64,000 nucleotides of DNA from Eutreptiella sp. 'Long Island Sound 2002'. Its lineage: Eukaryota; Protista; Euglenida. The notes beneath the pieces are model-generated. The model had not been told where the DNA came from. It did no database searches and saw only the letters and a program-made list of their open reading frames with translations. Location of the stretch: the NCBI GenBank assembly GCA_964036045.1, contig OZ038378.1, positions 37,944,001-38,008,000 of the forward strand, given 5' to 3'. The position numbers and the translations under genes were made by a program. Positions 1-64,000 of the stretch are shown here, piece after piece (position 1 is the first letter of the stretch; each line of letters begins with the position of its first letter).

Positions 1-3000
1 CATCAAAGATCCCAAAATGCCTGGAAAAGGGGCCTTTTTTTTACCCAAAATGGGTCAAAAACGTGTTTTCCCAAACGACCTCGTGGACCATTTGGGATGC
101 TCAAGTGTTTGTAGATTGTTTTGAGGCAGTGGTGACACGTTTTGCGGCATGGCAAATCCCAAAATGCCTTGAAAATGAGCCGTTTTGGGAGCAAAAATTG
201 ATCAAAAGAGGTTTTCCACAACATTGATCCTGAACCATTTGGGATGCTCAAACAACAATTTTTACCCACTTTTGAGCCTGTGGTGACTCGTTTGGGCCAT
301 GGAAAATCCCCACATGCCTTGAAAAGGGGCCGTTTCGGGACCAAAAATGTGTCAACAAATGGGTCAAGAACCCAATTTTTCAAAAGTGATCCTGGACCAT
401 TTGGGATGCCCAGACAAGTGTTTTTAGCCCATTTTGAGCCCATGGTGACGTGTCTTGGGCCATGTAAAATCCCAAAATGCATTGAAAAGGGGCCGGTTTT
501 GGAGCAAAAGTTGGGTCAACAATATGTTTTCCCAAAAGTCATCGTGGACCATTTGGGATGCTCCAACAAGTGTTTTTAGACTTTTTTGAGCCCGTGATGA
601 CGCGTTTTGGGCCATGGCAAATCCCAAAATGCCTTGAAAAGGGGCCTTTTTGGGACCAAACATGGGTCAAAAAAGGGTCAAAAACGCGTTTTTACAAAAG
701 TGATCGTGGACCATTTGGGATGTTGCAACAAGTGTTTTTAGACTATTGAGAGCCCGTGGTGACGCGTCTTGGGCCATGGAAAACCCGATAATGCCTTGAA
801 AATTGGCCCCTTTCGCACTAAAAATGCGCCTAAAAAATGGTTCAAAAACTTGTTTTCCCAAAAGTTATCGTGGACCATTTGGGATGCCCAAGTGTTTATA
901 GACTATTTTGAGCTTGTGGTGAAGCGTTTCGGCCCCTAGAAAATCCCAAAATGCCTTGGAAATGGGCCCTTTTGGCACCCAAATGGGTCAAATGGGTCAA
1001 AAAGCTGTTTCCCCTAAAGTCATTGTGGACCACTTGGGATGCTCAAACAACCGTTCTTAGCCCATTTTGAGCCCATGGTGACGCGTTTAGGGCAACAAAA
1101 AATCCCAAAATGCCTTCAAAAATGGGCCGTTTTGGCACCAAAAAAGGGTCAAAAAATGGGTCAAAAATGGGTCAAAGAGCCGTTTTTACAAACCCATTGT
1201 GGACCATTTGGGATGCGCAAAGAATTGTTTTTAGACTATTGCGAGCCCGTTGTGGAGCATTTGGGGCCATGGACAGCACCAAAATGCCTTGAAAATGGGT
1301 TGTTTTGGGACCAGAAATGAGTCAAAAATGGTTCAAAAGGGGCATTCCTTCTAACACTCATCGTGGACCATTTGGGATCCTCTAGCAAGTGTTTTTTTAG
1401 CATGTTTTGAGCCCGTGGTGATGCATTTTGGGCCATGGAAAATCCAAAAGTGCCTTGAAAATGGGCTGTTTTGGGACCAAAGATGGGTTGAAAAATGGGT
1501 CAAAAACAAGTTTTTACAAAGGTGATTGTGGACGATTTGGAATGCGCAAACAAGTGTTTTCAGAATGTTTTAAGCCCGTGGTGACGCATTTTGGGCCATG
1601 GAAAATCCCCAAATGCCTTGAAGATGGGCCGTTTTGGGACCAAGGATGGGTCAAAAAAGGGTCAAAAACGTGCTTATCCAACCGTCATTGTGGACGTTGT
1701 GGGATGCTCAAACACAGATTTTTGGCCCCTTTTCAGCCGGTGGTGACACGTTTTGGGCCATGGAAAATCCCCAAATGCCTTGAAAACGGGTTGTCTTGGG
1801 ACTAACAATCAGTCAACAATGGCATGCGTAAAAAAATCGGTCAAAAACGCGTTTTTACAAAAGGCATTGTTTGATCATTTGGGATGCCCCAACAAGTGTT
1901 TTTACCCGGTTTTAAGCCCCTCATGACGCCTTTCGGGCCATGGCAAATCCTCAAATGCCTTGAAAAGGGGCCTTTTCAGGGACCCAAAACCGGTCAAAAA
2001 TGTGTTTTCCCAAACGACATCATGGAGCATTGGAGCTGCCGAAACAAGTGTTTCTTTTAGCCCGTTTCGAGCCCGTGGTGGCGCATTTGGGGCCTTGGAA
2101 AATCCCAAAATGCCTTGAAAATGGGCCTTTTTGGCACCAAAAATGGGTCAAAAACGTGTTTTCCCAAAAGTCACCGTGGACCAGTGGACCATGTGGCATG
2201 CTCAAGAAAGTGTTTTTGAAATACTTTGAGCCCGTTATGACGCGTTGTGTGCCATCGAAAATCACAAAACGGCTTGAAAATGGGCCGTTTTGGGACCAAA
2301 AAAGGGTCAAACACGCGCTTCTCTAAGAGCCAAAACGGCCCATTTTGAAAGTATTTGGGGCTAAAAGTCCCTGAGCATCCCAAATTGTCCACAATGTAGT
2401 TTGGGGGAACAGGGTTTTCACCGCTTTTTGACCCATTTTTGGTGCCAAAAGGGCCTATTTTCAAGGCATTTTGGGATGCTCCAACAAGTGTTCTTAGCCC
2501 GTTTTGACCCCCCGGTGACGCATTTTGGGCCATGGAAAATCCCAAAATGCCTTGAAAATGGGCCGTTTTGCCAGCAAATATGGATCAGAAATGTGTTTTC
2601 CCAAACAGCATCATGGACCATTTGGGATGCCCAAACAAGTGTTCTTGGCTTGTTTTGCGGAGCCTCAAGCAGCCACTCCGATATACGGAAGACCCCGAAA
2701 TCCCCATCCCGCGTGCGAAAGCCTCAAACAGCCTCTCCTATATGGGCAAGGCTCCAAAACCTTAGTGTCGCTGACGAGAGTGGCCGGCAGTAGCCTCTCA
2801 AGTTAGCGCAAGACCTTGGAAAATACCAAAATGCCTTGAAAATTGTCCTTTTTGGCACCAAAAATGGGTCAAAAATGGGTCAAAAACATGTTTTCCAGTG
2901 GACCATTTGGCATGCTCAAGAAAGTGTTTTCGAAACATTTTGAGCCCGTTATGACGCGTTGTGCGCCATCGAAAATTGCAAAACGGCTTGAAAATGGTCC

Positions 3001-3420
3001 GTTTGGGGACCAAAAAAGGGTCAAACACGCGCTTCTCCAAGAGCCAAAAGGGTCCAATTTAAAAGTATTTGGGGATTTTCCATTCTGCTAACCGCGTCAC
3101 CACGGGCTCAAAGGGGGCTAAAAGTCCTTGTTTGGGCATCCCAAATTGTCCACGATGTAGTTTGGGGGAGAGTTTTTTCACCTCTTTATGACCCATTTTT
3201 GGTGCCAAAAAAGGCCTTTCTTCAAGGCATTTTGGGATGCTCCAACAAGTGTTCTTAGCCCGTTTTGACCCCCCGGTGACGCATTTTGGGCCATGGAAAA
3301 CCCCAAAATGCCTTGAAAATGGGCCGTTCTGCCACCAAATATGGATCAGAAATGTGTTTTCCCAAACAGCATCATGGACCATTTGGGATGCTCAAACAAG
3401 TGTTTCTGGCTCGTTTTGCA
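1..3420. repeat. Satellite A: diverged tandem repeat, monomer ~150-180 bp (mean ~160)
   Basis: GGACCATTTGGGATG recurs at ~85, 233, 394, 546, 708, 872, 1028, 1201, 1364 etc., with the companion motifs CCCAAAATGCCTTGAAAATGGGCC and TGGGTCAAAAA. Short inverted segments occur at ~2328-2475 and ~3045-3240, and 2660-2805 is occupied by satellite B. Confidence 0.95.
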
Positions 3421-6400
3421 GAGCCTCAAGCAGCCACTCCGGTATACGGAAGACCCCGAAATCCTAGTTTCGCGTGCGAAAGCCTCAAACAGCCTCTCCT
3501 ATATGGGCAAGGCTCAGAAACCTTAGTGTTGACGACGAGAGTGGCCTGCAGTAGCCTCTAGTATTCACGCAAGACCCTGAAATCCCAGTCCCGTTGGCAA
3601 GACTGGCCTCAAACACCCTCTCCTATATAGCAAAGACCTCGGAATGTTAGTCTGGCCGACTAGACTCTCCTATATAGGAACCGCTCCCAAAACTGAGTCT
3701 CGCAAGTCAGATTGGACTCAAGCAACCTCTCCCATATAGGCAAGGCCCCGAAATTGCGGTCTCGCCCGCGAGACTGGCCTCAAAGACCCTGTCCTATATA
3801 GGCCAGGCCCCAAAATTTCAGTCTCGCCAATGAGACTGGCTTCAAGTAGCCTCTCCTATATAGGCAAGGCTCAAAAACCTCAGTGTCGCCGATGAGAGTG
3901 GCCTTCAGTAGCCTCTCGTATTCACGCCAGACCCTGAATTTCCAGTCCCGTTGGCAAGGCTAGCCTCAAACAGCCTCTCCTATATAACAAAGACCCAAGA
4001 ATGTCATTCCGGCCGACTAGACCGGCCTCAATCAGCCTCTCCTGTATAGGCATGGCCCCCAAAACCGAGTCTCGCCAGCGAGATTGGACTCAAGCAGCCT
4101 CTCCCATATAGGCAAGGCCCCGAAATCTTAGTCTCGCCAATGAGACTAGCCTCAAGTAGCCTCTCCTATACAGGCAAGGGCCCTAAATCCCAGTCGCGCC
4201 GGCGACACTGGCCTCAAATAGGCTCTACTATATAGGGAAAGCCCCAAAATCCCCGTCTCGATGGCAAGACTGGCCTCAAACAGCCTCTCCTTTATAGGCA
4301 AGGTCCCTCAATCCCACTCTCGCAGGTGCGACTGGCCTCAAACAGCCTCTCTTTGGAATAGGCAAGGCCCCGAAATTCTCGTCTGGCCGGCGCGAGTGGC
4401 CTGAAACAGCCCCTCCTATATTGGCAAGACCCAAATGTGTCAGTCTCACCGGCAAGACCTGCCTCAAGCACCCTCTCTCACATAGGCAGGACGCGGAAAT
4501 ACCAGTCTCGCCGAAGAGACCCACATCAAACAACCTTTCGTAAAGGGGCAACACCCCTAAATCCTAGCCTCGGCGGCGACACTGGCCTCAAGCAGCCTCT
4601 CTTATATAGGCAAGGCCACGAAATCTGAGCCTCGCCAGCAAGACTGGCCTCAAACAGCATGTCTTATATAGGCAAGGCCCTAAAACCTCAATTTTCCCGG
4701 CGAGGCTTCCCTCAAACAGCCTCTCCTATATAGGCAAGGCCCTGAAATCCGAATCTTGGCGGCACCTGTGCACCTTCCGTGTCCCATCTCCCGCTTGCCA
4801 TGCGGCCCCACAGGCTCTGACGGTGGCGGCGGCTGCCCCTGAAGTCCCGGCGGTGGCGGTGGCGGGGGTGGTGGTGGAGGAGGTGGTGGTGGTGGCGGCA
4901 GCAGCGTGGGGTGCCGCGGCGGAGTATACGTGGGCGGCGGCGCGAGACTGGCCGCAAACAGCCTCTCGTATATAGGCAACGTGCCGAAATCCGAGTCTCG
5001 CCGGCGAGACTGCCCTCAAATAGCATCTCCTATATAGGCAAGGAACAGAATCCCTGCCTCACCAGCAAGAGTGGCCTCAAGCAGCCTCTACTAAATAGGC
5101 AAGGCCCCGAAATGCCAGTGTCGCTTGCGAGACTGCCCTCAAACACCCTCTCGTATATAGGCAAGGTCCCCAAATCCCAGTCTCGCCGAGGAGACTGACC
5201 TCAAACAACCCCCGCTGTATAGGCAAGATCCCAAAATCCTATTCTCACTGGCGAGACTCGCCACAAGCAACCTCTCCTATATAGGGAAGGCCAAATCCCA
5301 GTGTCACAGGCGAAACCGGCCTCAAACAATTTCTTCTGCGTAGGCAAGGCCCCAAAGTCCCAGTCTCGCCGACGAGACTAGCCTCAAACAGCATCTCTTA
5401 TATCGGCAAGGCCCGAAAATGCGAATCTTGCCGGCGAGACTGCCCTCAAGTAGGCTCTCATATATAGGCATTGCCCCAAAATGCAAGTCTCGCTGGCGAG
5501 ACTGGCCTCAAATAGCCTCTCCCATATAGCTACACACCGAAATCCTAGTCTCGCTATTGAGACGTGCCTTAAACAACCTCTCCGATATAGGCAAGGCACC
5601 GAAATCCCAGTCTCGCCGGCGAGATCAGCCTCAAACAACCTCTCCTACATAGGCGAGGCCCAAAAATCGCCGTCTCGCCGACTAGACTCGGCTCAAAAAG
5701 TCTCTCCTATATTGGCAAGGCCCGAAAATCTCACTCTCGGCTATGAGACGGGCCTCAAAGAACCTCTCATATATAGGCAAGGCCCCAAAATGCAAGTTGC
5801 TGGTGAGACGGACCTCAAATAGCGCTCTCTTATATAGGCAACGCCTCGAAATCCTAGTCTCACCGGCGAGACTAGCCTCAAGCAGTGTCTCCTATATAGG
5901 CAACGCCCCAAAATCCCAATCTCACCGGCAAAATTGACCTCAAACGGCCTCTGCTATACACGCAAGGTCCGTAAGAGCCAGTCTCGCCAGCGAGAGTGGG
6001 CTCAAACAGCCTCTCCTACGTAGGCAAATCCCCAAAATCCCAGTCTCGTCGAGGAGATTGGCCTCAAGCAGCCCCTGCTGTATACACAGGACCCCGAAAG
6101 CCCATTCTCACCGGTGAGACTCCCCTCAAACAGCCTCCCATATAAAGGCAAGGCCCCGAAATCCCAGTCTCCCCGGAGAGATTGGCCCCCAATAGCCTCT
6201 GATGTATAGGCAAGGCCGCCAAATCCCAGTGTCGCCGTCGAGACTGTGCTCAAACCACCTCTTCTATGTAGGCAAGGCCCCTAAATCGTAGTCTTGCCGG
6301 CGAGGCTAGCCTCAAACAGCCTCTCGTATATAGGCAAGGCCCCAAAATGCAAGTCTCCATGGCGAGGTTGGCCTCAAATAGCCTCTCCTATATAGACAAC

Positions 6401-6597
6401 GCGCCGAAATCCTATTGTGGCTGCCGAGACGTGCCTTAAACAGCCTCTTCGATACAAGCAAGGCTCCAAAATCCCCGTCTTGCCGGCGGGATTGACCTCA
6501 AATAGCCTCTCTTATATAGGCAATGCCCCGGAATCCTAGTCTCACCAGCGAGACTGGCCTGCAACAACCTCTCTTATATAGGCAAGGCCCCCCAAGC
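3420..6597. repeat. Satellite B: 62-bp tandem repeat, consensus GGCCTCAAACAGCCTCTCCTATATAGGCAAGGCCCCGAAATCCCAGTCTCGCCGGCGAGACT
   Basis: The CCTCAA anchor advances 684 bp over 11 units between 3964 and 4648 (~62 bp each). A further 2-3 monomers lie at 2660-2805; the array is interrupted at ~4757-4945. Confidence 0.95.
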
Positions 6598-7371
6598 CCG
6601 CAGCAGCAGCCCTCGAAAGCAACTCCTTTGGGGAACAAACGATTGCAGTGATTTGAGAATAACTGCTACGATGAAACATTGGTGACAATGGAATCACCGT
6701 CATGTGAGCAGTTGACTTGAATTTTAATTTATGTTTGACTTTGTTTGATTCGTTGTTCACACTCACCATTTCTTTGTGATGGCACATTGAACTGCCTTTT
6801 TTGAGCAACATTTGGATGTTTCTGTGATGTATGTTTGTGTATGGATTGATTATAACCACTTCCTTATGGTTGCACTCGTATTTTTCTGATGTTATATGTC
6901 AATTTGATTGTGCGGCAAGGAGGCAATGGACAGACAGAATTTTGTACCTCATTCTCTCGGATTTTGCCAAATGTGGCGAAATTTTGCGTCTCATTGCAAT
7001 TCCCTGGAAAATCGGGTCTCTTTCACCATGCACCACTGCACTATTTCGCGGAGTGTCCCTTGGAGACCTACGTTAAAGCCACTATGTTGACATTTCAATT
7101 TTAATTTTTGAAAGGCGTTAAATGTCAAACCGGTTTATTTTGACACGTTAAACAAGAAAACGTAGAAATTTCTAGATTTTAAACTATTTGCAATGTCAAT
7201 TGCGTGCGTATGCTAGGGTCTCAAGGGGGTTTCATGTGGTAGAATCTTGAACAATCGGTTTGTAGAGTTGTTGGATTGCCTAAGAGTTGGGGGTCCAACC
7301 CCTAGTCTCTTTTTTTGGGGTCCACGTGCAACCCCACTCTACACCCCCTTTTCTCTTGTTTGGCACTTGTT

Positions 7372-10300
7372 ATGCCTTTCTGTCGGGACACCCCTAGTGA
7401 CCGAAATTCAACCCAAGAGAATTATTATCTGGGCAAAAATTGACACGTTAATCTGAAGTTTGCATTTTTTTAAGGGGGGTTAGGGGGTTTGCCGTGAAAA
7501 TTCTGACCCCCATGTGTTGCCTTACGGGCTTGGGTAACGTTTTGCCCCGGGGGTTGGTGGGGGGTCCTACCCATGTGGTTGTTTCAAAATGTTAAAATGG
7601 CTCTTGGCTGTAATTTTTGTTTTTAATTTTTGCATTAATATTTGAAAAGGTGCCCTTCTCTACCCCGCTGGGGTAGGGGACGTGGGTGACTGTCCCGACG
7701 ATCGCATCGCCGGGACGGCCGTCCTTCGTCTCGGCCGTTGCACCCTTGGGGGTGTCGGCCTTGGTTGGTTGGGGGGGGGGGGGGGGTTGGCGGTGGCGGT
7801 CTTGGGGGCGTTGGTGGGTTTGGGGGCGGCGACGGCCTTCGTAGGCCGTGCGGTGGTGGTGGTGGTGGGGGGGGTTTGGGCTTTTTGCCGCGGGGGATCG
7901 CGTTGTCGCTCTCCGAGCCGAACTCTAAGGCGAACCGTTCTTTCGAACGTTTGTTTGAGGGGGGTTGGGGGGGGGGGTTGGTTTAGGCGCGGTGGTGGTG
8001 GACACCCCCCCCTCCCCTTCCTCGTCGCTCACCCCACCCCCTCCAATGCTCCCCCACAACCCATCATCCTCCCTCCCCGCATACCCCACCTCTTGCATCT
8101 GAGCCCACTCGCTGGGCCGAAAGTGACGCGACGTCACCCAAACGCCGCTCACCACACGCGAGGTCTCCCAGTCATGGACACCGCGCAAGAGAGCAAGGCC
8201 CAAGGGTGGGTCTCGGGCCACGATGTTGGTGGAGGGACCCCAGGGGTACTTCTTGGGATCGCTCAACGTCTCCCCAAGGCACCCGGATGGGCCTGGCATG
8301 CGTCGCGCTGACCATGACGTCTATTACCTACAGACATAAAAATAACAACAACAGAAGTGTGAATTAATTTTTCCAGCGCCTCTTCATTTTTTCGACATTA
8401 ATATTAACCTTGAACTTCTAATAATTCGACCGGCGGTTCAAAAATGAAATATTAATTTCGAGAAAATAATGCTAGCGACCTAAAAATTAAGCGACACAAA
8501 CAAGCACCATACCTCAAACGTAGCATTGGTGCTTGCTGCTTGTACTGCCCCCATGGCATCCCGCAAGTGAGACGCTGCGGTACGGGCCTCAATGGGGGCT
8601 CCCACGCTGACGGTTTGGGCCGATTGTGCCGCCGGCTTGGCCACGTTCGCGGCCACCGAGGCCGCCTTCACCGTGCGCGAGTTGGGGATGAGGCCCTCGT
8701 ACGAGCGCTGGCACCCTGCATCATAAATGGGTCGGGGCAGGGCCAGGACAGTGCCCCAGTCGACCCCGAACACGATGGCTTTGCCTTGCTGCCACTGCTT
8801 GACCCAGCCCAGCTGGGTCTAGTGCTGTAGCAGCACCTGGTAGTGCGGCGTCCCGAAACGCACGGCGCGGGGGTCAAACAACCAATTCAGTGCGGGCAAA
8901 CTGCCCACACTCGTGGTCTGAAGCAGGGGGGCAGGGGGGCAGCAAGGAGGGGTTTCCAGACCCCCCCCCCCTGGAGGCATCTGGTGACCAACTCCTTCCA
9001 CGTGTCGGTGAATGCATCCCTACCGGGGATGGGCTTGGGGAACAGGAGGCCCGTTGCGGCCGTGTAGGCCAACCCCTGGCGGCTCATATACTCCATCATG
9101 TGCCGGAAGCCAAGCTTGGGGAAGTTCAAGTCCATGAGGAGGCCGATGAGGTCCGGGGCCGGGAAGGGGTGGGAAGCATATTGCTTCACCGCCTCCTTTT
9201 GCTTGTCGCGAATAAGGGACCGGTGGCCAACGTCCGTGGCCTCCGACCATCGGGCCCGGGCCAAGGGAGATGAAGCCACCCACTCACCAAGGAGTTGGGA
9301 GACCAAAGGGTCCCGCAAACTCTTGGCCCCAGCCAAACGCACGAGCATAATGTTACGCTCGCTAAGGGTGTCCCGAGAGAAAGGCATAGAGAGAGAAAGG
9401 CAAGAGCTGTGCAAAGGAACATGGTGGTGTGGAGTGGGGGGGAATGCGGGCAACCGGAGGGGGGGGTGTCCAAGACACCCACCAACACAACATTGGAACA
9501 GCTCTACTATACCGTTGTGCAACAACATACCACGTAACACCCCGTATTGGTCGTCATATGTGCATGGAAAAATGAGTACAAACAACCCAATCAAAAAAAT
9601 TTAACGTTAACCTCGTAATACTTGCGAGATTAATATATTAACCGGTTCATATGTTAAAAATTAAAACTAACCATATTGACTTTAATTTCGGCCACTAGGG
9701 ACCATTCTCGACCTTAGAATGACGCTTGTGCGTTTGAGTGGAGCCAAGAGTTTGCGGGACCCTTTGGTCTCACCAAGGAGCCAAGGGCCGATGGCCGGAA
9801 GACACGGACGTTGGCTACCACTCCCTTATTCGTACTAAGCAAGTGGAGGCCGTGAAGCGATACGCCTCCTTCCTTTTTCTTGCGCCCGAGTTTATTGGGC
9901 CACTCATGGACCTCAATGTCACACGAACGGGGTTCCGCCACCTCTCGGAGTTCATGACCCGGTGAGGGAGTGATGAAACGGCCGCTAAGGGCCACACTTT
10001 CCCGCGACCCATCGCAACACGGCAAGCCTTCTTGGGAAGGGGGAGGACATGGCGAAGCCGATAGAGTTGCGGCCCCCCGTGACCTTGGACGACCAGCCCA
10101 CTAGCCGCATTTGGCACATGCACTCACGGACCCGCTACATTCAATCGCGTGCACCACTAGTGGACACCATTGATTGGGGCCGGCCCCTTACCTTTATTGT
10201 GCGCGGGGATAAGTACCCATGCACCGGTGGGAGTTGGACCCAATTGTCCATTGGGCTCCTCGGCCACGATAAACGGGGCCGCACACGCGCCTATTTGTGG

Positions 10301-12346
10301 GTCATTGGGATGGCCGTGTGCGGCGACAAAGACATGGCCGCTTTAGCCACTATTTGGGCCGAGAACCCTCAGGTACTAGGTGCTTTTTTGTTGCATTGAA
10401 TTTGGGCTCCTTTCGTTTCAAAGTTCCTCATTTAAAAATGAAAAATCGCTTAAGATTTCAATTGAACAAAATTTGCAGCTAAAATTTCAGCGAAAAAGGT
10501 TCTGCCCGGATATCAATGCACGCAGCTTTTTGTAGGTTTGGCGACGAGTGCAAAAGTGTTTGTTGGGCAGCCCGTTGGGTGCCGGCTGCGGTGGTCCTTG
10601 GGGCTGACCAGCCGTTTGTTTGCCGCCTCATTGGGCTGTCCACGTCGCCCCAAGTGGGGTCTATTTAGAATATTGGGGTGTGGGACAAGGCGACGGCGAC
10701 GTGGTTTCGGGTGCACGTGCGCCAAACTTTGTACAACGAGGTGGCCGCCCGTCACCAATATCACGTTGCGGGTCGGAGCTTCGATAATGGGGGCCGCAGA
10801 GTAACTTCACATCGTGGCTGACGGGTGTTGGGTTTTCCTATGCATCTTGGATTGTTGCATGGACATTGGCTGCTTTCAGGTTGCTTTTGTCGAGGTGCAC
10901 TTTGAGGCACTCCCCAAGGAGGATGCCGAGGCCGGGCAACGGTTGTTGTACCTGGCATGCACGGGGGTAAACCCGGGTGACTCTAGCGCACCGGACGGGG
11001 AGGAGTACAGGGCCCTCTCCTTGCGTGGGAGGAGATGGGCCCACTATTGGCCTATGCCACAGAGGACCCCGAATGGCAAGCCATTGTTGCCATGAGGGAT
11101 CGACTTCGTGATTTGTACCTCGATAGGCCCCCTCTCATGGACCCGGGGGCGTCTCTTGTCACGCCGGACTACTGCGCATGTTGCTGCAAGGCCGCCTGCC
11201 AGTCCACCTCCCTCTTGTACCTGGAGGAGGATGTGACCACGGCGGTGTCCAATGCGCCACGTTTTGGTGGTGGGCTTGGGAGCGGTGTGTGCGTATGTGG
11301 TAGAAAGTCTAAACGCCATCCTGAAACTGGCCTACAAAGATCACACGGCCCGCGGGGGGGGGGGGATGCCGGGGGCGACATCCCAGAAAGGGAGGCGGAG
11401 GTCGTTTTGCAAGTATGGGAGCAGTGGTTTTTGAAGTTTGATCTCCCCCTTAGGACCTTAGGAACCCCCATGTGGCCCCATGTACAATGGCCACGCTCAT
11501 GTCCACGCACAGCCCCCCACCCTTTCCCTTGCACACTCAGCTCCCCTATCCACGGACTCCGCCACGATGGAGGCGTTGATGCAAAGAATGATGCAAAAAA
11601 TGACCGACAAAGTGGTATGTGCTTGTGTGTGTGTTTCTGCTTGCCTCGCCACCAAATTTTTTGCCCGCATTTCTCGTTTAAGTTTGAATAGGCGCGTCGC
11701 TGTTTTTGATTTTATTTTAACGCTGGCGGTCGTTCCACATTTAGAATTTAGACGAAAAATGAAGCATTGAAAATTCAACCAAAGATTTTAACCCCAGCCC
11801 AACATTTCCATCTGTTTTCCTCCAGAGATCGCCAAGGTGGAGGACCGTCTGCAGCAGGTTGGAGCACCCCCTGCGGGAGATAATCCAGCTTGAGCTCCTC
11901 TAGCAACTCCTTCAGCAGTTGCAGCCGCTAGCAGTTCCCCACCCCCGGAGCGGGGGGGGGGGGGGGGCACCGTCCGTCGCCGCCTTCTCTGAGAATCACC
12001 TCAAAGAGAAGAAGGATCGGTGACGGAAGAGGGGGGGCGCAAGGAAAGGGAGGAGAGAAGGAGGGCACAGAAGGAGAGGAGGGCGAGCCAAGGACATGGG
12101 GCGGGGGTAGAGGTGAAGGGGGAAGAGTGGGAGGTGGAAGTGCCAGAGGGTGGGGACGGGGAGGGGGATGAGGATGGGGATGAGGTCTTGGAACACGCCC
12201 CCTCCCCCCCCCACAACCCCCTGCTTTACCCCTCCCCGAGTGGCTCCAAAAGGCCCATGGGAAAGATTCAAGGGTGTGCTATAAGGCAGCCGCTGCCCCC
12301 TGGTCTACCCAGGTCCTTGAACAGTGCTGTGCGCCAGACGTGCTAA
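7372..12346 (+). pseudogene. RAG1/Transib-like DDE transposase, interrupted by two insertions, frameshifts and stops
   Basis: The ATG at 7372 reads through in frame once 7392-9702 is removed. Motifs appear in RAG1 order: TFIVRGD (D at 10208), IGMAVCGDKDMAALATIW (10325), VVLGADQPFVCRLIGL (D at 10606), ILDC-(L)H (~10847), WPHVQW..(A)H (11473 and 12255), PWSTQVLEQ (E at 12319). A GT-AG intron lies at 10373-10534. Confidence 0.7.
7392..9700 (-). mobile_element. Nested 2309-bp non-autonomous relative inserted antisense into the host transposon; CCCTAGTG TIRs, 2-bp TSD 'AC'
   Basis: TIRs CCCTAGTGACCGAAATT and rc CCCTAGTGGCCGAAATT match at 16/17. AC lies at 7390-91 and 9701-02. Minus-strand peptides MPFSRDTLSERNIMLVRLAGAKSLRDP..., DPRAVRFGTPHY... 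and RGVHDWETSRV... are paralogous to plus-strand host peptides at 9703-9965, 12555-12660 and 13230-13380. Confidence 0.92.
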
Positions 12347-12481
12347 TTTTTTCCCACCCCAGCAAGGGTCACTACATGTGCGGGTGCACGACTTTTGTAG
12401 TGCCTCATTAGGAAAAATGGGGAGGGCAAGGGGGAGTGGCGAAAAGATTGCACCAACGGGGGCGCTAGGTACAGGCAACGG

Positions 12482-14099
12482 GTGCCAATTGGTCCCATGT
12501 GCCCGCGGGGGGAGAGGGTCACCTCGGAGGCCTTGGGGGCCCTTAACCTGATGAGTGACCCCCGGGGGGTAAGGTTTGGCACCGGCCACTACGTGGTGTG
12601 CCTGCACCACTGGGTGGCCCTTGGCTGGTGCCAGCAGTTGCGGCAAGGCAAATCGGTGCAGTTTGTATTGGCCTGGCTTGCCCTGCTGACCCTGCCCCCC
12701 CTACGATCCCATGGCCTAGCACACCTACGAGGGGCTGGTGCCTAGCTCCCGGACCACCCGCGGGCTGGCCGCCGTCAATTGGGTGGCGGCCCCTGTGGCC
12801 CCCACCAGCGCCGCCGCCACCGCCAACGACCCCTAGCAGGCCCCCACCGCGGCCTCCAACTTTCGGCTGGCGATGGGGGTCCTGCATGCCCAAGGGAGGG
12901 CAAGATTTCAAAAGGTATGTGTGTATGTGCGTGTGCTTGCGTGTGTCTAGTTTTTCGGACGCTTCGTTTAACACTTTTGGTTTGCTTTTTAAATTTCGAT
13001 CGGCGCTGCAAAATTTGGAAATTAACATTCTAAACTGAATGAAAAAATTTAAACTAAGTCGTCCAAAAACTTTAGGTTCTCTCCCACACCACGGCCTCGA
13101 CCTTCTTTGTTGCAGGTCTAGGATGTCGTGGTGTGTGGGTACGATATTCGCCCCATCCGTGTTGTGTGGAGCAACCAAGATGGGGAGGGGAACGTTGGGT
13201 TGAGGGGCTTGCACAAGGTCCTCACCCAGGACGCCGCGCTTTGGTTGGTGATGCTCAGCGGCCTGAAGGATTGGGAATATGGCCCCATGTGCTCCGAGTT
13301 GTGGGGCCCATTGCAGCCCTACAAGCCAAGTCAATGGGCACACTTGGCGGAGGTGGGGTGGTCGGGATGTGAGGATGGGGGTTCTGGCGGGAGATGGGAG
13401 GTGGGGAGGCAAAGGAGGTTAAGGAGGAAAGGGACCGGGCAAGCACCACCACCAACACCACCCCCCCTCCAAGCCCGACCCCCCCTTCCCCAAGAGACGT
13501 AAGGGTGGCAAAGCCACCACCGGGACAACCGGTAAGAAGAGGAAGCGGTTCGAGTCGGACTCGGTTGCCGAGTCCGATCACCCCACCTATTCCTCTTTGC
13601 CCTCCTCCCATGAGGACCCCCCCCAAAAAAAAAAGAACCCCCCCCCCAAAGACCAAGGCCGTTCCCGCCCCGAAAGAGAAGGGGGGGAGAAGAAGGAGGA
13701 GGGGGTTGGGAAAGAAGCGGGGGGGGGGAGAAGGAGGGGGGGGGGGGGGGGGGCAACGATCCTCTTGTGGCGACCACCGCCCATGTCCCAAACGGGGGCG
13801 GGGTAGAGGTTGGCACCGTCACGGGTGCCCACACCCGCAAGAGCGGGGTTGTATGGGTGAGATACACAAACAACCCCAAGGTCTATGAGGTGGAGCGCCC
13901 CCTCATCTTCGGCACGGCCGAAGCCGCGGACGCGCACCTCCAAAAGGTGCGCAAAGGCAAGACCTCCCCTCAACGAAGCCGGCTAACCCCCCGACTAACC
14001 TCCAAGAAAACTGTCAACCCAACCAAAATACCCTTACTAACCGCAACCCAAGGTACCCTGGCGCTATGGGACCCGGAAACGGGCTCCCGAGAGGTTTAA
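12482..14099 (+). pseudogene. C-terminal or accessory coding segments of the host transposon (unknown domain plus a Tudor/SH3-like beta module)
   Basis: Peptides SDPRGVRFGTGHYVVCLHHW, TQDAALWLVMLSGLKDWEYG...PSQWAHLAEVGW and VGTVTGAHTRKSGVVWVRYTNNPKVYEVERPLIFGTAEAADAHL. The first two, plus the start of the third, have diverged paralogues in the nested copy. A GT-AG intron lies at 12915-13115. Confidence 0.6.
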
Positions 14100-15352
14100 C
14101 ACATGAACAATGGCCCGGATGGCCAAGGGCATTAGCCGCAAAGGCTAAGGGGTAGGTTCTATGTGTTTTTGTGCTTGTGTAGGGAGATTTCATTTTTGGA
14201 AAGATGGTTCAAAATTTTCTTGGTTTAATTTTTAATCTGGATGACACATACTATTTAAAATCTGCAAACTTGAAACCAAAAATTAATCTCAAATGTTAAA
14301 GCCGAGGGCCATGGTAATATTTTTACACATCAACACAGATGGACCCCCCCGTACGAACCCATGTGGTCAAATGGAACACACAAGGCACCCAATGGGGGTG
14401 ACAATTTTCTGAAGTGACGCCCCTAACCCCCCGCCAAAAGCGGAAAGTTTGGTTTAATCAATTCAATTTTGGCCGAAGATTAAAAAATATTGGATTTAAT
14501 TTGGGTCTCTAGGGTCACCTATACGCCACGGAAACCCTTTAATGGACAATGCCATTTGTCCTTCAGTGCAATTTCTTTGAATTCCGATGCTTGTTTTGGA
14601 TGCTTTACAACTGTGCTCAATTGCAGGAAAAAAGGGCAAAGTGGACGAAAAGGGGCATGATTTCAGTTGAAGACCTGACTCGTTGTGCGCTGTGTGCCAC
14701 GGGGGGTTAGTAATTCGCCTTTTTTTTTACGCCATCAATGGCCTTCATTTCGTTGACCCCCCCCCCCCCGGGTAATTAAGGCCTCCTAAGATATTGGCAA
14801 CCAGAACGCTCTTGAGACCGTTCTTGTTCCAAAATTCCTCTACTACTCGCATATTTTACTAAGTTTGTTGAGTTGCCTCCTTTACTACCCCGCAATGCTT
14901 GAATTTCATTTCTGTGTACACGTTGGTTATTCATTCCATGATTTATCGGGTTTGTGTTCAAGAACCCTTTGTAGACCGTTCTTTCAACTAACATCCATTT
15001 CAAACACCCCCATGCAATGGTTCTACACTGTTCCGTTTGCTCGTGTTGTTTCGTTTGTTGTTGAGTGTGGTTAACAGCTGCAAGCACCCATTATTTCAAC
15101 AGTGTGAACACCTTCGCCAATGTCGTGTTGTTGCTGTCCACTGAGGGATACTTCAATTGAGATAGACAACGTTGGGTTTTAGCTTGCTGCTTGGCATCTT
15201 GGTCATTGATTCCTAGGATGCTGCGTCACCTCAACTACGACAAGGTATGGTGCTTGTCCGCACCGAATATCATTATGAATACCCTTCAAAACTGGAACAT
15301 TGGTCGAGAACGGTCTGCAGAGCGTTCCTTATTGGAAGCTCCTCAATAATGG

Positions 15353-17780
15353 TTGCATTTTACTGTCGTACTTGTTATCTCTTTTACTGCTCCCGTTCTG
15401 GCCCACTGGACATCAAGAACGCTCTGCAAAGGTTTCTTGTCCCAAGACTCTTCCAGGTATCGGAGTCAATCGACTCTCGTGTTGTGGGGCAACACCTACC
15501 CAAGTACTTCTGTACCTCATGGGTCCCTTGGCAGCTGCACAATGGATCCCAAGCCATTCCGCAAGTTACGGTCAAGTCTGCCGGACTACTCATGTGTGGA
15601 GCAGTTCATTGGACATGCTGTTCAGGATGACGGAACAAGTGGGGGACCCAGAGCTTTCGTACGGTGCGTATGTGGGCTTCGGGGTGAAGCAAGGACTCGG
15701 CGCTCGCTTGGCGATGTTCGACACACATGGCTGGCGAAAAAGAGTGGTGCATCACCTCCCCACTGGTCCTTCCCCCTTTGCATGGAGGCATTCAACCTGT
15801 GGCGTTTGATTCACAAACGTTACAAGCCTAGGGCTTGCCGTCGTGTAGATGATGTTCCTATGTCGAGGTCAGTAAGGAGGAAGCTCTCCCACGTCGGAGC
15901 TTGTACGTGCAATGTTGGCAGCACACATCAACGTGCTTGCCAGATGGCTCGGCATCTCTGGGACCTAGTTAAACAATTCGGACACATTGTTTGGTCTCAC
16001 ACTTTCGATCGTTACCGCCGTGCTCCTTCACCCCATTCCCCCAACCGGAGGCTCGTTTGTACTGCCATGGCATTATTGCAGCTGCGTAGTGACTTGGACA
16101 TGTTTCCCTGGTATCCCAAGTTGGATGCGTTGAAGCAACCTCTCCTTGTGCTTGCTCGGAGGTTTGGTGACTCTTTCCTAGGGTTGTGTGACGCCACAAA
16201 GACTTTGCTTCAACTTTCATTGAGGCAAAATATATACATGCTCCCTTGGATTGCAAACGAACAAGTGTTCACAATTTGCAATGGAAACCTTTTTTCCTGA
16301 TGGACCTCACCAGAGGATCCCAACCCGATTTGGTAGCTTTTGTTCACCTATTGGTTGAGGTGCATCAGCACAGTAACAAAGTGTTACCAATCTTCTTGGA
16401 TGAAAACCTTCACCATCGCATGTGTAAGATGATGTACAGCAAGTTGTATGCCCAATACAAGCTTGCTCTGTTTTTCACCAATGTCCGGTGTTGTACGGGG
16501 TGTGGCACCCTTATAAGTATCCGGTTACCGTTTGCTACAGGCGCTTTTTCCCTTTGTTCGGATTCTTGACATAGGGTAGACTACCCTCAGGAACGGAGTT
16601 GTATCCACATCCCAAGCTTATTTATATGGAGCGAGTTATGGCTGCTCTCTTGGTTGTGGTTAGTTCATCTATGCCGGCCTTGGTGTGCCTTAAGGCGTCC
16701 ACAGGTGATGCACATCCTAATATTTGTGAAAGACAAAAGACCACCATTGCCTTAGTCTAGGGCATGGTTGTATTACTCTTGGAGTACATCCCTGCCCTAT
16801 TCCTCTGTGGTTTTCTGGTTCGCAACTGCAACTGGGCAAACCAACAGAACTCGGATGATGCCTTGCAGGCCGCTCATTATGCGATCCACATTCTTCTCCA
16901 CTTGTGTTGGGAGGCTGAGCACACCACGGAGTATGTTTGGACCCTGGGGGTGTCTTTCTTGTTTTGGGGTCGGTGGGGACAAATAATACCAGGGAAATGC
17001 CATTCCGAGGAGATGGGTGAGGCTTTATTGGCCCGTTTGGTTGAAAAGCTGCGGTGGAACCCCAACAGTAGTTCTTTGGATGATGGTTTTGATCTTTTTT
17101 TCCTGACATCACAAGCACGCACTGACCTCAAGGACCTTCATGGCTCCCACTTGCAGAATGACACAATCAAGTTGGTACATCGCAACCTTAATACTTTTCT
17201 ACGCCAAATTAGTGATGGTCGGTTAGTATCCCCAGTGTTGTGGTAGTCAAAGGTGAAACCTGTTAAGGTTATGGATGATTCGCCTGAACTCCCCTGGTTT
17301 CCCATCAGTTTGTACTATGACATGTCGATTGATCATTTGCAAGACCTGTTGCAACGGACACTGCAAACCCTTGTGAAACTTGTTAGTACATCACAGGATT
17401 GCATGGATGCACGGCAACAACACATCCCCCATCGGTCGTTGGCATGGCAGGCTGACCATAACGCCGCATGTGACACCATCTTGAGTCAGCGCCAACCACA
17501 GTGCTATGTTGGTATGAACATGGCCATGCCAGAGGCTGACCGCCCAGAGGGTGCGCCTGAGGATGCACCTACACGCGACCCTTCCCCCCCTCCCCTTCCT
17601 GCACACAACTTTGATGACCTTCCAGATGAGGCTGTAGGAATTCCTCAGGTATACGAGGGTGATGATGCAACCTCCGCTGTTGAGGCACTCCCTGTTGCAG
17701 TTACGCTGTCTCGCGATCCATCTGTACCGTCGGTGTTGGTTTTGGAGGGGGGAAGGGGCGGATGTCATTTCTGTAGATGA
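15353..17780 (+). pseudogene. Frameshifted ORF with an unclassified DDE/RNase H-like motif set (DUF6589-like architecture, by recollection)
   Basis: Overlapping ORFs join by single frameshifts: VLPIFLDENLHHRMCKMMYS (~16390), PVLYGVWHPYKYPVT (~16490), PGKCHSEEMGEALLARL (~16995), followed by an acidic Pro-rich tail. Confidence 0.5.
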
Positions 17781-17949
17781 TGCATAGACCACCCTGCACC
17801 ACCACCCCCCTTTTTGGGGGACGTGGGAAAATATAAGCACCATGCCCGTCGAACCACTGCCTTGTTGCGTTTTGTTGTTTCCCTACTCCCCTGCTGCTCC
17901 TGATTGGATCGTTTAAGTCGTTTCTTTTGCAACGGCAAGGCAGACAACG

Positions 17950-20900
17950 AGTCCAGTGCTCACACCAGACGACACATGGCAACCAGACAGTGCTGAGATG
18001 TCACTTAGCCAAGCAGCAGCCGGACCGAAGCCAAAAGCAGTGCCTTCAGGCAAGTTGTTGAAGCAGCGCGTTGGACAGGATGTGCAGTGTACATGGAGTG
18101 CGGGTCGGTCAGAGTGCGGATCACACAACTACGATTCGATGTGCACCTTCAACATGGGCACACGAGGAAGTGTGATGACAAGGAGGTGGCGAAACGGCTG
18201 GCATCTTTGAAGCAGAATCCCCCGCTGAAGTTGATTACCATTTTGGCCTTGCAAGATGAAGGTAGATGAACCACTTCCCCACCAAGAACGCTCTGCAGAG
18301 CGTTCCGGTTACATTTTGTGCTTAGTAGGTGTTAATAGGGGTAGTTTCGTCAACAAAACGCTCTGCAGAGCGTTCTAGGGCAATTTCTCGCTGTTAGCAT
18401 GTGTGATAATGGTACTGCATTCCAATCCCTGTAGCACTGTCATCTTGCGTCCTCGGCATCAATTCTATCATTGTTCTCTTGCAGGTGTTGCGGTCTGGGT
18501 CCTTGGTGGGCAGCACATATGTACGGCTCTTCAAAAGTTGCAAGCAAAGTGCCTCCATGCTGGCAAGGCGTTACCGGTATGGCTATCCCACGTGCAATGC
18601 GACATGATCAAATAGGACACGAAGGTAACCATCACGTAGCAGATCGCACGAGACCACCATGTAGTCCAACACAGCTGTTCTTCGCTGAGGCTATCAGAAA
18701 TTGGAAACGAGATATGGGATGCGCTTAATGCGTGTGGCAACGTGGAGGAGAAAGAAGCCCTTCTTCTGGCCTTGCGAAAAGCTGGAAAACTCGATAAGTA
18801 GGCCAGTCCAGTGTGCACCGATGTTATTACAATCGACTCCACGTTACTTCCTTGCCCAATGTACTATTATTACCTGTTGCTTTGCAGAATGCAATATTCA
18901 AGGCCTGGACACCTTTGGTCGAAGGCGTGGTGGCGACGAGGAACGAGATCAATGGGGCACTCGCGGACCTTGAGAGAAAGGCGGGGACTGAAGGCATGCA
19001 GCAATGCTTCCCAACCACGTTTGGGCAAAAAACGCTCTCCACGGCGTTCTGGGCCCGATGTGATATTTCAATGACACCTTGAAAACCGTCTTCGATCGGC
19101 AGAACGCCCTGCAGAGCGTTCTTTTCTGGACAAGTTGTGGTTTTTAACTGACATTGTTTTGCCATTTTCCCATTCAGTGATCACCTGCACTACTCTGAGA
19201 CCATGCTTCGGGTTGCAGCCGGACCAATATTTCAAGGTCATGCCATTTTTGAGGTCGGACAAGATAAAAGTGAGTGGACCGGCAATATTGTGCCGTGGAC
19301 TGACGAAGGACAGAGCCTGGGAGAATATCTAGATGCATCCGGAGAACAGTATCGTACACAAGACCAGAAATATGCTTGTCTGCTGAATTATTCGTTCTGG
19401 TGGTATGATAGTACCAGTCTCAATTTTCTCTGACATTTTCCATGCAGAAAATGAATCCGAGATGTTGCGTATCCGAAAAATGCTGAGGAGTGCCACTGTG
19501 GTGAAGATGAACACAGGCCGCTGGCGCTGGTCAGAGTCTACCCCTACCCTCCGTGGGATGCAATGCAGAAATGCCCCTTGTGGAGTGCAGAGGAGTGGAA
19601 GGCTATTAGGAGCCTTGTCGAAGCCTATGCCAACAATTGACGTTGAGCTCACTGACGACAACACGGGAACTGAGGCCACGAGTGAGGACAACGATGATAC
19701 AAGGACAAAAATCCTTATTGCACCGGCCATCCAAGGGCGCGGTGTGCCAGCTACCTTCACAGCAAGACCTCACGCAGCGTTGTGTTCCATTCCTTGTCGA
19801 TTGTGCACTCAATAGTCGTTTTTCGTCCTCGAAACACTCTGCAGAGCCTTCTTCCTCCGGATTTGATTAAAATGGGTCTGTATGACTGTGTTTTGATTCT
19901 AGATTCTTGGGGAACTGGGACCCGATGGTGCAGAGGACATTCGTCCAGGGGGGGGGTGGGGGGGCGACATGCTAATTCTCGACAGAGGGTATAGTTTGGC
20001 CAAACTACCCCGTTTTTTCGAAGGGCCTGAAAAATTTGGTTAACACCCGTTTCGCACATTTGAGTTCTGTTGATTTCTCCCTGCTTGCCACCGGTCCCCG
20101 GGTCCCAATTTCTGCACCCCGCAGCCCCTTCTGTCACACCAGCAATTTTAAATTTTTAGTCTGATGCTTGCCAGAGGTCTCAGAGTCCCAATTTCTGCAC
20201 CCTGCAGCCCCTGCTGTCATACCGGGAATTTTTAATTTTTAGTCTGATGCTTGCCAAAGGTCCCAGGGTCCCAATTTCTGCACCCCGCGGCCCGCGCTGT
20301 CACACCATCAATTTTCAATTTTTAGTCTGATGTTTGCCACAGGTCCCAGGGTCCCAATTTCTGTCTTTGCCTATGTCCATTGTCTTCGTCTCTTCGCAAC
20401 ATGTCCTCGGTTTTTCTCATGACACAACAACATTTTTCCGAGGTGTTGAGCATCTAACTCGGTGATACCCTTTGCAAAGGGCTCATTTGCCAACAAGGCT
20501 TGTGCGAACCGTGAGGCCGACCTACTGCAAAAAAATCCGTCCCCAAAGTACTTTGTTGCATGACTCAAGCCCTGTTGCATGGCGGGAACACCCCAGCTCG
20601 GGTTACAAGGCCGAGCGGTCCAGGCACGTGCCCGGATTAGCCGTGGAGTGACGCCACAAGAGAACTTTGTGAGCAACAGCCACACATCAGACTAAAAATG
20701 AAAAACTCCTGGTACGAGAGTAGGGGCTGCAGGGAGCAGAATTTGGGACTCTGAGACCTGTAATAAGCATCAAACTAAAAATTGAAAATTTCTGGTATGA
20801 TAGCAGGGGCTGCAGGGTGCAGACTTTGTGGCCCTGGGACCTGTGCCAAGCATCAGTCTAAAAATTATAAATTCCAGTGAGGGTCACGCGGTGCTTTTTT

Positions 20901-21850
20901 GCCTTGGTTTTTGTTCAATTCAAAAACTGTCCCTTTTTTCGGCGGGCAGGTTTGAAATGTGCAAAAACCCCCCCAAACTACCCCTTTTTTCGAGGGGGCT
21001 GAAAAATTTGGTTAACACCCCCATGTGCAAAACTTGCATGTCGCCCCCCCCCCCCCCCCTGCATTCGTCCCCTGATTGGCAAGTTGCTCATGAAAGACAA
21101 ACCTATTTGCATTGTTGGCATGAAACACATTGGTCACTCGCTGAAGGACCTCGACGCAACTCAGGGATGGCAGTGGACGCAGGCCTAGATAAACGATCGA
21201 TCAACAAGCCACAGTGTGTATCGATACTCCGAACGACTGGCACTGATAGGCACACCTAACAAATTGACTATGAAGGTCCCAAACTACATCAATGTTGATC
21301 AGGGGTCGTGCGCATCTCAAATCACTACTGGTATTGCTGGATGGTTGTTGCAAGTGCTTGGTATCGTGCCACCGCCACAGTGGGCCCCCGGTGCGGAGCC
21401 TTGGATTCTGTGCTGCACCCCATATCATCAGTTGCCTGCCCAGCTGTGTAATGGAATGGTTATGAATATCAACATGGGTCTCGGATACACTGGAGAGCTT
21501 TTTGGTTTGCAGCAATTTATCTCTAACAGCCGGGAGACAAGTTAGGAATTGTATGCCTTGGACATCATTGGCTGGGCTAGATGGATGAAGGATATTGTCA
21601 ATGGGATGCCGGTTGGGGTGGAGAAAGTGAAATGCGACGAGAGTGATGACGATGTGGATGAAATTGGCGAGGATGACGACAACTGCTTGGAGCCTCAGAG
21701 AGAACCACACCAACAAAAAGGAAAAGATAGAGCCAGGAGCAAGATGCCAGGAATGACATGGATGACCGCTCCAGTTCCAGCAGTGGTGGTGGAAACAAGC
21801 CCTTCAAACCTCCAGGGAGCCTGCATGCGTTCCACAACAGGGTGAAGGGT
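17950..21850 (+). pseudogene. Second decayed multi-exon gene of the same element, interrupted by the hAT-type MITE
   Basis: Coding-like blocks are separated by short GT-AG introns. Removing 19946-21069 restores ILGELGPDGAEDIRPLIGKLLMKDKPICIVGMKHIG, continuing into ORFs 21216-21545 and 21549-21845 across single stop codons. Product not recognised. Confidence 0.55.
19946..21061. mobile_element. Non-autonomous hAT-type element (MITE-like), 1116 bp, 8-bp TSD CATTCGTC
   Basis: TSD at 19938-19945 and 21062-21069. TIRs are CAG-G(n)-CGACATGC and GCATGTCG-C(n)-CTG. Subterminal 83-bp repeats occur ~3.2 times on the left (20090-20365) and ~2.3 times inverted on the right (20683-20880). An 8-bp TSD with CAG termini is the established hAT signature. 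Confidence 0.88.
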
Positions 21851-22719
21851 GCAACAACTGCCAAACCAAAGCCCAAGGCGGCGAGTAAGAAGAAGTAATG
21901 GGTGCTGCAGGACTTTGATTCTGTTAGTTTGACTATTTTGGCCCCCGTGTTCCAACAGGCAGTGGTTTGCGACATGGTTTGCTTGTTTGTTTTCAATTAC
22001 AGAACGCTCTGCAGAGCATTCTTGAGCGGATTTGCATTTTTACAGTGCTATATTGGTGCATTTTTCTATGTTATTTCTCAGCAACAGTACACACATGTGT
22101 GAGGTTTGACTACGTGTTCCTCAATATGTATTCATTCACAAAGTTCATTATCTTTGTTACCGCACCCTGTTTGTTCACCAATACAATACTGCTTGAGCAT
22201 GTCTACCTGTATCAACGTACTATGCACCGTCCACTGCTTGCCTATGTTTGCTTGGTACCCTGCACTTTTCATTTCCAGGTGATTCATAGGTTGCTAAGCA
22301 ACCGCACACCACCAGCGTGTGGAGTGGTGCCAAACAGGCACTCCACAATAGGTGACGGTTTCATTGATCATGAAACCGTCAATAGAGAATGGTGGTTTGT
22401 AAACACCACACAGGTATGTCAGAGGGGGGTTTCAACACTGGGTTTTCCTGACTGCACTGAAACGTGGATGTGGAACAATAAAATTTTGATGGGACCCTTA
22501 GGTCTGAAAATACATTATTCCCCCAAACAGGGGTTTCGGCAACCATTTCAAAATTCAGTGCCCAACAAGGCCCTTTTAAAAACTGTGATATTTCACTATG
22601 GGCCGAAACACTCTTGGGTTTCGGCCGACCACTCGCTTAGAGCCGCCTAAGACCTATTTGTTTCTTGATCTGGCTCTGACTGTTGGCCTCGCAACTGGTG
22701 TTGGTGTATATTTGGTATG

Positions 22720-23620
22720 TATTTGGTGCACCTTATCTGTGATGTATGGTTTGGTTTGTGATTGGTGATTTGATTTGGTAGGTTGATGATTTGACTTGGT
22801 GTTTGATATGGATTTGGTGCGAGATAGGTATCCAGACTTTGGTCTCTGGGTCTGTGGCTTCCTCCGTCACTTGGTTATTTCGGGCATTGGGTTTCGAATG
22901 AGTTTGGTGCTCCATCATGCTTAATCCATGACTTGGTGGCTTGTATCGCTGATTTGGACCTTTGGCTTGGTACTTAGTGTGGGTTTTGGTACGAGGATTG
23001 ATGGTGACTTGGGTAGAAGAAGGTTGGCTGAGATTATGGCTAAATTGCGTTGAGATGGGTTGAGTTTCTTTGCCTAGAAATTGTGTGCTTCCTTCGGCAC
23101 TCTTTGGTTTGGGTTGGGGTAAGGGTTGGATTTGTGTTCGAGAGGGTTGGCGGAGATTGGGTTGGGTTGGGACGGGGTTCCTTTGGGCTAGAAGTCATGT
23201 GCTCCCGTCGTTGGTGGATAAGGGTCGGAAGGGAAGGGAAGACACACCTTTTTTTTCTTGGTCCTACTCTGTTTGATGACCTAGTGACTAATGTTGGTGT
23301 GGGTTTGGTATGGATTTGGTGAACCTTGATCTGTCATTTGTGGTTTGATTGTTACTTGGTGCTTTGATTTGTTGGATTGATGATTTAACTTGGTGTTTGA
23401 TAAGCAATTGTTAATGGTTTGGTTTGGATTTTGTATGCATTTCGTATGTGGACTGATGGTCTCTAGGTTTGTGACTTCCTCCGCGACTCGGTGATTTTGT
23501 GGTGTTGCTTTGGAATGGGTTTCGTGCTCCGTGATCTTTGATCCGTGACTTGGTCCATGATTTGGTGGCTTCAAGTGGTGATTTGGTCTTTCGTCTCGGT
23601 AATTAGTGTGGGCTTGATAT
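22720..23620. repeat. Diverged direct duplication (~595-bp offset) of TTGG/GATTT-rich sequence
   Basis: GATGATTT(G/A)ACTTGGTGTTTGATA at 22785 and 23379, followed by alignable CTTCCTCCG..CAC/GACTTGGT blocks. Confidence 0.75.
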
Positions 23621-24839
23621 GAGGCCAGATGGTTCCTTGGTCGGTTCCTATGACCTGTTGGTTGGGGAGGGAGGGGAGGGGAGGGGAGAGGGAGAGGAGG
23701 GGAGTTGAAATGATTCTCTTGTCAGCTGACTTGGGGCTTAGACGCGTTCCTTATGTGAGAATGTTAGGCTTGCTATGTTCTGAGAGCATGGGATCATGCA
23801 GGTCAATTTCCGAGAGCTTGCACTAATTCCTTTATGGGGTCTAATTTGCAGGGGCCTGATTCCTTCCTCATGTACCTCAATGTGCATCCTTATTCAGCCC
23901 CTTCTAGTGGTGTAGTGGTGCCAATATTGAACCTTGATTTGATTCGGAGCATCCTGTGTGCAAGCGCAAATCAGTTGCATCAGTCTGTGCCCGTTTTTTG
24001 CAGTCCACACAGTTTCTCATTCAGAGACAGCCCCGTTACTGCCACTAATGGACGCGCTCGTGTTTGGGTTATGTCTGATGCAGCCAACATGGCTGCCACA
24101 CAAGATGATGGCGGGTATTAGGCTTACATTTGTGCTCTGTGCTGTCAACAGCACATCACCACACTTTGTGGCAAATTAAATGAAAAACATGGAGCTGAAA
24201 CTATTGACCCACACTCTTGTTGCGCATGAGGCCCAGTAGATGACACATTTTTTGTGCAATTTTGAATGGGGAGATCAGGTATTCTGTTGCTTGATTTCGA
24301 GGGATGGTTTCGGGTTTCATTTGGCGAGTGGCCTGGTTTGGCGCTTCTTTAGTGGGAGGATTAGATCTGGGACTGGAGTCCATGATGCTTACCCAAATGT
24401 AGTGTGCCGGACACATGCCGGGCAAGCGCCAGGTGAATGTTCCCATGATCCGTTTCCTCACAGGTTTCCACGCTGAGCCCTCAATGCCCGATTTGTAAAC
24501 AGGGTATACCCATATACGCACCTCCAAAGTGCCGGTCCCTGGCAAACGCACCGCCCTTTTCTTTCTCGCATGCCTCCGTTTGGCATGTTGCTCTGGCTGT
24601 TGAGCCTCTGCCGCTTCTGTGTCTCTTCTGCTTCTAATGTCTTTCTTTTCTCATCTGCTGAGAAGGAAAGGGAGTATGGTTTGCGCAATGCACAGCGTGA
24701 AATCTTAGTTTTGAACCTTTTTGTGCGGTTGTGTCGTCTACTCTCTTCGTTGTGGCTCATGTCTTCTGTCCATCTTGTCCCTTTGTTTCCCTTCCTCCCT
24801 CTCCTCTCTTCACTGCCTTTCTATCTTTGATGCGCCCAG

Positions 24840-25358
24840 GTCGTGCGGCTCTTCTCAGTCTTGTTGAGCCACAACCCGGGGCACGACGTGTTCGTGCAGC
24901 TACGGGACCTTGTGATGCAAAGAGGCGGCTCGCAGCTCCCATTCCTGAGCCTATGTGCCGTGTGGTCGCAAGCCATTGGATGCCCCCTCAGTGTGCGTGC
25001 GTACCAGAACCTGCTCTATGGTGTCATCCACATGTCCTGGCAGTACGCAGAGTTCACTCAGCCGCTTTTTCTAGAGTGCCAAAGCCCTGAGGGGCTTCAT
25101 GTTGCCGGCCTCCTCGATGCCATTGAGGCGGCCATACCATTGCAGCCACAGTTCAGCCAAAGCCCCTACTCTGTGGGACTTCTGCAGGACATGGTGCATG
25201 TGGTGCGGGCACATATGTGCGCCGTGTACCCAGAGCAATTTGTGGCGCACGTGCCGACCTCCATCGGACATATCCTCGCCACTCCCGAGCCGCTTCAACG
25301 TCACGAGCTGCTGCTGCGGTTTCTGCAGACTGCATTTGTGGAGCTGCAGCATGACGAG
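24840..25358 (+). CDS. Internal exon of a PPR-like alpha-helical repeat protein gene
   Basis: A pyrimidine tract and CAG acceptor at 24838-39 precede 173 clean GC3-rich codons (VVRLFSVLLSHNPG...ELQHDE). AG|GT donor at 25359; phase 0 at both ends, matching the next exon. Confidence 0.65.
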
Positions 25359-26839
25359 GTCCGACACAGGCTGCTCTCCTGAACCCTCTTCTCCTCTGCA
25401 ATGCCAGCCAAGAGCTTGTCACACTGGCACTATCCCAACCACCTGGCGGCATTGGGGGGGGATCCCTTGAACACAGCTCTGTGTGTATGTCCCTGACATT
25501 TCCTACTTTTCTTACTTGCATTTGCCTTGTATTCAAGTGTATGGAGGAGCCACAGTGAATGTCCCATATTTCGAGACCGAAGGAGCCAGGGAGACACTGC
25601 GGTACTGTAGTCCAAACCATTGCGCCTGCCGCCAGCGCCCTAGCCAGCTTAGGGTCGCGGTTGAGGCTGCGTGATGGGCAGGTGAGGGTAAGCGGCGGTA
25701 CAACGGGCAAGTGGCGCATCCTTCTAAACAGATGGGTCCTACCAAAAGTTGCAAAATGTGCAGTATCAGTGGGCCTGGGGCTGGGGGATCTCAGCCTGGG
25801 TGGGTGGATGAAAAATCTGGACCCCCGCTCCTTGGATAATTATGCCTTGGTTGTTCAAGGTGTAGCCTCACCAATGTGGCAGAAATGGGAGAAAACTGAT
25901 TTGCAGCAGGTGGTGCTGGCTGCATGAGGAAGCCTGAGGTACCAGTTGCGTTCAATGTGCGCAAGCTAGATGCTCCCCAGGTGCCCCCTGTTCCACCAGA
26001 TCTGCGGGATGTGCTTCTGTCTTCCCAGTACATGGGCACCCGCAGCCGCAGAAAAGCAGGACGAACAACTGTTCTGATAAGGGAAAGTCCCGCAAGAAGT
26101 ACAAGAAGCATAGCAGCTCCGACGGAAAAAAGCCCAAAGATGAAACAACCCGAAGGATCCAAAGCCAATACAAGAAAAAGAAATTTACAAAAATAACCCG
26201 AAAAAAATGCAGTGGCAGGACAAGGCGGCGGGGCTGTGGTGCCGTTTTTTTTGAACCTCAGGCTCCCCCCGCCCCCCCGGCATACTCTCACAGAATTTAT
26301 GGGGGGACTGGATGGCCAGACTGGATGGGTGCCTCAGTTCTCCCCTTTCTCCCCTTTCTTGTGAACAAAGCCTGATGGGCATGGCCCTCATGGGCTATTG
26401 TCCACTGTGTATCTTTAGGAACAAGGGACGCTCTCTCTACGGGTTACCTAAGTGTGCATGCCAGGGCAAGGCAGTTGGATGGCAACAGGGCATGAAGGAA
26501 TGTGTTCATGGGACATCCTGGAAGGATTGGGCCATGGGATAGCATCACTCCCGTGTATGCCAAGGAATCATGGGGAGCATGGTGGACACAGGTGACGGGG
26601 CTGTATACCCAACAACTTGGGGATAAGTCTGGAGCAGGGGCTGCACAGCAGTCCACGGATAGCTTGCGAACGTGCAGTAGCAGTGTGCCACCTGCGGGTG
26701 CGGATACAGCATGAATGCGAGACACACAGTCACGGTGTTTAGCCCAAAATGTGGCGCTGAAAGCAACGATTGGACAGGAGGTGGAATGACGAACGCAGAG
26801 CCATGGGGATTTTGAGTTGCAGTCTTCTGTAGACGGGTA

Positions 26840-29800
26840 TGTGGGGTGGTAACCAGTGGTAACAAGATGGTAACAAGTGGAAATGGGTTGTTAACTCGTG
26901 GTAACTAGAGGTAACGTGGTGGTAACAAATGGTGACAGGGTGTTAATGAGTGGTACCGGCGTGGTGGTGAGTGGTAAAGGGGTGGTAATTGGGCAGCAAT
27001 AGGGTGGTACCGAGTGGTAACGAATAGTAACGGGGTGGTAAGGAGTGGTACCAACATAGTCACCAGTGGCAGCAGGCTGACAGTGGGTGGTAACGGGCTA
27101 CTTTCTGGTGGTAGCGGGGTAGTAACAAGTGGTAATGGGCTGTCAATGAGTGCCAAACGGGTAGTAACGAGTAGTAATGGGTGAGTGACAAGTAGTAACG
27201 GGGCGGCAGGAAATGGTAAAGGGGTGGCAATTAATATGAACAAAGTGGTGATGAGTTGTAAAGGACTTGTAACAATTCGTAACATGCCAGTAACGGCTGA
27301 CAACTGGATGGTAACGAGTGGTGATGAGGTCGTACCTAGTAGCAACTTGATTGTAAAGAGTGGTACCTAGTGGTGACGGGGTCGTAACGAGTGGCAACGG
27401 GGCGGTGGGCAGCGGGGTCGTAAACTAGTAATAATAGGGGGGTAACAAGTGGTAACGAGTGCTAACGGCGTAGTGACGAGTGGAACGGGATTCCAGCCAG
27501 TGATAACGGGGTGGTAGTGAGTGGTAGTGGAGTACAAACGAGTGGTAATGGTGTAATGATGAATGTTAATGGAGTGGTAACAAGTGTGAACAAGGTAATA
27601 GGGTGGTAAGTGGAAGTATGTTGGTGGAAAGCAGTGGTACGGACTGGTAGCGGGGTGGTGACATTGTGGTGCAGACTAGTAACGGGGTGATCAACAATGG
27701 TAATCGGGAGGTAACGAGTGGTGACGGCGTAGTAACACGTTCTTACAGGTTGGTTACCAGTGGTAACGGGCTGATAGCGAGTGGTATCTGGGTGGCAACA
27801 AATATTAGTGAGTGGTAACGTGGTAGTAAAGGCGTCAACATGTGATAGTTGGGGAGGAACAAGTGGTAACGGGGCGGTAACCAGTGGTAGCGGGGTGATC
27901 AGAGGGTGGTAACGCGTGGTATTAGGGTGGTGAGCAGAATGGATGTGGCGGCATTCACCAACCCCTTGACAAGCGCCGCGTGCAGCCGCATGCTACTAGT
28001 GGTTCACTGGTTTTGTGATGTCGCAAGCCTCCAAGATTAGTGCAGGCTATAGCAGCAATTCCAGCCGCGGTACCATTCCACCAAATGTAGTAGACAGGGA
28101 AGTTGTAGGACAACACCGGGATCCGCATGCGGATGATGGACTGAGTTTTCCGGACGTTGATGCCAAGGTGGATCTGAATATGGTATGTGTGGTGGTGGTA
28201 ACGGGGTGGTAACTACTTGCAATGTGCGAGTGACGAGTGGTCACGGGGTAATAACGAGTGGCAGCTAGGTGGTTGCAATTGGTAATGCGGTCCTAGCAAG
28301 TGGTAGCAGCTTGGTCATGAGTGGTAATATGGTTAACTAACTGGTGGCACTATGATAATGAGGGGTAACAACATAATAACGAGCGCAACGGGGTGTTGAT
28401 GAGGGGTAACGGGGTGGTACCAAGCACGAATGGGGTGATAACAATGACATCGGCCTACTAATGAGCGGTACTAGTGTGGAATTTACTAGTCACAGGGTGG
28501 TAAGGATGGGGTAATATGGTGTGATAAAGGACTGGTACCAAATGGTGACGGGTTATAAACGATTGGTTACGGGCATTATTAATGAGTGGCAACCCATTGT
28601 GGACCAGTCCGATGTAATCGGTTGGTCATCAAGTTTACCAGGGTGGTGACCAATGGTGTCGTGATGGTGAGGAGTGACAGTGGGATGGTAATCAATGGTA
28701 CTGGCGTCCTTACCGGCAGTAACGGTGTGGTGATGAATGATAATGGGCGTCCAAGGCGTGGTAACAGATGGTGCTGAGTGGTAAGGTGTTGGTGCGGAAT
28801 GGTAACAGTATGGCCACGAGTTGGTAGTGGCCTGCTAACGAGTGATATTAGGGTGGTAGTCATAACGGGGTGGCATGCAAACTAGTGGTAACGGTGTAGT
28901 GACGAATGGTAAAGGGGTGGTAAAAAATGTCAACAAGGTGACAAGTGTCAATAGGGTAATAGTGTGGTGACTGTGTTAAGGGGGTGGAAAGGAGTGGTAA
29001 CGGCTAGTAGCGGGGCGATAATGGCGTGGTAAGGAGTTGCAACGGCGCGGTTAAGAGTGGCTTTGCTGTGGTAATCAGTAGGAACTAGCAAACCACTGGT
29101 GAACATGTTGTACCGATTGGTAATAGGGTGGCATGCAATGGTCACGGGGTGTAGGGAGTGGTAATGGATTGGTGAGAAGTGGTAGCGGGTGCCAAAGCAA
29201 TGATCATCGGGTGGTAACAAGCATTAACGCAATTGTCCGAAGTGGTAATTGCATGGTAACAAGTCGTAACGGGCTGATACTTAGTGGTGACGGGGTTGTA
29301 ACAATGAATAACAAGGTGGTAACGAGTGGTAATGGCGTGGTAGCAAGTGTGGTAAGTGGCTAGTAATGGAATGGTGGCAATTGGTAACAAGGTGCTATTG
29401 GCGTGGTGAAGAGTCATAGTCGGGTTGCCAAGTGGTAGCATGGTAGCGACAAGTCCCACGGTGGTGATGATTGGTAAAGGTATAGTAATGAGTGTTAACG
29501 AGTGGTAACGGCATGTCGAATATTGGTAATGAGGTGATAAGACAAGCGGTGCTCGTAACAGAATCACAACAAATGGTTACAATGGTAACTAGTAGAAATG
29601 GGTTGGTAATGAATTGTACAAGGCCCGTAACGAGTGGTAAGCGGGTGGCGGGTGGTGTTAGCAATGTGTATCGGGGTGGCAAGAAGTGATTCTCGGCTGA
29701 TAACAATGTGTTAATGCCATATTAACGAATGGGAACATTACAACCACGAGTGTACAAGCGCATTACTGAGTGTGAAGGTGGTTGTAAGAACTTGTCATGG

Positions 29801-29900
29801 GCTAGTAGGAAGATTTACAGGGTAGGTAACAAGAGTAGCAACAAGCTGTGAACAAGAGCTATAATCTGGCGGAAAAGGTTGTAACGATGTTGTATAGAGT
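26840..29900. repeat. Degenerate GTGGTAAC(GA/GG) minisatellite, ~10-11 bp period, strongly G-skewed
   Basis: Many GTGGTAAC / GGTAACGAGT / GGTAACGGGGT variants across ~3 kb, with a non-repeat island at ~27945-28185. Confidence 0.92.
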
Positions 29901-31304
29901 GGTAACAGGGTGGGGTGGTCACTAAACTTCAACGGCTCTATCTGACCACCCGACCAAAGGCATGTGCGTTATTTTGGTCTAATGTAAAATGTGCTATGCA
30001 ATGGTGGGTTTTAGATGTTTTTATGGCGAACGGCAAAGTGCGGTTTTCCAAAGGTCCATTCTTGGACCACAATGTAAAATGCAATCTGCGGCCCTAGACA
30101 TACGAAATACACCCCTAAAAACGCTATTTTCAAAAAACGTTTTGCAAACCAATATTTTAGCAAAACTTCCACGGCAATTTTTTTTTGGGTTGTACGATGA
30201 ATCATCGCACACACCACGACATATGCCAATCCTCGTTGATAATAGTACACGGCAATGTGCGTACACTGCTGGGCAATGTTGTCTGCCGGAATGGTTGTTT
30301 CGTGTAGTTCATGGTAATACCACTTGTCATTCAATAATTGTATCTACAACCATATTTTGTCCTCTTGTGAATTGTTTGGCTCAGAGTGTTGTTGACGCCA
30401 TGGATGCAAAACCTTTCCGCCAATTCCTCGGCAACACCAAGGAGTTTACCAACGCCATTGAGTTATCTAATGTTGCAGCTTTTTCTCGGCCAACTCAAGA
30501 CTTTAGCTTTTTCTACATGGGCCTATGCCACCACCTTCATTCAAGGTGTACCATTGCCCATTTTCATCCTCAACATGCTAAGCTGCAAGCTTGCACCACC
30601 CCTTGAAAATAAGGCACCGTTTTTTTGACCCAGGCATACAATGTGTATTGGCTCCCCCATAGCAGGTGGTAGGTTTCTTCTTAGAACAATGGCCGGTCCT
30701 AGCCAATGTTCATGCAACGGTCCCAATGTTGCCAACCCTGCTTATGCAATTGCAGCTTCTTGTATGCCGTGGAAATGTATCAATTTCTGTTGTGGCGGGA
30801 CATTTTTTACCACCGCCGTCTTGTACCACATGTCAGAGGCAAAACAAAGTACTCAAGAGTACGGTGTTTGCTGTACATCAATTTCCGGGATTTCCGTGGA
30901 GCTCCGCCGGCACCGTACTCGCCGTGTTTAGCGAGTAGTATAGGGGCCCCTTACGCGGGTGCCCCAGGCATCTGTGCGCCACACACTCCGCAGGGTCTTT
31001 GAATTTCGCCACCGCAGTTTGGGCGATGGCTATACACGGCCACGGCGGCAGCACCGCGGTGACCGTCAGCAGAGGGGCCGGCAATGCCTGGGCCCCTTGC
31101 CAGTACGCGTCCGCCAGTTTTTCGGACAGCCATACAATGGTGGGTGCCCACACCCCCGCGCTCCGCGGCTGGTGCACGGACGCATGTTGGTGGCGGTCCC
31201 ATAGTTGGGTGTGCAGGGGCGTGTTGACCGGTACTTGGACACCCAGAAGCTTGGGGGTACCACCCTGACATCCTAAGGTGTAGGCCTGCACCCGAGATAG
31301 GCAG

Positions 31305-34300
31305 TTTCACTGGTGCAGAAAAATTACCACAAACCCCCAATAGTTCAATAGATTTCCTGGAGACAATAGTTTTTGACCACTACTGATTTTTCAAATCCAT
31401 TTTTCAGGCCCCAACGGGCCAAGGTTTCACTGTAAACACTGAAACTCGAGGTGAAAGGCCATATTATATGACACTTTGGGCCGTCTCCAACCCCACCCAC
31501 CTGTCTACAACCCCCCCCCCCCCCCTCTGGGTGCTTGTGGTGGTTCATTTGGGTGTGGTGTAGTATGCACGGACCCAAGTGAGGTTAACAATGCAAGGTA
31601 GTTTCACTGTGAACAGTGAAACTACGTGTCGTGCAAGGTAGTTTCACTGTCAATAGTGAAACTACTTTGCACTAGAACAATTGTGTTGATACCTCTGGAG
31701 TACTTGGAGTACTTGTCTTACTACCCGGGCTAGGAGTCAGGTGTTTCACCACTTGGTCACCAATATACTACCAAACATGTCTAAAAACTACCAGTTTGGT
31801 AGTGCTAGATGAGTACCCTCTTCTCAACGGGGCTCTTGCCATGCCTATTGGGTGACTAGGTGGTGGTGCGGTATGCCACCTGGTGGCTAGGTGGGGGACG
31901 TAGCGGGATTTGCACCGAGCCCCCACTGCCATGAGACGAGGTGGCTATCTACTTGACGACACGACGCTCCGGGGATATTTCCGGTTCCGTTTTTTACAGC
32001 CTTTTTCAAAAACAATATTTCTTTTTACTCGTTTTTCCTGCTTATCCATTAACACCACAATATGGGAAGCATTTTCACTTTTAACAGTGCAATCGTTTTG
32101 AGGCCTCTTACTCACTTACTTTGTCATCTCATCCACTCAGGCCACATTATCACACGTAGTTTCGCTGTCAACATCGAAACTACTTCTGGTCATCAAGTAC
32201 ATATGGTAAGTTGCTACCGCTATGTGCCCTTGTGCTTCTTTATGGTTGTGCCGTGGTGGGGGGACAACGAGGTGCCACATGAGGATGTTATTGCAGTTGT
32301 GCCCCCCCATTGTGCCAACATTCCATGTGTTGATCTCCTGCCTTTTAGGTTGTTGGCTTGCACAATACCGAAGCACTAAGACTTTTCTAGTCAACAGTGA
32401 AACCAACTGCCACCACTCCCTGTTAGTAGCAGGTGGCATATTGCACCCTGTGCACAAGTTGCCCTATTCTGCCTGCTGACACCTATCCACGCTTGATTTT
32501 CCATGTCAGCAGTGAAACCACGGGTTGCTGTCTGCTTGTCACATGTGAATGTAATCTGCCTGTACTCCCTCAGAGGGCACAATGACTGACAATAGTGCCT
32601 CCCCATTCAGCCTACAAGACATTTGCTCGGGGTTGTATGACGTTGTGGATCCGGGTGAGCTATATCAAGATGGGGACTCAATGGTGGAACGTGTTTGGGA
32701 GGAGGACCAGCTTTGCTTGTGGAGGCGGCTCGGGAGTTGCATTTGAATCCTCGAACAAGACGAAGTATTGCAGATGTGAAGCAGGACTAGCCGAGTCGTG
32801 GGTCCAAGCAATGGCTTTTGCGCTCTCTGCCTGCTGTGTTCAAGCTCTTCCGCTGCATGCTGGTACTTGCAAAGCCGATGATAGTGGCAAAAACGGTCCC
32901 CAATGCAAAGGCTTTGACAACACTAACCAAGGAACAACGGCTTGAGTTGCGGGGAAGTGGTTTTGTACTCTTGCGAGAACCACCATTGGCCAACCGGGTT
33001 GCCTTTGCAAAAGAGAGGATCCGCCAAGAAATGACACAAGGATTATGTGACATGGGCACACCAATTTTGCAAGCGCCTCCATTTTATAGCAGCCTGCGGG
33101 GAGCAAGGAGGTGCCAGAAGTGGGAGAAAAGCAGCCCTAAACAGTACGAAATTGCATGTCCCAGGCACCTCTTCTGATGGGGTTTCACTGTGGACAGTGA
33201 AAGTGTGCTGCAGGCGATTCAATTGGAAGGACCATTTGCCTTTGGTTGTCACTGCAGCATTAAGTTTAGTATTTCACTATCACGCAAGATACCGGCTTTA
33301 CCTTATGTTGGCTGTTTTCAATTTGCTGAATATTTTGTTGAACATAGGACACAAGGCAACTAGCAGTTGTTAAAACTAACATTGTGTACACTGGTGCTGC
33401 ATCATAATGCTTCCTGCTCCTCATCTACTTGTAGTGGTTCCTTCTGCCAAGGGATGCACAATAAAGACGGAAATTGATTCTTTGTGACCCAACCGTACCA
33501 TGAATCATATCATGCTAGCCCTTTTTGAATGTGCGGTACATGGACGGACACCCACACAACGGGCAGGAGGAATCAACGAGAATGGTGTGAAGGCTGATGA
33601 TGAACACAGGCAAGGAAGCCAGCATCAAAAGCTCCTTGACACCATGCTCCTTGGTACCAGCATTCCAAAAAACTACAGTCTCCGAGGAGGTTTCACTGTG
33701 GACGGTGAAACTGTCTGCCCGGAAGCTACCTTATCCCGTGCCGTTGATTCTGTGGTTCATGTGCCCCCAACTGTCCTTCAACTTGCCTTCAATGCCAATA
33801 GTGTTGATCCAAAGCCAGCTCTCGCGAAGCCCACAAGGGAAAAGAAGCGGAAGGCCAAGCCCCTTGCCAAGGGAGGTGCCAAGCGGCCGACCGAGCAAAC
33901 CACCCTCACCCTCACCCAGATGGACCTAGAGAAAACCGTGGATTTGCACAACATTGACAAGGGCCAGTAGCAAGCAGTTGCAGCGCAGATTAAGGACGCG
34001 AACAGCGTGGGATGCGGTGGACGAGGATCCCCCTGGCTGAAGCGGAAACCCAAAGTCCCTGCCGTGGCCATCCCCAGTGTGGCTCAGCTTAAGCAAGCTT
34101 CCCGGAAGACCCGCAGTGCAAAGGAGTAGGCTGAATTGGAGTACCTGTTAGTTGTGCTTTTTTGAGAACTGCTTCTGGTTGTCCTGTTGCGGCCCTAACA
34201 ACGTCTGTTGGTTTGCTGGGTTATCACATTGTACTTTCCCTGTCAACTATGAAACACACTGCCATAATGACACATGTGCCTGAAATGCCTGAAACTGTTG

Positions 34301-34790
34301 TTAGGTTTTTTCCCCTCACTGCACTGCTCTGTGATGACCTAGTGCACAGTTTGGTCCGGAAGTACAACATGTGCTTTTGTTTTTCATTGCACCTCGGAGT
34401 GCAGTATAAAACTCTTTTTCACTGTTAGCAGTGAAAGCACTCTCTCCCTTGCTGATGCCATTTGCTAGTGACAGCCTTTTTCATTGCGGATATGCTTCTA
34501 CACATGCACGTACACTGTGTGCACAAGCGCCCTACCTGTGTTTTGTGTTGCTCCTTTACATACACTCGTTTGTCACAGGGGGAAGTTGTTCGTGGCTGCA
34601 TCTGGTCCACAGCCGCACATGGCATGGAATGGAGAGAGGGGGGGGTTCTGGGGATGCAGTCCATTGCACCTCAATGCTTCTATGTCAGTTGGTGTTTCAC
34701 TGTTGACAGTGAAACATTATGAAATATGGCCCCCACGGTGCAGTTTTGGCAAATTGAATTTTTATGTCAGTTTCACTGTTGGCCACGCAG
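31305..34790. repeat. Dispersed hairpin GTTTCACTGT-NN-ACAGTGAAAC: 7 near-complete copies plus several half or degenerate copies
   Basis: Near-complete at 31424, 31598 (13-bp perfect stem), 31638, 33182, 33690, 34417 and 34693. Degenerate or half copies at ~31304, 32071, 32388, 32497 and 34769. Confidence 0.9.
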
Positions 34791-35429
34791 GCCAACAATG
34801 AAATTTTTTGTCCGTTTTCAGGGTCCCCGTCGGTCCGGGATGTTAGGTTCCTACTACCAAGAGAAGGGCCACTAGGAGGCAATACAGCCGGGTATCGCTG
34901 GGCAGCGCATCCGGGGGCTGATAGCACACCTGGAGCTCCGGTGTGCAGTCTTTGGCCACCATGATGTCTTCATGGCAGTCGTCACCTTCATTGCATATCC
35001 CCCGTGGTACACGGTCTCCACGCGGGTGGTCTGGGCCACCCGGCCTATGATGACCGCTTCCACAGGGTACGCGGGCACTGCGCCGAGAACCTAGCCCTAG
35101 GGTATGTGTATTGGGGGGCCCGTGGTTTTTTCCCCACAATTTCAATGTTTTCACTTGAATTTGGAGTCCAAAAAAGTTTCGTTGTAGCAACGTTCTAGCG
35201 ATGTTCTAGCGAGCGCCGCTACAACGTCGCAACAACCTTTGCTAGAACGTCGCTACAACAATATATATGAATGCTCCGCCACTCCTCAAAGAGAAGCCGC
35301 CCTGGCTACCCTGGCCAGCCGTGGCCCATCACAGGGTCGTGATGGTCCACCGGACTCATGTAGCACCGGGTTCGCCACCACCACCCCCCGGTTACCCCGA
35401 TTAGCCCCCCAACCCACCCCATAGGTCAC

Positions 35430-38200
35430 TTGGAAGGTCACTTGGCGGGCCAACGCCGGGTCACTTCATGGTGGGTTAGCCCGATTAGCCCGGTTAGCCC
35501 CATTAGCCCCCTTGCCCATAAGGCCCCCTTTTTGCGACTGGCGAGTCACAGGCTACCCCTCCTGCGTGCTGGGGGGTTGCCGGGGCGCATCCTTGTTCCC
35601 GGCATCCCCTTTCTCACCCCCCGTGTCCCCTTTCTTCACACCCCCCTTGTCGCCCCGCACCCCACCCCCCTTGTCACCCCCCTCCCCCTTGTCATCACCC
35701 TCGTCCCCCTTGTTATTCCGGTCGTCCCCGTCGTCCCCGTCGTCCCGCTCCTCCAAGGCCGCCCGGAGGTGGGCCTCCGCCTCCTCCGGGGTGCGGAAGA
35801 GGAGCTCCCCTGGCACCCGGAAGGTGCCCCCCTCTTTCTCCCGCTTCCTCTTCTTCCCCTTCTTCCCCTTCTCCTCCCTGGTGGACCCCTGCGACACCAC
35901 CCACGAGTCCCCCGGGTCCAACTCCACATCCCAATCGCCCAACACCGTCACTTGGTTGACGCTCCCCCCATTGCCCACCCCTGCCCAAGGGACATACCGG
36001 GTGTCCCCCACACCCGGCACATTCCCATAGGGGTCCCGGCCCCTATCTTGCAAGGTGCTGCTGCTGTTTCTCCGCTTGCCGCTGCTGCTGTACCCTCCCT
36101 CCTCCCCCATCCTCACCAAACCCCTGCGATGCTGGTCCATCCCCCCCCCGCTCTTGCCCGTCTCCCACCTAGCCAACCCGTATAGCACCGAGAGGGCCAA
36201 GTTGGGGTCATTCCCCAACATCCGGCCCAACTCGGTGACCCCCACGAGGTGCGGGCGGCCTCCTGCATCGCGCCACTCCAACCGCACCCCGCGAGGGTCG
36301 GCTCCACACGTCTACAAGCTCACAACCTGAGAAGAGAAACAAGAGGCAGGTGTGTTCTAGCGACGTTCTAGGCAACTGTGTTGGCGTTGTAGCGACGTTC
36401 TAGCGGTGGCGGCCGCGGTTTGGCTAGATCAACATTAGAACGCTTCCCTAGATCAACGCTAGAACGCACTCAGCATACCATGTCTGGCTTATCGTGGCCG
36501 GGGGGGATTGCCTCCAGAGCCTTGGCGAAGGCACCCCAGGAATCAAGGTAATGCGGCTGCGGGGATCCACCAGTTGCAGGGGTTGTGGGGGCCTTGGGCT
36601 TGGGCTTGGGGTGGGAGGCGATGCCGTGCACCAATCTAGCATACGCCCCCCGATTGTCGGCCGATGGGTCGAACCTCCCGATCCCCATGATCTCCAACCA
36701 CGTCGGCGTCCACGTCCACGTCCTCCTAGCACACTCCATACCTCTCAGTCCCATCGCGTGCCAGAAGTGGGCGATGAACCGCCAGTGGCTCGCCCCCTCC
36801 TTTTTGACGTCGGGGGTGAAGACGTTGGGTCGGGCCAACCCAAACATCTTCACCCCCTTTTCGGAGGGGGGGGGGGGCGCTACCCCTCTCTTCCTCCCGG
36901 GCAACTTCGGTTGCCACCACCATGCCCCTGCAACCCCCCCCACCCACAAGGGTTTGTCGTCGTGGACCCACCCCTCGTCCGCCCATACCAGCTCCGCTGC
37001 CTCAAAAATTTGTGATGCACACGGTGAATCAAAAAACGGAGAGTCCAAATCGGACTGTCCGGGGGGACGAGGAGGGGATGGTCGAGGTTTGGGGGGTGGG
37101 GGCCAGCCAAGATAACGGGGTCCCATGGCAGTGCCCGGATGGACCCCGCCTCCATGGCCCCCCCCAAAACCCTAACCCACTGCTTTCCCCCCCACCGCCT
37201 TCTCTTCCGCCACCTTCTCCTCCACCTCCTGCTTGACCCCCTCCTCCACCGTCTCCTCCTCCTCCACCTCCACCACCTCATCTACCACCTCCTTTTTCAC
37301 CTTTGTCCCCTTCGCCACGATCTCCTCCATCCGCCTGACGCTCCTCTTTAGCTAGTGGATGTTGTCTTCCACGTCCCTGACCTTCTGCCTCGCCGTCTCG
37401 AGGAGCGTTGCGGCCCAACCCTCACGCTCCTCCTCCCCCTGGGCGCTCGGCGCGTCCACCTTGGCCTCCTGCGCCACCACCTTGGCCTCCGCCCTGGCCT
37501 TTGCCCCCCTCTGCGCCCCCAGGGAAGCCGATAGAACTTGCACCTCCCCGCGCAGCTGCTCTAGCTCGTACTCCTCGTCATCCTCCACCACCGCCTCCGG
37601 CTTGACCGCCTTCGCCGATTTCGTGGCTGTCAGGGGGTGTGGGGGTGGCAACGGAGGAAGAGGATGTTGGACTTGGGGCTTGGGCTTGGGCTTGGGCTTG
37701 GCCAGGGGTATTGGCTTGGGCTTTGCCTCGCCCTCGGCTGCCAGCTGGCGCATCACCTCGGCCAGCAACTCCGTGGTCTGGCGTAGCTAATGAAAAATCG
37801 CAGCAGCGTTCTAGCAACGCTCTAGGCATTTGTTCAAGCGGCGTTCTAGTGACGTTCTAGCAACCGATCGTGCTGCCTAGATCAACACTAGAACAATTCC
37901 CTAGATCGTCGCTAGAACGCACAATAAAATACCTCTTCCAAGATCTGCTCGATCAAATCCTCCTCGGCGGATATGTTGCTGATGCCGAAGAGTCTGTCCG
38001 AGGGAAGCCTGCATATTCCCCTGGCCCCTCCTCACCTCCATAGCATCCCTGCCCGAGCATCGAACTTGCGACCGGGGCCCCCCGTGCACAACCCACGATA
38101 TGTCGAAGTATGCAAACAGCCATGTCGTGCTTTTAGCTTGCACACCGTCCTCCCTGTGGATGGCCGACCATTTACGCCCTGACACCTCGTCCACCCCCTC
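35430..38200 (-). pseudogene. Antisense multi-exon GC-rich gene or pseudogene nested in the PPR-like gene intron (probably element-borne)
   Basis: Canonical introns at 37787-37932 and 36327-36478. The splice joins ...EEDLIEQILEE|LRQTTELLAEVMRQ in frame. An in-frame TAG sits at 37352. ORFs 36470-37126 and 35553-36287 are protein-like; product unknown. Confidence 0.65.
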
Positions 38201-38274
38201 CACCTACCCCCCCCCCCCCCAAACGTTGTGCTCGTCATGACCATGTTTGCGAGGGCGGTTGATGCTTTCCGATC

Positions 38275-38500
38275 GTGTAGCAGCGAATTGTAATGGGTTG
38301 TGAGCAAGTGGCCACAGGGAGGTAACGAGTTGTAATGGGGTGTGAATGGGTTGTAATGGGGTGGTAATGAGTGGTAAAGGTGTGGCAAGGAGTGGTAACA
38401 CGGTGCTATTGATTTCTAACGGGGTGGTATGGAGTGGTAACGGCATGGTAACAAGTGGTAACGGCGTGGTAACGAGTGATAATAGCGTGTTCATGAGTGG
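38275..38500. repeat. Short second patch of the GGTAAC minisatellite
   Basis: GTAATGGGGTGGTAATGAGTGGTAAAGG...GTGGTAACGGCGTGGTAACGAGTG, in the same orientation as 26840-29900. Confidence 0.85.
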
Positions 38501-38919
38501 GAATGGGTGCGGTTGTTGCCACGCAATATATGGGTGTGTTTTCAATCTGGGTATCTCTGTCCCGAATCCCCACGGAGGGTAACCGTTGCGGTCGCTTTGT
38601 ACTTGGTTTTGCCAGTACTGAGGTATTTTTTTCCAGTTCACCGGGCAACACTTGGTAAGGCTGTATCAGCTGTGGTCTGTTGTGTGTCTGTGGAGCAACT
38701 GATGCACTATATGCAGGTGCTTTGAGTTCGTAGGCCAACCCCACCCCACGCTTGCCCTTGATTACAGGCAACCTCCTTGACTTTCAGCTCTCTTTTTGGG
38801 CTGTGCAAGTTTTGCGGCCCTGCTGGTGTGTTTGTGGTATTCGATGATGAGCGCAGGAGTGTGAACGAACCCCCCTGAGACTGTGTCCACACAAGGTCAG
38901 CCTTCCATCATGTCTTCAG

Positions 38920-39354
38920 GAATTTGTCCTTGTGGTCCAGTCACTCTTCTCACAGCTGCGGCGTGCACGCCTTCCGGATGAGCTGTTTGCAATCTGGGCA
39001 CAGCTGAAGGCCCACGGTGAGTATGCGCCTGTGGCTGCCCAGGAGCCAGTGTTCCAGGAGCTCCTGCATGCAGCCCCCCTAACAGAGAGCCGTTCGATGG
39101 TGGTGCGCGACGTGCTGCAGGACATGTCACACGCAAAGGTTGAGATCACCGGGGCCCTTTTCCAAGCGGTCCTGGTCGGGCTTGGGACGGACTTCCTTGC
39201 TGTCCGCTTGTACTTTCAGGCCGCCATCAACATGGAGCCGCCAATGGGACCCAGTACGCACGCAAATGGGCTCCAGACCATGTTCCAGCTTCTGCTTAAG
39301 CAGCCAGACCAGTGGCCAGATGACCTCCCGGGTCCCTATGATCTTCTGTCTGAG
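38920..39354 (+). CDS. Internal exon of the PPR-like protein gene
   Basis: TTCAG acceptor at 38918-19, then 145 codons (EFVLVVQSLFSQLRR...VLQDMSHAKVEITGALFQAVL...YDLLSE). AG|GT donor at 39355; phase 0/0. Confidence 0.72.
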
Positions 39355-40499
39355 GTGCCTCCCCGCATCCTTTGTGTGGTTTGCGTGTGCGCATGCCTGC
39401 GCGCGTGTGTGTGTGTGTCAAAAGCTCCATTGCCAACAGCCTTCTGGACACAAGCATGTGTTTGTGTCTGCATCTGCATGCTTGTATATGTCTCTCCCTC
39501 TGTGTGTGACCCCCACTGCCGCCCAGGGGCGCGTACCTCACAGTTCGTGTGGGTGTGTGGCTAGGGTTGGCGGTGGTGTTTCCCCTTAGGCTAACAAGCA
39601 ACATATGGAGCAATCTTAGGAGCAGCATGGCCACGGTAAAGCCCCACTCCACCCCACACACACCGTTTTGGAGTCCCCTGAAGCCCCACCTCCCCGTGGA
39701 GCTGAGTCTGCCCTGTTGAGGCGGGGTTACACATCCATCCTCGCCGGTGCCCTCCCTTCTCACACTGGCTGAGGCTCTCCTCCCTGCACCATGCACCCTT
39801 TAAATCCACACTTGGCCTCCCTATCCTGTCCTCATAAGTGCTTCATACATGGCGGTGGTGTATGAATCCCCCCAAGCACACAAAATATGAGCAACAAACT
39901 CAACAGGGGCCAGGGGGATGTGACACAGATGGCGGACCTATCCTTTGGCAACTAACAGGGGGCAGACACCTCCCTTAGAGAAGAACACTTTGTTTTGGGG
40001 CCCGTAGAGCCCCCCCCCCCCCCCCTCCTGTTCCGAATGCCACTGTTCCCGTCCGACAGTAAGGTGCCCTTGGGATTGTACCTTGCACCAACAGGTTTCA
40101 TCCACCAAATTTTGGGCGAAGTGCGAAGCACCAATACGACATCTGATTTTTGACCATTTCGTGTGTGCTTGATTCTTGCTGCTGCTCCTTGCCGCTGCCG
40201 CTTGCTAAACCTGGTAGGTCCTAGACAGCAAATAGCGTTGTAAAACCAAGACTTGTTCTACTAGCTCAGTGGCCCTAACCCGAATCAAGACGGCATATTG
40301 GAACCGAGCCATTAGGCGAGGGAATACCAGCTACGAGGCTGAATAAAGATGCATGTTGAGGGGCACCAAGAACGATCCCCGTCAGTTTGCCCCTTATACC
40401 ACCCTCGAAACCCTTCCTTATTCGCTTTGATTGCTCGAGAGACTTGCCGGCCGGGTGCTCTTGCACCTCTCTCCTATCACCCCCCACATTCCCCCCCTT

Positions 40500-41240
40500 T
40501 TGGTGCACGATCAGACCCAAAATTGCCCATTTCAATGCTTTCTTGGAGCTTGTATGTGCTCATGGGGCTCCAAAATGGCTCTGTGCGCTCAAGAGACATT
40601 CCCTCCATCACTCCTCTCGCACTCCTCACCTATCACCCATCCACCTGCATTCCCCTTCGACCGCCTTGTGTTGCACCGTCGGTCCTAAAATTGCCCATTT
40701 CAATGCTTTTTTGGAGCCTGCATGGGTGCATGTGGTTGCAAGATGGCTCAAAATAGCCTCAAACCACTTGTTTGAGCTCCTCAATTGGTCCAAAAACAAC
40801 TTTGGAAAAATCATTGTTGACCACTTGTCGACCTACGGGTGACCCCATAACCCTACCCTTTCACGTGCATTGTGCACACTGCACCAATGCAATGGGGTAT
40901 TGAAGGCTGCCGATTGCGCGGAAATCGCTTGCAAGTGATCCCCTTCATCATTCTCTATAACCACAAGGGTGTCCAACGCAAGTCATGGCATTCAAACACA
41001 GCACATTCCCCTTAGACCCCGCCCCCACCCGCCCACCCCGTACACATCGTTGGTCCTAAAATTGCCCATTTCAAGGATTTTTGGGAAGTTGCACGAGCCA
41101 ATATGGGTCAAACATGGCTTAAAATAGCCTCAAACCTCTTGTTTGAGCACCCCATGTGGTGTAGGAATAGTTTTGGAGAAAATCATTTCTAAGCACTTTT
41201 GGACCCGCCGGTGAGCCTCGTAACCCTACCCTAGCATGTG
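40500..41240 (-). repeat. Three diverged, dispersed monomers of satellite A in reverse orientation
   Basis: AAAATTGCCCATTTCAA at ~40519, 40687 and 41057. 41057-41200 aligns with the reverse complement of the satellite A monomer (GCCCATTTCAAGG..TTTGGGA...GGCT.AAAAT.G.CT.AAAC..CTTGTT.G.GCA.CCC). Confidence 0.7.
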
Positions 41241-42057
41241 CACCATGCACGTTGGTGGTGCTAATAGGGCATTGAAGGGTGTTGATAACATGGAAGTATG
41301 TTGCAAGTGATCCCCTTCATCATCATTTATCTCTACAAGGGTGCCCAGCCCATTCCATGGCTATGAAACACATCACAAGAAGGTGGAGCTTGAGTATACA
41401 AAGTATACAAAAAGGGCAGCCTAGGAGTTGGCGGATAAGTGGGCCGCGGATCAGGTTGCCATGCAAGCCGCGGATCAGGCAATCATGGAGTGGGTGGGCA
41501 AGTAGGCTGCAAATTAGGGGGCCCATGAGTTAGCGCACAAGCACGTGCGCAACACAGAAGTAGAAAGCGCCATCATTTTGCAACCATTTTGTTGATGTTC
41601 TTGGCACCAGGCAACACCAACGGCTTCTTCACGGAGGTCCTCTCCGCCGTCGGTGTGCAGCAAAACCATATGATCGACTGCAAGCAGAATGGCCGCCTCC
41701 ACAAATGTGGACTTTGGCACAACTTTGGCCATTAGAACATCCGTCTAATGCTAGCAAAACTAACGCAACACCACGGCAGCATTGAAGATCACACGACAAA
41801 TAATAACGGAACCATGGTGATGCGGAGGCCAATTGCCAAAGCAAAAGCAAAATCTTGTATAAAAACAACGACATATGACATATGTGAAGCACCATGCAAC
41901 ACCCAACCCTTGTACCCCCCAATTCGCCTCCCCGAACCCCGGCTTGGCATTTTTGTGTACTCTACACACAACAACGAATCTAGTGTCCCATGATTGGCAT
42001 CATCTAGCCCCACTCTAGTAACCGACGAGATCATGCAGCAAGCACATTAGTACATGA

Positions 42058-42500
42058 GCATTCATGCAACCCTCAAGTGACCTCCTGTAGCCTCATCCAG
42101 CGGGAAAACAATGCTATTGTTGGAAATCATGCGGCAAATATCGTTGAGATCGCAGAAAAGCGAAAGCCACTTGCAGACAGAAAAAGAGGTAGGTGATATG
42201 GATCACCAAGGGGCAGATGGGGTGCCTAAATAGAATCAAGCAGAACAAGAGAAAGGCGGGGAAAATGTAAAGCATCATTGACAAATCGACGTAGCCCACA
42301 CAACAAACCCACGGCCAATTGTGCCATGCAAGACGCACAGTAGCATTCATGCAACTCTGTATTCACCTCATTTATCCCAACCCTAGCACGGGAAAAAGTA
42401 CTGTAGCAGGAAGCCATGCGCTCCAGATCGATGGGACTAAAGTGAAACGGAAGCCACATGCCAATGCAAAAAGAGGTAGGTGATATGGAACACCAAAGGG
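42058..42500. repeat. Diverged direct duplication, 285-bp offset
   Basis: GCATTCATGCAAC at 42058 and 42343; AAAAAGAGGTAGGTGATATGGA.CACCAA in both copies. Confidence 0.8.
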
Positions 42501-43630
42501 TGCTTTTCAACCATAAATTTGCAGTATTTTGTGCCCAAAAAAGAGGTTGTTGGGGCCACCAAACGGATACAAAACACACTGGACGGTGATCAAAGGTCCT
42601 TATTCATCATCTAGGTGGGTTTCGATTCAAATGGACCCCTCCATGGACGTCCTTGGCACCCAAACTGCCCCCAAAAGGGCATTTTCTGCCATTTTGGACA
42701 GATTTTGAAACCTAGGACTGCCACTTGAACCATCTGTTACCGGCCGCCATTGCGTTTCTTGCTCATACAACCTGTGTAATTGTCCTTCAAACGCATAGGT
42801 ATCATCCACCAAAATTTGGGCTAAATTCAGGGCACCACAACGGAGTTGTGATTTTTGCCCATTTCACGTGTCCTTGTTTTTTGCTGCTTGCTTGCTACTT
42901 GCTTGCCAAACTTGGTAGGTCCACCTAAGACGCTAACGAGGGTTATAAAACCAAGACTGGTTCCACCAGCTCAGTAATCTGGTATTTTCAAAAGAGCCCG
43001 CGGACAGTACATGCCTTCACCCCGGTGTTCCTAATTGTTCAACCCTGAGTCCCTAGCCCAAATTTGTTTAAGCACACAACCATATGATCCTAGCCCCACA
43101 TGTGTTGCATGATAGCATCCGAACCCTACCTCACACCCTGCACAATTCAACATGAACAAGAGCAACGAACCCTACCATTAACACTCCTTAGGTAACAAGG
43201 CTATCTACTGCATACCTGTTGCTGAACGCATTGCCGGAGTGAGAACCATACATTGTATTGTTCTAGCAACATGGGGTGGATATACATGCATCACCCTTTT
43301 TCCGTCCACTATTGTTGACCAAATTTTCCTTATGGCACCCTTGGCACCAACAGAAATAATGGCCCCTGCCATTGGACTCCCCCAGTTCCTGGGGGCTCAT
43401 GTGAATCCCCCCCCGGCACGCATTAGAACAGAAAAAATGGAAGGAGGAGCCCCCCCCCCCCCCCCCCGGGTCCAACCCCCCCCCCCTCCAGACCCCCCCC
43501 CTCCCCCTCTTCCAATGCAGGTGAAAGTCTGAGTTGGGGTCCTGGAAAATTTTTTATGTTCACAGTTTCAGGTGCAACTTGAGGATGAAGAAGGGTTCAA
43601 GGAGTGGGGAGACGAAACTGCCAGAACAAA

Positions 43631-43776
43631 TGGCGGACGAATGGTAACGCAGCAAGCTGCAGATTTCTAGGTCGGCGGTTCAAATCCCGGCCGGCCAATA
43701 TCATCGGCCCTCCGGGTTTTGAACTGGCGCCCTATGTGTTCACGGTTTGGCTGCATTACCATTCGGCCACTGCTTG
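43631..43776. mobile_element. tRNA-derived fold-back element (two tRNA-like arms tail-to-tail)
   Basis: The left arm carries an A-box-like GGACGAATGGTAACGC and a B-box-like GGTTCAAATCC. The right arm is its diverged reverse complement, ending CATTACCATTCGGCCACTGCTTG. Confidence 0.7.
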
Positions 43777-44356
43777 CGGTGACTGAAATTCTTCATGGAG
43801 CAGTTGTCAAGGAGGAGCGTCAACCCCCCAACCCCCCTTCAGACCCCCCCCTCCAGACCCCCCCCCCCCCCTCCTCCGCTCCAATGCCCCCCCCCCCCCT
43901 CAAAAGCAAAAGTCCAACTTCCCCAAACCAAGCGTTAGCACATCACTCCTGTGGCCAATGTGCTGAGACTGACAAACAATGGACCATGCGACTTGGCACA
44001 CCACACCACATGACACCACAAGACACGGCACACCACAGCAAAGCACGTTCTACACCACATACCACGGCACATGACACAGAACAGCACAGTACAGACAGCA
44101 AAGTAGAGCACAGCACGGCGACCTGGAGGAGGCGATGCAGCCATACCGGGCCACCAGCAGCCCATGGAGTGCGCGTTGCCGCCGGTAGCCCTTCCAAGGA
44201 GTCTGACACTCACATGGTCACATGCTTCATGTATCCACCATCAGCACAGCACAGCATAGCACCCCACATCCCGTACACATTACCACGTTACTTTGCTGCA
44301 GTGTGTCATGGTTTGATTCCTGCACGTTCATGCATTCATGCGGTGTCGTTTTGCAG

Positions 44357-44650
44357 ATCATGGTCTGGATCGGGCCTCCGGAAGATCTGCGTCAGACTGA
44401 CATCAACGGGGTCGCAGAGATCTTCACATACCTCATGGCCCTCCATGTACTGCTCGGGGACGTTCCCGCGGCAGAGGGGCACCTGCAGACCATGAAGGAC
44501 CACAACATCGTGTTGGGCTGGAAGACCTCGATGGTGCTGCGGTCGGCGTTCCTGGGAGCCAACAACGTAGAGGGTTACCACCAGTTCTTCCAGGACCATG
44601 ACCTCCATCACACATTCAAGCACGCCACACCTCGACACTGCCGCACTTGA
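44357..44650 (+). CDS. Terminal exon of the PPR-like protein gene
   Basis: TTGCAG acceptor, phase 0. IFTYLMALHVLLGDVPAAEGHLQTMKDHNIVLGWKTSMVLRSAF resembles a 35-aa PPR unit. Ends in TGA at 44648-50. Confidence 0.72.
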   Translation: MMVWIGPPEDLRQTDINGVAEIFTYLMALHVLLGDVPAAEGHLQTMKDHNIVLGWKTSMVLRSAFLGANNVEGYHQFFQDHDLHHTFKHATPRHCRT

Positions 44651-45305
44651 GGCAGTTTCCCTGAGGCAAATCCGTTAGCTATTGCAGGCGGCTCTCCATT
44701 AATGTTCACCAACCTGTTCGGAAGTACGTAGGTCAACGTGCCTTTATCTCAGTGACAGGGTGTGGCCAAGAGGCAGAAGTACATCGAAGATAAAGATTTC
44801 CCATTTTTTTGAACCATCCATCCTGTACGCACTTGAATCATTTGACCACAGTAAATTTGGTCTACACCTGTTACCCACAATGGCAAGGGTGAACAAAAAC
44901 TCAGTTACCCCAATATCTAACAAAAAATGGCTGAAATGTGACATATAGTTCATGCATACATGTCAAATGCTTCCTTTGATGCCGAAAGGCAACAACTTTG
45001 TTGGGCCTGGATGGCCCTCCGGAAAAGGGAGGGGGGTGTCTGGATCCTTGAGTTGCCTCAGCCGGGATATTCATACACACTCCCACTTCACTGCCCTGAG
45101 TGAAATGCGACAGGGATCGGTTGTGCCGGTTTTACAAAGCATGCCGCATGATTCTTTGTTTCCTAAAATGTATTGATATTCTTTGTGAATCACTGTCCAC
45201 ACCACTTGATGACATGTTTTTAGCAAAAGGAAAACAGAATGGTGTCCTGCTTTGCAAATCATGTGGATCACACACAGTTTGGTTGCTCACACCTACCACG
45301 AACCC

Positions 45306-45327
45306 CCCTAACCCTAACCCTAACCCT
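45306..45327 (-). repeat. Interstitial (TTAGGG)3 telomere-like repeat
   Basis: CCCTAA x3 followed by CCCT. Confidence 0.6.
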
Positions 45328-46475
45328 CCCCTCTCTCTTCACCTGGACCGGTAGTTGACCCCCCCCCCCTCCCGAGGGAAGGCCTTCCAGGCCCAGGATA
45401 GTGCAGACCAGCCAGACATAGACATACTGAGCCGGTACTTCCGTGACTTGTGTGCTTGTGTAACCCCGACGTGGCAGGGGTTGTGCACCGCCCCTTGCCA
45501 AAACTCTTTTAGCCCAGCGTATGATACCCCCACGCTGACCCGTGGGAGCGGGGTTGACGCTGGTTCCTATTTCCCCATGCAAACCAGCTTCTGCTAAGTA
45601 GGATGTACAGCCTCAGTGGCTGTCGTATGAGGCTGCACAGAAATGCTACCGCTTCATCAGAGTACAGGGGAATGTGTGTGTGGACCGGGGATGTTGCTGT
45701 TGCTGTTGTTGCTGATGGGCCTGCTGCTGAGCCACAGCAGCAGCACGTGCTGTCATTGGTGCAGCTGCTGTCACTGTTGCAGCCGCTTCTGTTGCTGACT
45801 GAGTAGCAGCAGCTGCTGTTGCTGGTGCTGTTGCTGGTGCTGTTGCTGGCGCGCAATGCAACAGTCAGTGCTGACGATTGCACGCTGATGAGGGATGTCA
45901 ACCCCTTATTCTGCGCTGGACTCGCTGTACTTGGGGCATCCCCCTCCCTCGCCCTCAGAGACGAGAAGAACTCCTCATCGCTGACAATGGAACAACCAAA
46001 CCACCGCAGGAAGGTGTTGACTGCCACCTCCCCTAATTGATTGATGGGTACAGCGCCCTTCACCAATTTCCAGGTGTTTTCCATTTGATTTTTGGTTTTT
46101 GCGACAGGCAAGGGTTGGTACACAGCAACAAGGCGAATGCAGTCTAACAGTGCAAGGTAGCAGGGGATGCAACAGTCTTGTATGAACATAGTGCAGCCAA
46201 ATCACCTCGAAGAGAGGTTGTTAGATCAAGCGCAGGCGCGGGCGTCGTATACCCCCCCTTTTTGGGGTCATTCGCGTAGCATACCCCAAGGCATGATATT
46301 GGATGTCCAACCCCTTGTAAAATCATTATTTTGCCCAATAAGACCATCCCCCAATGGATTTTTTGATTCTGAGGCCTCTACCCCCTAAAACTGGATATCA
46401 CTTTTTTTGGGGGGGGGTGGGGGGGTGGGGGGGGTGGGGTGGGGTGGGGGGTCAAAAGTTTTCGCTCAAAAGGCT

Positions 46476-46677
46476 CCAAGCAGTGGGGAAGCCTACCGCT
46501 TTCACACAACCGCCGGTCGAATGGTAGCGCAGCCGACGCAAAGTTTTTGGTCGGTGGTTCGAATCCTGGTCAGCTGACTTTTGGCGGCGGCGGCGGCGTC
46601 AAATTCAGCCGGCCTGGGTTCGAACCGCCGACCAAAGAGACTACGGTCGGCTGCATTACCATTCGGCCACTGCTTGG
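46476..46677. mobile_element. tRNA-derived fold-back element, second copy, CCAAGCAGTGG termini
   Basis: Arms GGTCGAATGGTAGCGCAGCCGAC...GGTCGGTGGTTCGAATCCTGG and rc GGCCGAATGGTAATGCAGCCGAC...GGTCGGCGGTTCGAACCCAGG flank a (GGC)5 spacer, with an 11-bp perfect terminal inverted repeat. Confidence 0.75.
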
Positions 46678-46933
46678 TCTGAAGTGAAGCGTCGCCCCCA
46701 GGGTTTTGCTTAATGTCCGTCCTACCCTACCCTGGGGGGGGGGTGGGTGGGTGGGTCTGGCAGAATTTCAGGGTGGGTGGGTGTCCAACCACCCCCCCCC
46801 CCCCAGGGTAGGGTGGGACTTTGTGGGGGCCTTGGGTCTATTGAGCCAGTGCCACTTCTTTCTTTCTTCTGTTGCAGGTTCCGTGTAACATGTTTACGGT
46901 GTATTTACCTGTCATTGCATGTCACGTGTGCAT

Positions 46934-47160
46934 GCCCCACGCCCATAAAGGGGCTAGGATTCTTTGTGCTTTGTGTTGGCTGCGGAGGGGGTAACGCTAG
47001 AACCCCACAGTTCTTGTCTCTGCCCCACGCCCATAAAGGGGCTAGGATTCTTTGTCCTTTGTGTCGGATGCGGAGGGGGTAACGCTAGAACCCCACAGTT
47101 CTTGTCTCTGCCCCACGCCCATAAAGGGGCTAGGATTCTTTGTGCTTTGTGCCGGATGTG
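46934..47160. repeat. Near-identical 88-bp tandem repeat, ~2.6 copies
   Basis: GCCCCACGCCCATAAAGGGGCTAGGATTCTTTGT starts at 46934, 47022 and 47110. Confidence 0.95.
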
Positions 47161-47889
47161 GCCAGTTGATGCCACGTTGCAGTCCTACGGTCACATCGAT
47201 GTTTCAGACAGTGACGCTTCAGCCTCGTCCTCCAGCTGTAATCTGGTTTCATCCTCTGAGTCGAGCAGTGATGATGACAATTAGACTGACATGATGGTTG
47301 TTCACCTCTGTGAAAAACTTGGTCTTCTGTATTGCATGTCTCAGTTGGGTAGCTGGGTGGGTGGGTGGGTGGGTGGGTGTCAGACCCCCCCCCCCCTGGG
47401 GGGGGGGTGGGACATTTGTCGGTCTGTGGGTATGCCAAAATTCTGGGTGGCTGGGTCCCTGAATTAACCCCCCCCCCCCCTAGGGTGGCTAAGCAAAACA
47501 CTGGTCGCCCCACTGCTTGGGGACGCATCTGCTACTGACAAAAAACCCAAACTGTGTGTTTCTGTCTGACTGACTGCTGGCCTGGCGCAGGGACTGAATG
47601 GCTGACTGTCAACCTCTCTTTGAGGTGCACTGCCGAAGGCAATAGAATTTTAATCAGAGACATCGTTCTCGAGAACAATGTTGCTCAGATTTGGCTAGTT
47701 TTACCCCTCATGTTTCAAGCACATCGTTCTCAAGAACGATGTTGGTAGAACAAACTTAGGCTGGAACTTGCATTGGGAGCTCTTCGCCGGCTCAAGTGCA
47801 TTCCCGATGCTTTCAAGGGCGAACGCCGGTAGTTACACAGAGCGTTCTTCCTTTCCTTGTTTCACGCTTCCACAATCCCACGTGTCGGT

Positions 47890-48085
47890 GTGGCCCTTGG
47901 AGTTGGGGATACGGACTCCAACGCTTCAGCATGTCCCCTTCAGTTGGGGTTACGGACTCCCACGCTGATGGCGTGGCCCCTTGAGTTGGGGATACGGACT
48001 TCCACCCTTTTGGTGTGGCTCCTCGAGTTGGGGATACCGCGTCCCACGGTTTTCGCGTCCTCCCTGGAGTTGGGGATACGGACCC
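47890..48085. repeat. 41-42 bp minisatellite, 5 copies, conserved core AGTTGGGG(A/T)TAC(G/C)G
   Basis: Core at 47901, 47942, 47984, 48026 and 48068, with more variable linkers. Confidence 0.92.
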
Positions 48086-51000
48086 CCCCCCCCCCTTGCC
48101 CCCTTGGCAAGGGGATCTTCAGGCGACGGTTAATTGGGGGGGCGTTAATTGGTGTCGTGAACCGAGGAGGCGCCTCTCCCATTGGCAAAGCTCAAGGAGC
48201 AGGTAGAGCATGATGCTCTTAAATTCCTTTGGCGGACATCACAATTTACTACTATGTCCTAGGCTGGTGGCGAGTTGCATGGCCAAAGTTGTACCACCTG
48301 CAATAATAGCCACCCAGTGTGCGCCTGCCATGGACGAAACATGTGCGGACAGTGATGGAAGTGTTCGGAAAGAGGATAGTGACAGTAGCGGTGATCTTGG
48401 TTTCTCTAGCGCCACTTCTTCTTCCTCGTCATCTTGTGATGCATTCTCACCTTTTGTTGCCATGCTTGTTGTGGGAAAAAGGCGGACGAAGTAGTACAGC
48501 AAGACCTCGAGTTGCGCCTTCAGTACTCAACAACCTTGGGCTAAACGAGGGAAAAATAAGGAGACCGGTTCGCAATTTGTGGCCAGAAGTGCCAAACCGG
48601 CAAGGCAATAGCTTTGACGATTGCCAATGGGTCATGAGGGTTGGGAAGTAGCAGTTCGTTTGAATACGGCCTCCGGTGTCGGCTGAAATTGATCTTGTGC
48701 CCCTGGGGCGGGGCGCGGTCCTTGTATGCTACACTGCCCAGCCCCCCCGCCCCTCAGCTTTGAGGCCATGAGGCCTTGTGGCCATCCGACTTGCTCGTGT
48801 TGCGGGTGCTGCTGGCCTTTGTATTGTCCGTGTTGCGCTATGGCTACGTGGGAATGCCCTTTTAGCCGCAACGGTTGCACAAGGTTTAGAGGCGAGACCG
48901 TGGACGTCCTCACACATGCTTTGCGGGTGCCCTATAATGTCCTTTGCGCTCTTGTGCATCCCATGGGACTGCGACCGGTTTGGGGTCCCCTAGCTCTACA
49001 CGCGCATGCCGCTTCGGCATGCACGAGTTTCATGGGTCGCCATGGAATTCCGGAGTATTATCGTTCGCAACAACGTGCGCACCTTTTGATCAAGCCGCGC
49101 GTGGCAAGGATTGAATGGGTCGGACCACTAGCTCATGGAGCATGCCTGGCGGAGGTGGGAATGGATGTGCTCGTCTTGTGCGTGCGGCCCAAGCGGAGAT
49201 CCACCAAGCATACACCGGAGGGAAGTCCTCCTCATGGCGGATAGGGCTATGGCGGCTCGCCTGGACGGCGGCGGCCTGGGCTGGGGGTGCCTAGTGGTGC
49301 ATGGCTCTTAGGTCCCAGCAATGGTCCACTTGGGCGTGTCCGCCATGTAGTGTATCCCACAGGTGGCGGAATGGGCCACCGAGCTGGATGCATAGGACCT
49401 AGCGGCTTCCCTAGGGGTGCCAGCGTGAAAGGTTCAATGCGCCACCACTGACGCCACATCCGCTACGCTAAGACTCATCAACAGGCGCGTTTTGCTAATC
49501 ATCAACGCTGTTGGCATGTTTATGGGCCAAAAGCCCACTCGGAAAAGGTCCAACAACAACGTTTACCCTTGGACATAGGGATGGTGATCTATAATCTGCG
49601 ACATTGCCTGCCACAAATAGACACATTGTGCCAATTGTAGACACTACATGTTGTAGACGAGATTTTGTTTCCGTGAATGTGTGAAAAAGGATGCAACTCG
49701 ACGAAGATGGCTGGAATTGGGTCAACTTCCAAAAATGCGGTATCACAAATGCAAAAGAGAAATCAAAACACCTTCTACAAAACAGCCATTATGGCCATTG
49801 TATAACAAAGTATGGATTTGTAGTACAACTGGGGGCCCAAGTAGTTGCTTTGCGCTGGCACTACGGTAAGGGTGTCCCAAAAACATAGCAATCATGATAA
49901 TTTCCTATTCAAAATGGCGCCTATAGCCGGCAAACACACAACACACCATTACTCTTAGATTGCGACATTGTTATTTCTACCAAAACCACAACAACATGCT
50001 AGCCATTCATGATCCCCAACCACCTCTTCAGGGGAACTTGGGCACCCCGTAGCCCGGAGAGCAGACAGGTGGTGTATGCCCTACCCATAGGTGCAGCCCA
50101 CACACCCGCACACAATTCCCTTGGCAAAATTTTGCAAGGATGGCTACTCTACCGTGCCAAGGGCCAAGTGTGTGGGTCCACGTGTGCTGCCGAGGAGGCC
50201 TGAAACACGTGGCACTTTCTAAGGTAGTCCAACTGGCCCCAAGCCTTCAGAAGGCTTCACAAGTGGCCGTTGAATGGTGTTTTTTTGTCTTATTTTTAAT
50301 GCTAATGTTTCTAGGTTCAAAGGGAATGGTTCCAAGCCCGCAGCACTTGTGGCGTGCTTTTGAGCGTGCCTCTTGCCGGCACACAGTGCGCTGTTAGCCC
50401 GGTTTGCCTAGCATGATGGTATGAATGAATGTTGCCACGTGACCGCCGACGATCAAAGCCCTCACTCTTAAATTAGGCCGCCGCATCCCATGTTAGTGCC
50501 CGGATGCTTCTGCCCTTTGCGAGGGCAGCTCACTTGGTTGTGCTTTTGTGGTCCGTGACGGTGCACGCCCGTTGGCCATGCCATTGGCTGTGGTCCTTCC
50601 GTCTTCCCCGCTTTGTTCCTTGGTTGCTTCCCGGTACCCTTTTCCTCCTTGATTTTTTTTGTTGCCGTCCTCCGCTGCCGCAATCTATCCTAAGGGCACC
50701 TTGTTGGGCCTTCTTTTGCCGCTATGTTGCGGTGCTACGGGCCTTGGTGTTGCTGTAATGGCACTTTGCAATGTTGTGGTGTGTGTTTGTGCCCGTGCTT
50801 GTGTTGGGGGCTGTTTGAGGGTGGCTCTATACAGCTTTGAGTGACTTTACACGGCTGCGGTTGTCTTCGTGTGGCTCTGGGTAGCGCTATGGAGCTGTGG
50901 GTGCCTTTGTGTGGCTGCTAGTGGATTCATGTGGCCGTGGACGCCTCTGTGTGGTTGTTGGTGACTCTGCGCGGCGGTGGGTGCTTTTGTGAGGCTGCCA

Positions 51001-51829
51001 GTGGAGCTAGCTTGAGCGGTGGCCACAACCCCAATGTGTTGGGACGTATGGCTCTTTCCTATGGTGGCTCCTCTGCTACTTTGGGGCTGTTACCCTCTTC
51101 TTCACGCCCCTTTGCCAGCTTCCGCCGCTCCGTCAGTTGCCGCCGTCTCCGGTGCTGCTTTTGTTGCTGCCGCTGGCTATGCTGCCGTCTCTCCTGCCGC
51201 TTGTGGTTTTGTTATTGCTACGATGTCATGAATATTCTCATCTACAACATTACATGCAAGTTGTTGTTGCCAAAAAAAAGTCATGGTTGGCATATTGCCA
51301 TGTGTCTGTTTGTGTTGCTTGTGCATATAGTACATGTATTTTGGGATGTTTGTGTTGCTTGTGCATATAATACATTTATTTTGGGAAGCACGCACAAACA
51401 TCGAATTAGCCACGTGGTGTGCAACCCTGCATGGGACTCTGCTTCTAAGGCCCACGAAACTTTTGGTTACCTTGCAACAATGTTGGGGGTTTTGGGGACG
51501 ACCGTAAGTGCACAATATACATACTTCATAGTGGCAACTTGCGTTCAATACCCATCTAGAAAACGATATTCTTTGTCAAGAAATGCATTTTGGAGTGTTG
51601 CTATGGTACAAAGTCAACATACCACTTGTTGTCAGCAGTGGTTGTCTTCCTAGTTTTGCTATGGATGTGGAACACTTCCTCCACTTCTTGTTCGGCAACA
51701 AGAATTCTGGTGGTCAGTCTGAATTATGAACTTGTGCTAAGCCGGGATGTACTTGTCCGGGTGGTGCCCGCCCAAAGCTTCGGTGATTTTTAGCCGCATT
51801 ACGTGGGCCTAGGGATAGTGCGACGGCAT

Positions 51830-52380
51830 GGCCCCATCGGCAAGGCGGGAGTGCTGTGTTGTGTGGGAGACGCGAAGAGCCGAACCGTATGTGTGGCCGA
51901 GCCAGGCTGAACCATGGGGGCGACGGGTATGGGGGGAGGGGGCGAGACCATGCCCCGGCCAAGTGATACTACATGATAGGTGGACCCGACACTGGGCACG
52001 ACTGGAGGACCTAGCCCGGCTGCACGTGCAAACAGTGACAAAAACCTACATGTTTTTTTGCACATTTTCACCGCACGTTCTCCTTTCTACGTGGAGCACT
52101 TGCTACGGCACGCGGGTGGGGAGATTTGGCCATCAATTTTTGATTCAAAGACAAGTGCGGCCCCCTCCATATGGTCCATCGGAGAAAATACTTGCACATG
52201 TATGGGCTGCACTTGCATCGCAGGACCGTGGTGATTGGGATGTTGTAGGTGATGATGGGGATGTGTGTGCACTTTGTTGCACCAAGTCCAACCCTCAAAA
52301 GTTGTCCATGTGCAACACGTGTCTTGATGTATTCTACAAATTGCATCGGCACGCACTCACGTGACAAGGTGGCAGTCACT
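51830..52380 (+). pseudogene. Decayed exons ending in a PHD-finger-like Cys pattern
   Basis: DVCALCCTKSNPQKLSMCNTCLDVFYK, then a Cys after a 1-nt shift (C-x2-C-x11-C-x2-C-x4-[H>Y]-x2-C). A canonical GTAAGT donor lies upstream at ~51503. Confidence 0.4.
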
Positions 52381-53192
52381 TCATTTCCCTTGTCTTTTCC
52401 CACCAAGCTTGTGTACACTTTAGTTTCCACAGCTATGCACACGAGTGCACACAAGTTGCTACATTTGAGATTGTTTGCAGCCAACAATTTCATAAGTGAC
52501 AGGTGGCCGAAGGAGCAGGGGCATTGCATGTTGTTGAGGGTGTGTAGGCCTGGGTGGCAACCATCGCCGTACATGGCCTTTTGTGTTTTGCATGACATCT
52601 TATGGGAAGGGAAGGTAGCGAGCAACTAAGTGTGTCAAGCTTAGGTAGTTGGGGTGGCCCAATTTTGAGGCCATTTGGAAGGGGTCGGTCCCAGAGCTCT
52701 TCCAAGGGGAGTCTCATGTCAAAGTAGCACATGGTGCAAGGATTCCCCCTCTGTATTCCTTGTGGCAAGGAATGATGACCTTGTGAGCCTCCTCCCCTTT
52801 TGCCGCTGTGAGAGCTGTTGCCCTAGCACAAACCGGCCTCCCTGGCAGGGGGTGTGGACGGGTGCAACCATCAATTCCATGGGGATGAGGTCCGTGGAGT
52901 GGAATGGACAGTTGTTGCATGCAAACCCCTTAGACCACAACGTCCTTGCTAGAAAAACGGGTGTAGTGCATTGGTAAATGACACTAATGCGCGCGGTGCG
53001 GTGCCCAGAGCGAGTGAGGCACCCTCTTTAGCGTGCAATTGGAGCCCCCTCTATTGTTGGTGAGCGATGACCTCCAGGCATTCGCCCTGAAGACACCTTT
53101 TTGTCCCGCTAGCTCCCCAGCCACCAAAGCCCATAGTCTTCAAGCAAACCCTCTCCGGTGGGTGCAACAGTTTGTGGTGCTGCCAAGAGTGG

Positions 53193-53211
53193 CCTAACCC
53201 TAACCCTAACC
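53193..53211 (-). repeat. Interstitial (TTAGGG)~3 telomere-like repeat
   Basis: CCTAA CCCTAA CCCTAA CC. Confidence 0.55.
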
Positions 53212-53699
53212 TGGAGTGGCCCAAAGGTAGGTGCCAGTACCACACCCGCTCACTCCGCTATGGTGTACAACATGACATGGGAAGAAACAAACACTCGTCA
53301 TCCGGGGGCCATTCTGGGACCCAGGCAAAGGTGCCGTCAGCGAGCAAGTGGGAGCCTCTTGTCATATAGGCACGGTACTCGCCATGAGCACAGTGATTAG
53401 CACAGTGGCTTCTCACATGTGAAGTACCCTGCAACTTGCCAGGTACCTAGCCCATGAACTATGGCTCCTTAAAACAATTTCCTCCCGTGTACAAAGCTTT
53501 TTGTACCTTGGTCAGTAAATATCTGCGAATGCATTAGTTGTCTCAAGAGGGAGATTGTACACATCGCACATTGTGCGCGCACATCTCACACACATTCATA
53601 CTATTGGGTGAATTATTGCATTATTTCGGAACTTTACCATTGTTCTTGGGAGCTGGGGGCTTAGGGCAGGAGCATATCTCCACCAAAGGTCCTCATAGA

Positions 53700-55500
53700 A
53701 GAGGAATTCAACACTTGGGCGGATGAAGGCCAGACAGGTCAAGTCGTTCCAACTTCCGTTTCTGGCTTCGGAGGCGGTCTTCGGCTGCTGCAACTCGGAC
53801 CACCATCCACTGAACTCCTAAGTTCGGTTTGAGGATTGCGCTCGCTTCAGACATTGTTTCTCTCCTTCTTCGACTAGGCCTCCTGCTCGGGCTTCGCTCG
53901 GATTGCCTAGAACACGTTGCCTCCGAATGCGGTCTGCCACGTCTTCGCATTACCCGTCGACTCAACATACAACATCATCTCAGCGGTCTCTTCATTGCCT
54001 ATGGAAGCTGGGCAGCAGCAAGCATCGTAGGGAGGATAGGCCGGTCCCGGCATATGTACGCCGGAGTCGGTGTACGTGAATCCGAACTAACGGCGGGTTG
54101 GGACTCAACGGTAACGAGGACATACGCCAGCTTTGGTGTATTGGTGCCAATGGAGAGTATAGGTGCCAGCGGATCCACGTTCTCCATTTGAGTCTCAACA
54201 GCTGCTTGGTAGTTTCTTTTTCCGTTACCAAGTTCTTGCTGTCCTTCGCCCGAGTCACCTTGAATCACAGCCAGTCCCCGAACTCCTGGCACACGTCTCG
54301 TGTAGGCCACTTGCGTTTTCTTCGAAAGTTGATGGGCGGAATGTCCCCGGCAGGAACGCTTCGATGCGGCGAACTGCATCCACAAATTTGCTTGTTGCGC
54401 TTGTTAAGGCGGGGAACGCCACTGTGGTCCGCTAGTCCTTCAGCTTTTGCTGGTCCTAGGGATAAGATAGTATACGAGCGTCCACAGATATCTACGCCGA
54501 TATCGGCGTACGTTCGGGGATGCGATGCCGAGGAGGATACCTCGGCTGCAGCTGTGGAAGCATCCTCAGATTTCGCCGTCCCCTTTTGAATCACTTTTAG
54601 CAGCTCTCTATCGGTGATCTTCCCGACATCTCTCCCCGCATTTGTCAGGTTTCGCATGTGGAAGGTGAAGTATTGCACTAACTTGGAGAACCTGAACTTG
54701 CCACCCCCAACCTGCGTCTCGTGGTGGTCCTCGGCGGCGTCGCAGACCACAGGGTCGGGTGTGTCGGCTCGGAGAACAATGGCTGCTTGGGCCCTCTAAT
54801 AGTAGTCAGCATTTACATTTTCCGTTTAGCCCTCCATCTGTAGTTCCCGCCACACATTGCTCATGGCACTTCCGAAGTTTTGCCCACCGCACAGAAAATA
54901 GGTGCCATCTGGAAAACGTAGCGCGGGGCTGCGGTGCGGTTCGGTTTGCGCAACATATACCACATCAACGGACTTGCGCCGCCAACAGCCAGGAGAGGGC
55001 ACTCGGTATTAGCGTCAGCATACCGCTGTTGTCTTTCAAGTACATGTGGTAGTAAGTTTGTAGCGGCTTTCTCTTGACCAATTCGGTGTACTCGCGCACC
55101 AGATTGTCGTCCAGAACCCTCAGTTGTCCTTTCCGCATTATTCCCTCGCCAGTGGTGAAAACCATGATGGCGTATGAGATCAGGACGTCCCTCTCCTGCA
55201 CCTATGGTGTATGGTGTGAACCTGCTTTGTGCATCAATCTGTGGAGCAGTGGTCACCGCCTCCGTCTTTTTCTTCTTTTTCGGCGTCTTTGACTTTGGTT
55301 TGCTTGCTACCTGCACAACTACGGCTTGTCCGTATTGGCCACCAGCAGAATCGGCGGTCGGTGCCACCCCCCCTGCTTCCGCCATGCTTTTGCCCCAGAA
55401 AACACGAAATACAGGGCGCACACAGCAATGAAAAGGCGATGGAACCATGTTTTTGCTTGCAGCGCACCGTCAAAGGCCCAAAATGTGACTGTTCCGAGCA
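53700..55500 (-). pseudogene. Decayed long ORF of unknown element; weak tyrosine-recombinase-like motifs
   Basis: ORFs 54265-54750 and 53992-54258 are in the same frame, separated by a single TGA. HRLRRTYA at ~54050-54075 and TTGEGIMRKGQLRVL at ~55110-55155. Confidence 0.35.
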
Positions 55501-56560
55501 ACAAAAAACAATTTGTGCCTCCTGTGCTAGATTTTGCCTTCTTAAATCAAATGATAGTTATTTATCATAATTACCTATTAATAAAACTTGCGGAATACAA
55601 GCAGAACAGTAATTCATTCTTGAAAAGGTTTCCGTCACCAGCGTGTGTGCGTGTCCTGTGCGCCGGTAATTCCTGTTACGCTTGCGTCGCGCGTGTTGGC
55701 CTACACCGTACGCTGATTTCGGCCTAACAGATCTCTAGGTATGAATGATCACCTTCTTTCCTCTGCTGCGATCGAGAAATGGATTACGGAAGATCGCTTT
55801 GCGGGCGCCGTGCAGTTTAAACTGTTTAACTGGGCAGCATGGATTCCTGCCCCAACTATTAATTTCTTCCCCATGCACTGTATTGCATGAGCCAGACGAG
55901 CGGTGCGTGGTCTGGGCGAACAAGGATGCCTGAAGTGGTGTACACAGCTCGCTGACCACGAGATTCGGAGCAGTGACTCTGATGGGCCAGAGAACCTACA
56001 GGTTGAGAACTCCTTTGCCCGGCAACTTCCACGCGCTGTGGTTTGAGTATTTCTTGCTGCTCCACTCCTTGCATGGTGACCCCCGTCTGATCAACATTTT
56101 TCTGACTGCAGTTTTTGGGCGAAGAATACTACATAACATACTATGTGTTGGTTGTATTGGGAGCACCTGCTGGGTCGTGGCCTGTGCAGAGTTGTCTCTG
56201 TGCGTAGCAATATTCTCCTTTGCACTACAATCCATCTCGATTTGCTTTGATTTGATTTTCAGTGCATGTACCTGTCATGGGGCCCAAACACCAAAGCACT
56301 GCTTTGCCTGTGGGTTGCGTAAGGACAGCCGTTGTTGAAGCACTAGATCCCCATCTGACCGTCGTGTTTCCTGAATTGGGCTGTGCTGGTGCAAAGGGGT
56401 AAAGGGAATACTCCCGAAATGTTCCCGAAATGCCCACAGAAGCCCTTTAAAGGTCAGGGGAATCTAGAGTGAGTGCCTCAGAGGTGCACACAGTGCAGGC
56501 ACAGACTCAGGGGCCAGAGTGCAGGAGTAGTCAGTGTCAGTTGACTGTTTTCGGGAACAG

Positions 56561-57036
56561 GTCCTGAGCATGTGAAGATGTCGCAGGCACTCCTGAACTG
56601 CAACCATGTCCTGGCCCCGCAGCCCCCGTCACACACCACTATCCCCCTGTCACGGATCACCCTCCAATTCGAGAGCACAGACCTGGAGCTCTGCTACCGG
56701 GCCTACTCCCGGAAGCGCCGCCGCCTCCTACTCCTGCGCTCTCTCGTCCCGTCGGCCCTTTTCCAGCTGCTGTTCTTCATCAGTGACTATGTGACCTTCC
56801 CCCACGAGAATCTGCGGGTGACGGTGGCGGTGCGGGTCCTGCTGGCCGCCCTGCAGCTGTGCCTCTTCGGGCTCACCAAGCTCAACCTCCTGCAGCCCCG
56901 GCAACGCGTGGTCTTCTTCACTACACTGTTGTATGGCCTGTCGTCCCTGACGTTGTTTGGGCTGCAGCGCGAGCACTTGGGCCAGTTAGAGGGTCTGTAT
57001 CTACTCTTTGGGCTGGCCTTCTATGCAGTCCCAAAG
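56561..57036 (+). CDS. Exon of a multi-pass membrane protein resembling the N-terminal TM cassette of class III adenylyl/guanylyl cyclases
   Basis: AACAG acceptor at 56559-60 and high GC3. LQFESTDLELCYRAYSRKRRRL resembles the pre-TM1 'F-x-S-x-x-LE-x-x-Y' motif of membrane cyclases, followed by four hydrophobic segments. AAG|GT donor at 57037, phase 0. Confidence 0.7.
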
Positions 57037-58336
57037 GTCTGCTGTCCTGCGGTGCACCTTTTTGGATGGACCTGGGGTATCTGATGGTTTCGGTCCCCCC
57101 CCAGCCCGGCCTTCTGCCTTCTGACCGCACGACATTTGTTAGCCATCAGGCAGTATTCCACCACGAAACTGCGCTTCTCCTGATCACCACAGACGACCTG
57201 CAGCAACATCAGCAGGTCACACACAAAAGGCATGGCACTGGACGCTGGTTATACTGCCAGCCTTTGTGCAAAGTGACCTGCCAATATTGGTGGGGGTTGT
57301 TTGCGGCGCCATGTGCCAACTGGGCGATGTGGTGCTGTTTCCATCGCCTTTTTGGAACTGCTCTATTGAAATGGTGATCAAGCAACTGGGGGTCTCCTAC
57401 CCCTGCTCCACGTGCAGCCCCCCCCTCCCCCACCACCACCACCACCCCCAGCAGCTGAAAGGGGGCATAAAGCGTGCTGCGTGCGCTGTGCAGAAAGTTT
57501 GTACAGGACCATACACATGGACACACCTACAACATTCCTTTGTCCTAAATTGCCAAACTGGTGCCACCACTTGACAATGTTCAAGATTGCAACGACAGGG
57601 GCGATGTGCAGGAGCGTGATCAAGTTCTCCCACGGGTTTGGTGGTGGGCGGAAGTACACTGCGAGCGTGAGGTACCACAGAACCGCGACCCAACTCGCGA
57701 CAAAAGATGAGAGGAAGTTCAATGGCGAGACCTATAAATTGTGCAACATAAACGAGACCATAGCCGATAAAGAACCACAGGCTCCAACTTTCGAGGTGTT
57801 TGTTCACAGCACGCACACAATGCGTGCACTGTGTGCTCAGCGCGCATTTTTTCAGGGAGAAACTATACAGGCGATGCTACACCCTCACAACCCCATGTTT
57901 CACCCCAGCTCCACGTCCCAAGCCACCCAATGCCCCAAATTGCAACCTTGACACCACCTCAGAACATACATAGTAAATAGCACATGCACATAAGACAAGC
58001 AATCGGACAAGCAACTTTGTGCCATGAAGGCTCTCACGCAATCGGTGATTCCAATGCGCAGGAAGCGTGAGTTACCTAACACACCGGACTTAATGTTGGG
58101 TAAGTGCCTCGTTGTTGGAATATTTCCACTTCATCATTCTGCTGATGGCACCAAAGGCTTCCACAAGCCTCTGCTCCTTCACCAACGGTTTTGTGCCCTC
58201 GAACGCAGCACCAGTCATGCTTACAGTCATCACCTTGGCCTTCAAGGGGCCAATGTTGATGAGCCCAAGGTTGCGGACCTTCTCTGTTGCCATCCTCATC
58301 AACCTCGCGGCAGCCTTCTCCGCCTTTTTCGTCTAG

Positions 58337-58546
58337 TTGTATTACTATGAGTACTCGGCCCGGGAGCGCTTTGTCCTGCGCAAGCGGCTGAGCCAAGAGC
58401 GCATCAGCATCGCCGTTGCCCGGAAGTTCACGCCAGCGGACACCCGCAGCCGCGGCCAGGCCGTGTTTGTGGGGATGTTGACGTGGTCGCTCCTGACGAC
58501 CGCTTGTTGGACCTCGATCCACGAGCTCCTCATGGCCCCACTCAAG
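58337..58546 (+). CDS. Downstream exon or exon part of the same membrane protein
   Basis: LYYYEYSARERFVLRKRLSQERI resembles the post-TM6 'E-x3-R-x2-F' helix of membrane cyclases. AAG|GT donor at 58547, phase 0. The 5' boundary is ambiguous (see the finding on the TAG at 58334). Confidence 0.62.
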
Positions 58547-59829
58547 GTCCTGCGTATCCAATGCCCTGCCGAGGGCACCCACCCCTGTCCTCGCCCCTGC
58601 CCCTGCCCCTGTCCCTCCCCTTTCTCTGTCACTGCCGTCCACATCCCCAATCCCCGTCTGCCTGTGCATGTGTGCATCTCTGGCCATTGGGTCCGCATCG
58701 CCCACCCAGAATCGTAGTCTCAGTCACACTACCCGCTGGGACCGTATGTTTGTTTGTGACCCAAATTAGGTCGGCCAGATTTGTGGTCATCCTGAGAACC
58801 AGCTTTTGCTTTGTTTTGCAGGCAATTCTGACAGTCTCCTGTTTGTTTAGGTAAATAATCTTGCCTGCACCGTTTCCATACGCCAATCTGTATTTGTGGC
58901 TGTTGTTTGACATGGCTCACCATGTGCCTGCCTCTCTTGAAGCCGTCGCAGGGTACAGATTGTCCAAGCGAACCCCTGGGGTTGTTTTTGATACGTGGCC
59001 TTGGTCGGACAAGGGGGTGGGGGCGAGTCCGGTCGGTACACCAGGGAATTTGTGCACACCAATTTCCTAGTGTAATGCCCTGGTGTATTGTTGTCCTCTG
59101 TGCACACAAAATCCCTGGCCTACTGACCAGCGAGTGGTGTTATGTGCACCAAATGCCCCATTGCGGACCACCATGAAAGGGAATGCAGCACAGAAATCTT
59201 TGTTTCAGGTATGCCGGTGAAGTCAGGAATCAAACCAAGTATCATGCAGCAAAAGCGTACTGTGTTGCCAACTAAGCTACTTACATCTCTCGTGTACAAT
59301 CAATACAATCTCCTCATGGCCTGGGTGTGCGGCAATGGCAGACAGAGTGTGACGGCCAACGCGATGTGACAAGTCGTGCCGGCCTTATAGTGAGCCGTAC
59401 TGCCCCCGCACAGGGGGTTCAAATGGAGATGTGAAGCTTCGCCCGCTTGCCCCGGGTCGCCGCATACTATAGTGGGATGTCATGGGTCGCCCCGACCAGG
59501 GTAATAAGGCCAAAACCTCTGTAGGGTATTCCCATGGCACCGGGGTCTCTACTGGTGGCCCGGTTACGGCAGCCACGAGGGTGATTCCTTGGGTTACTCC
59601 GGGGGTTGCAGAGTCGGCAAGAATGCAAGACGGCAAGAAGGAGCCGCAACGCCACCGGCGTTGCAGTAAATTGGATGGGAAACGACCGGCGACTGGCGCC
59701 TCATTTAGCCGAAGGGACGCAAGGCCTGCCCATGGCCCCGAGAGGGGAATGGTACGGGTGAGGAGGCGTCCCCTGGCCCCGAGTTTGATACGGGGGGGTA
59801 GAAGAGCCGCTTGAGCGCCCCGAGAACGG

Positions 59830-60130
59830 AAAGGTGAGGATGGTGGAGGGAGTGTGATGGTGCCGGAAACGGTGTAGTGAGGCTGATGGGGACAGCATGG
59901 CGGTACAGTGGACTGTAGGGTGGATGCACTGGGGGACACATGGCGGTACGGGGGATGATGTGGTGGGAGTCTTGGAAGATGCATGGCGGCGCTAGGGACT
60001 GTGTACTGGGGATACAGGGGTACGCATGGCAGTACTGGGGTCAGTATGGTGGGAGTACTGGGGGACGCGCGGCGGTATTGGGGAGCAGAATGGTGGGAGT
60101 ATCGGGCGACGCCTGGCGGTACTGGGGTGT
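59830..60130. repeat. Degenerate ~40-bp G-rich minisatellite
   Basis: Recurrent ATGGTGGGAGTA / GGCGGTACTGGGG blocks. Confidence 0.6.
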
Positions 60131-61221
60131 CCCACCAACCCCCTAAACAACTCAGGGGGAGTACTAGGAGATCCCCTGGCCCCATAAACAAACTAGAGGG
60201 GCGGCGCCTGCGGGCATGTACATAGCCTAACCATCTGACCTCGGCACACAACTTGCAGTCACGGCGGCGCGTGCGGTGGCGGTCTTCAGGTAAAGGCGGG
60301 GGCCAACAGTAGTGGGCCAACATGTCGGTGTGGCGGTGCGGCCCGACGGCGGTGCGGCACGGCGGCGTAACGCCGCGTCTGCGGCCACCGTCTATATATG
60401 TGTAGCCTACCTGGTGGCATCAGTCGCAAGATACTCCTAGGGGTGCATGCCTGGGCGGCTCGTGAAGTATTGTGGAGACCGTAGGAGAGGTCCAGGGGGT
60501 GAGGCACGGGCCAATGCTATAAGTAGGCATGCCACGTTGTATGTGGATGCCGAACCTGCGGCCTGGACGCTGCTGTGGCGGAGATGGCGCAACCACGGGA
60601 GCTGGCCAACCAGTGCAGGTAAGGGTCAAGAGAAAGCGTCAGGGCAATGTATGTGGGCCAGATGAGGTGCACCTGGTTACCACGGCCCGGGGCGAACCTC
60701 TGGTGGGTACCCCTACAAGGGGTCGATAATCAAGCTACGGCACCCACCAGCCCGAGTCCCAGCAAGCGATATTCACGGGTTGTGCCTCTCCTGCCGCAGG
60801 GCGGCTGGCGTCCCCCCTGTGGACCCTCGTGGTATATTAAATGTGGGCATGTACAAGTACCACGTTGCCGCCCGGGTCATGGTCTCGGACAAGGGATACC
60901 GGCACTGTATATATCTGGGGTGTGGGGGCAATCTGCAAAGGGTCCGGCTATAAGCTACGGATGGCCAAGGATTACTATCGTATGCTTCTGTACAATACTG
61001 GAGGGGGCCTACGCTGGGTTCGCGGCGTACTCAAGGTGGACTACGGGGCGATGAAGGTTGAGGGCAAGGCTAGGCTGGAGCCCCCCTAAACCCTGGCTGT
61101 GTGTCAACGGACGTATGTGTGTGCGCTGCTGGCTGCTGAACATGATCATACAACGGGTGCATATCTATACCGCGGTGTAATGTTCTGTACTTTCTTGTAC
61201 TGTTCTGTACTATCACATACA

Positions 61222-61308
61222 TACTGTACTGTACTGTACTGTACTGTACTGTACTGTACTGTACCGTACTGTACTGTACTGTACTGTACTGTACTGTACT
61301 GTACTGTA
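61222..61308. repeat. (CTGTA)~17 pentanucleotide microsatellite
   Basis: Uninterrupted except for one CCGTA variant at ~61264. Confidence 0.98.
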
Positions 61309-61839
61309 GTCTGCACATTTTCCAGCCAAACACACACACCCACGCACACATAAGCCCCACCTGCACGCGCGCAAACTGGGGGGACGCAGCAGCAGCCAGA
61401 GGACCCCAGGAGGAGGGCACAGACTGGCAGCGAACGCACAGCGAAGACATGCCCCCCCCCCCCCTACAAGGGGGTATCATACAGGCCGAAGGGCGAGAGC
61501 GAAGGGCAGTGAAGAGGCTTAGGGACCCCACCTCCCTCATGCACTGGCGCCGAACACACGTTCCCTTCGGGGCGCGCAATGGAGCAGCATGGCCGCCCAG
61601 GATTGCAGAGCTCATAACCGTCTCCAGCACAGAGGCTCTGGTCGAGGCGAGGGCTCAGCTGAGGGGGGCACCGGCAGCTCGCCCTTTACAAGGGAGAGCA
61701 GGGGAGAGCGAGGCAGAGCAGAGTGTGCCCTCTGTAAGATAGTTGGCCCACAGACCCATACAGGCCTTCCTCTAGAATGTGATGTTGTTGTTCCACCCAA
61801 ACACACACACTCACACACACACACACACACACACACCTA

Positions 61840-62570
61840 CCCTTACCAACAACTCCTAGGCCCCCTGCCCAAGCCGGCGAAGCCCCCCATTTTATTACTA
61901 GCCACACCCACAGCGAAAAGCTGGCCGTGGGAACTGCCTTTCATGACGAATTTGCTGCGGTTGCGGCGGGCCCTGCAGTGGTACGATGCACCAGGAACGG
62001 TCACTTTCCTCGAGCTGGCACTAGATTTCGAGGAATTTGCGGGGTGCATGCTGCCGGCTGCGCCACAAGCAAAATGGACGGGACACACCCTCTCTTTACA
62101 CGAGCGCGCGCGTGTACTCCGCCTAGCCTTGGCCACTCTGCAAAAATTGGTGAAAACAAGGGTATGGTACCCTGTAGCCAACATGACCAAATGTGCAGCG
62201 CTGATTACACTTGGGGGTCTAGCTCTCTGCGGCCTAAACAGGCGACCATATTTTGCCTGTAGGCGCCAAATGATCACTCACGGTAGCATGCTTGCACATT
62301 ATTGTGAGTCCACATGGGCTACCAGCTCCCACACACGCGCATGCGCACAGACGGTACGTATATTTCGCACGCAAAACGGTTGAGGAGGTAGAAGGGCCAC
62401 TGCTGTGCCGGGCTCTGTGCGGGGCACTGGATACAAGCCTGATGCCAACCTCCAACCACACAAACATGGCCAAGGCGGGCTCCATCGGCACCTTTGCGAG
62501 GAACATCTTTTTGGTCATGGGGGATGGCAACGTGCCACAAGCGCCGTGCACTACCACAAGGCGCAGGTAG
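61840..62570 (+). mobile_element. 3' coding end of a decayed non-LTR retrotransposon
   Basis: LQWYDAPGTVTFLELALDFEEFAG...SLHERARVLRLAL resembles C-terminal motifs I associate with algal/protist LINE ORF2 (recollection, unverified). Upstream 59.4-61.1 kb is GC-rich decayed coding-like sequence without a recognisable RT YxDD. Confidence 0.45.
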
Positions 62571-64000
62571 CCAGTGGCAGGCCCAGCCCCCGCCCCCGCC
62601 CCGACATGCGTCTCCGTTAATAGTACCTCGTCAATAGTAAAGAGCACACACACACACACACGCACGCCCCCAGTGGCGAATGGCTTTTGCCAACTTCGCC
62701 AATACAGCCTACAGAGAAGTCCCGCTTGTGTTCTTCGCCGATACATTTCGTTTTGTCAAAAAATTTTCATGAGCTATGAATTTGTGCTCACTTCAAACTC
62801 TGAGGAAACCTCAATGAGAAAATTAGCGGTGTTGGTCGCGAACAGCAAAACTCACATGCAAGCATCCATGAGCAGAGCCAAAAAGTGAGACCGGTTTGGG
62901 CTAAAACAGGAAAAATCAGGCCCTCTAGCCCTCGTTGGTCTAAGCATGAAAATATGAACCGAAAGCCACAAAAGCAATTGAGAAATGCTCCCATGCTTGT
63001 TCATATCTTATTCCATGTCGCTCGCCATGCCATGACCTAACAATGTGCATGCATTCACGCCAGTGGTGTATCTTAAACAATTTTTTAGAACCAATGGAAG
63101 CTTTTTGTTCCAGTCATGGCAACACACAACACTGATAGGAATCACAAGTTACCTGGGGTGTGCAACACAGCATGCGATGGGATGTAGCAACGCTTGTTTT
63201 GGCTGCGCCTCAGCGGCACTGTACAAGAACACACGTGCCCTATTCCTCGATTCATTTAGTGTGCGCACTATGTACTTTGTGCCACCTTTTTCCTAGATAG
63301 CTTTGCGGTGGAATCACCGGAAAGTACGAAGCAGCGATTTGTTGATTTTTTTGGGTTCGGTTTGTGAATCAGCCCTCCATATTTCAGTGGTATGCATAAC
63401 ACATCGGGCTATCCACATATATTTGCGCAAAAAAATCATGAAGGTGCCCACCCTTTTACCCTTACCTTGGACTTCCGTGTCATGCACTCTGTCCTCCCAG
63501 TCCAAATCAATGGTGTGATAGTTGCGGAGTGTTTTGAGGACCCCAGCCACTAGAACGTGTCGTTGAAACGGCGTAGAAAGTATCCTTATTAAGAGTTCTT
63601 GTGTGATAACGTACCCCCCCCCCCCCAACACACACACACACACACACACACCACCCAAGGTTTGTGTGGGGTGTTGCTTAAAAAATGATAAAACGGTACA
63701 GGGTCAAAATTGCCAAAACGGCCCACACACATCTGCCGTGTGTGGGGTCGCTGCACCAACATGTGTCACCTTTCGGTTTTATTTCCATTGCATGTGTTTT
63801 TGCACCTCGTAGCCCCTACAAAGCACGGATGTCCGGCCTAGAAGTCACTAAAGGTAGGGGAGAGCACCCGTTGCTCCATCAAAAATGGTTGTAGGTCATT
63901 TTATTAGCAAAGAAGCATTTACCCTGCGTGAAGCAGCCGTTTGAATGGAAGATTCACGGTAGTGTGAATTTCACACCTTTTCTTGTGTTTTGTGCGTAAC

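Follow-up and report, generated by a model that had tools for sequence, protein, structure and literature searches.

In the transposons En/Spm (CACTA) and Ac, subterminal arrays of a short word lie in both orientations beside the TIRs and act as protein-binding sites. Transposons of the CMCT clade, which are RAG1/Transib-like, usually possess CA..TG termini and TSDs of 2-5 bp (PMC12730594). Introners, as far as the cited accounts present them, are similar short GT-AG introns with inverted repeats and a link to DNA transposons (Huff, Zilberman and Roy 2016 in PMC11170887; PMC9860276; PMC12130899); in these accounts the introner is itself the mobile unit, occupies many unrelated host genes and has its splice sites supplied by TIR or TSD. 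Euglenids contain nonconventional introns, which are non-GT-AG and carry C(A/T/G)G at positions +4 to +6 and, 5-6 nt before the 3' end, its complement (PMC12501133), with CAG/CTG at +4 to +6 and -8 to -6 also described (PMC3935182, PMC4770533, PMC12501133). The internally symmetrical stwintrons of Hypoxylaceae and their sister introns are outlined as similar, symmetric or hairpin-forming sequences that have multiplied in the genome (PMC8469720, PMC9024468).

The predicted introns in the 64-kb stretch of DNA analysed here (the window) and their relatives share with introners that they form a family of similar short GT-AG introns with inverted repeats and a DNA-transposon link, but what moves is a 5.35-kb transposon, the introns sit at fixed positions in the transposon's own genes and their borders carry neither TIR nor TSD. 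The host lineage, a stem that draws the intron ends together and a suspected transposon link are common to them and the euglenid nonconventional and 'intermediate' introns. In contrast to nonconventional introns, the three introns of the transposon are GT-AG introns with a pyrimidine tract and without the pairing code (positions +4 to +6 read CTC, TTT and TGC), and a word repeated in long internal arrays forms their stems. En/Spm, Ac and this element all have a short word that recurs in both orientations beside the TIRs, but the arrays of En/Spm and Ac are confined to the ends while those described here are also present in every intron found and in an internal hairpin near the 3' end. A predicted RAG1/Transib-like fold is shared with the CMCT clade, and the 27-bp TIRs and 2-bp TSDs agree with its TIRs and TSDs of 2-5 bp; on the other hand, the termini are CCC..GGG instead of CA..TG, Pfam and PDB yielded no sequence-level match and the element carries two genes with hairpin introns. 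The Hypoxylaceae stwintrons, in the descriptions cited, are nested twin introns at new host-gene positions and are set apart here by that description, not by sequence. As far as tested, the transposon lineage is unnamed.

We consider it probable (roughly 0.7) that an abundant DNA transposon of the cut-and-paste type, with a RAG1/Transib-like transposase, has left a dead and truncated copy in the window, that two hairpin segments are introns of the second gene of this element (gene 2) and that their arrays are cis-acting docking sites. The 3.2-kb stretch in question (Table 1) covers the 3' 60% of a TIR transposon 5.35 kb long. Truncation at both ends has removed both TIRs, and neither of the missing parts (ca. 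1.87 kb and ca. 155 bp) is present elsewhere in the 64-kb window. The stretch is matched over its full length by 29 further copies at 70-87% identity, with exons and introns matching alike. An ORF at 38203-37904 extends the transposase frame known from full copies. In gene 2 the start codon is ATA in the window copy and ATG in other copies, exon 2 contains two in-frame stops (37354-37352 and 37174-37172), and the last exon has a premature TAG at 36314-36312 where other copies have CAG. A weak third-codon-position signal is seen in exon 2. The last-exon ORF products of other copies are homologous to and alignable with that of the window copy.

Table 1. Features of the truncated transposon copy and of its distant relative in the window
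Feature	Position	Strand	Remarks
Distant relative	7058..14514	plus	TIR start CCCTTGGAGACC
Decayed copy of the ca. 5.35-kb TIR DNA transposon	35108..38272	minus	lacks first ca. 1.87 kb and last ca. 155 bp
Transposase reading frame, 3' end	37975..38272	minus	VEGVDEVSGRKWSAIHRE...; overlaps gene 2 start in a different frame
Gene 2 exon 1	37933..37974	minus	14 codons, phase 0 end
Intron A (predicted)	37787..37932	minus	146 nt, GT...AG; 4 forward + 5 reverse GTTCTAG/CTAGAAC units, 16-nt loop
Gene 2 exon 2	36479..37786	minus	single frame; coiled-coil, Lys-Pro-rich product
Intron B (predicted)	36327..36478	minus	152 nt, GT...AG, pyrimidine tract; 4 + 5 units as in intron A
Gene 2 last exon	35553..36326	minus	natural stop 35555-35553
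Third fold-back	35179..35260	minus	downstream of gene 2

Four full copies of the transposon, 5316-5368 bp in length, have TIRs of 27 bp (CCCTTGGTACACGCTAGAAGACCCAAT and its complement, starting CCCTTGGTACAC) and are flanked by the 2-bp TSDs AA, TT, CA and AG. Three non-autonomous relatives (1007-2299 bp) possess the same TIR and the TSDs TG, AA and AT, bringing the elements with 2-bp target duplications to 7/7. Given the TIRs and TSDs of the full copies, the 3.2-kb repeat is not taken for a helitron, an LTR element or a retroelement. Full copies encode two genes with three hairpin introns, one in the transposase gene (intron 1) and two in gene 2, and contain an additional hairpin array ca. 250 bp from the 3' end; internal arrays are spaced about 1.2-1.45 kb along the element. 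The predicted splice junctions fall at element positions 980|1109, 2218|2366 and 3673|3821. In full and non-autonomous elements alike, 222-286 bp separate the third fold-back from the 3' end. First-look candidates amount to 1009 (intron B) and 794 (exon 2); the copy number is ca. 800-1000 or more in a Euglena-type genome of 2.28 Gb, in which nesting of elements is common.

The predicted transposase structure (pLDDT 80.5) indicates a relationship to RAG1/Transib at the level of the fold only. In a Foldseek search against the PDB the best 40 matches were all RAG1 (TM 0.52-0.56, E about 3e-3), followed by HzTransib. Pfam scans of ORF pieces of the window copy, one full copy and ten distant homologues returned nothing usable, and a search of PDB sequences with a profile from the transposase alignment returned chance matches only. 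The motifs CILHC and HGHNEH occur in the family alignment and in ORF translations and are not placed on RAG1 residues. For gene 2, no Pfam match was obtained and the AlphaFold model of the last exon, with a pLDDT of 51, was too low for structure search. The distant relative encodes a transposase 36-49% identical to that of the hairpin-intron family and contains a GT...AG intron at 10373-10535, where the position is homologous to that of intron 1. Its end word was looked for in this intron, as would be expected if arrays changed together with the ends, and no clear shared word was seen in the one decayed copy (7058-14514).

The hairpin segments of gene 2 are paralogous and built of the same repeated units. 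The first-pass annotation of this DNA had described two minus-strand GT...AG fold-backs with related arms, unrelated flanking exons and a third cluster of the same motifs, and this description holds. The 5' arms of the segments are 88% identical over 49 nt and each segment is an inverted repeat, with arms of 44 nt and 80% complementarity in intron A and of 26 nt and 81% in intron B. The flanking exons are mutually unrelated except for a low-complexity Lys-Pro coding repeat, and the third fold-back cluster is present at 35260-35179. Intron A starts with GTATTTTATTGTGCGTTCTAGCG and ends with TTTTTCATTAG; intron B starts with GTATGCTGAGTGCGTTCTAGCG and has a pyrimidine tract and CAG at its 3' end. 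The fold-backs consist of 11-bp CGTTCTAGC/GCTAGAACG units. The exact 9-mer CGTTCTAGC is found 7 times in the 64-kb window compared with 0.2 expected, and all 7 matches fall within three clusters (35191-35249, 36396-36466 and 37807-37919). Introns A and B share only a hairpin core of ca. 100 nt, which is ca. 90% alike, and differ in leaders, loops and tails.

The repeated word is also the end word of the transposon and is concentrated outside its exons. This word, a 7-9-bp GTTCTAG with the extended form CGTTCTAGC, is clustered beside both TIRs, and every intron found holds an inverted array of it. In the four full copies, 82 of 83 motif matches fall into the 740 bp comprising the ends, the three introns and the 3' hairpin while a single match is located in 4528 bp of exon. 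Non-coding derivatives of 1.0-2.3 kb keep the hairpin arrays. Among copies picked by similarity to the hairpin itself, no intron columns are better conserved than the motif heptamers (0.92 and 0.89) and loop and 3' arm are 0.84 identical between subfamilies as opposed to 0.68-0.69 for flanking exons, with hairpin identity inflated because repeated units align easily. Within this hairpin-selected set the arrays appear to evolve more slowly than the flanking exons.

The arrays are read as putative cis-acting sites at which a DNA-binding protein encoded by the element would dock, with the transposase and the gene 2 product as candidate binders. Docking would help the element to recognise or assemble its own DNA, and the arrays would be placed in introns and untranslated DNA, away from reading frames, presumably because the word, with TAG on both strands, cannot be accommodated in one. 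More tentatively, the lineage might keep working copies of its end-recognition site in all introns and in the 3' hairpin for distributed self-recognition or assembly, as a transposition 'enhancer' or as a copy-number sensor; we regard this extension as possible but less likely than not. A search of the transposon literature returned no description of end-site copies in introns and an internal hairpin. If the arrays are functional, a cut-and-paste element stores many protein-docking sites in introns while leaving its genes undamaged, which would be a new architecture among RAG1/Transib-related transposons.

Alternatively, the hairpins could act in RNA, either aiding or regulating splicing by joining donor and acceptor or giving rise to small RNAs that control the element, which we consider unlikely. 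Stable predicted folds would suit such a role, with energies of -58.5 kcal/mol for intron A (z -5.2), -45.2 for intron B (z -2.4) and -47.6 for the third cluster (z -6.8), but the RNA of intron 1 in the transposase gene folds no better than shuffled sequence (z -0.8). The stems begin 9-13 nt after the donor and finish 19-27 nt ahead of the acceptor, a stem is likewise present near both ends of the homologous intron in the distant relative and Euglena nonconventional introns use terminal pairing (PMC12501133); however, arrays also lie outside introns, where they adjoin both TIRs, follow gene 2 and recur in non-coding derivatives. GATCTAG units are restricted to the 5' arm and this strand asymmetry is kept in both A and B, in line with an RNA-level role, while variation in the count of 11-nt units is limited to one arm, arguing against a fixed pairing register. 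RNAalifold analysis of 29 intron B copies recovered neither the long hairpin nor covariation; unit-number changes blur the register. No Rfam family matched up to an E value of 1.

Somewhat less probable still is that the arrays are functionless, neutral relics of introner-like origin, left by old nested insertions of short transposon derivatives into the element's own non-coding parts. The succession of forward and then reverse units resembles a miniature 5' end joined to a 3' end, short TIR-bounded derivatives exist and nesting is frequent in this genome. The close similarity of the A and B cores, set in dissimilar leaders, loops and tails, would also fit entry into pre-existing introns. Yet neither a CCCTTGG tip nor a 2-bp duplication is seen at module or intron borders, and the greater conservation of the modules relative to adjacent exons between subfamilies, with the heptamers as best conserved columns, is unexpected for neutral relics.

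Irrespective of what the arrays do, the two segments are very probably GT-AG introns of one gene, as the annotation had proposed, and are likely removed from RNA, judging from comparison of copies. They show the features of conventional spliceosomal introns, namely a GT donor, a pyrimidine tract, an AG acceptor and a frame kept over the junction; GT, AG and pyrimidine tracts are conserved in 16-28 copies. In-frame stops follow 3-12 codons past each 5' splice site. Comparison of subfamilies further supports real splicing. In diverged subfamilies the ATG and 13-14 codons stop exactly at GT and the frame restarts directly past AG in phase 0, 12 of 13 copies have 39 or 42 nt between ATG and GT and the exon 1 peptide M(A/S)(S/A)KELIEQ... 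is conserved. The introns harbour subfamily-specific length changes of 2 and 11 nt, and only the intron segments show length changes other than multiples of three. The position of intron 1 is common to a family only 36-49% identical in protein.

The opposite reading, in which the segments are kept in RNA or lie between short ORFs and GT and AG occur by chance, appears improbable. All copies examined bear stops or frameshifts, as this reading would allow, and the donors are atypical for E. gracilis: those of the three introns are GTACT, GTATT and GTATG with T-rich tracts, whereas the consensus published for GT-AG introns of E. gracilis has a GTGTG donor and a C-rich tract (PMC11170887). Against it, phase 0 frames stop at GT and resume at AG even where exons have diverged to ca. 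58-69% identity, frame-breaking length changes are limited to the segments and the pyrimidine tract and AG are conserved. Protein database entries from these copies are plain unspliced ORF calls on Euglena-type contigs and are uninformative about splicing. As regards the host, the Euglena spliced-leader sequence occurs 7483 times in the genome compared with 0 in the control, set in the context of an SL-RNA gene whose GTATA donor agrees with the published one (PMC11170887).

The first-pass annotation had also suggested a self-mobile intron family, and this suggestion holds only in so far as the module has multiplied. Instead of an intron colonising unrelated genes, the whole element has dispersed: when the genome was checked for the module in unrelated genes, 17/17 sites with the doublet motif and 20/20 sites with the 31-nt arm signature belonged to the transposon group. 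These 37 sampled sites, all on chromosomes C1-C3, represent the transposon family, its subfamilies or non-autonomous relatives. The intron borders, which the annotation had suggested testing for short TSDs that supply splice sites, read exon, GTAT...AG, exon without a TIR tip (CCCTTGG) or 2-bp duplication. With respect to presence/absence polymorphism, in copies selected via the module itself the module is present at site B in all 28 copies covering it and at site A in 16 of 29 other copies that passed the alignment filter, the remainder being unreliable at this site. The annotation had named confinement of the motif to the element family, arising by internal exon-intron duplication, as the outcome that would speak against a mobile intron; confinement was found, but such a duplication is rejected because only the ca. 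100-nt core is shared, inside different intron frames. The genomic abundance of the 'intron' comes from transposition of the whole element, not from intron movement. That the hairpin segment is itself mobile and makes new GT-AG introns in unrelated host genes is largely refuted by the site sampling and very improbable: these GT-AG segments, similar to one another and with stems inside, form a family of more than 700 genomic copies and euglenid introns have been suggested to stem from MITEs (PMC11282704, PMC12501133), but all sampled sites are the same two gene positions or non-autonomous relatives, flanks are homologous wherever the module occurs, borders are without target duplication and the intron 1 position is older than the split of two distant families.

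For genome annotation, ca. 6600 motif doublets and more than 700 'introner-like' hairpins are explained by one transposon group, which provides an abundant and concrete family for studying links between transposons, hairpins and introns in Euglena biology. The doublet motif has 6640 hits and the 31-nt arm signature 735. As a side possibility, new hairpin introns could arise in host genes of Euglena from element fragments, since the modules bring ready-made splice signals, and in that case the long-suspected transposon origin of euglenid introns would become testable. Separately, a 182-bp piece that is not a hairpin module and lacks GT...AG ends, and for that reason is unrelated to the hairpin introns, is absent from the window copy of a neighbouring repeat (31249-34861) and present in all other copies of this repeat.

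The hairpin segments of the window are built of one short motif and belong to a DNA transposon. The first-pass annotation had described paralogous hairpin segments in two introns (A and B) and a third cluster of the same motifs nearby, and all three were recovered. Introns A and B are each an inverted repeat in which GTTCTAG and GATCTAG units lead through a short loop into CTAGAAC units. They share a layout of four alternating forward units, a 16-20 nt loop and five CTAGAAC units, and 49 nt of their 5' arms align at 88% identity. The exact 9-mer CGTTCTAGC occurs seven times in the 64-kb window (0.2 expected by chance), each time within intron A, intron B or the third fold-back, and all three fold stably, as RNA and as DNA alike. 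At the consensus level the cores of the two introns are about 90% alike while leaders, loops and acceptor tails differ, which indicates a module of about 100 nt placed in different intron frames rather than a duplicated intron.

Features of the window discussed in the text
Feature	Position	Strand	Length	RNA folding energy (kcal/mol)	Remarks
Intron A	37932-37787	minus	146 nt	-58.5 (z -5.2)	starts GTAT; ends in pyrimidine tract and AG
Intron B	36478-36327	minus	152 nt	-45.2 (z -2.4)	starts GTAT; ends in pyrimidine tract and AG
Third fold-back	35179-35260			-47.6 (z -6.8)	contains CGTTCTAGC copies
Distant relative of the transposon	7058-14514	plus			contains ORF 9989-11005; TIR also starts CCCTTGG
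Dispersed repeat	31249-34861		~3.6 kb		adjoins the transposon copy, unrelated to it
Tandem repeat	38284-38472		21-bp units		units end in GGTAA; directly upstream of the transposon truncation point

The transposon is present in many copies. In the 2.28-Gb assembly, in which a 201-Mb contig contains the window, intron B as query returned 1009 first-look candidates, the best 40 of which were full-length at 85-90% identity. Homology between the window and 29 loci is continuous over exons and introns from 38272 to 35108, and since other copies extend past both points the window copy is truncated. The full element, delimited from four copies with long flanking sequence, measures 5316-5368 bp; it ends in CCCTTGGTACACGCTAGAAGACCCAAT and its reverse complement, and 2-bp direct repeats flank the four copies (AA, TT, CA and AG). 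Non-coding elements of 1007, 2299 and 2276 bp carry TIRs identical to those of the full element, with 2-bp duplications TG, AA and AT. These termini and duplications mark the element as a DNA transposon of the cut-and-paste type that has given rise to non-autonomous derivatives. Repeats nested in repeats are common around all fetched copies, and one full copy (C1; loci L063/L064) carries a 6.6-kb insertion at element position ~1786. Other copies of the dispersed repeat next to the window copy are 89-91% identical, and all contain a 182-bp piece, not a hairpin module, that is missing from the repeat in the window at 34386/34387. The tandem repeat on the other side is shared by none of the fetched loci.

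The transposase is encoded by the 5' 2.2 kb of the element, a region missing from the window copy. It contains the motifs GGD, CILHC and D.VESLNR.LK, and its sequence matched nothing in Pfam or the PDB. HMMER retrieved 277 relatives, mostly short ORF fragments. An AlphaFold model of its C-terminal catalytic half (pLDDT 80.5) has only RAG1 chains among its 40 best PDB hits (TM 0.52-0.56, E ~3e-3); the Transib transposase of Helicoverpa comes next. By its fold and 2-bp duplication the transposon fits the 'CMCT' clade of Kojima (PMC12730594), but its CCC..GGG termini do not. The ORF of the distant relative in the window shares 36-49% protein identity with the transposase.

Full copies contain GT...AG segments at three places. 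The first, intron 1, interrupts the transposase between ...TLWKSNWE and VIQEIIDTGL... (element positions 981-1108 in full copy C13), and the distant relative has a GT...AG segment (10373-10535) at the homologous codon, so that this intron position is older than the split of the two families. The relative's segment has a stem, GTTGCATTGA / TCAATGCA, near its two ends, and in this copy a one-base shift puts the downstream sequence out of frame. A comparison of this segment with the relative's own ends brought out no clear common word in the one decayed copy. Intron A is preceded by a conserved ATG and 13-14 codons; as this short exon lies in a frame other than that of the transposase end, it is taken to open a second gene, gene 2, in which intron B follows about 436 codons beyond intron A. 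In the window copy of gene 2 the ATG is changed to ATA, two in-frame stops interrupt exon 2, and the TAG right after intron B (36312-36314) is CAG elsewhere. Premature stops in dead copies are often TAG where relatives have CAG (that at 36312-36314 and those in loci L077, L082, L083, L084, L085 and L087), which may point to frequent C-to-T changes outside CpG sites.

Active copies probably splice these three segments; from the sequence comparisons we put the probability at roughly 0.8. GT, AG and pyrimidine tracts are conserved across the 16 to 28 copies covering them, and in a ten-copy subfamily with 2 extra bases just before the intron B acceptor, 9 of 10 copies retain the exon-adjacent AG. 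Together with the gain and loss of 11-nt units within segments, this length change would break the reading frame if the segments were translated, and in-frame translation of each meets a stop after 3 to 12 codons. Twenty further sites were sampled with an arm signature of 31 nt, which matches the genome 735 times and the control 0 times. Here the exon before intron A consists of ATG followed by 39 or 42 nt in 12 of 13 copies with an intact donor, its peptide M(A/S)(S/A)KELIEQ... is conserved although the nucleotides differ at many places, and the frame picks up immediately after the AG. Around intron B, the preceding exon ends ...FAKALGAISPALD.QGT and the following one starts VVSVQTCGADPRGV. 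Comparative evidence for the predicted splicing is good; the proteins that databases list for these copies are ORF calls made without splicing. The donors (GTACT, GTATT, GTATG) and T-rich tracts differ from the GTGTG donor and C-rich tract of the published E. gracilis consensus (PMC11170887), and the segments lack the CAG/CTG code carried by Euglena nonconventional introns.

Motif arrays are concentrated outside coding sequence. The word found in the introns also crowds the outermost ~100 bp at either end of the element. With one mismatch allowed, 82 of the 83 9-mer matches in four full copies fall within 740 bp (both ends, all three introns and a hairpin 222-286 bp from the 3' end) and one in the 4528 bp of exonic and untranslated DNA; arrays are spaced ~1.2-1.45 kb apart. 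Related elements at L035:1400-1700, L058 and L032:2720-2880 contain long internal palindromes with a G run at the start, a C run at the end, motif arrays at the centre and no GT...AG borders, which may be non-coding counterparts of the intron modules.

The heptamers are the most conserved intron columns (mean pairwise identity 0.92 and 0.89, versus 0.83-0.85 for spacers), in copies collected through the hairpin itself and with repeated units that align easily; between two subfamilies, the intron A loop and 3' arm, which lie outside the selection pattern used to collect copies, are 0.84 identical versus 0.68-0.69 for the exon sequence on either side (exon 1 by itself, 0.58), some exon stretches being low-complexity and fast-evolving. 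Non-coding derivatives retain the 3' hairpin at an unchanged distance from the end, and the 2.3-kb ones a central hairpin as well. The most likely role of the arrays is as cis-acting sites at which a protein encoded by the element would dock. The sites would have been duplicated from the element ends into every part not needing translation, since the motif word has TAG on both strands and is unable to sit in an exon. Such sites could help transpososome assembly, titrate transposase or also act in RNA. An action of the arrays at the RNA level is possible; unit-number variation is confined to one arm and RNAalifold detected no covariation in intron B, which is easier to reconcile with an array of sites than with a single precise RNA helix. 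It is also possible that the arrays are neutral relics by origin. As far as the transposon literature was searched, this unusual architecture is undescribed.

The proposal that the introns form an introner-like, self-mobile family is not supported and is largely wrong, while the hairpin segments behind it were correctly observed. The doublet GCTAGAACGNNGCTAGAAC occurs 6640 times in the genome (control, 54), and 17 of 17 sampled sites lie in the transposon family, in related TIR-bounded elements or at their ends. The arm-signature sites fall, 20 of 20, at intron site A or B of gene 2 in diverged subfamilies. All 37 sampled modules, on three chromosomes, thus belong to the transposon group, with none in unrelated genes or otherwise outside a transposon context, and module borders show neither a TIR tip nor the 2-bp duplication.

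The spliced-leader sequence of Euglena gracilis occurs 7483 times in this genome (<=2 mismatches; none for the reversed control), and these ~7500 copies are scattered along the chromosomes. In one of the two fetched copies (L061, L062) the leader is followed by GTATA, the published donor of the E. gracilis SL RNA (PMC11170887). On this evidence the genome would be that of E. gracilis or a near relative. The other fetched copy has GATTA in place of the donor, so that a large number of the copies could be retrocopies or inactive SL-RNA genes.
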